A stretch of DNA of 38,877 bases from Gammaproteobacteria bacterium (GCA_030950195.1 JAUZRS010000040.1:1-38877); one strand, 5' to 3'. Shown: positions 1-38,877, numbered from the stretch's first letter. Numbers and translations: made by a program. The notes: a model not told the origin generated them from the sequence alone.

Positions 1-97
1 CCAACGCCGCCACATCCGCTTGCGGGGCGACTAAATTACCTAAGCTACCGTCGTTGTATTTATCATTGCCAATCAAAAGGGCGAGTTTTTTAGTCAT
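1..97 (-). CDS. Caspase-family (peptidase C14-like) protein, 5' fragment running off the window
   Basis: Not in the ORF track. Hand translation from ATG at 97 gives MTKKLALLIGNDKYNDGSLGNLVAPQADVAAL, matching the typical bacterial caspase-domain start (ALLIGxxxY...L..P..D...L). The catalytic His/Cys lie outside the window. Confidence 0.7.
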   Translation of the reverse strand, partial: MTKKLALLIGNDKYNDGSLGNLVAPQADVAAL

Positions 98-182
98 TTT
101 CTACAACAACTACAGTTTAATAATAGGAGATTTTGGCTCATGTTTGAGCGTTCCCAAAAAAATTTCCTGCTACAATCACAAC

Positions 183-458
183 ATGAATACGATTACATTT
201 GATACCTTAAAATTTGTTGAACGCTTGGTTGAATCTGGGATGCCTGAAAAACAGGCCAAAGCGTTGGCTCAAGCGCAAATAGAGATTAACGAAACAAATC
301 TAGAAGATTTGGCAACCAAAGGCGATCTGCATGACATTAAAGCAGACCTGCGAGAGATGGACGCCAAGATCAATGGCCGCTTAAATTTACTGACCTGGAT
401 GCTGGCTTTGCTGGTTATTACCAGCATGATTCCTACTCTAAAGGTGTTGTTCTCGTAG
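183..458 (+). CDS. DUF1640/CCDC90-like coiled-coil membrane-anchored protein (91 aa)
   Basis: MNTITFDTLKFVERLVESGMPEKQAKAL head, LATKGDL neck, coiled coil and C-terminal TM helix. Start moved from 54 to ATG 183 because the upstream extension overlaps the divergent gene. Confidence 0.8.
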   Translation: MNTITFDTLKFVERLVESGMPEKQAKALAQAQIEINETNLEDLATKGDLHDIKADLREMDAKINGRLNLLTWMLALLVITSMIPTLKVLFS

Positions 459-479
459 GTTAAACCTTATCGACTGCAT

Positions 480-510
480 AAAAAAAGCCCCGAAAACGGG
501 GCTTTTTTTA
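480..510. terminator. Bidirectional intrinsic terminator between the DUF1640 gene and cydABX
   Basis: A7-GCCCCG-AAAA-CGGGGC-T7 between convergent genes. Confidence 0.9.
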
Positions 511-515
511 CATGC

Positions 516-539
516 GGGCAGAAAATATTCTGCCCCTAC
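516..539 (-). repeat. GTAG-type REP-like palindrome overlapping the cydX stop codon
   Basis: Minus strand reads GTAG-GGGCAGAA-TATT-TTCTGCCC. The TAG within GTAG is the cydX stop. Confidence 0.45.
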
Positions 540-637
540 TCCTCATCACGATCCGCACGGCTCTCCAACCACATGGCGTTGATCACGCCAAAAGAGACCG
601 CCAGCAATACCCCTAAAACCCAAGTGAAATACCACAT
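536..637 (-). CDS. cydX: Cytochrome bd oxidase small subunit CydX (33 aa)
   Basis: Hand translation MWYFTWVLGVLLAVSFGVINAMWLESRADRDEE. MWYFxW is the CydX signature; GAGGAG RBS; starts 15 bp after the cydB stop. Confidence 0.93.
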   Translation of the reverse strand: MWYFTWVLGVLLAVSFGVINAMWLESRADRDEE

Positions 638-652
638 AACTTGCTCCTCAAC

Positions 653-1792
653 TCAATACAGGGTGTGTTCGTTTTCACGAATGCGCGCCACGGTCATCTT
701 GCCCCGCATGATGCGGAACGCCCACGTGGTGTAGATCACAATCAGGGGCACAAAAATCACCGTGACGATAAACAAAATATTCAACGTCCGATGGCTGGAA
801 ACCGCATCCCACAAGGTCAAACTGCTGTTGAGATCCACACTGGAAGGCATGATAAAAGGAAACAGCGCAATACCGGCGGTCAGAATCACACCAGCAACCG
901 ATAAGGCACTAAAGATAAAGGCCATTCCAGCCGCTCGCGCCGCCAAACGACAGGCCAACAGGGCAAAAACAAACACCGAAGCCGGTATCGCCCAGAGGCG
1001 CGCATCGTTCATGTAGTTGCCCAGCCAGCCCGCTTCCACCAGCTCCACCGTCTTTTGCAACGGCATAAAGGCGCTGTTGCCGTCGGGCATAGAGACAATA
1101 CGCAAACCTTCAATACCAAACCAGAGCCAAACACCAGCCAGCGCAAAGCTGACCATAAAGATCCGCGCCGCCAAAGTCAGGTATTTTAAGCTGCGCTCGC
1201 GCACCTCATCCTCGGTACGCAGCGCCAAAAAGACCCCACCGTGCATCGCCAACATGGAGACACTCACCACACCTGCCAGCAGAGCGAAAGGATGAAAGAG
1301 GCCAAACAAACCGCCATCATAAAAAGAACGCATGTCCGCATCAAAGTGAAACGGCAAACCTAAAAAGAGGTTGCCAAACACAATCCCAAACACCAACGCT
1401 GGAACCATACCACCAATAAACAACCCCCAATCCCAGCCGTTACGCCAGCGTGGATCGGACACTTTACTGCGATAATCAAACCCCAAGGGGCGCAAAAAGA
1501 ACGCAAACAGCACCATTAATAGAGCGCCGTAAAGACCCGAAAAGGCCGACGAATAGACCAGCGGCCACGCCGCCAGCAACGCCCCACCGGCAGTAACAAA
1601 CCAGACCTGATTGCCCTCCCAGTGCGGAGCCACGGTGTTGATCACCACCCGTCGCTCTTCATCGGTCTGCCCAACGAACGGCAGCAACGTCCCCACCCCC
1701 AGATCAAAACCGTCCATCAAAGCGAAGCCGATCAACAGCACGCCCATAAACAGCCACCAGATCAACTTCAACGTTTCATAATCAAAAATCAT
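653..1792 (-). CDS. cydB: Cytochrome bd ubiquinol oxidase subunit II
   Basis: [15 protein letters not shown] and FDYRSK motifs; multi-TM; ATGA overlap with cydA. Confidence 0.97.
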
Positions 1793-3390
1793 GATTTGCC
1801 CTCCATCGGAGCCAGAGTGGATTTTGGTTCTGTTTCTACCGCCAGCGTTTCATGATGGTATTTGCCCGTGTGCAAGCTGCTCGGCCCCAGACGGGCGTAT
1901 TTGATCATCAAATACATCTCGATAACCAAAAAGATCGAATAGAGCACCACAAAGCTGATCAAGCTGATCAACACATCGCTGTAAGTCAGGGATGAGACAC
2001 TCAAATGGGTCGGCAAAACACCGGAGATCGTCCAAGGTTGGCGGCCGTATTCGGCCACAAACCAACCGGCTTCCACCGCAATCCACGGCAAGGGCAAGCT
2101 AAACAGAGCAAAACGCAGCACCCACTTATTGCCCGTCGCGGTACGTCGTGCACAGTTAAAAAACGAAACCAGAAACACCAATAGCATCAAGAAACCAGCC
2201 ACCACCATAATGCGGAAACCCCAGAACATCGCCGCCACATTGGGAATGGTGCCTTTAGCCGCCGCTTTGATCTGCTCTTCTGTGGCATCGGTGACTTTAT
2301 CGGTGTATTTTTTCAACAGTAGACCGTAACCGAGATCCGCTTTGTGTTTTTCAAAGGCCGCTTTGACCGCCTCGCTCTTATCGCCAGCACGCAATTTTTG
2401 CATGTTTTCATAGGCAATCATGCCCGAACGAATGCGTTTCTCATGCAGCGCGGTCAGATCTTTAATCCCCGGCACCGGCGTATCAATGGATCGAGTGGCA
2501 ATAATGCCCATCAGCCACGGGATGCGAACCGCGTAATCTGTCTCCTGAGTCTCTTGATTAGGAAAGCCCATCAAGGTAAAAGGAGCCGGTGGCGCATGGG
2601 TCTCCCACTCCGCCTCCATTGCCGCCAGTTTCACCTTCTGCACATCACCCGCTTCGTAACCGCTCTCATCACCAAGAATGATCACCGAAACAGAGGCAGC
2701 CAGACCAAACGCCGCCGCAATAGCAAAAGAACGTTTCGCAAATTCAATATCGCGTCCCTTGAGCAAATACCACGCACTGATGGAAAGCACAAAAATAGCA
2801 CCGGTAACGTAACCCGCCGAGACCGTATGCACAAATTTCACCTGCGCGACCGGATTAAAGAGCAGCTCAGAAAAACTGGTCAACTCCATACGCATGGTTT
2901 CGTAATTGAACTCCGCACCAACGGGGTTTTGCATCCAACCGTTGGCGATCAAAATCCACAACGCCGAGAGGTTGGAGCCAATCGCCACCAAAAAGGTCAC
3001 GCCTAGATGCTGCACTTTGCTGAGGCGATCCCAACCAAAGAAAAACAGGCCGACAAAGGTAGACTCAAGGAAAAAGGCCATCAAACCCTCAATGGCCAAA
3101 GGCGCACCAAACACATCCCCGACATAATGAGAGTAATACGCCCAGTTGGTACCAAACTGAAACTCCATTGTCAGGCCCGTGGTCACCCCCAGAGCAAAGT
3201 TGATCGCAAACAGTTTGCCCCAGAACTTGGTCATATCACGGTAAATCTCTTTGCCGGTCATGACATAGACCGTCTCCATGATCACCAACAACCAAGACAA
3301 CCCCAAGGTCAGAGGCACAAACAAAAAGTGATACATCGCGGTAACTGCAAATTGCAACCGCGATATATCGACTAAACTCTCATCAATCAT
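1789..3390 (-). CDS. cydA: Cytochrome bd ubiquinol oxidase subunit I (long Q-loop type)
   Basis: [36 protein letters not shown] and EYGRQPW motifs; long Q-loop with DLGYGLLL. Confidence 0.98.
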
Positions 3391-3474
3391 CGTTTCACAC
3401 CCTTACACTGTTGTTTTTCTATAGAAGCTGGCTAAAACCGCCTAAACAGTAACGGAAACTACCGCAACTGCGCA

Positions 3475-3488
3475 TTGATTTACATCAA
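3475..3488. promoter_or_regulatory. Perfect FNR/ANR box upstream of cydA
   Basis: TTGAT-TTAC-ATCAA, about 85 bp upstream of the cydA ATG. A minus-strand -10-like TACTGT at 3446-3451 puts the site centre near -42 (class II geometry). Confidence 0.85.
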
Positions 3489-3520
3489 TACAGGAAAAAA
3501 TCTATTTCAAAACAAAAATT

Positions 3521-4234
3521 TTAAGCAGAAATCAATACGTTCAAAGCAGGAATATCACAACGGTAGTAGGTGGGTTTTAACTCTTGTAACCAATTATTGC
3601 GTTTAAATTCCGCGATCACGCGGCTGGCGGTCTCCATTGTAATACCCAGCATAGCACCGATGTCCTCACGGCTGAAAAGCTGGCACACCGGCTGCGGCTG
3701 CGCCTCCGTCACCACCAAACGCAACAACAAGTGCGCCATACGTTGTCGAGCCGTGCCGGTAGACAATTCGGTCAGCCACGCTTCCGACTCACTCAAGGCA
3801 CGCTGCCAACGGCGCATCAGCTCCTGATGCAGATCAGGGTTGCCCGAACAGAGATTTTGTACCACAGAAATCGGAATACGACACAGCTCACTGCGCTGCA
3901 AAATCACCGCATCGTGTTGATAGGGTTCACCGAGCAGGCTTTCCAAACCAATCACATCACTGTTGCCTGCCAGACGTACAATCCGACGTGTGCCATCGGG
4001 CAGATATTGCACCATTTTCAACAGACCTTGGCGCAAGGTGAAAATATGCGCGCCTTGCTCACCGGCACGATAAAGCAGTGCATCCGGCTCAAACACCAAA
4101 TCATCTATAGGGGTATGAATGCTCTCAAAATCCGATTCATGCAGACCGGCAAACAACACCGTAGTGCGTACCGTGCAGTTACGGCAATTTGACTCACCTT
4201 GCCACGCCTCTTTCAATGACAGCTTCATCTGCAA
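3521..4234 (-). CDS. Crp/Fnr family transcriptional regulator
   Basis: N-terminal CRNC, cNMP-binding-like domain, HTH SREDIGAMLGITMETASR (FNR-type ETxSR). Start is TTG 4234 or ATG 4228. Confidence 0.92.
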   Translation of the reverse strand: MQMKLSLKEAWQGESNCRNCTVRTTVLFAGLHESDFESIHTPIDDLVFEPDALLYRAGEQGAHIFTLRQGLLKMVQYLPDGTRRIVRLAGNSDVIGLESLLGEPYQHDAVILQRSELCRIPISVVQNLCSGNPDLHQELMRRWQRALSESEAWLTELSTGTARQRMAHLLLRLVVTEAQPQPVCQLFSREDIGAMLGITMETASRVIAEFKRNNWLQELKPTYYRCDIPALNVLISA

Positions 4235-4383
4235 ACGTCTCCAACCTCAACCAACAGCAGGGTTCAGGATACTCTGCCAAACCAGAAAGAAAAACCACAA
4301 AGAATTCTGGAGATGAAAATAAGTATTTAAACTGCTAGGGTCACACACTCATCTTTTTATCAGCACTGCGTTTTAGTAAAGGA

Positions 4384-5178
4384 ATGAATATGTTCAAAAA
4401 AACCAGCAAAAAAACGACCGTAGCCCTGTGTATCTGTGCACTTACATCGTTCAATGCCCAAGCCGACACCACCATTCAATTCGAAAAGGGCGACAAACGC
4501 CAACCCAGCGCACTCTATGTCAAAGCAGGCAAAGTCTTAATCGACAACAAAGACGGCAACATGAATGCCCTCTATGACAGCAATAACGAAAACTTTAGTG
4601 TGCTGCAACATAATAAAAAAAGTTACATTCGAATGGATGAAAAACGCATGGCAGCACAGATGGGCATGGTGGAGAATATGCGTAAACAGATGATGGCTCG
4701 GATGCAAAGTATGCCCGCAGAGCAGCGCACCATGATCGAAAGCCGCATGGCATCAATGGGGTTACCCTCAATGCAGGCGCTCGATAAAAAATCCACCACC
4801 GAATCCAGCGAGATCAAAAAAACCGGAAAATGGCACACCATCAACGGCTTTAAGTGCGAAGTGGTTGAGATCTATCGGAGCAATAAACAGATCAGCGAAG
4901 CCTGTGTCGCTGATGCAAAAGGCTTGAAAATGTCAGAGGCCGATTTTAACACCCTACGCAAGATGTTCGATTTCAGCGAAAAGATGGCAAAAAAGGCCGG
5001 TAAAATCGGAGCGGTGATGGGGGAGCAACATGGTGATGCGGGAGGAATTCCCGTACGCTCGAAAAATTTAGAAAACAACAGTGTGCAAACCATTAAAAGC
5101 ATCTCCACAAAAGCCCTTGCCGACGATAGATTCCAAATTCCTGCCGATTACAGCGAAATGAAAATGCCTGGCATGTGA
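4384..5178 (+). CDS. Secreted DUF4412-like protein with Met-rich segment
   Basis: Signal peptide ending AQA; KKTGKWHTINGFKC, GIPVRS and FQIPADYSEM motifs are typical of DUF4412/GLPGLI-like folds. Confidence 0.75.
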   Translation: MNMFKKTSKKTTVALCICALTSFNAQADTTIQFEKGDKRQPSALYVKAGKVLIDNKDGNMNALYDSNNENFSVLQHNKKSYIRMDEKRMAAQMGMVENMRKQMMARMQSMPAEQRTMIESRMASMGLPSMQALDKKSTTESSEIKKTGKWHTINGFKCEVVEIYRSNKQISEACVADAKGLKMSEADFNTLRKMFDFSEKMAKKAGKIGAVMGEQHGDAGGIPVRSKNLENNSVQTIKSISTKALADDRFQIPADYSEMKMPGM

Positions 5179-5197
5179 TATCTCTGTTCGCTGCCAA

Positions 5198-5219
5198 TTT
5201 TGTGATCTAGGTCAAAAAA
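5198..5219. promoter_or_regulatory. CRP-like binding site upstream of the 65-aa ORF
   Basis: TGTGA-TCTAGG-TCAAA at 5201-5216 versus consensus TGTGATCTAGATCACA; extended -10 TGcTATATT at 5253-5261. Confidence 0.5.
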
Positions 5220-5297
5220 AGTACTGATGCCTATAGTAAAAAGATTGATCTATGCTATATTAGAAAAATCTAATTTACTTATCAAAGGATAACGATC

Positions 5298-5495
5298 ATG
5301 ATTGAAACCAGCACAGACGAATGCCAATTAAAAGTGGAACATCTGGATGTTAACGATGTTGCCACCATTGCCATGAGCCTCAAATCTCTGGCAGCCTACT
5401 CTATGCTCGCTTGCGAGCATGACGATGAACCCGAAGAGCTGCAAGGCATCGTCGATGAAGGTTTAGCTGCCGTCCACAAAATTTTTGACTGCTGA
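5298..5495 (+). CDS. Small acidic hypothetical protein (65 aa)
   Basis: ATG with AAGGA RBS, no overlap with other genes, followed by a hairpin. Confidence 0.75.
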   Translation: MIETSTDECQLKVEHLDVNDVATIAMSLKSLAAYSMLACEHDDEPEELQGIVDEGLAAVHKIFDC

Positions 5496-5506
5496 ATTCA
5501 GCGGAC

Positions 5507-5540
5507 AAAAAAATAGGGGCGAAAATTTCGCCCCTATTTC
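5507..5540. terminator. Hairpin/terminator between convergent genes (REP-like sequence)
   Basis: AAATAGGGGCGAAA-A-TTTCGCCCCTATTT; the upstream A-run gives a U-tail on the minus strand. Confidence 0.8.
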
Positions 5541-5566
5541 ATACGCCGCGAGTAAAACTCAAAACG

Positions 5567-5962
5567 TTACGCTTTGGCCATCATGCTAAAACTCAAAATA
5601 AACGGTTTTGCCATGCGCGGATCTTTCAACATGGATGAATAGTCACCCACTTTGAATTTCAATTTACCCGTAGCCGCTGCCATACCCAAACCGGTCATGC
5701 CAATGCCTTTCTTAATCCACTTTTCCCAGCTGGCCTGTTTGGCGCGCATATCCCAGCTCAACTCTTCACCGTTGTACGCTCCGGCTGCGGTAATGTGGCC
5801 GTTCTCGACGGTAATCACACCCAGAGGCGCATCATCATCAGGAAAGCCGTAACCGATTACCGAATTAAAACCGATTTTTTCCAGCGCACCAGCCAAATCA
5901 GGCTCACCATTCCACGCAGTTTGAAAGCCTTTCATCCATTCATCAGAAAACAAATCAGCCAT
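5567..5962 (-). CDS. SCP-2 sterol/lipid transfer family protein
   Basis: LFSDEWM...WN start, WDMRA...W..W and GKLKFKVGDY resemble stand-alone SCP2-like proteins; GAGGAG RBS. Confidence 0.75.
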   Translation of the reverse strand: MADLFSDEWMKGFQTAWNGEPDLAGALEKIGFNSVIGYGFPDDDAPLGVITVENGHITAAGAYNGEELSWDMRAKQASWEKWIKKGIGMTGLGMAAATGKLKFKVGDYSSMLKDPRMAKPFILSFSMMAKA

Positions 5963-6094
5963 TGTCTATCGCTCCTCAAAGAGTAAAAAGTGAGTACGCC
6001 CAATTGCATCAGCACTTAACCGTGCCGCCACGATAGCGCACCCTTACGGTTAGCTCAAGAATCTAAAGAAGATTCATCAGCAGTTTTATAAAAA

Positions 6095-6754
6095 TCAGCC
6101 TTTAATCAACAGAAAATCGACTCTGTTTTTACGCAGCTTTGTTTTTATCCGTGCAATCTTAGCCGCACTGTCATAAGGCCCAAACCTGACCCGATACCAC
6201 GTTACGCCTTTGATTCTAGCACTCTGAATCTTAGCCTCTAGCCCCAGTAAAATCAGCTCAACTTGACGACGTTCCGCATCCCCACGTCGTTTAAATGATC
6301 CCACCTGAAAATAACGCGATGTGGTCGACTTATTTGCCACCACAGGAGTAAGTTTAGCTGTAGCAGGAGCCACTTCAACTTTTGACTCAATGGCAGCGGC
6401 TTTAGGCCTCTCCAGAGGCTTTGTTAACAACGGTTGCAACACATTTTTAACTTGTGGCAGCACTACTTCCAGCTCGGGCAACACATTGTAAAATTCAAAT
6501 TTAGGCGAAGCGGGCTGCTCCGTTGTTGCCTCACTCGGTTCTGGTTTTACCTCAGCCTGATTTGGAATCCGCACATCACTGCGAGGTTTAATGATCTCCA
6601 ATGGATTACTCGCCACCGGCAATTTCTGGTTTAGGAAATACAAAAAAGTCACGAAGGCAGCCACAATCAGCAAAATCAACAACACCGCCCAACGCGGCAA
6701 ACCGGATTTTTTTGGCGCTCTTTTGCCTGCCGTATTCTTATAATCTTGAACCAA
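6095..6754 (-). CDS. SPOR-domain cell division protein (FtsN-like)
   Basis: DYK N-terminus, single TM, KFEFYNVLP motif, C-terminal SPOR (FQVGSF...WYRVRFGPY); directly after argS. Confidence 0.88.
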   Translation of the reverse strand: MVQDYKNTAGKRAPKKSGLPRWAVLLILLIVAAFVTFLYFLNQKLPVASNPLEIIKPRSDVRIPNQAEVKPEPSEATTEQPASPKFEFYNVLPELEVVLPQVKNVLQPLLTKPLERPKAAAIESKVEVAPATAKLTPVVANKSTTSRYFQVGSFKRRGDAERRQVELILLGLEAKIQSARIKGVTWYRVRFGPYDSAAKIARIKTKLRKNRVDFLLIKG

Positions 6755-6757
6755 AAT

Positions 6758-8518
6758 TTACATCTCCTGCGGTGCCGCAACGCCCAACAGAGAAAGGCCA
6801 TTCAACAGAGTCTGCCCCGTCACCGTTACCAAACTCAAACGGGCGTTACGCAACACTTCATCATCCACCAAAAATTGATGGGCGTTGTAGTAACTGTGAA
6901 AAGCATGAGCCAACTCACGCAGCGCGTGAACCAACTGATGAGGCTCTTCATTAAGCGCCGCTTTTTCTACCACATCAGGATAACGCGCCAAGGCACTCAA
7001 CAGCTCACTTTCGTGTTTTTCCGCCAAGCGATCCAGATGTGCCAACCCCTGCTCTTGATCAAACAGCAGGCCTTTTTCTGCCAACTGGCGCTGCACACTG
7101 CAAATCCGTGCATAAGCGTATTGAATGTAGTAGAGCGGATTTTCATTCGACTGAGATTTAGCCAGATCAAGATCAAAATCCATGTGCTGCTCACAGCGAC
7201 GCATCACATAGAAAAAACGTGCCGCATCGGAACCGACCTCTTTACGCAGTTGACGCAACGTGACAAATTGCCCTGAACGAGTAGACATGGCCAGCTTTTC
7301 ACCACCACGATACAAAACAGCAAATTGCACCAGCAACACATCCATTTTGTCCGCATCGCTGCCCAAAGCGGTCAAAGCCGCCTTCACTCGTGGCACATAG
7401 CCGTGATGATCCGCACCCCAGACATCAATCACGCGATCAAAACCGCGTTCCAATTTTTCCATATGATAGGCAATGTCCGAAGCAAAATAGGTACTCTGAC
7501 CGTTATCCCGCAGCACCACCCGATCTTTCTCATCGCCAAAATCACTGGAACGAAACCACCAAGCGCCCTCTTTTTCATACAGATGCCCCGCCGTTTTAAG
7601 CCGCTCAAGAGCGCGATCCACAGCCCCACCTTCCATCAAAGAACGTTCCGAGTACCAACGCTGATACTCAACCCCAAACAGAGCCAGATCATCCCGAATG
7701 TCATCCAAAATAGTCTTCAAGGCTTGATCAAACACCACCCGATAATCAGACTCGCCCAGCACACGTTTTGCCGCTGCAATCAGATCATCAATGTGGCGCT
7801 CTTTATCGCCCCCCGCCGGTTCATCGGCGCACACATTCGCAAGCACGTCGCTGATTGGCTGGCGAAAAGCCTCTTGATGTTCACGATGTAACGTAGCCGC
7901 AATGTCCCAAATGTAATCGCCTTTGTAACCGTTACTGGGAAAGGTTAACTCCTCGCCACAGAGTTCCAGATAACGCAGCCAAACCGAGGCAGCCAAAATG
8001 TCCATCTGCCGACCGGCATCGTTGACGTAATATTCACGATGCACCTCAAAGCCGATCGCCTCCAACAGATTGGCCACCGTTGCACCGTAGGCTGCCCCTC
8101 GACCGTGACCCACATGCAGCGGCCCCGTTGGATTGGCAGAGACAAACTCCACCTGCACTTTTTTACCGGCACCCAATTGCGACAGGCCGTAGTTCTCCGC
8201 AGCCGTCAAGATTTTAGGCACCACGGCGTACAAGTTATCCGCCGCTTGGAAAAAGTTAATAAAGCCCGGCCCGGCGATCACCACCTTACTGACCCGCGCC
8301 GATTCTGGCAGCGCCTCAATGATCATCTGTGCCAATTGACGCGGCGCTTTTTTCGCCAGTTTGGCCAACATCATCGCCACATTGCAGGCAAAATCACCGT
8401 GCTCGGGATTACGACTGTCGCTGATCAGAATCTTCGGCAGAGTATCAATATCAATCTGGCCACGCTCTTGGAGCTGGTGGATGGCTTGGCCAATCAGGTC
8501 TTGCAAGTGTTGTTTCAA
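6758..8518 (-). CDS. argS: Arginine--tRNA ligase
   Basis: [18 protein letters not shown] (HIGH), [23 protein letters not shown]; TTG start. Confidence 0.98.
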
Positions 8519-8600
8519 GGGAAAACCTTTGTTTCTAAATCGAAAAATGAGGCAGATTCTACCCCCTAGGGCAAATCAGGCAAAGCACTCAATCCACTGG

Positions 8601-9560
8601 TCAACACTCTTCATAGGGGTACGGCTGGCCTTCCGGCTGCGTTTTAAACAACCGCATACCCCACATGTACTGTTCAGGCGCGATCTCAACCAACGCCTCA
8701 ATGGCACGATTCATTCGCTCACAATCGTCCTGTTTATTGCCAGTGGGAAAATCCTGCAACGGCGGCAAAACCGTCACTTGATAACGCCCCTCAGTGGGTA
8801 AATAGTAGCTGTAACAGGGCAGAACCAGCGCATTACACCCCTTACTCAAACGCCCCAACATCGGTAGTGTCGCTTTTTCCGTGGCAAAAAAGGGCGCAAA
8901 GCGGCTCTGCTCACCACCCAGATCCTCATCAGGGATATAATAAAAAAACGCCCCCTCCCGCGTGGCTTTAATCAGCGGCCGCAGACCGTCTGCACGCGCC
9001 GCCAAACGCACCCCAAAACGGCTGCGCGCACGATACACCAACCAATTTAGCAGTCGGTTTTTGAAAGGTTTAAAAATCGACACCAGAGGTGCATTCAAGC
9101 CAATGCGAACACCACCGTACTCCAGCGCCAAACTGTGACAAGTAAGCAAAATCACCCCCTTACCCTGTGCTTGAGCCGCCTCGATGTGCTCTACTCCCTG
9201 TAACGTGACGCGGCGCAAAAAACGTGTTTTTGAGCTCCACCACAACGTCGGCATATCCAACATAACCTGAGCACTGCTGCAAAAATGCGCCTGCGCCAAA
9301 TGTTCACGTTCAGCCTCCGTCTTCTGTGGAAAACAACGGCGTAGATTGGTCAAGACAAAACAGCGCCGTTTGGCTTTGTGGCGGTAGAGCCAGCCACCCA
9401 AAATAGCAGCCAAACGATTGCGCCAACGGCGCGGCAACAAAGCAAAAAGAGACAACAACAACACCAACAACCAACTTGGCCAATGACGGGGTGCCAATAA
9501 GGTCGCTGTCAATTCAGGTTCTCGCGCCGCACCCAAAGCAGAACTTTTTTTTAACACCAT
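8601..9560 (-). CDS. Lipid A biosynthesis acyltransferase (LpxL/LpxM family)
   Basis: LLAPRHWPSW, GKGVILLTCH, PDEDLG and PEQYMW motifs. Start moved to ATG 9560, which forms a TGATG overlap with the trkH stop. Confidence 0.9.
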   Translation of the reverse strand: MVLKKSSALGAAREPELTATLLAPRHWPSWLLVLLLSLFALLPRRWRNRLAAILGGWLYRHKAKRRCFVLTNLRRCFPQKTEAEREHLAQAHFCSSAQVMLDMPTLWWSSKTRFLRRVTLQGVEHIEAAQAQGKGVILLTCHSLALEYGGVRIGLNAPLVSIFKPFKNRLLNWLVYRARSRFGVRLAARADGLRPLIKATREGAFFYYIPDEDLGGEQSRFAPFFATEKATLPMLGRLSKGCNALVLPCYSYYLPTEGRYQVTVLPPLQDFPTGNKQDDCERMNRAIEALVEIAPEQYMWGMRLFKTQPEGQPYPYEEC

Positions 9561-11008
9561 CAACGGTTCCAGAAAGCAGGAGTAAACAGCACCAACAGAG
9601 TAAAAATTTCCAAACGACCAAACAGCATCGTCAACGCCAGCACCCATTTCACAAAATCACTCAAATCAGCATAGTGAGCACCCACCTCACCCAAACCCGG
9701 GCCTAAATTATTCAGACACGCTGCCACCGCTGAAAACGCCGTCACCTGATCCAAACCCGCCAACATCAACAACAACAACATCACGCTAAAGACCAATACA
9801 TAAGCGGCAAAAAACCCCCAAACCGCTTCAACAACACGATCCGAAAGGGCTTTTTTACCCACTTTCACACTGATCTGAGCATTAGGATGAATCAGGCGCA
9901 TCATCTCCCTCATGCCTTGTTTATAGAGCAACAAGACTCGAATCACTTTCATACCGCCGCCCGTTGAACCTGCACAACCACCAACAAAACTGGCAAACAG
10001 AAGCAACACCGGTAAAAAGCCAGGCCAATCAAAATAAGCAGCGGTGGTAAATCCAGTGGTGGTACCGATAGAGACCGCTTGAAAAATACCGTGATGCAGC
10101 GCATCACTAAAATCATAGAGCTCATGACCATAAAGATAGGCCACCGAAATCAAAGCGATCAACAACAGAAAGAAAAAATAGGTTTTAAACTCAGAATCAT
10201 GCCGATACGGTGACAGGGTCAAATTACGCACCGCCATAAAATGTAAGCCAAAATTAACTCCCGCCAGCAGCATAAAGACCACCGCCACCATCTCAATCAA
10301 CTGACTCTGAAAATAGCCGATACTGTCATCGTGAGTGGAAAAACCACCAATGGCCACGGTAGAAAAACTGTGGGTGATGGCATCAAAGGCACTCATACCC
10401 GCCGCAAAATAGGCCAGCGCACAGGCGATGGTCAAACCCAAATAGATAAACCACAACGCCTTGGCTGTTTCGGTGATACGGGGAGTTAACTTGGTGTCTT
10501 TTACAGGCCCCGGAGTCTCGGCTCGATAAAGCTGCATCCCCCCAACCCCAAGCATCGGCAAAATAGCCACTGCCAAAACAATGATTCCCATCCCGCCCAG
10601 CCACTGCAACTGCTGACGATAAAAGAGAATCGATTTAGGCAGCGTATCCAAGCCCACAATAACCGTTGCCCCAGTGGTGGTCAGGGCAGAGACCGACTCA
10701 AACACCGCATCGGTAAACGACAGCAGAGGTTGCTCAGCAAAGTAGAAGGGCAACGCGCCCGCCAAACCCAGTACAACCCAAAACAGTACCACCACTAAAA
10801 AGCCTTCACGCAAGCGCAGTTCGCGGCGCACACTGTAAACCGGCAACCAAAAAAACAGCCCCGTCAACAACACCACCAAAAAACCGTTGCCAAAGGTCTG
10901 TAACAGACCATCGTCGTACCACCACGAAACCAACACTGGCGGCAACAAGGTAAAGCTGAATAACATCAGCAACAGACCCAGCACTTTTTGAATAATAGAA
11001 ACTTGCAT
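9560..11008 (-). CDS. trkH: Trk potassium uptake membrane protein
   Basis: FESVSALTTTGAT, QWLGGMGII, GGCAGSTGGG and GRLEIF motifs. Confidence 0.97.
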   Translation of the reverse strand: MQVSIIQKVLGLLLMLFSFTLLPPVLVSWWYDDGLLQTFGNGFLVVLLTGLFFWLPVYSVRRELRLREGFLVVVLFWVVLGLAGALPFYFAEQPLLSFTDAVFESVSALTTTGATVIVGLDTLPKSILFYRQQLQWLGGMGIIVLAVAILPMLGVGGMQLYRAETPGPVKDTKLTPRITETAKALWFIYLGLTIACALAYFAAGMSAFDAITHSFSTVAIGGFSTHDDSIGYFQSQLIEMVAVVFMLLAGVNFGLHFMAVRNLTLSPYRHDSEFKTYFFFLLLIALISVAYLYGHELYDFSDALHHGIFQAVSIGTTTGFTTAAYFDWPGFLPVLLLFASFVGGCAGSTGGGMKVIRVLLLYKQGMREMMRLIHPNAQISVKVGKKALSDRVVEAVWGFFAAYVLVFSVMLLLLMLAGLDQVTAFSAVAACLNNLGPGLGEVGAHYADLSDFVKWVLALTMLFGRLEIFTLLVLFTPAFWNR

Positions 11009-11027
11009 AAAAATTCAATCGTTGGGA

Positions 11028-12401
11028 TTAAATAAAGGTCACCGCAACCTGGAACAGCTGCTCAACTTCCTGAATACGGGATTTATCTACCAAAAAGAGG
11101 ATCACGTGATCTTCCGCCTCAATTACCACATCATCATGAGCAATCAAGACCTCCTCACCGCGCACCAGCGCCCCAATGGAGGTGCCTTTAGGTAGTTTCA
11201 AAGCATCCAAACGTCGCCCCACCACTTTGGAGGTTTTTCGGTCGCCATGCGCCACCGCTTCAATGGCCTCTGCGGCACCACGGCGCAAAGAATGTACCGC
11301 CACCACATCGCCACGACGTACATGAGTTAACAGGGTGCCGATGGTCACCTGCTGCGGCGAAATAGCAATATCAATAATGCCACTTTCCACCAGATCTACA
11401 TACGCGGGTTTGTTAATCAGCGCCATCACTTTGGTCGCCCCCATACGTTTGGCCAACATCGCAGAGAGAATATTAGCCTCATCGTCATTGGTCACTGCAC
11501 AGAAAATATCCGTATCTTCGATGTTCTCTTCCAGTAGCAATTCACGATCAGCCGCATCACCGAGCAGCACAATCGCTCTGTCCAAGTTTTCCGCCAAATG
11601 ATGGGCTTGACGAGCATTGCTCTCGATGATTTTAACCCGGTAATCGTTCTCCAGAGTCATTGCCAAATTGCGGCCAATGTTGCCACCACCGGCAATCATA
11701 ATACGTTTGACCGGTTTATCCAGATGACGCAGTTCACTCATCACTGCCAAAATATGCTCTTTGGCAGCAACAAAAAAAACCTCATCGTCCGCTTCAATGA
11801 CCGTATTGCCATTGGGCAAAATGGCACGACCGTTACGAAAGATGGCCGCCACACGGTTCTCTGCATTGGGCATGTGCTCTTTCAACGTGCGCAGCTCATG
11901 CCCCACCAAGGGCCCGCCGTAATAGGCTTTCACCGCCACCAAACGCACCCGCCCACCGGCAAAGTCCAGCACCTGCAGCGCCCCTGGGTACTCAATCAAG
12001 CGCTGCACGTAATTGGTCACAATCTGCTCAGGACTGATCAAAACATCAATTGGCAGTGCATCAGGGGCAAACAGCAACGGCTCACGCAAGTACTCCCGCG
12101 CCCGCAGACGGGCAATTTTGGTCGGCGTATGAAACAGTGTCGCAGCAACCTGACAGGCGATCATATTAACCTCATCGCTGTTGGTCACCGCCAGCAACAT
12201 GTCCGCATCATCCGCCCCCGCACGCCGCAGTACCTCAGGGTGAGAACCGACACCACAGACCGTACCAATGTCCATTTTATCGCGCAGTTCTTGTAAAATG
12301 TCATTATCCACATCCACAACGGTAATGTCATTACCCTCACGCGCCAAGTTGTAGGCCACCGAAGAGCCCACCTGTCCTGCACCCAAAATAATAATTTTCA
12401 T
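11028..12401 (-). CDS. trkA: Trk potassium uptake NAD-binding subunit
   Basis: [12 protein letters not shown]; two RCK domains (second IAGGGNIG); 457 aa. Confidence 0.98.
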
Positions 12402-12409
12402 CTGGACTG

Positions 12410-13783
12410 TTAAACGTGATGTTTGAGGTGTTCAATCCCCAAACTTCGCAACTTACGATAAAGGTGGGTGCGTTCCATACCGACCCGTTTGGCCAGCTCG
12501 CCAACACTGCCGCCCACCACACTCAGCTGGCGCTGCAGATAAATACGCTCAAACTCAGCGCGTGCTTTACGCAGCGGCAAATTCAAAGGCAACAACATGC
12601 TGTTATCGGGCATGTCTGCCCGCACTTTGGGTGAGGCCAAAGCACTCTTAACCTCTTCCACCGACACCTCCACTTCTTCACCCAACATCATCAGGCGATG
12701 CACCAAGGTACGCAACTCGCGAATGTTGCCTGGCCAGGTATAATTACGCAGAAAATTTTGCGCTGCCACGCCAAAATGTCGATAACCCAACTTTTCTGTT
12801 TCCACAAAATGATCGACGAAAAACTCCAACAATTCTGGAATATCTTCGCGATGCTGGCGCAGGCTCGGCACTTCCAAAGAGATGCCATTCAGACAGTGAT
12901 ACAGCTCGGCTTTAAACCCCTCTTGCTGTACCAGCAGCGCCAAATCTTTACTGCTGGCCGCCAACAGACGCACATCACAGCGTATCGGCTCAACGCCCCC
13001 CACACGGGTAAAAAGACCGTTCATCAGAACACCCAGCAATTGTGACTGCAACGCCTCCGACATCTGTGCCAGATCATCCAAAAACAGCGAACCACCCTGC
13101 GCCCGTTCAAGCGCACCAGCGGTGACCTTACCCGCCACTTCACTGCCAAAAATTTCTAAAGCTTCTTTGTCGTGTGCCAAACGAGACAAATTAATTTCGA
13201 TAAACGAACCGGCTGCTCGTGAACTTTGAGCGTGTAAATTCTGCATCAAGGTGCGTTTTCCCACACCAAATTCGCCCATCACCAATACCGGTGTTTCATA
13301 AGCTGCCACCTTACCCAGCTTGTCGCGCAGTGAACTGAGTACCTCACTGCTGCCCACCATCCTACTCACGACCAAACTGGAAGCTGCTCGATGAGGGCTG
13401 GAAATAGGTGTTTCGTTTCTCTGCAAGGCTTTTTGCACCGTCAGCAGCAATTTCGCCAAAGAGAGTGGTTTTTCAATAAAATCCGTTGCTCCAAACCGAG
13501 TCGCTTCCACCGCAGTCTCAACGGTGCCATGACCGGACATCATAATCACCGGAGCAGCCAGATCCCCTTCCATTTTCCACTCTTTTAGCAAGGTGATGCC
13601 ATCTTCATCAGGCATCCAGATATCCAACAAAACCAGATCCGGTTCTCGCTGCTGCAATATTTGACGAGCAGTGGCGGCATTTTTAGCCACCTCAACCTCG
13701 TAGCCCTCATCCTCGAGAATATCTCTGACCGATGAACAGATATCCGGCTCATCATCCACCACGAGTATGTACGGCATATTCAT
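12410..13783 (-). CDS. ntrX: NtrX-like response regulator (REC-AAA+-Fis HTH)
   Basis: [20 protein letters not shown] and [11 protein letters not shown] motifs; ATGA overlap with the kinase gene; conserved rsmB-DUF4390-ntrYX-trkAH context. Confidence 0.88.
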
Positions 13784-15963
13784 CCCAACCCTCCTAAACC
13801 AACCACTTCACTGACTGAAACCGGAAAACGAATCACCATTAAAGCACCGCCTTCCAGACCATTTTCTGCATGTACAACGCCACCATGCTCTTCAACAATT
13901 TTTTTCACAATCGCCAGACCCAACCCGCTGCCCTTCGGTTTCGAACTCACATAAGGTTCAAATACCCGATCAATCATTTCAGGCGGAAAACCAGGGCCGT
14001 TATCTTGAATGCGTAACTCAATATAACGACAGGTTTTTTCCTCTAAGCAACGGGTTGTCAAACGCACCATCGCCACATCGTTGCCACTCAAACCTTGAGC
14101 TTCCATCGCATTTTTAATCAAATTGTGCAGCAACTGCCTCAGTCTGGTCACATCCGCTTCCAACTGTGGCAAGCCCTTCCCCAAATCCAACTCCACCCAA
14201 ATTTGGCTCTCCATGCCCATGTAAAGCTCCGCCACCTCACGCACCAAATTATTCAAATCCAGAAAACGCTTAGAGAGCGAGGGCAAGGTGGCGTATTCGG
14301 CAAATGCCTTCACCATCGACTTCATCGCCTGCACCTGATTAATAATGGTGTTGGTGGCACCGTCTAAAATACGCGCCTCCTCCCCCACCATCTTCGGCAA
14401 ACAGCGATGCCGAAGACGCTCAGCGGAGAGCTGAATCGGCGTCAATGGATTTTTAATTTCATGTGCCAAACGACGCGCCACCTCACTCCACGCCTCTTCA
14501 CGCTGCACTCGCAGCAGACGAGTGATGTCATCAAAAACCAACACATACCCCTCCAACCCCGACCTCTCATTCAGGTGTGAAGCTCGACAGTTCAGCACTT
14601 TACGACCCTTAGCACCAAACAACTCCAGCTCTTCAGACCACTCATCCAAACCCTTATCAAACCAAGGCTGTATCGCCTGCAAAAACTGCTGTAGCTGCGT
14701 CTCCTGCTCGCCATCCAACAGACTCTCCATCTCTAAAATGGTCTGAGCCGCTTCATTGGCGGTCAACAAACGGTAACGCGCATCAAACGTCACAACGCCA
14801 GTGGAGATACGCCCCAACACCGCCTCCAGATAAGCGCGCTGACTCTCCAGTGTCTTTTGGCTTCGCTCAGCCACGTCTCGCGCCTGTGTTAGACGCCGTG
14901 TCATCTGATTAAAGGATTTAACCAAAAAACCCAGCTCACCCTGACCTGAAAGCGGCAGTTGGGTGGCGTAATTGCCTGCCGCCACCGCTTGTGTGCCTTC
15001 GGCCAAATCTTGAATGGGCACCATAATCTTACGCGCGAAAAAAAAAGCCCCCCAAATGGCGCTCAAAACACTCATCAACAACACCAAAGAGAGGGTCAAA
15101 ATAAAACTGACCTTCAACGGATCACGCAAAAAAACCAATTGCCGATAATCACCATAGGAACTCTCCACCTCAGCAGCCAGATCCGAGGCCTGCTCACGCA
15201 CGGGATAAAGCGCCTGTAAAATACGATTGTCATCCAAAGGATCGGAACTCAACACCGGCACCACCACCCGAATGTGCAGCAGCCCCTCTTCGCCCACCGG
15301 ATCCAAGCCGACGTACGACTGCCCTGAACGAACCTGCATCACGATCCCTTCGTCGGGACGATTGGGTATCACATTAACCCCATCCAGCGTGCTGGAGACC
15401 AATACCCGATTATTGAGGGTCAATAGGGTCAACTCAGAGGCATCGGACTCCTGGCGCAACCAGTTGAGGCGCACAATGGCACCGTCTTCGGTTAAACCAC
15501 TGAGCTGATCGGTCATATTACTGGTGATGCGCAACTGGGTACGCATCTGACCGGAAAGCGCATCTCGACTGAGCTGCAACGCACTCTCCAGCGCCTCTTC
15601 CACCTGCACCGTAAACCAGCTGTCGATGCTGGAACGCAGAAATTTAACCGAAAAAGAGTAAACCACGGTCACCGGCACAAAAGCGAGAATGACAAACATC
15701 ACCACCAAACGAATGGTTAATCGAATACCGGCCTGACTCTGACGAAACTTACTGATCAAATTCCAGGTGTTGGCTGCGATTAAGAGCAATAAAATCCCCA
15801 AACCCAGCATATTTAACAACAACAACCAGAGATAGAGACGTCCAAAACGCTCCAAATTCTCCATCATGTCAGCCAACAGATAGAGCGAACCCAATAACAG
15901 GCAGAAGAGCACCAACATCGGCACCATGCTGGTCGCCAGACGACGAATTATTTTAGCGACCAT
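13780..15963 (-). CDS. ntrY: NtrY-like sensor histidine kinase (TMs-HAMP-PAS-HisKA-HATPase)
   Basis: AWSEVARRLAHEIKNPLTPIQLSAERL, NLIKNA, DNGPG and KGSGLGLAIV motifs. Start is ATG 15963 or GTG 15972. Confidence 0.9.
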   Translation of the reverse strand: MVAKIIRRLATSMVPMLVLFCLLLGSLYLLADMMENLERFGRLYLWLLLLNMLGLGILLLLIAANTWNLISKFRQSQAGIRLTIRLVVMFVILAFVPVTVVYSFSVKFLRSSIDSWFTVQVEEALESALQLSRDALSGQMRTQLRITSNMTDQLSGLTEDGAIVRLNWLRQESDASELTLLTLNNRVLVSSTLDGVNVIPNRPDEGIVMQVRSGQSYVGLDPVGEEGLLHIRVVVPVLSSDPLDDNRILQALYPVREQASDLAAEVESSYGDYRQLVFLRDPLKVSFILTLSLVLLMSVLSAIWGAFFFARKIMVPIQDLAEGTQAVAAGNYATQLPLSGQGELGFLVKSFNQMTRRLTQARDVAERSQKTLESQRAYLEAVLGRISTGVVTFDARYRLLTANEAAQTILEMESLLDGEQETQLQQFLQAIQPWFDKGLDEWSEELELFGAKGRKVLNCRASHLNERSGLEGYVLVFDDITRLLRVQREEAWSEVARRLAHEIKNPLTPIQLSAERLRHRCLPKMVGEEARILDGATNTIINQVQAMKSMVKAFAEYATLPSLSKRFLDLNNLVREVAELYMGMESQIWVELDLGKGLPQLEADVTRLRQLLHNLIKNAMEAQGLSGNDVAMVRLTTRCLEEKTCRYIELRIQDNGPGFPPEMIDRVFEPYVSSKPKGSGLGLAIVKKIVEEHGGVVHAENGLEGGALMVIRFPVSVSEVVGLGGLG

Positions 15964-16535
15964 GAGTACCACTCACTGTCCAGCTGCCATGAAGAAGAAA
16001 AATAGGCTTGTGACAACAGCGGCAGGGGCAAGGTTGAGTGATCCAGTACCACCTTAATACGACCACGATAGTGACCCGGTTTACGCAATAAAACAGCATC
16101 CAAAAGTGGAAATGTATGTAAGGTACCGACCTGCGCTAGAGCCGAGTTAAGAGAAAAAAAACTGCGCTTAACCCCTGTATTCAAATTGGAAAGCAAATAA
16201 CGACGGCTCAACTCGTGATATTCCAAACGATAACGTTGCTCTAAAGCCGCCGTGGTTTCATCAACCCACCAGCTACGTTGGCGGATAATCTCCATCTGCA
16301 AACTCAATTGCAACGGCACACCACTTTGTAAAGCAAGCGTGGGTGCAACAGCCAACGGCAATTCAAACTCAGCATCCAGATAATAGACCCCGTTTTGCAA
16401 ATAACTCTGCGCCTGTTTGACATAAAAAGGTTTTGCTACAGCCACAATAGCAACCAGCAATCCGAGCAACAACAGAACAAACCAGCGATAACGGGCTTGA
16501 ACGTATTGCGTCGAGACAGCAGACCTAAACCTCAT
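15948..16535 (-). CDS. DUF4390 domain protein (exported)
   Basis: Signal/TM, ALQSGVPL, RSWWVDE, YHELSRRY and LPLPL...WQLDSEW; position between rsmB and ntrY. Confidence 0.85.
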   Translation of the reverse strand: MRFRSAVSTQYVQARYRWFVLLLLGLLVAIVAVAKPFYVKQAQSYLQNGVYYLDAEFELPLAVAPTLALQSGVPLQLSLQMEIIRQRSWWVDETTAALEQRYRLEYHELSRRYLLSNLNTGVKRSFFSLNSALAQVGTLHTFPLLDAVLLRKPGHYRGRIKVVLDHSTLPLPLLSQAYFSSSWQLDSEWYSWSLK

Positions 16536-16568
16536 CAGCAGAGCATCTCAATTAACCGCATCACACCC

Positions 16569-17879
16569 CTAAAACACTCGCTTTTTTTCCAATCGAGCGT
16601 AATAAAAACCATCCATACCCTCTTGGGCAGTAAACACTTGCCGACCATAAAGATCTGCAATGCCCCAGTCAGCCTGTAATGGCAGCTCAATGGCATCACT
16701 CTGCTCACACAGAAAATGGCCAATTTGTTGACTGTTTTCGGCTTTAAACAGCGAGCAGGTTGCGTAAAGCAACAGGCCACCTGGAGCCAACAACGGCCAC
16801 AACGCCTGCAGCAAACGCCGCTGTTGAGCCGCCAAAGCCTCAATGTCTTCAGCACGACGCAACACCTTGATATCAGGATGACGGCGAATCACCCCTGTAG
16901 CCGAACAAGGCGCATCCAGTAATATACGCTCAAAGGGCTTTCCATCCCACCAGAGATTAGTCTCTGCCGCATCGGCGCAGACCTGCTTCGCCGAACGCTG
17001 CAAACGTTGCAGGTTTTCCGTCACTCGATCCAGACGTTTTTGATCGCTGTCCAGCGCCCACAACTCCAGATCATCGGCCTGCTCTAAAATGTGGCCGGTT
17101 TTACCACCAGGCGCGGCACAGGCATCCAAAATTCGCTGTCCAGGCTGTACATCCAACAGCTGTGCAGCCAACTGCGCCGCCGCATCTTGCACCGAACAGC
17201 TACCCTGTTCAAAACGGGGTAACACACTCACAGACTGCGGCTTTGCCAGGATCAACGCCGCTGCTGCATGGGGATGTTCTTCAGCTTCGATGCCCTGCTG
17301 TTGCAATTGCTGAAGATAATCAGTTCGGCTCTGCTGACGCACATTAACCCGCAAGGTCATGGGGGGCGGTTCATTGGCAGCGATCAATAACGATTGCCAC
17401 TGCTCTGGCCAATCGTGTTGCAAACGTTCGATGATCCAAGCGGGATGAGAGTAGTGCGCTTCCAAATCCGATTCCAACGCCGTCAGCAGTTCTTCTTTGC
17501 GACGGATAAAGTTACGCAAGACCCCGTTCACCAGCGCCTTTGCCCAACCTTTACCCAATTTTTTGCTCACCGCCACACTGTCGTTGACCGCCGCGTATTC
17601 CGGTACTCGCATATAAAGCAGTTGAAACAGCGCCAACAGCAGCAAGGCCTGCACGTCTTGATCTTTATTGCGCAGCGGTTTTTGCAGCAGTTTGGCCAAC
17701 AACCACTGCAATTTAGGCAAATAACGCATCACGCCAAAACAGAGCGCCTGCAACAGCGCGCGGTCTTTTTCCGCGACTCGTTCAGAAAACTCCGGCAACA
17801 GTGTGCCCAAAGATTCACCGTGGCGCAGAACTCGATTGACCACTTTGGTGGCCGCCAAGCGCACCGGCAGCAGCGCCAT
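16569..17879 (-). CDS. rsmB: 16S rRNA m5C967 methyltransferase
   Basis: NusB-like N-domain; LDACAAPGGKT, LDAPCSATGVIRRHPDIK and YATCS; TAATG overlap with fmt. Confidence 0.97.
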   Translation of the reverse strand: MALLPVRLAATKVVNRVLRHGESLGTLLPEFSERVAEKDRALLQALCFGVMRYLPKLQWLLAKLLQKPLRNKDQDVQALLLLALFQLLYMRVPEYAAVNDSVAVSKKLGKGWAKALVNGVLRNFIRRKEELLTALESDLEAHYSHPAWIIERLQHDWPEQWQSLLIAANEPPPMTLRVNVRQQSRTDYLQQLQQQGIEAEEHPHAAAALILAKPQSVSVLPRFEQGSCSVQDAAAQLAAQLLDVQPGQRILDACAAPGGKTGHILEQADDLELWALDSDQKRLDRVTENLQRLQRSAKQVCADAAETNLWWDGKPFERILLDAPCSATGVIRRHPDIKVLRRAEDIEALAAQQRRLLQALWPLLAPGGLLLYATCSLFKAENSQQIGHFLCEQSDAIELPLQADWGIADLYGRQVFTAQEGMDGFYYARLEKKRVF

Positions 17880-18823
17880 TACGACGACTCCGACTCGCCC
17901 AAACGGCAGCCCTGCGGTGAATGTGCATTGAGAAAATCCGCCACCTTAAGGGCTTTTTTGCCAGGTAACTGCACCTGTTTCAACTGCAACACACCCTCAC
18001 CACAGGCCACTCGAATGCCGCTTTTATCCGCCGACATCACCGTACCAGGCAGCCCCTCGGTAACCACATCACGCAGCGCTTCCGCTTGCCAAACCCGCAT
18101 CATTTTGCCCTTGAACAACGTTTGTGCCACGGGCCAGGGATTAAACGCCCTCACTTGCCGCTCCAGCTGCAAAGCCGAACGCTGCCAATCCAGCGTCGCC
18201 TCGGTTTTATCCAATTTGGATGCGTAAGTAACCAAATCAGCCTTCTGTCGCTCTGCCTGCCAACCACCAACAGGGTGTTCTGCCAACTGAGAAAGCAACA
18301 GATCCGCCCCCATCAGACACAGTTTGTCATGCAACGAGCCTCCGCTTTCATCTGCTTCGATGGGACAGACCGACTTCGCCAACATATCACCCGTATCCAA
18401 ACCCACATCCATCTGCATCAAGGTGATGCCCGACTCGGCATCACCGGCCAAAATAGCGCGCTGAATGGGAGCAGCGCCGCGCCAACGCGGCAGCAAAGAG
18501 GCGTGCAGGTTCAAACAGCCCAGACGCGGCGCAACCAAAATCACCTGCGGTAAAATCAAACCGTAAGCCACCACCACCATCAAATCAGCCTCAAAAGCCT
18601 GTAGCTGCTCTACATCTTCGCTTTGTTTGAAATTCAGTGGCTGACAGACCTCAATTCCGGCCTCTAAGGCCACCTCTTTCACCGCGCTCATTTTGGGCAA
18701 CCGACCTCGCCCTGCACGACGATCCGGCTGGGTGTAGACCGCACACACCTCGTGCTCAGATGCCAGCAGCGCCTGCAGAGCAGGCACAGAAAAATCGGGG
18801 GTACCCGCATAGATGATCTTCAC
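17879..18823 (-). CDS. fmt: Methionyl-tRNA formyltransferase
   Basis: AGTPDF, VYTQPDR, NLHASLLPRWRGAAPIQRA; GTG start. Confidence 0.98.
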   Translation of the reverse strand: MKIIYAGTPDFSVPALQALLASEHEVCAVYTQPDRRAGRGRLPKMSAVKEVALEAGIEVCQPLNFKQSEDVEQLQAFEADLMVVVAYGLILPQVILVAPRLGCLNLHASLLPRWRGAAPIQRAILAGDAESGITLMQMDVGLDTGDMLAKSVCPIEADESGGSLHDKLCLMGADLLLSQLAEHPVGGWQAERQKADLVTYASKLDKTEATLDWQRSALQLERQVRAFNPWPVAQTLFKGKMMRVWQAEALRDVVTEGLPGTVMSADKSGIRVACGEGVLQLKQVQLPGKKALKVADFLNAHSPQGCRLGESESS

Positions 18824-18850
18824 TTTCGACTCCTTTCCCGTTCTCTTTTT

Positions 18851-19360
18851 TTATTTTTTTTGACGACTTTTTTCCAATTTTTCCAGCTTTTTACGGATGC
18901 GCTGGCGTTTTAACGATGAGATGTAATCGACAAACAATTTGCCATCCAAGTGATCAATTTCATGCTGAATGCAGACCGCCAACAGATCCTCCGCCTCCAG
19001 CTCAAACACCTCACCCTGCTGATTTAAGGCTCGAACTCGAATGCGTTCTGCCCGACTGACCGTTTCATAAAATCCCGGCACCGACAGACAACCCTCGTCC
19101 ATCTCTTCAACGCCGTGCAATTCAATCAACTCAGGATTAATCAACACCAACGGTTGATCGTGATCCTCTGAAACATCCACCACCACCACGCGCCGATGCA
19201 CGTTCACCTGCGTAGCAGCCAAACCAATGCCCACCGCGTCGTACATCGTCTCCAACAGATCATCGACCAACTTCACCACGCCACTGTCCACCTCACGCAC
19301 AGCAACCGCTTTGGTGCGCAGACGTGGGTCTGGAAAATGCAAAATATCCAATAACGCCAT
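18851..19360 (-). CDS. def: Peptide deformylase
   Basis: [13 protein letters not shown] and QHEIDHLDG motifs. Confidence 0.98.
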
Positions 19361-19506
19361 AATTTCAAACCAATAATGTATCTGTAATCTATAAAAAAAT
19401 GCGACTAATAATGTGAGCTAGGCCAAGATCATCAACGTCTGTCACTTGTACGATAGGTCACATTCTGGCTAAACTGCTAAAAAATAACCTGTGTGGAGTA
19501 AGGATC

Positions 19507-20667
19507 TTGACAGCAAAATTCCCAAAACGTGCCTTCGGTATGTTCAGTGCAATCGGTCTCTTACTCACACTCAGCGGCTGCGCCACTCAAGCACCGCAAA
19601 AAACCGTTGCCCCACCACCAAAACCCACTTTCGCCCCAAAACTCGAATTTAAAGCCGATCCAAAGCCGGTTATCCTACGCGAAAGTCGCCCCCAGCTCTA
19701 CGTTGTGGTCAAAGGCGATACATTGTGGGACATCGCCGCTCATTTTCTACGCGATCCTTGGATCTGGCCAGAAATCTGGGAAGTGAACCCACAAATCCAA
19801 AACCCTCACCTAATCTACCCAGGTGATCGTATCAGCGTCAGCCTAATTGATGGCCAACCGCACCTCTATCTGGATCGTCCCGGCATGACTGGGCGACCAC
19901 TGACGCTACCACGCGGCACCCCCATTGTGCGTCTCTCGCCACAAATTCGAGAACAGGCCTTAGAGACCGCCATCCCGATGATCTCTGCCAACGCCATTCG
20001 CCAATTTACGGTGCAACCGCGCATCGTTGGCAAAAATGAACTGGCCAACGCCCCCTACATCCTTGGCAATCAAGAAGGGCGGCTGCTCAGCGCTACAGGC
20101 AATCAACTCTACGCTCGCGGCCTCAAAAGCAACGATGAATCTCTGTTCAGCATTTTCCGCCCAGGCAACACCTTTATCGACCCCGACAGCGACGAAATCC
20201 TCGGTTACGAAGCGATTTTTATCGCCGATGCCAAAGTGACGCAGTTCGGCGACCCTGCCACCCTCACCATCACAAACAGCACGCGTGAAACTCTTGGCGG
20301 TGATCGCCTGTTGATGCAGAAAAAAGGCACACTCCAACACAGCTACCTGCCCCATGTACCCAAACAACCCATCAACGCACAGATCATCTCCCTCTTCGAC
20401 GCCATCAGTCAGGTGGCGCAAAATCAAGTCGTGGTGCTCAATAAAGGCCAGCAAGACGGTCTGGAAGTAGGGCATATTTTAGCGATTAAAAAACGCGGTG
20501 AAATGATCAAAGATCGTTTCAGTGGCAAACACAACGACTACGTACAGCTGCCCGACAGCACCGCTGGGGTCTTAATGATCTTCCGCAGTTTTGATCGCCT
20601 CAGTTACGGCCTGATTATGGAAGCCACCCGCGCCATCCACATCAATGACAGGGTTACCAACCCCTAA
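19507..20667 (+). CDS. LysM peptidoglycan-binding protein (TsaP-like), predicted lipoprotein
   Basis: LSGC lipobox; YVVVKGDTLWDIA..FLRDPWIWPEIW..NPHLIYPGD; sits between def and dprA. Confidence 0.88.
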   Translation: MTAKFPKRAFGMFSAIGLLLTLSGCATQAPQKTVAPPPKPTFAPKLEFKADPKPVILRESRPQLYVVVKGDTLWDIAAHFLRDPWIWPEIWEVNPQIQNPHLIYPGDRISVSLIDGQPHLYLDRPGMTGRPLTLPRGTPIVRLSPQIREQALETAIPMISANAIRQFTVQPRIVGKNELANAPYILGNQEGRLLSATGNQLYARGLKSNDESLFSIFRPGNTFIDPDSDEILGYEAIFIADAKVTQFGDPATLTITNSTRETLGGDRLLMQKKGTLQHSYLPHVPKQPINAQIISLFDAISQVAQNQVVVLNKGQQDGLEVGHILAIKKRGEMIKDRFSGKHNDYVQLPDSTAGVLMIFRSFDRLSYGLIMEATRAIHINDRVTNP

Positions 20668-20669
20668 CC

Positions 20670-21818
20670 TTGAACAGACAATCGAGCAGTGCGTCTTGGC
20701 TCAGACTGCTGCACGCTCCTGGCGTGGGGCCGGTTACTGCGGCTAAAATTCTTGACCTGATCGGGGGCATCGACGCACTGCAACACTGCACACGCCAACA
20801 ATTGCACGGGCTAAACCTAAAACCCGCCGCCCTAGACATTCTGCTGCAAAACGAACCGTCAGAGAACATCGAAAATGATCTGCGCTGGGCAGAAGCGCCT
20901 GAAAACCACCTCATCCCCATCGACGACCCGCGTTATCCATCGCGCCTAAAAACCATCAGCGATGCCCCCATTGTGCTGTATGCCAAAGGTCAATTGGACG
21001 TGCTTTACAGCCTGCAACTGGGCATGGTGGGCAGCCGTACCCCCACCCCCAGCGGCAAAGAGACCGCCTTTGAGTTTGCTCGCCACTTGGCGCACAACGG
21101 TTTTACCATCACCAGCGGTTTGGCGCTGGGCATTGATGCCGCCAGCCATCAAGGGGCTCTGGCAGGCGGCGGCCAAACCGTCGCCGTCACCGCCACCGGC
21201 TTGGATCGGGTTTACCCCGCCGCTCATCGCGAACTGGCTCAACAAATTGTTACTCAAGGGGTGATGATCTGTGAATTTCCCACCGGCATTCGCCCCCAAG
21301 CGCAAAACTTCCCGCGCCGCAACCGCATCATCAGCGCCCTCAGCATCGGCACACTGGTGGTGGAAGCGGCCAAACGCAGCGGCTCGCTGATCACCGCCCG
21401 CCACGCCATGGAACAAGGGCGTGAGGTGTTTGCCATTCCCGGTTCGATTCACAACCCATTGGCACGAGGCTGCCATACCCTGATTCGCCAAGGTGCAAAG
21501 CTGGTGGAGACTGCCGATGATATTTTAGAAGAAGTCGCCCCACTGATTCGCCAAGCGCTGCACACCACTGAATTTGAACCACCCAAAAGCCCAGCCAAAA
21601 CAGAAATGCAAGCGGAACTAAAACTAGAAGAAAAACACACTTTGGACGACGATTACCAAAAATTACTCCGTTGTTTGGATCACTCACCCACCTCCATCGA
21701 CACTCTCGTAGAACGCAGCCAACTCTCCGTAAAGAGCCTATCTTCGATGTTATTGATCCTAGAACTGCAAAATCGCATCGAAGTTTTACCTGGTGGTCTC
21801 TACCAATGTTTAAAATAA
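20670..21818 (+). CDS. dprA: DNA-processing protein DprA
   Basis: VGSR, ITSGLALGIDAASH, NFPRRNRIIS, SGSLITA and GREVFAIPGSIH motifs; C-terminal winged helix. Confidence 0.97.
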   Translation: MNRQSSSASWLRLLHAPGVGPVTAAKILDLIGGIDALQHCTRQQLHGLNLKPAALDILLQNEPSENIENDLRWAEAPENHLIPIDDPRYPSRLKTISDAPIVLYAKGQLDVLYSLQLGMVGSRTPTPSGKETAFEFARHLAHNGFTITSGLALGIDAASHQGALAGGGQTVAVTATGLDRVYPAAHRELAQQIVTQGVMICEFPTGIRPQAQNFPRRNRIISALSIGTLVVEAAKRSGSLITARHAMEQGREVFAIPGSIHNPLARGCHTLIRQGAKLVETADDILEEVAPLIRQALHTTEFEPPKSPAKTEMQAELKLEEKHTLDDDYQKLLRCLDHSPTSIDTLVERSQLSVKSLSSMLLILELQNRIEVLPGGLYQCLK

Positions 21819-21990
21819 AACTCAATGAAAACATAAAGTTGGATAAATATGGTGCTACAAAAAACAGACAAAAATACCTTCTCAATCCTCAAGCACTCGA
21901 CGTAGGCACCAAATTTAGTTCAGAATAGCGCCCCACGTTTGGCGACAAACGTTAATACCACGGCCGGAGAGCCCAGAGCAGAGCAAAATA

Positions 21991-24519
21991 ATGAGTAAGC
22001 ACTTAATCATCGTTGAATCACCCGCCAAAGGTAAAACGATTAAAAAGTACCTTGGCAAAGATTATGAAGTCATGGCCTCCTACGGCCACGTACGCGACCT
22101 CGTTCCCAAGGAGGGGGCGGTGGATACGGAAAACGGCTTTGCCATGAAATACCAAGCCATTGAACGCAATGAAAAACACGTTCAGGCGATTAAAAAGGCA
22201 CTCAAAAAAGCCGACTCCCTACTGCTCGCAACGGATCCAGATCGCGAGGGTGAAGCCATCTCTTGGCATCTGGCTGAAATGTTACGGGAAAAAAATCTGC
22301 TCGAAGGCAAAGTAGTGCAGCGAGTGGTCTTTCACGAGATCACCAAACGCGCCCTCAAAGAGGCGGTGGACAATCCACGGGAACTCTCCATGGAGATGGT
22401 CAACGCCCAGCAAGCCCGTCGCGCACTGGATTATTTGGTTGGTTTTAACCTCTCCCCCCTGCTGTGGAAAAAGATCCAGCGCGGCCTCTCAGCCGGTCGG
22501 GTACAAAGCCCCGCGCTGCGCATGATCAGCGAACGAGAAGCGGAAATTGACCGTTTTGAAGCCCGCGAATACTGGACAATTGAAGCCGATCTGGAACAGA
22601 GCAAACTGGCCTTCAACGCCAAACTGACCCAACTCGACGGCGACAAATTAAAGCAGTTCAGCATCACCAACGACAGCCAAGCCAACGAAGCCAAAGATCG
22701 TCTGCTCAAAGAAGCCAATGGCATTTTAGTGGTCAAATCCGTCACCAAGAAACAGCGCAAACGCAACCCTGCGCCACCCTTTACCACCTCCACCTTGCAA
22801 CAAGAGGCGATACGCAAACTGGGCTTTACCGCCCTACGCGCCATGCGCGTCGCCCAACAGCTCTATGAAGGCATCGACACCGGTTCCGGTGCCGAAGGGC
22901 TTATCACCTACATGCGTACCGATTCCGTCACCCTCTCTCAAGATGCCTTGGCAGACATTCGTGACCTGATCAGCAACCAGTACGGTGCCGACCAAATGCC
23001 CGCTGAGCCACGTTTTTTCAAAACCAAATCCAAAAACGCTCAAGAAGCGCATGAAGCAGTACGTCCCACCTCCGCTCAGCGTCGCCCCGAAGATCTAAAA
23101 GGTCACCTCACCGACGAGCAATTCAAACTCTACAGCTTGATCTGGAAACGCACCGTCGCCTGTCAAATGGTGCAGGCGGTGTTTGATCAAGTGGCCATCG
23201 ACTTTGCGTGCGGAGACGGCAACACCTTCCGTTCCACCGGCTCCACCTTGCGCGAAGCGGGGTTTATGGCCGTCTATCAAGAAGGCATGGACGACAGCAA
23301 GAAAGAGGAAGATCGGCGCTTACCACCACTGGAAGAGGGTGACAAAGTCGATCTCAAAGCCATTCGTCCCGAACAACATTTCACCGAGCCACCCCCACGC
23401 TACACCGAGGCCAGCTTGGTCAAAACGCTGGAAGAATACGACATCGGTCGCCCTTCCACCTACGCCAGCATCATCTCGACTTTGCAAGACCGTGGTTATG
23501 TGGAGCTGGAGTCACGCCGCTTCACCCCCACCGATGTCGGCAAAGTAGTGAACACCTTTCTCTGCACTCACTTCACTCAGTATGTGGATTACGACTTCAC
23601 CGCCAAACTGGAAGACGAGCTCGATGCCATCGCCCGAGGTGAAAAAGAGTGGATTCCTCTGCTGCGTGAATTTTGGACTCCCTTCACCGCGCTAATCGCC
23701 GACAAAGAAGCCAACGTCAGCCGTGACGAAGCCGTACAAGCACGGGAGCTGGGAACCGATCCAAAAAGCGGCAAACCAATCTCGGTACGCATCGGCCGTT
23801 TTGGTCCTTTTGTGCAGATCGGTACCCGTGACGACGAAGAGAAACCCAAATTTGCCGGTCTTCGTCCAGGGCAGAAGATGGACAAAATCACCCTCGAAGA
23901 GGCCTTGATTCTGTTTCAGCTGCCGCGCAATTTGGGTGAGTCTACTGAAGGTGAGAAGATCAGCACCAACATCGGTCGCTTTGGCCCTTATGTTAAATAC
24001 GACAGCAAATACGTTTCAATCAAAGAGGACGACCCTCACACCATCACTTTAGAACGAGCACTGGAGTTGGTCGCCGAGAAAAAATTGGCCGATGCCAACC
24101 GCATCATCAAAATCTTTGAGGACAGCGAAATTCAGGTGTTGAACGGTCGCTACGGCCCTTACATCACCGACGGCAATAAAAATGCCAAGATTCCTAAGGA
24201 TGTGGAACCCAAAGAGTTGGAACTGGAGCAGTGTGAAAAGCTGATTGCCGAAGCCCCAGAGAAAAAACGCCGAGGTAAAAAGAAAGCGGTGGCGAAGAAA
24301 AAATCGACCGCCAAAAAAACCTCTGCCAAAAAAACCGCTGCCAAGAAAACCAGTGCAAAAAAGACCGCCTCAAAAAAGAAAGCCAGCAGTAAGAAAAAGG
24401 CCAGCAGTAAAAAGAAAGCCGTCGCCAAAAAATCCACTGCAAAAAAGAGTGCGGCGAAAAAAACCAGCACGGTGAAAAAGAAAGTGGCCAGTAAAAAAGC
24501 CGCCAGTGACAAAGAGTAA
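21991..24519 (+). CDS. topA: DNA topoisomerase I with Topo_C repeats and Lys/Ala-rich tail
   Basis: IVESPAK, ATDPDREGEAI, SAGRVQS and ITYMRTDS motifs; three GR(F/Y)GP(F/Y) repeats; no Cys4 zinc ribbons. Confidence 0.98.
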   Translation: MSKHLIIVESPAKGKTIKKYLGKDYEVMASYGHVRDLVPKEGAVDTENGFAMKYQAIERNEKHVQAIKKALKKADSLLLATDPDREGEAISWHLAEMLREKNLLEGKVVQRVVFHEITKRALKEAVDNPRELSMEMVNAQQARRALDYLVGFNLSPLLWKKIQRGLSAGRVQSPALRMISEREAEIDRFEAREYWTIEADLEQSKLAFNAKLTQLDGDKLKQFSITNDSQANEAKDRLLKEANGILVVKSVTKKQRKRNPAPPFTTSTLQQEAIRKLGFTALRAMRVAQQLYEGIDTGSGAEGLITYMRTDSVTLSQDALADIRDLISNQYGADQMPAEPRFFKTKSKNAQEAHEAVRPTSAQRRPEDLKGHLTDEQFKLYSLIWKRTVACQMVQAVFDQVAIDFACGDGNTFRSTGSTLREAGFMAVYQEGMDDSKKEEDRRLPPLEEGDKVDLKAIRPEQHFTEPPPRYTEASLVKTLEEYDIGRPSTYASIISTLQDRGYVELESRRFTPTDVGKVVNTFLCTHFTQYVDYDFTAKLEDELDAIARGEKEWIPLLREFWTPFTALIADKEANVSRDEAVQARELGTDPKSGKPISVRIGRFGPFVQIGTRDDEEKPKFAGLRPGQKMDKITLEEALILFQLPRNLGESTEGEKISTNIGRFGPYVKYDSKYVSIKEDDPHTITLERALELVAEKKLADANRIIKIFEDSEIQVLNGRYGPYITDGNKNAKIPKDVEPKELELEQCEKLIAEAPEKKRRGKKKAVAKKKSTAKKTSAKKTAAKKTSAKKTASKKKASSKKKASSKKKAVAKKSTAKKSAAKKTSTVKKKVASKKAASDKE
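24262..24516 (+). repeat. Low-complexity coding repeats in the TopA tail
   Basis: Imperfect 15-nt units (AKKTS/AKKTA) and 18-nt units (KKKASS). Confidence 0.85.
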
Positions 24520-25066
24520 ACTGCAACAACTCGATCAGGCTACCAAGATCATTCAACACGGCGGCCTGATCGCCTACCCCACCGAAGCGGTCTTTGGTCT
24601 CGGCTGTGATCCCAGCAACCAACACGCCGTCGAACGCCTCCTCAAACTCAAACAGCGCAGCCCTGACAAAGGGCTGATTCTGATTGCCGCCGACTTTTCT
24701 CAACTGCACACCTACTTACAACCTTTGGACAGAGAAGTCGCAGAACGCCTTTATGCCCAGTGGCCAGGCCCATACACTTGGTTGTTACCCGCTGCTGCTG
24801 ATACCCCCAAATGGCTCACCGGCCAGCACGACACCTTAGCGGTACGAGTCAGCGCCCATCCACCTGTGGTAGCCCTATGCAAGCAGGTCGGCGCGCTTGT
24901 CTCCAGCAGCGCCAACCTCAGTGGCGCACCCGCTGCTCGCAGCGTCAATGAAGTCACGGCCTATTTTGCTCAACAATTGGATTTTATTTGGGATGCCCCA
25001 CTGGGTAACGCCAAACAACCCAGCCGCATTCGGGATGCCCTCAGCGGCCGCGTGTTGCGCTCCTAA
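24506..25066 (+). CDS. tsaC: L-threonylcarbamoyladenylate synthase (YrdC/Sua5)
   Basis: IAYPTEAVFGLGCDP, KQRSPDKGLILI, WPGP and SSANLSG motifs; GTG start overlaps the topA end. Confidence 0.95.
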   Translation: MTKSKLQQLDQATKIIQHGGLIAYPTEAVFGLGCDPSNQHAVERLLKLKQRSPDKGLILIAADFSQLHTYLQPLDREVAERLYAQWPGPYTWLLPAAADTPKWLTGQHDTLAVRVSAHPPVVALCKQVGALVSSSANLSGAPAARSVNEVTAYFAQQLDFIWDAPLGNAKQPSRIRDALSGRVLRS

Positions 25067-25074
25067 GAAAGCCG

Positions 25075-28008
25075 TTAGGTCACTTCACTCTGTTCCTGAA
25101 TCTGTGGCCGAGGTTTGCCCACATAATACCCTTGCGCGTAATCCACATGAAACAAATTCAGTAGGCGAATGGTCTCTTCGCTGTCAACAAATTCCGCCAC
25201 GGTTTTTTTACCAAACCCTCGCGCCACATCAGAGAGCGCTTTAACAAAAATCTGATTGTCCCTTTTTTCCGGCAGATCACGAATAAACGAGCCGTCAATT
25301 TTAACGTAATCCACCGGCAACTCTTTTAAATAGGTAAACGAGGCGAAGCCCACCCCAAAATCATCCAGTGCAAATTGACAGCCCAGCTTCTTCAGCGCCC
25401 CCATCAACACCCGCGCCGAGGCCATATCCGCTACCGCTTCTGTTTCGGTAATTTCGAAAATCAACCGTTTCGGATCCGCTCCCGAATCAAAAATCTGTTT
25501 TTTAATAAACGCCAGCAGACCCGAATCTTCAAACGCTCGCCCCGAAAGGTTAATCGCGATGGTCACCTCCTCCCCTTCATCCGAGAGGGTCACCTGTTGA
25601 CGAATGGCGCGCTCTAAAACATAACGATCAATCAACGAGATCAAACCGTTCTGCTCGGCAATGGGGATAAACGAAATCGGTGGAATGATTTCACCCTCAT
25701 CACCGATCATGCGAATCAAAGCTTCGTAATGGGAGATGGTATTGCTCTGAATATTTAAAATAGGCTGATAATAGAGTACAAAACGTTCGTGTTTAATCGC
25801 CATCTCAATGCGTTCTTTCCAGAGAATGCGTTCGTGTAGATGTTCTCTGACCTGTTCATCGGCAGAAAAAATATGCCACGAACCACGCTCCGCCGATTTT
25901 GCTTGATACATGGCCAAATCCGCATTGGCCATCAACTCCTCCATGCTATCACCGTGCTGCGGAAACAGCGCCACACCGATGCTGGTACTGATGGAATGCA
26001 CCTGACCATTGACGCTGTGACGGATTTTTTTCATCTCCGCGCGCATCCGTTCCACCACGGTAATAATGCCCGCTTGATCGGTGTCACGAAACACAATACC
26101 AAACTCATCACCACCCAAACGCCCCATAATACCTTTGCCAATAATATCCACCTCACGAGTCACTTTAGAAAGCGTATTCGACACACTACGCAACAAGGCA
26201 TCGCCCGAATGGTGGCCACCGGTATCATTAATGTCTTTAAAGTTATCCAGATCCAAATACAGCAACGCACCGCCTTTTTCAGAACGCCGCGACCACGCCA
26301 ACGCCCCTTCCAACTCATCTTGAAAACGCCGCCGATTAAACAGCTCCGTTAATGGGTCGTGATCGGCCAACCAAGCGATACGCGATTCCACTCGTTTTAT
26401 TTCGGTAATATCCAAGCCGATGGAGAGCATACTTTGGCCAGACTTTTGTTTTTCCAGTTTAGAAAAGCTCCACAAAATATGGCGAAGTGAACCATTTTCA
26501 CAGACGATTCGACCTTCACCACGACTTTTATTCAGTTCACCAGCAACCAATTTCATCAGCGTCTCTTTCAATGGCGTTCTAAGCTCATCATTGTCGTGCA
26601 AATCTAAAAAATAACTACTCTGAATTTGTTCAACATTATAACCACTTAAAGAAGCAGCATAACTGTTACACAAAATCACTTTGCCTTTTGAATCTTGGGT
26701 TAAAATCAATGCTTCTGCAGTATCCAAAATACCTTTGACAAAATTACGTTCAACAATCAGCTCTTTATTATGTGATTTTAAATTTTTTTCACGCGCATCC
26801 ACCTCATTGGTTAAAAATTCCAATTGGTTGGAGAGACTCTGAGAGGTACTGGAAAGGTGATCAATCTCATCACAAAAATAATGATTCTGAATGGACTTCA
26901 AATCTTTACACACGCGCTGAAATTCCCCTTTCGCCAACAGAGGCAATTTTTCAGAAACAACTTTAATCCGCCGGATGGGTCGCCACAAGACCAACAACAA
27001 TGCCAGTTCAGATAACAAAAGACCAATAATTCCAGCATGAATGCTCTCTGTTGCCCATCGATTAATCTGGTTAATCTGTTGCGTCACATCGGCAATAATA
27101 AGAAAAAAGTCGTGATTATCGGAGACCTGATGATGGTGCTGAGCTTGATCTTGGCTTTCCTGTTCAATAGGAATCAAGCTGACTTCATAGGTCTTCTCTT
27201 GCCATTCAAAGCGCACACCGTGGTGCAAGTCCTCATAACTTATGCCTTTATTCTCCAGCTCTGCCAACAAGGCCAAACTGTGCTCTTTATTGGTTACACT
27301 ATTGACTTTTACTCCTAATTCATAAAAAATACGCGGTGACTTAGAACGCTGTGTCTGCGCCAATAACTCTCGGCTCACAATACCAATATTACTACTGGTT
27401 ATTTTACTAAACTGTATGATTACCTCGGTCAAAGAACGACCTAACAACAACTCGCCGACATGTTTTCCGCTGGAAATCATCGGCACCACAGAATAATGAA
27501 CGCACTCCATCCCACAGCGAATAAAATCATTCGGCAACTCACTGTTACGAGTTTTTCCCACTAACGTTAAAATAGCACCCCTCAGTTTTTCATTGTAAAT
27601 ATCCTGACCCCAAGCCGAACTTATTTCACCCGATGTAGAAAAAAACTCCGCTGCTACCAAGCCCATATCAAGACTCAAGTAGGACCAATGGTTTTCAAAG
27701 TTATCTTCAAACTCTTTTTTATTCTCAGTCAATAACTGTAGATTCACACCTGACAACGAAGGCACAAACACACCCAATTGCAACAGGCTGTTTCTGGATT
27801 GCTGAATCAAAGTAGAGATTTCATGCCGATGATTTTTATGTGAATCTTGTCTTTCACGATCAAACAGACTCATCAGGTTTTTATAAGAAATGGCCGAAAA
27901 AGCAATGTTAATGACCAATAAGACCAGACTTAATACCAACAACACCTTCCATTTCAAACTAAGAAAGGCAGCCCACTCTCCCTTAAATACGCCTCTCTTA
28001 ACCACCAC
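25075..28008 (-). CDS. Membrane-bound diguanylate cyclase/phosphodiesterase (TM-periplasmic sensor-TM-HAMP-PAS-GGDEF-EAL)
   Basis: HDPLTELFNRR, DLDNFKDINDTGGH, RLGGDEF, YEALIRM, DDFGVG and KIDGSF motifs; two TM helices flank a roughly 280-aa periplasmic region. Confidence 0.95.
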   Translation of the reverse strand: MVVKRGVFKGEWAAFLSLKWKVLLVLSLVLLVINIAFSAISYKNLMSLFDRERQDSHKNHRHEISTLIQQSRNSLLQLGVFVPSLSGVNLQLLTENKKEFEDNFENHWSYLSLDMGLVAAEFFSTSGEISSAWGQDIYNEKLRGAILTLVGKTRNSELPNDFIRCGMECVHYSVVPMISSGKHVGELLLGRSLTEVIIQFSKITSSNIGIVSRELLAQTQRSKSPRIFYELGVKVNSVTNKEHSLALLAELENKGISYEDLHHGVRFEWQEKTYEVSLIPIEQESQDQAQHHHQVSDNHDFFLIIADVTQQINQINRWATESIHAGIIGLLLSELALLLVLWRPIRRIKVVSEKLPLLAKGEFQRVCKDLKSIQNHYFCDEIDHLSSTSQSLSNQLEFLTNEVDAREKNLKSHNKELIVERNFVKGILDTAEALILTQDSKGKVILCNSYAASLSGYNVEQIQSSYFLDLHDNDELRTPLKETLMKLVAGELNKSRGEGRIVCENGSLRHILWSFSKLEKQKSGQSMLSIGLDITEIKRVESRIAWLADHDPLTELFNRRRFQDELEGALAWSRRSEKGGALLYLDLDNFKDINDTGGHHSGDALLRSVSNTLSKVTREVDIIGKGIMGRLGGDEFGIVFRDTDQAGIITVVERMRAEMKKIRHSVNGQVHSISTSIGVALFPQHGDSMEELMANADLAMYQAKSAERGSWHIFSADEQVREHLHERILWKERIEMAIKHERFVLYYQPILNIQSNTISHYEALIRMIGDEGEIIPPISFIPIAEQNGLISLIDRYVLERAIRQQVTLSDEGEEVTIAINLSGRAFEDSGLLAFIKKQIFDSGADPKRLIFEITETEAVADMASARVLMGALKKLGCQFALDDFGVGFASFTYLKELPVDYVKIDGSFIRDLPEKRDNQIFVKALSDVARGFGKKTVAEFVDSEETIRLLNLFHVDYAQGYYVGKPRPQIQEQSEVT

Positions 28009-28046
28009 AATTGACTCCCTGTTTTGCTAGAAAAATGATCTTCCAG

Positions 28047-29282
28047 CTAAAAGCGATACGAAACGGCTAAAGTATACAAATCCCAAAATGGTTTTGTTGC
28101 TAAAGGATCTGGATTTTCTGTCAAAGCCAACCAAGAAGTGCCATTGACACGATGGTACTCCGCCTGCAACATCCATTGCGGTGCTACATTCCAACGCAAT
28201 CCAATGGTGCTGTCTTTACTAAAACGACTGTGTGCCACCACCGCAGGCAAACCAAAACTTTGCAAAATAGGCGAACTGCTGGCTAATTTTTTACCCGTTT
28301 TATCATCACGACCAAAATATTGCACATCGTAGCGCAACACCCACTCCCATTTTGGTGCAAATCGATATTGTGCTTGCATATAATAAGACTCAGAAAACCT
28401 CGCCTCATCAGCAATTAAAAACCCCAAACCTTCAGTTACCGTTTTTTGCTCCGTGTACTCTGCTGTTAAACTCCAAAACTCACTGTTGTATTGCAACGAA
28501 AAAATACGTGGCTCAATGCAAATAGAGCCAGAAGGAATTAAATCACCCGCACCCGTTTTAAAATCAATCTGTGCTTTGACCCAAGTCAAGCCCACACGCA
28601 CACGACCCTCTTGCCAATCATAAATTAAACGCCCCAAATATGAGGGTATTTCGGCCTGCAAATGCCCCGCCCAATCTTTATTTAGCATCAACACGCGCTC
28701 CAACTCAATCGAATCTGCACGCGGATAACCTACCCCGACATTCAGCGTATAATCGCCATAGTCTGTACGTTCTTCACCGTAAAGATAAACTGCATCGGTG
28801 GAAAGATACATATCACGACTGCGATCCAAATAGGTGGATTGTGGCAACAAGATCGAAGGACGTGTGTGTGCCACATCCCGAGTTTCATTGTAAAAACCCA
28901 TTGGATTTTTAACACGCCCCAAACGCACACCCCACAGGCCATCCATATCCGAACTGAGGCGGTAATCAACAAAACCGTAATCCAACTGCGGGCTGCCGTC
29001 GTTCAAGGCCCCTGCTCGCCGCGACAACACCTGTCCTGAAAACTGCCAATCTGGGGTCGGCTTAAATGAACCATTAAGACCCATCTCAGTAAATTCAGCA
29101 CTGAAATTATCACTCGGACCAAAAAAGTGATTAGCTGATGTTTTGATCAGCGCTTGATTAAAAAACCCATGCCATTGAAAGCGCTTCAATGGTTCTGCCA
29201 ACAGCGATTGCACCGCAAAAAGTAAGCATAACGCGATGCTCAAGCGAACCACTGTCTTGCTATTAATTAATGCGTAAGACAT
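28047..29282 (-). CDS. Putative outer-membrane beta-barrel (porin-like) protein
   Basis: Signal peptide, aromatic-rich amphipathic strands, C-terminal beta-signal LAVSYRF. Start set at ATG 29282 behind GGAGG. Confidence 0.8.
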   Translation of the reverse strand: MSYALINSKTVVRLSIALCLLFAVQSLLAEPLKRFQWHGFFNQALIKTSANHFFGPSDNFSAEFTEMGLNGSFKPTPDWQFSGQVLSRRAGALNDGSPQLDYGFVDYRLSSDMDGLWGVRLGRVKNPMGFYNETRDVAHTRPSILLPQSTYLDRSRDMYLSTDAVYLYGEERTDYGDYTLNVGVGYPRADSIELERVLMLNKDWAGHLQAEIPSYLGRLIYDWQEGRVRVGLTWVKAQIDFKTGAGDLIPSGSICIEPRIFSLQYNSEFWSLTAEYTEQKTVTEGLGFLIADEARFSESYYMQAQYRFAPKWEWVLRYDVQYFGRDDKTGKKLASSSPILQSFGLPAVVAHSRFSKDSTIGLRWNVAPQWMLQAEYHRVNGTSWLALTENPDPLATKPFWDLYTLAVSYRF

Positions 29283-29682
29283 GCACCCTCCCATCAACCT
29301 TATCCTTACTCAAATAACCAATCGCCCCTGGCGTATTCGCCACTCTCTGCAACATTTCAGCCTCAGATGACAAACGAATCGGAGCTTGCCCGGTGCCAGA
29401 AAAAACCAAACGATCCCATGCACGCCGTAATTGATGTGGAAACACATTCAGGGTAGTTTTACAAAACTGAGCATGCAATGGATTTTCATCCGCCAAAACA
29501 AACACCGTGATTTCGTGATTGCTCTCAGGCCAACGCCCCAAGCGCATGCCAAAAATAGCGCGCAAAGCGCGCTTAGGCAACGTATCAGCCACCGTTGAAT
29601 TGACGATAATCACCTCGTCGGCTTGCAGCACACCACAGCCCAGCAGCAATGCCAACAACAGCCCCCCCAGCCTTATCCTCAT
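29263..29682 (-). CDS. Small periplasmic PstS-like substrate-binding-domain protein (139 aa)
   Basis: Signal peptide, then VIIVN..L..IF...W and VANTPGAIGY. Start set at ATG 29682; the longer ORF has no plausible N-terminal signal. Confidence 0.8.
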   Translation of the reverse strand: MRIRLGGLLLALLLGCGVLQADEVIIVNSTVADTLPKRALRAIFGMRLGRWPESNHEITVFVLADENPLHAQFCKTTLNVFPHQLRRAWDRLVFSGTGQAPIRLSSEAEMLQRVANTPGAIGYLSKDKVDGRVHVLRIN

Positions 29683-29772
29683 GACCCGACTTTCTCCCAA
29701 AAACAGCGCCATTGCAGCGTCATTTTTATGACCAGAACTCCACTCCATGGGAACAAAAGCATTAGTCATGCC

Positions 29773-29801
29773 AAAAAAAAACGACCCAAAGGTCGTTTTT
29801 T
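29773..29801 (-). terminator. Intrinsic terminator after the 36-aa ORF
   Basis: A9-CGACC-CAAA-GGTCG-T6 on the plus strand, giving a U9 tail on the minus strand. Confidence 0.85.
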
Positions 29802-29832
29802 ACCACTTAAAACTTGGCTTACTACCGACAGA

Positions 29833-29943
29833 TTAAAAGAAATCCTTTAAAAGGGGGTAATAAATCACAGACAAAAAGCTTGTCCAAGCCAAAGCAATAA
29901 CACCCCATGTGATAATCATAGGCATATAAAAGTTAAACCACAT
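29833..29943 (-). CDS. Small single-TM membrane protein (36 aa), absent from the ORF track
   Basis: MWFNFYMPMIITWGVIALAWTSFLSVIYYPLLKDFF; AAAGGAGG RBS 5 nt before the ATG; terminator 31 bp after the stop. Confidence 0.75.
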   Translation of the reverse strand: MWFNFYMPMIITWGVIALAWTSFLSVIYYPLLKDFF

Positions 29944-30032
29944 AACAACCTCCTTTACACTGGAAACAACAAATATCACATCAATCCGACCAAGCTAATA
30001 ACCCCATCAGAATTAATGAGAATAACAAATTT

Positions 30033-30227
30033 TTACTCCTGCCGCTCCTCTTCTAGCTTCGATTTTTCATTGCCTGGGATTTTAGGATCATCGTCATCCA
30101 TTAAAATACGAAAAGCGGGGCCTTCCAGATCATCAAATTGACCGTCTTTTACCGACCAAATAAAAATCCACACAAACAGTCCTAAAAACAGCAGCCCCAA
30201 GGGAATCAAAAGATACAAAATGGCCAT
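30033..30227 (-). CDS. ccoS: cbb3-type oxidase maturation protein
   Basis: MAILYLLIPL...WSVKDGQFDDLEGPAFRILMDDD. Confidence 0.96.
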   Translation of the reverse strand: MAILYLLIPLGLLFLGLFVWIFIWSVKDGQFDDLEGPAFRILMDDDDPKIPGNEKSKLEEERQE

Positions 30228-30242
30228 ATTCGCTCCAATATT

Positions 30243-32666
30243 CTAAACCAAAATCGGCTTCACCACTCGCAAGCGCAGCGCATTCACCACCACCAACAAC
30301 GAACTGGCCGACATGCCAATCGCCGCCATCCACGGAGCCACCAACCCCATGGCCGCCAAGGGCAAGGCGATCACGTTATACAAAATAGCCCAAGCCAAAT
30401 TCTGCCGGATCACATTCAAGGTACGGCGCGCCATGCGCACCCCCTCAGAAAGGTGCAACAAATTCTCCGACAGCAGCACCATATCGGCACTGGCATGAGC
30501 CAACTGGGTTCCTCCCCCCATCGCCAGAGAAACCTGTGCTGCCGCCAACACAGGCGCATCATTCACTCCATCGCCCACCATCGCCACCACCGCTCCCTGC
30601 TGCTGCAAAGCTTGGATGTGCGCCAATTTATCCTCCGGCAGTAAACCGCCATGCGCCTCTGTAACCCCCAGTTCATCGGCCACCTGACGCACCAATTTTG
30701 GCTCATCACCCGACAGCAAGCTAACCTGCAGACCTAACTCACGCAGACGCTCAATGCTCTCTTTGGCCTCAGAACGAAGCTGATCTTGCAAAATAAACAG
30801 TGCCAACAAATGCTCTTCATCCGCCAACAACACCGGCGTACCCAATAAACCATCTGGCATAACAAACTGATGTTGCAGATTCTGCAAAACAAAATCAGCG
30901 CGACCAACGCGATAACGCTGCCCCTCAATCAAACCCTCAATGCCCTCGCCAGGCAAAGAACGTAACTGCTGCACCTGCAACGAATGTTCAACAGAATGGC
31001 ACAAAATCTTCGCCAACGGATGTTCTGAACGTGCTTCCAAAGCCGCTGCAAGTTGCAAGCACTCTGTCTTATCCTGCTCGGAAAACAAACGCACCTCGTG
31101 CAGCTGCAATTCTCCTCGGGTCAAAGTACCGGTTTTATCAAAGACAATATGAGTCGCCTGCGCCAACGTCTCCAATGCATGGCCTCGGGTGGTCAGCAAG
31201 CCTAATTGGGTTAACCCTCCCGTAGCCGCCGTCAACGCCGCCGGAGTCGCCAACGACAAAGCACAAGGACAACTGACCACCAAGACTGAAAAGGTGACCC
31301 AAAAAGCATCCTCAGGCGCGTGTTGCCACCACCAAAAAGCCACCATTGAAGCCAGCAACAACAGCACACTGACAAACCAAGCGGCCACTCGATCCGCCAG
31401 ACGTGCCAACTGCGGTTTTTCTGCCTGAGCTCGATCCAGCAAACGGATCACCGAAGAGAGCATGGTCTCTTCACCCACCTTCTCCACCTGCATCAACAGC
31501 GGACTTTCAATATTAAGCGTGCCACCGGTGACTCGATCACCCACCGTGCGATCACGGGGCAGACTTTCACCACTGAGCAGCGACTCATCGACGCTGCTGA
31601 TGCCCTCCAACACCCGACCGTCGGCAGGCACCACCTCACCAGGTTTGATGATCACTCGATCATCAACACTCAAATCCACCACCGGAATGATGCTTTCAAC
31701 ACCAGCAGCATCAAGGCGTACCGCCGTCGCCGGAGTCAAACGCACCAACGCTTCCGTAATGCGCCCCGCCTTGTGACGTGCCAACATCTCCAAAAAACGC
31801 CCCGCCAGCAAGAAGAAAGTGAACATCACCACCGAGTCGTAATAGACCTCGCCCTCACCGCTGACTGTGCTCCAGAGGCTGACCAAAAATGCCCCGCCAA
31901 TGGCCAACGCCACCGGCACATCCATCCCCAACTGCCGCCGCTTCAGATCTCGCCAAGCACCCGTGAAAAAAGGCAGCGCCGAATAAAACACCACCGGCAA
32001 GGTCATAATCAAACTGACCCAGCGCAGAAAAGATTTCAGCTCGCCATCCATTCCGTAATAGTCGCCAGAATAAAGACCGACGGCGATCATCATCACCTGC
32101 ATCATAGAGAAACCGGCCAGCGCCAAACGCCGTAAAAAAATCGAACGCTCTTTTTTCTGCAAGGCCTCTTGCCGATCTGAATCAAACGGGTGCGCCTGAT
32201 AACCGATGGCGGCAATGGCATTCAAAATATCGCTGAGACGAATCTGGCTGTTGTCCCACTGCAAACGTGCGCGGTGATTGGAATAGTTAATTTGAAAGGA
32301 TTTCACTCCCAACAAACTCATCACATGTTGCTCGTTGAGCCAGACACAGGCCGCGCAAACAATGCCTTCCAAAATCAGCGAAGCCTCTTTGACTTCTCCC
32401 TCAAGAGGCTGGACAAAACTTTTTTGCAATTTCGGGTTATCGTACAGCCCCAACTGCAACGCCTCAGGAATCAGCTCAGCTTGCGAGCTGTTTTCGGTGC
32501 GTTGTCGATAAAATGACTCCAAACCGCCGCTCACAATGGCTTTAGCCACCGCCTCACAACCTGGGCAACACATAGAACGTGTCTCGCCCATGATTTTTAC
32601 GCCACACTCCAGTCCCTCTGGAACCGGCAGGCCGCAGTGAAAACAGTCGCTCTCGGAGTGGCTCAA
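30243..32666 (-). CDS. ccoI: Copper-translocating P1B-type ATPase for cbb3 assembly
   Basis: CFHC..CCPGC N-domain, CAAC, SCPCAL, DKTGTLT and GDGVND motifs; TTG start. Confidence 0.95.
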   Translation of the reverse strand: MSHSESDCFHCGLPVPEGLECGVKIMGETRSMCCPGCEAVAKAIVSGGLESFYRQRTENSSQAELIPEALQLGLYDNPKLQKSFVQPLEGEVKEASLILEGIVCAACVWLNEQHVMSLLGVKSFQINYSNHRARLQWDNSQIRLSDILNAIAAIGYQAHPFDSDRQEALQKKERSIFLRRLALAGFSMMQVMMIAVGLYSGDYYGMDGELKSFLRWVSLIMTLPVVFYSALPFFTGAWRDLKRRQLGMDVPVALAIGGAFLVSLWSTVSGEGEVYYDSVVMFTFFLLAGRFLEMLARHKAGRITEALVRLTPATAVRLDAAGVESIIPVVDLSVDDRVIIKPGEVVPADGRVLEGISSVDESLLSGESLPRDRTVGDRVTGGTLNIESPLLMQVEKVGEETMLSSVIRLLDRAQAEKPQLARLADRVAAWFVSVLLLLASMVAFWWWQHAPEDAFWVTFSVLVVSCPCALSLATPAALTAATGGLTQLGLLTTRGHALETLAQATHIVFDKTGTLTRGELQLHEVRLFSEQDKTECLQLAAALEARSEHPLAKILCHSVEHSLQVQQLRSLPGEGIEGLIEGQRYRVGRADFVLQNLQHQFVMPDGLLGTPVLLADEEHLLALFILQDQLRSEAKESIERLRELGLQVSLLSGDEPKLVRQVADELGVTEAHGGLLPEDKLAHIQALQQQGAVVAMVGDGVNDAPVLAAAQVSLAMGGGTQLAHASADMVLLSENLLHLSEGVRMARRTLNVIRQNLAWAILYNVIALPLAAMGLVAPWMAAIGMSASSLLVVVNALRLRVVKPILV

Positions 32667-32678
32667 ATGAGATTCTGC

Positions 32679-33512
32679 TTACGCATCGCCAGCCGATTGC
32701 AGGCTCGTCATGGCACGGATTTCATGTAATTTCTCGCCCTGTTTAATGTGAATCACCACTCGCCAAGTACCGGGTTGATCCAATTTAATCGCGCTGCGAT
32801 AGATGCCTTTTTCTGTCTCGGGCAGGATGAATTTTTGATCCAAACGCTGATCGGAAGGGCGATAAAAACGCACAATCACCTCAGCTGCGGAAATGGCAAC
32901 ATTGTCTCTGTCGCTGATGCCCACCTGAAAACTGTTAGAGATGCCCGCCATCGGCTCAAATAACCAACCTTTTTTAACCTGCCAGCCCTGTTTTGTTTGC
33001 TGTTTATGCTCTTGCATATAGACGTTAAATTGCGACTCTTTCTCATGGAAATCGTGACTCACCACACCAGGAAAAAAAGAAGTCACCGTATTGCCTTTCG
33101 ATTCAGGCAGAAGCGCCTTGGCCACCGCACTCTCCAAACCGTGGTGCGCTAAGGTAACAAACACCGCATTCAGCGCCACCACGCCACCAAAAAAAGCAAT
33201 GATCAACGCAGGCCCCCAGTGGAACCACTGCTTTTTCTGATCCTTACCAAAAGTCGCCAAGTATTTTTCACGCGAAGAAACAATAATGCCTGAACCGTAA
33301 GGCAGAGTGACAAACAGCGCCAAATGGATCGAAAAAACATCGCCCCCCGGCCAGTTGAAAATGGCGTAAGGGATGTAAATCGCAAACACCAATAAAATCA
33401 ACAGCAGAGAAACTTGACTCGCTCGCAGTGCCGTAAAACGGTACAAAATAAAATAGAGTACCCCAATCGCTGACAAACCTGTTGCCAGCGAACCCACCAA
33501 ATCATCTACCAT
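32679..33512 (-). CDS. ccoH: FixH/CcoH family protein with N-terminal membrane extension
   Basis: WFHWGPALII TM, QGWQV and FYRPSDQRLD...G.WRV FixH-like domain; between ccoG and ccoI. Confidence 0.82.
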   Translation of the reverse strand: MVDDLVGSLATGLSAIGVLYFILYRFTALRASQVSLLLILLVFAIYIPYAIFNWPGGDVFSIHLALFVTLPYGSGIIVSSREKYLATFGKDQKKQWFHWGPALIIAFFGGVVALNAVFVTLAHHGLESAVAKALLPESKGNTVTSFFPGVVSHDFHEKESQFNVYMQEHKQQTKQGWQVKKGWLFEPMAGISNSFQVGISDRDNVAISAAEVIVRFYRPSDQRLDQKFILPETEKGIYRSAIKLDQPGTWRVVIHIKQGEKLHEIRAMTSLQSAGDA

Positions 33513-33520
33513 GTTCTCAC

Positions 33521-34918
33521 CTATTTACTCGGCCGATAAAACATCGCCGGTCTTGTATTTTGTAATTCGCTGTTCTCCATTGAGACCAGTTGAAACTGAA
33601 AATCTTTTGATCCCTGACCACGAGGCATTCTAACCCGCACCACAAAACGCAAACTGCTGTCCGGCTCCAAGACCACCTCTTTCATACGTCCCATATTCAG
33701 ATCCGCGCCCTCCAAACCCAGCGCCAACAATTTAAAGTGCTGTTCTTGGGTGGTTTTATTATTCACCTTCACCTCATAACTGTTCTGAATTCGACCATCG
33801 GAGAGGGTCACAAACAGCGGTTGACGAATCTGACGAATGGCTAAATCCAGCACAGACTGACTGGAGACACTCCAGGTAAGAAGTCCAATACAAGCAAACA
33901 GAGCAAGTGCATAAATCATGCTTTTCGGTTTGAAAAAACGGGTCTTTTTACCGTCCAAATCATTTTCAGAGGTATAACGAATCAGACCTTTATCCCAACC
34001 AGTGGTGGCCATAATGGCATCACACGCATCCACACAGAGCGCACAATGAATGCACTCTGCTTGAGAACCGTTACGAATATCAATGCCCACCGGACAAACC
34101 TGCACACAATAACCGCAATCAATGCAATCACCCAAACCTTGATCTGTACGCTCCTCAATGGTTTTTTTACCGCGCCCCAATTTAGCTCGACCTTTTTCGC
34201 CCTCACCGCGATTAAAATCGTAAGAAACAATTAGAGTGTCAGAATCAAACATAGCACTTTGAAAACGCGAGTAGGGACACATATGAAAACAGACGTTTTC
34301 CCGAGTTAACCCCGCCATCAAATAGGTCATTAAGGTCAAAAAAGCGGTAGTGGCGTACATGGCGTAGGCCGCATCAGCACTGAAAAAGCGCACCACCATC
34401 TCCGGTGCATTACCCCAATAAAGAGTAAAGGTAATTCCCGTAACAAAGGCAATCAACAACCAAATAAGATGCGTCAGCCCTTTCTTAGCTATTTTTTCCC
34501 TGTTCCAAGGCTGCTTTTCCAAGCGCAGACGCGCCGGTCGTTCACCCTGAACCCACCGTTCAATACGCATAAAGGTATCGGTCCAGAGGGTTTGCACACA
34601 AAAATAACCACAAAACACCCGCCCAGCAACGCTGGTAACAAAAAAAAGCAATAGAGCAGCAATCAATAAAATACCCGTCAACCAAAACATATCTTGCGGG
34701 TGAACAATCAAATCAAATAAATAAAAACGACGACCATCAAGATCAAATAACACCGCTTGATCTGGCCCTACACTGCGCATCCAACGCAACCACGGCAGGC
34801 CAAAATAGACCGTAAATGCCAACGCCAACACACCGTACTTTAAATTTCTAAAACGCCCTTTAATGGAACGTGGATGAACCGGGGCGGCAACCTCAACTTG
34901 TCCTGTGTGAGATCCCAT
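33521..34918 (-). CDS. ccoG: cbb3 accessory 4Fe-4S protein
   Basis: GRVFCGYFC, CFHMCPYSRFQ, CIDCGYCVQVCPVGIDIR and CIHCALCVDAC motifs. Confidence 0.96.
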   Translation of the reverse strand: MGSHTGQVEVAAPVHPRSIKGRFRNLKYGVLALAFTVYFGLPWLRWMRSVGPDQAVLFDLDGRRFYLFDLIVHPQDMFWLTGILLIAALLLFFVTSVAGRVFCGYFCVQTLWTDTFMRIERWVQGERPARLRLEKQPWNREKIAKKGLTHLIWLLIAFVTGITFTLYWGNAPEMVVRFFSADAAYAMYATTAFLTLMTYLMAGLTRENVCFHMCPYSRFQSAMFDSDTLIVSYDFNRGEGEKGRAKLGRGKKTIEERTDQGLGDCIDCGYCVQVCPVGIDIRNGSQAECIHCALCVDACDAIMATTGWDKGLIRYTSENDLDGKKTRFFKPKSMIYALALFACIGLLTWSVSSQSVLDLAIRQIRQPLFVTLSDGRIQNSYEVKVNNKTTQEQHFKLLALGLEGADLNMGRMKEVVLEPDSSLRFVVRVRMPRGQGSKDFQFQLVSMENSELQNTRPAMFYRPSK

Positions 34919-34934
34919 AAGTTAAGTCCTCCAA

Positions 34935-34982
34935 TTAAAAACAAAATTGCCGTGAAAAAGCAGATGCTTCAACACGGCAATT
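34935..34982 (-). terminator. Hairpin with U-rich tail between ccoP and ccoG
   Basis: AATTGCCGTG (34945-34954) pairs with CACGGCAATT (34973-34982), with inner AAGCA/TGCTT; followed by TTGTTTTT on the minus strand. Confidence 0.6.
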
Positions 34983-35015
34983 AATAACATCACTCACAAC
35001 AACCGTTGCTAGTGA

Positions 35016-35948
35016 TTATTGACCACCACCCAGCTCATGCACATACACCGCCAGTAGTTTGATCTGTGTATCACTCAAACGTGCCGACCACGATGGCATT
35101 TGACGGCTCACACCGCCTTCAACCACCGCACGAATCGCAGCGCGTTTCGCCGCACCATCCGCCGCTCCTGGCACATCCGCAATCGTCCAGATACTGTCAG
35201 TCAAATTAGCAGACCCTTGTGCTTTCATACCCGTTGCTTCTTTGGTATGACAGTAGTGACATCCCCCAGTCTGCCCCTTAAAGATCTCTTCACCTTGAGC
35301 CGCTTTAGCCGCATCCGCATCGGCTTGAGAGAGCGAATAAACAAACTCCACCACTTGATCCAACTGCTCAGAAGTAAAGCTATCTTTGAAAGAGGGCATA
35401 AAACCATTACGACCACCACGAATGGTTTTTTCAATGGTTTCGATCTTACCGCCCCACAACCAATCATCATCAGCTAGATTCGGGAACAAGCCAATCACGC
35501 CCACCCCACCACGACCGTGACAAGAGGCGCAAATGTCCCCAAAAATCCCTTTGGCTGCTGCACGAGCAAACGCCATCTGTTTCGGATCATTCAGAATCTC
35601 ATCGTAACTGGCATTTGAAAGCTCATCCATATGCTTCTGCATTTTCAGAGACTCTTCACCGGTCTGGAGGTCACTCAAAAACAGCGCACGGGTATTCCAA
35701 TGCGAACTCTTTTGCACCCCTTCAGAGGTATATTCAATCGTTGAAATCCCTTTGGTAAAGGTATCGCCCATTGGCCACACCGGATACAAAATCCAGTAAC
35801 CAAAACAAATAACGAAAGAGCCATAAAACCCCCACAACCACCAAGTTGGAATCGGGTTATCAAACTCTTCTAATGCACCACTGCCATCTGCTTCCACATC
35901 CCACTGATGCCCCGTGGTTTGTGGGTCATTCTGATTATTTTCACTCAT
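35016..35948 (-). CDS. ccoP: cbb3-type cytochrome c oxidase subunit III (dihaem)
   Basis: TTGHQWD...EFDNPIPTWW; CASCH and CHYCH. Start moved to ATG 35948 (8-nt overlap with ccoQ). Confidence 0.95.
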   Translation of the reverse strand: MSENNQNDPQTTGHQWDVEADGSGALEEFDNPIPTWWLWGFYGSFVICFGYWILYPVWPMGDTFTKGISTIEYTSEGVQKSSHWNTRALFLSDLQTGEESLKMQKHMDELSNASYDEILNDPKQMAFARAAAKGIFGDICASCHGRGGVGVIGLFPNLADDDWLWGGKIETIEKTIRGGRNGFMPSFKDSFTSEQLDQVVEFVYSLSQADADAAKAAQGEEIFKGQTGGCHYCHTKEATGMKAQGSANLTDSIWTIADVPGAADGAAKRAAIRAVVEGGVSRQMPSWSARLSDTQIKLLAVYVHELGGGQ

Positions 35949-36153
35949 TTTTTTCACCCTTATCGGTGCGGGGTGGTTGCAAGTCATCATCGTCATCCAA
36001 AAATGGCATATTTTTGTACGACTCCAACCGCTCACCCCGCTTTTTCCCCGTAAAAAGATAAATAATAACGCCGACAAAGCCAACAAAGAGCACAACCAAC
36101 GCAAACGGTTTGCTGTTCTCCATATGGGTAAACCACTCTAGCCAATCAAACAT
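35941..36153 (-). CDS. ccoQ: cbb3-type cytochrome c oxidase subunit IV
   Basis: Single TM, then K/R-rich stretch and MPFLDDD; between ccoO and ccoP. Confidence 0.88.
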   Translation of the reverse strand: MFDWLEWFTHMENSKPFALVVLFVGFVGVIIYLFTGKKRGERLESYKNMPFLDDDDDLQPPRTDKGEKNE

Positions 36154-36184
36154 TATTCTCTACCTCGTTCAGATTGAAGATCGG

Positions 36185-36940
36185 TTAGCGATACTTAATG
36201 AAGTGGCCTTCATCAAACTTGCTAAAGTCAACCATGGTACCCAGTACTTGTAGGTAAGCGACCAGCGCATCCATTTCAGAAATGCTGCTGGCATTACCGT
36301 CATAGTTACCTGATTTTGCCTGTGCTTCCAAGTTTTTTACTGCATCCGCAATAACCAACGAAGGAGCCACATCCTCACCAAACTTCTCAACATTAGCCTG
36401 ATATTCAGTTTCGTTGACCGAGTAAGGCACACCCACCGAACGCAGAGCAGACAGATTATCTGCATAATCCGCGTAGTTCAGTTCAGTTTTCAGCAACCAA
36501 GGGTAGTTGGGCATAATCGATTCGGGTACCACAGAACGCGGTCCATTCAAATGCGCCACATGCCAAGCGTCAGAGTACTTACCACCGACACGAGCCAGAT
36601 CCGGCCCACGACGCATAGAACCCCACTGGAAGGGGTGATCGTATTGCGACTCCGCTGCCAATGAGTAGTGACCGTAACGCAGCGCTTCGTCACGGAAGGG
36701 ACGAATCTGCTGTGAATGGCATAAGTAACAGCCTTCACGGGTGTAAATATCCCGCCCAGCCTGCTCCAAAGGGGTGTAAGGACGCACCATCTGTTTGCCG
36801 TTCTCATCCACCACCTTCTCGATGGTGTCGTTGATGTGAAACAGCGGCACAATCTCAACCAAGCCACCAATGCCAATCGCCACCAAGGTCAAAACCAGAA
36901 GGAGGCCTGAGTTTGTTTCAATCGTCTCATGCTTAATCAT
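36185..36940 (-). CDS. ccoO: cbb3-type cytochrome c oxidase subunit II
   Basis: [36 protein letters not shown] and [10 protein letters not shown] motifs. Confidence 0.97.
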
Positions 36941-36960
36941 TGTTCATATTCTCCTCAGAA

Positions 36961-38418
36961 TTAAGCCTTAGCCATTTTGGAAGCGATGTTATTCACACCG
37001 GCTTGATCCACGTCTTTTGCCATCTGAATGGTTTTGTAAACGTTATAGGCCATGGTAATCATACCGGTGACGAAGAACGCCCCACCCAATGCACGGGTTG
37101 CCAAGGGCAGATGCATGAAGCTGACAGACTCAATAAAGGTGTACGCCAAATTGCCGTACTCATCAAAGGCACGCAGCATCAGGCCTTGGCCAATACCAGA
37201 GACCCACAACGCAGTGATGTACACCACCACACCAATAGTGGCCAAGAAGAAATGCACATAGATCAGTTTTTCGCTGTACATCTTCTTCATGCCGTAAAGG
37301 CGTGGAATCATATGGTAGAACGAACCAAAACTGATCATTGCCACCCAACCCAACGCACCGGAATGAACGTGGCCCACTGTCCAATCGGTGTAGTGAGACA
37401 GCGCGTTGACACTCTTAAGTGCCATCATCGGCCCTTCAAAGGTAGACATACCGTAGAACGACAAAGCAGTGATCATAAACATCATAATCGGATCAGAACG
37501 CAACTTATCCCAAGCACCAGAAAGGGTCATGATGCCATTGATCATGCCACCCCAAGAGGGAATCAAGAGGATAATCGAGAAAGAGGCCGCCAGAGAGGAG
37601 GTCCAATCCGGCAATGAAGTCCAATGCAAATGATGACCGCCCACCCACATGTACATAAAGCTCAGCGCCCAGAAATGCAACACCGACAAACGATAGGAGT
37701 AAACGGGACGACCGGCTTGCTTAGGCACAAAGTAATACATCATGCCTAAGAAAGCCGCTGTCAGGAAGAAACCCACGGCATTATGCCCGTACCACCACTG
37801 CGTCATGGCGTCTTGCACACCGGCAAACAGGCTATAAGACTTAGTCAAGCTGACCGGCATCGCCAAGTTATTGAATGTATGCAGTAGAGCCGTTGCCAAA
37901 ATAAAACCCAAATAAAACCAGTTGGCCACATAAATATGCGCCTGAGTTCGATTCCGCAAGGTCATGGTGTAAATCCACAGATACACCATCCAAACCGCCG
38001 CGATCAACAGATCAATCGGCCATTCAAATTCCGCGTATTCACGAGACTGGGTAATTCCCATTGGATAGGTCAATGCACCCGCTAAAATGGCGATGTTCCA
38101 ACCAATCAGGGTAAACATGGCCAAACCATTCCCGCCTGCAAGGCGAGTTTGACACGTCCGTTGCACGACATAATACGAAGTCGCGAAAAGTGCATTACCA
38201 CCAAAACCAAAGATCACCAACGTCGTATGCACAGGACGTAAACGACCAAACGTAATTTGGGCGGTATCAAAGTTTAAAAAAGGCCAAGCTAATTCGCTGG
38301 CAATGTAGACACCCGTTGACATCCCGCACACGCCCCAAAAGACGGCCATAATCGAGAATTTTTTTATAATGTCGTAGTTGTACTGCTCTGTGGACACAGC
38401 CACACCTGTTTGCGCCAT
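36961..38418 (-). CDS. ccoN: cbb3-type cytochrome c oxidase subunit I
   Basis: [32 protein letters not shown] and [10 protein letters not shown] motifs. Confidence 0.98.
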
Positions 38419-38613
38419 ATTCCTCTACCTCATCCAATGCCGAAAACCTAAATCCGTGATACATAACACGGTGTCGGCATCATATATCAAGAATCAGTAG
38501 GATGACAAATCGTAGGGATATTTTTTACAAAAATTTGCGTTAGGACAACGTTTTTTTAGAAATATGTCTAAAAATTGCTCAAAAACAGACTGTTTCAGTT
38601 GCTTATCGCAGCA

Positions 38614-38877
38614 CTATCTTCTCCAACTAAAGGGATAATGCTCTGGAAAAGGCCCCCCTTGATAATCAACTTCTGCGCTCGGCTGCATCTCCTCACGCCG
38701 CAGTAATTGACGCACCATTTCAGGAATCATCACCATACCAATGTATTTACCCAAACACTCATGCGAGCCAAAACCAAAATGAAAATAGTGATACCAGTTG
38801 CGCGTGGACAAAAACTCATCGGGACGCTCAAAAATCATAGGATCAAACATCGCTGATAACGTGGCCGCCAAGACCAC
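38614..38877 (-). CDS. Cytochrome P450, 3' fragment
   Basis: AMFDP..FERPDEF meander and haem-thiolate motif FGFGSHECLG; the ORF is open to the window edge. Confidence 0.9.
   Translation of the reverse strand: MVLAATLSAMFDPMIFERPDEFLSTRNWYHYFHFGFGSHECLGKYIGMVMIPEMVRQLLRREEMQPSAEVDYQGGPFPEHYPFSWRR

What the first reader, a model, noticed from the sequence alone, without database searches (positions are those of the whole stretch)
25075..29682. Candidate trans-envelope c-di-GMP signalling system: periplasmic PstS-like protein + outer-membrane barrel + inner-membrane GGDEF-EAL sensor
Seen: three co-oriented, tightly packed genes (20-nt overlap, then a 38-bp gap), insulated upstream by a terminator and ending head-on at tsaC. 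Their products map to the periplasm, the outer membrane (C-terminal YRF) and the inner membrane/cytoplasm. No ABC permease, ATPase or TonB gene is present, so this does not look like a transporter. Both GGDEF and EAL catalytic motifs are intact. Known: YfiBNR and LapD/G show envelope-spanning control of c-di-GMP but use unrelated proteins. Inference: the barrel admits or binds an outside signal, the small protein relays it, and the periplasmic sensor-HAMP-PAS switches cyclase versus phosphodiesterase output (attachment, biofilm or host sensing). From memory, similar small-SBP plus porin pairs lie beside GGDEF/EAL, chemoreceptor or kinase genes in aquatic proteobacteria, and I know of no functional characterisation; this is unverified.
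Basis: partly seen in the sequence, partly recalled or inferred. Interest (0 to 1): 0.75.

Follow-up and report, generated by a model that had tools for sequence, protein, structure and literature searches.

The report
Capped outer-membrane pore with c-di-GMP sensor
Three neighbouring genes encode an outer-membrane pore, a small periplasmic protein predicted to cap it, and an inner-membrane enzyme that makes and breaks the biofilm signal c-di-GMP; the trio is widely conserved, usually beside a lipid-signal synthase, and what it senses has not been tested.

Summary
The three minus-strand genes exist as described: a 20-nt overlap, a 38-nt gap, an upstream hairpin with a T-run, and convergent tsaC. 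They form a conserved module. In 80 loci found through the barrel, the small protein is adjacent in 77. The dCache_3-PAS-GGDEF-EAL protein is adjacent or nearby in 74. The small protein's family occurs in 91 of 400 evenly sampled genomes of the class.

The small protein is half a PstS fold and lacks the canonical phosphate loop. The barrel is a 16-stranded porin. A complex prediction puts the small protein as a cap on the barrel's periplasmic mouth. Its invariant F-S-G-T-G-Q loop reaches the barrel's invariant constriction loop (score 0.93, best control 0.00). It therefore looks like a cap or plug rather than a shuttling binding protein.

[quoted passage not shown] The window's own genome showed neither that synthase nor an exosortase. 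More distant cap-barrel pairs flank chemoreceptors and kinases.

Best reading: an uncharacterised envelope-spanning sensor that sets c-di-GMP, possibly in response to acyl-amino-acid lipids. The ligand and the relay step are inferred.

The parts
29263..29682 (-). Small periplasmic protein (139 aa; signal peptide about residues 1-21). It is a single-lobe, half-PstS fold and the predicted cap or plug of the barrel. Invariant loop: D90-R-L-V-F-S-G-T-G-Q99.
   Evidence: ORF. Pfam PBP_like_2 at 15.9 bits, below threshold. Model pLDDT 87.1. Foldseek best matches are PstS proteins, with TM 0.66 on the query and about 0.35 on the targets. Alignment A2. Complex prediction.
28047..29282 (-). Outer-membrane 16-stranded porin-like barrel (411 aa; signal peptide about residues 1-29; C-terminal ...SYRF). 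Its long constriction loop L3 (about 126-160) holds the most conserved motif of the family.
   Evidence: ORF. 934 homologues. Alignment A1 with its invariant columns. Model pLDDT 80.8 with 16 long strands. Foldseek matches trimeric porins (OmpT, Omp32, ChiP, OmpF, OprP). Porin_O_P matched weakly in 7 of 15 members.
25075..28008 (-). Inner-membrane sensor enzyme (977 aa): TM about 22-42, periplasmic dCache_3 about 43-322 with invariant C165 and C169, TM about 323-342, linker, PAS 424-537, GGDEF 548-708, EAL 732-966.
   Evidence: Pfam. Hydropathy. Motif columns over 85 relatives.
29773..29800 (-). Hairpin plus T-run (terminator-like) that separates the cassette from the cco gene cluster upstream.
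   Evidence: Read directly from the sequence. Not listed by the consensus scan.

Best explanation
The three genes encode one envelope-spanning sensory module.

- The barrel is a porin-like outer-membrane channel.
- The small half-PstS protein docks on the barrel's periplasmic mouth. Its invariant F-S-G-T-G-Q loop pushes up the lumen to meet the barrel's invariant constriction loop. Together they form a composite gate or binding site.
- The inner-membrane dCache_3-PAS-GGDEF-EAL protein turns the state of this outer-membrane complex, or a ligand that passes through it, into a change in c-di-GMP.

[quoted passage not shown] The window's organism keeps the receptor side without the synthase.

Shown here: the gene anatomy, the domain content, the co-conservation, the fold assignments and the synthase linkage.
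Predicted: the cap-barrel complex.
Inferred: the ligand, the cap-to-sensor relay (release or sequestration of the cap, as in YfiB/YfiR, or hand-over of a ligand), and the direction of the c-di-GMP change.
For: Co-conservation in the barrel-seeded loci. Of the 80 best loci found through the barrel:
- 77 have the small protein adjacent;
- 68 have the sensor directly downstream and 6 more have it nearby;
- 70 match the GGDEF-EAL part.

These 80 loci are dominated by Nitrosomonadaceae but also include Competibacteraceae, Chromatiales, Methylomarinum, Sedimenticolaceae and Nitrospirota.

Co-conservation in the even sample. The small protein's profile hits 91 of 400 genomes of the class. For 25 genomes with a strong hit whose loci I fetched, a dCache_3 GGDEF-EAL gene lies in the locus in 21.

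Folds. The small protein is half a PstS fold. The barrel is a 16-strand porin.

Cap-barrel complex.
- Score 0.93 in each of three runs; best of 3 controls 0.00.
- This mark was reached by 116 of 157 solved complexes and 2 of 215 mismatched pairs. Those counts hold only roughly here, because my own alignments were used.
- Partner pLDDT 88-89. The runs agree in at least 90% of contacts.
- The interface uses alternate, polar, lumen-facing residues at the periplasmic ends of the strands (R34/Q36/H38/F40, 70-84, 102-106). It also uses all periplasmic turns and the L3 residues 133-140.
- No PstS-porin complex appeared among the Foldseek hits.

Interface conservation. Interface residues are more conserved than the rest. 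In the barrel, 17 of 44 against 79 of 338 are at least 90% conserved (Fisher p 0.04; rank test p 0.006). In the small protein, 14 of 34 against 24 of 84 (p 0.2; rank test p 0.012).

Motif co-variation. The loop motif W-x-[RK]-x-x-F-[ST]-G-x-G is kept in nearly all of the 47 adjacent pairs examined; L142 and the L138 copies depart in the second Gly. The barrel's L3 motif changes together with it between subfamilies.

Tandem cap-barrel-cap-barrel arrays occur in L126, L137, L138, L166 and L167.

A direct cap-sensor link. A small-protein gene lies directly before the sensor gene, with no barrel between, in L133 and L136.

Synthase link.
- TIGR03694, above its cut-off in the five loci scanned, sits next to the module in 68 of 80 loci. 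In 60 the four genes are contiguous.
- In the even sample, 16 of 29 published genomes with a strong small-protein hit hold it, against 27 of 367 others.
- Other acyl-amino-acid synthase types also sit in the module (L076: FeeM type plus PhyH).
- One second cap-barrel pair lies next to PrsT (TIGR02917, 729 bits).

Literature.
- Passages read in PMC11072679: knocking out this synthase class in Methylomonas LW13 abolished polysaccharide band formation.
- Passages read in PMC4897644: synthase-PilZ fusions tie this enzyme class to c-di-GMP.
Against: The window's own genome (98.4% complete, 323 contigs) gave no match to the synthase or to exosortase. Nor did the two genomes of the same genus. In all, 7 of 29 published genomes with a strong hit have neither. 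The synthase product therefore cannot be a self-made cue here.

The cap-barrel complex is a model, not a measurement. The alignments were unpaired and my own.

The sensor's periplasmic domain is much less conserved (23-35% identity outside the near relative) than the cap (42-56%) or the barrel (43-49%). This sits poorly with a conserved docking surface.

No fusions of the small protein with a barrel or a sensor were found.

Only 7 of 30 loci around more distant family members have a receptor gene directly flanking the pair. The pair can therefore work without a dedicated receptor next to it.

The interface-conservation enrichment is modest.

The window's EAL domain has Asp where 79 of 85 relatives have Glu, so its phosphodiesterase activity may be reduced.
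Confidence: 0.5

Rival explanations
1. Conduit, not relay. The barrel and its cap form a gated outer-membrane channel that exports or takes up an amphiphile, such as the synthase product. The GGDEF-EAL protein senses the periplasmic level of that compound directly through its dCache_3 domain. No protein-protein signal passes from the cap.
For: The synthase is directly adjacent in 60 of 80 loci. The barrel has a channel fold. The cap is predicted at the channel mouth. Many more distant cap-barrel pairs have no receptor beside them, and some sit next to transport genes: MatE in L146 and L148, MMPL in L166. The poorly conserved sensor domain fits direct and variable ligand binding better than a fixed docking surface.
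Against: The small-protein gene stays directly before the sensor gene where the barrel is missing (L133, L136). Cap-barrel pairs also flank chemoreceptors and kinases, where a sensing role is the simpler reading. The window's genome showed no synthase whose product would need export.
Confidence: 0.2
2. Envelope-state sensor. Whether the cap is lodged in the barrel reports outer-membrane assembly or lipid state, in the manner of RcsF with OmpA/OmpF and IgaA. Unlodged cap then acts on the inner-membrane sensor.
For: A small protein is predicted inside a barrel lumen. The three-tier layout matches. Both partner loops are invariant, with no recognisable small-molecule site.
Against: A lipobox-like cysteine is present in the window's protein but not conserved in the family. 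Relatives flank chemoreceptors, which normally read chemicals. The tight linkage to a lipid-signal synthase points to a chemical cue.
Confidence: 0.1
3. Phosphate or another oxyanion is the cue. A PstS-derived protein and an OprO/OprP-related porin would report phosphate supply to c-di-GMP.
For: The best fold matches of the small protein are all phosphate-binding proteins. 7 of 15 barrel relatives match Porin_O_P weakly, best E 6.4e-7. OprP is among the structural matches at rank 30.
Against: Only one lobe of the binding fold is present. In the profile alignment to the Vibrio cholerae protein 1twy, that protein's R-x-x-S-S-G-T stretch aligns with an unrelated stretch in this family (L-A-D-E-N-P-L-H in the window). 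That this stretch is the phosphate loop is my recollection. The window's barrel does not reach any Pfam porin threshold, and general porins match its fold better than OprP does. No pst genes are adjacent. The synthase linkage is unexplained by this reading.
Confidence: 0.1
4. The adjacency has no functional meaning, and the three genes act independently.
For: None beyond the lack of experiments.
Against: The same order recurs across three phyla-level groups: the small protein is adjacent in 77 of 80 loci and the sensor in 68 of 80. The start and stop codons overlap.
Confidence: 0.02

Closest known systems
YfiBNR (TpbB) system of Pseudomonas aeruginosa and E. coli
   Same: Three tiers. An outer-membrane protein holds or releases a small periplasmic protein, which in turn controls an inner-membrane c-di-GMP enzyme.
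   Different: The parts are unrelated. YfiB is an OmpA-like lipoprotein, YfiR has its own fold, and YfiN is a GGDEF-only protein. Here the parts are a 16-strand porin, a half-PstS fold and a dCache_3-PAS-GGDEF-EAL protein. The sensor scores far below the DgcN/YfiN cut-off (144 against 325 bits).
Binding-protein co-sensors: NspS-MbaA, LuxP-LuxQ, TorT-TorS, and PstS with the chemoreceptor CtpL (recalled)
   Same: A periplasmic binding-protein-like partner is encoded next to a membrane receptor. MbaA is also a GGDEF-EAL protein.
   Different: Those partners are full two-lobe binding proteins that enclose a ligand, and none has a dedicated porin. Here only one lobe remains (TM about 0.35 on full PstS targets), and it is predicted to bind a barrel.
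Two-protein outer-membrane complexes with a partner lodged in or on a barrel: LptD-LptE, RcsF-OmpA/OmpF, CsgG-CsgE, SusC-SusD (recalled)
   Same: A separate small protein occupies the lumen or mouth of an outer-membrane barrel and is needed for the barrel's gating or signalling.
   Different: There is no sequence or fold relation. Those partners are lipoproteins or unrelated folds. Here the barrel has only 16 strands, the partner is a soluble half-PBP, and the module is tied to signalling proteins.
TonB-dependent transducers (FecA-FecR-FecI) (recalled)
   Same: An outer-membrane barrel that binds an external ligand passes the information to an inner-membrane signalling protein.
   Different: There is no 22-strand TonB-dependent barrel, no plug domain within the same chain, no TonB box, and no anti-sigma factor.
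PEP-CTERM/exosortase-associated N-acyl amino acid synthases (TIGR03694). Craig, Cherry and Brady 2011, J Bacteriol 193:5707: only citing papers were read; the paper itself is not held.
   Same: In 60 of 80 related loci the synthase gene lies directly upstream of the module. One cap-barrel pair lies next to PrsT.
   Different: Citing papers report only a synthase-exosortase link (passages read). I found no paper that mentions the cap, the barrel or the GGDEF-EAL neighbour. The window's genome showed neither synthase nor exosortase.

Membership tests
PstS / PBP_like_2 phosphate-binding proteins | Pfam PF12849 match above the gathering score | tested here: not met
   15.9 bits against a cut-off of 27, matching profile positions 95-185 of 267 only. 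Some relatives carry a precomputed PF12849 match.
PstS / PBP_like_2 phosphate-binding proteins | Two-lobe Venus-flytrap fold of about 250-320 residues | tested here: not met
   The mature protein is about 118 residues. Foldseek TM is 0.66 on the query but 0.35-0.40 on the PstS targets, so about one lobe is covered.
PstS / PBP_like_2 phosphate-binding proteins | Phosphate-binding loop (Arg ... Ser-Gly-Thr; feature recalled) | tested here: not met
   In the profile alignment to 1twy, its R-E-A-S-S-G-T stretch aligns with an unrelated stretch, L-A-D-E-N-P-L-H in the window. The family's own S-G-T-G-Q motif lies elsewhere.
PstS / PBP_like_2 phosphate-binding proteins | Encoded with PstC/PstA/PstB transporter genes | tested here: not met
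   None in the window flanks. None among the 88 flanking proteins of relatives.
OprO/OprP phosphate-selective porins (PF07396) | Pfam match above the gathering score | tested here: not met
   The window's barrel gives no PF07396 match. 7 of 15 aligned relatives match weakly, best E 6.4e-7.
OprO/OprP phosphate-selective porins (PF07396) | 16-strand trimeric-porin fold | tested here: met
   The model has 16 long strands and a long L3. OprP (2o4v) is matched at rank 30 with TM 0.56, behind general porins. Trimer formation was not tested.
OprO/OprP phosphate-selective porins (PF07396) | Arginine ladder and lysine cluster lining the channel (recalled) | not tested
   No residue-level superposition was available.
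GGDEF-EAL c-di-GMP enzymes | GGDEF and EAL domains above Pfam thresholds | tested here: met
   GGDEF 146.2 bits (cut-off 23.8). EAL 241.4 bits (cut-off 31.3).
GGDEF-EAL c-di-GMP enzymes | Catalytic signature residues (list recalled from the RocR and PleD literature) | tested here: inconclusive
   Across relatives, the second Gly of GGDEF is kept in 84 of 85 and D-E-F in 85 of 85. The E and L of EAL, ExxE, DD and Q-G are kept in 85 of 85. KxD is kept in 82-85 of 85. The acidic residue of the E-F-V-E motif is Asp in the window and 5 relatives and Glu in 79. No RxxD site lies upstream of GGDEF. Activity was not measured.
dCache_3 extracellular sensor domain (PF14827) | Pfam match above the gathering score, lying between two transmembrane segments | tested here: met
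   67.6 bits against 25.7, residues 63-284. Hydrophobic segments lie at about 22-42 and 323-342. No solved relative was found by sequence.
YfiBNR | Homology of the three parts to YfiB, YfiR and YfiN | tested here: not met
   No OmpA-like or YfiR-type match for the barrel or the small protein. The sensor scores 144 bits against the DgcN/YfiN cut-off of 325, through its GGDEF domain only.
PEP-CTERM/exosortase regulon with TIGR03694 synthase | TIGR03694 and an exosortase present in the same genome, with the synthase adjacent | tested here: not met
   For the window: no match in the own genome, which is 98.4% complete. The PEP-CTERM domain search was uninformative because nothing rang in its controls either. 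For relatives the feature is met in 60 of 80 loci and in 16 of 29 sampled genomes.

The most novel reading that the evidence does not exclude
The cap-barrel complex together with the dCache_3 GGDEF-EAL protein would be the missing receptor for long-chain N-acyl amino acids. The LuxI-like TIGR03694 synthase would make a lipid autoinducer. The capped porin would capture it at the outer membrane. The inner-membrane enzyme would convert it into c-di-GMP and so into exopolysaccharide and PEP-CTERM protein output.

On this reading the window's organism, which has the receptor but no synthase, is an eavesdropper on its neighbours' signals. More broadly, half-PBP-capped porins would be a general outer-membrane front end that bacteria attach to chemoreceptors, kinases and c-di-GMP enzymes.
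Probability: 0.25. Interest if true: 0.9.

Novelty: new variant of a known kind. Interest (0 to 1): 0.74.

Why it matters
[quoted passage not shown] No receptor or physiological role for their products turned up in my searches. The module described here is the synthase's most constant neighbour, and it ends in a c-di-GMP enzyme. That gives a concrete, testable receptor candidate.

Separately, a single-lobe binding-protein fold predicted to cap a porin would be a new kind of outer-membrane complex. Its family is large: 6442 representative clusters at E <= 0.001, and 349 at E <= 1e-30. It recurs next to chemoreceptors and kinases. It may therefore be a widespread and overlooked way of bringing outside cues across the outer membrane to inner-membrane sensors. 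This would apply in nitrifiers, methanotrophs and sulfur oxidisers, where biofilm control matters for wastewater and biogeochemistry.

Tried and rejected
- Phosphate-triad idea. I first thought that R91-x-x-x-S95-G96-T97 of the small protein was the PstS phosphate triad. The profile alignment to 1twy places the canonical loop elsewhere, so I dropped this.
- Fusions. A search for fusions of the small protein with a barrel or a sensor gave only 3 longer proteins. Two have longer N-termini and one is a TPR fusion.
- Sensor domain against solved structures by sequence: nothing below E 0.1.
- Protein atlas look-up of the small protein: only 'PBP domain-containing' clusters, nothing new.
- Sequencing runs: none was listed, and no RNA holder was listed. 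Read laying was therefore not tried.
- Earlier findings of this scan: nothing to show by place, words or sequence.
- Promoter scan: 4 sites against 7.8 +/- 2.8 in shuffles, none between the hairpin and the small gene. The promoter remains unlocated.
- PEP-CTERM domain search in the own genome: uninformative, since its controls also gave nothing.
- Craig et al. 2011 (PMC3187218) is not held. It may describe the synthase's neighbours. Only passages of citing papers were read. Haft et al. 2006 (PMC1569441) contains none of the words GGDEF, diguanylate, porin, acyl or phosphate.
- The dCache_3 literature search led nowhere.
- Complex prediction of the small protein with the sensor domain, or with both partners, was considered. 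It was not run because only one job was allowed.


Full report
**Observation.** One search shows three co-oriented minus-strand ORFs.
- The first runs 29263-29769. Its internal ATG at 29682 gives a 139-aa protein with an N-terminal signal peptide. That is the length of the identical database protein P0121.
- The second runs 28047-29297. Its ATG at 29282 gives 411 aa, the length of its 97%-identical relative P0001.
- The third runs 25075-28008 (977 aa).

With these starts the first two genes overlap by 20 nt, and the second and third are 38 nt apart. The third gene's stop codon lies 8 nt from the end of the convergent tsaC.

Read directly, a hairpin (ACGACC / TTTG / GGTCGT) followed by eight T occupies 29800-29773 on the minus strand. 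It lies between a short ORF that I read as CcoS (from recall) and the first gene. The consensus scan did not list it. The long ORF's first ATG (29769) abuts this T-run, which favours the 29682 start.

Upstream are ccoN, ccoO, ccoP, ccoG and a heavy-metal P-type ATPase. Downstream are tsaC and topA. No importer, permease or TonB gene lies nearby.

**The three proteins.**

*Sensor.* Pfam gives dCache_3 (67.6 bits), PAS (borderline), GGDEF (146 bits) and EAL (241 bits). It gives no HAMP. Hydropathy places the dCache_3 domain between two membrane segments, at about 22-42 and 323-342. I aligned 85 relatives, not de-duplicated between the two locus sets.
- G-D-E-F is essentially invariant, and there is no RxxD site upstream.
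- The EAL-domain signature residues are kept. I recalled that list from the RocR literature.
- The one exception is the acidic residue of the E-F-V-E motif. It is Asp in the window and 5 relatives and Glu in 79.
- Two periplasmic cysteines (C165, C169) are invariant in 85 of 85.

*Small protein.* It matches PBP_like_2 only below threshold. Its model (pLDDT 87.1) matches solved PstS proteins with TM 0.66 on the query and about 0.35 on the targets. It is therefore one lobe of that fold. In a profile alignment to 1twy, the stretch I recall as the phosphate loop aligns with an unrelated stretch of this family. The family's own invariant motifs are F-S-G-T-G-Q-A-P and T-P-G-A-I-G-Y.

*Barrel.* The model has 16 strands (pLDDT 80.8) and matches trimeric porins in general. 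Weak Porin_O_P matches occur in 7 of 15 relatives. Its most conserved stretch is the long loop between strands 5 and 6 (invariant Y131 ... R156). The model predicts this stretch poorly.

**Conservation.** The barrel has 934 relatives at E <= 0.001 in a word-indexed search. A scan of one genome per species found at least 558 loci, of which the best 80 were kept. In those 80 loci:
- the small protein is adjacent in 77;
- the sensor's N-terminal part is present in 74, directly downstream in 68;
- the GGDEF-EAL part is present in 70.

Most misses are contig ends. The 80 are dominated by Nitrosomonadaceae, which are kin. They also include Competibacteraceae, Chromatiales, Methylomarinum, Sedimenticolaceae and Nitrospirota.

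In an even sample of 400 genomes of the class, the small protein's profile hits 91 genomes, with up to 8 copies per genome. Against 1.84 billion representatives it finds 6442 proteins at E <= 0.001 and 349 at E <= 1e-30. The own genome has one copy.

I fetched loci for 25 genomes with a strong hit (E <= 1e-30; unpublished genomes left out). A dCache_3 GGDEF-EAL gene lies in the locus in 21 of them.

While checking the exceptions I found a recurrent gene of about 250 aa. [quoted passage not shown]
- It lies in 68 of the 80 loci.
- In 60 loci the order synthase, small protein, barrel, sensor is contiguous.
- In some gammaproteobacterial loci it sits between barrel and sensor together with a methyltransferase. 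One Methylomarinum locus has a FeeM-type synthase and a PhyH dioxygenase there instead.

In the even sample, and without the four flagged genomes:
- 16 of 29 genomes with a strong small-protein hit hold the synthase above cut-off, against 27 of 367 others;
- exosortase is present in 16 of 29 against 83 of 368;
- 7 of 29 have neither. These include the window's genome (98.4% complete) and both other genomes of its genus.

A second cap-barrel pair in one genome lies next to PrsT.

From the literature, passages read in PMC11072679 show that disrupting this synthase class in Methylomonas LW13 abolished polysaccharide band formation. Passages in PMC4897644 describe synthase-PilZ fusions. Citing papers say that Craig et al. 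2011 linked these synthases to exosortase genes. The paper itself is not held. Four full-text searches found no paper that combines the synthase or exosortase with a diguanylate cyclase and a porin or binding protein.

**The wider family.** Around more distant members of the small-protein family (30 loci), the gene is again paired with a barrel gene.
- In all 60 loci of the sample, 36 show a called small-protein gene next to a barrel that my barrel profile detects.
- Five more have an unassigned neighbour of 364-446 aa with a signal peptide and a terminal Phe.
- Tandem cap-barrel-cap-barrel arrays occur in L126, L137, L138, L166 and L167.

In 7 of the 30 loci the flanking gene is a receptor:
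- chemoreceptors in L150, L153 (two) and L161;
- histidine kinases in L137, L138 and L145;
- a dCache_1 GGDEF-EAL protein in L152.

Most distant pairs, however, have no receptor directly beside them. In two genomes a small-protein gene directly precedes the sensor gene with no barrel between them (L133, L136).

- The score was 0.93 in all three runs, and the best of three controls was 0.00.
- Partner pLDDT was 88-89, and at least 90% of contacts were shared between runs.
- This mark was reached by 116 of 157 solved complexes and 2 of 215 mismatched pairs. Those counts hold only roughly here, because my own alignments were used.
- I know of no solved PstS-porin complex, and none appeared among the fold matches. 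A pass from memory is therefore unlikely.

The contact list has a clear geometry.
- On the barrel it uses alternate polar residues at the periplasmic ends of strands 1-7 (R34, Q36, H38, F40; 70-84; 102-106; 120, 125; 168-172).
- It also uses every periplasmic turn and the residues 133-140 of the constriction loop.
- On the small protein it centres on loop 90-100, which is the invariant D-R-x-V-F-S-G-T-G-Q.

The small protein is thus modelled as a cap on the periplasmic mouth, with its loop reaching up the lumen to the constriction loop.

Interface residues are somewhat more conserved than the rest. The loop motif is kept in nearly all of the 47 adjacent pairs examined (L142 and the L138 copies differ in the second Gly), while the barrel's loop motif changes with it between subfamilies. 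This is a model, not a measurement.

**Mechanism.** The best-supported reading is a three-tier sensor.
- A porin whose periplasmic mouth is capped by a half-binding-protein forms the outer-membrane front end.
- A dCache_3-PAS-GGDEF-EAL enzyme forms the inner-membrane back end, and c-di-GMP is the output.

How the two ends talk is inferred. A ligand entering the barrel may displace or reshape the cap, which then binds or leaves the dCache_3 domain (the logic of YfiB/YfiR/YfiN). Alternatively, the cap may receive the ligand at the composite site and pass it on.

The cue is also inferred. [quoted passage not shown] The window's organism makes none by this route, so it would respond to outside sources or to another amphiphile.

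The rivals cannot be excluded:
- a gated conduit with an independently sensing enzyme;
- an envelope-state sensor of the RcsF type;
- a phosphate or oxyanion sensor.

The last is weakened by the missing lobe, the missing phosphate loop and the absence of pst genes.

**Comparison and novelty.** In logic the module resembles YfiBNR, the binding-protein co-sensors (NspS-MbaA, LuxPQ) and barrel-plus-partner complexes (LptDE, RcsF-OMP, SusCD). It is homologous to none of them beyond the generic GGDEF-EAL, Cache, porin and PBP folds (see the membership table). I found no description of it in the literature I could search. I rate it a new variant of a known kind (envelope-spanning control of c-di-GMP), built from a previously undescribed outer-membrane pair. 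The bolder reading is given separately: a lipid-autoinducer receptor, and a general porin front end for receptors.

Noticed in passing
L163:6929-9331, L164:6956-9547, L165:6842-8503: A weak match to the small-protein profile (E 2e-7 to 2e-13) lies at the N-terminus of 553-863 aa proteins that carry SLT lytic transglycosylase and LysM domains. In L163 and L164 a barrel gene lies directly upstream.
   Followed up: partly
L022, L050, L059, L062, L111, L112 (genes of about 260 aa next to the synthase): In several gammaproteobacterial loci, a SAM-dependent methyltransferase (Methyltransf_11/25/31) accompanies the TIGR03694 synthase inside or beside the module. This hints that the acyl amino acid is further modified.
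   Followed up: partly
L076:5049-6886: In a Methylomarinum locus, a FeeM-type synthase and a PhyH-family dioxygenase lie between barrel and sensor, in place of the TIGR03694 enzyme.
   Followed up: no
L139:3853-6720 and protein P0243: One cap-barrel pair lies beside PrsT, the XrtA/PEP-CTERM TPR protein (729 bits against a cut-off of 312). One database protein fuses the small-protein domain to TPR repeats.
   Followed up: partly
window 25075-28008 (residues 165, 169, 625-629, 942): The sensor's periplasmic domain has an invariant C-x-x-x-C pair (85 of 85). The window's clade (4 of 85) has a five-residue insertion just before GGDEF. The window and 5 relatives have Asp for Glu in the E-F-V-E motif of the EAL domain.
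   Followed up: partly
window 21991-24519: Topoisomerase I carries a C-terminal tail of about 100 residues that is very rich in Lys, Ala and Ser (histone-H1-like repeats).
   Followed up: no
window 29833-30226: Two short ORFs lie between the P-type ATPase gene and the hairpin. One looks like CcoS (from recall). The other is a hydrophobic peptide of about 36 aa with no assignment.
   Followed up: no
L031, L121: Two barrel genes in tandem follow a single small-protein gene, ahead of the sensor (Manganitrophaceae locus L031 and genome G058).
   Followed up: no
L003:3905-5311: In a Sedimenticolaceae locus, a 468-aa dCache_3 protein with no recognisable output domain lies upstream of the small-protein and barrel genes, in place of the GGDEF-EAL sensor.
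   Followed up: no
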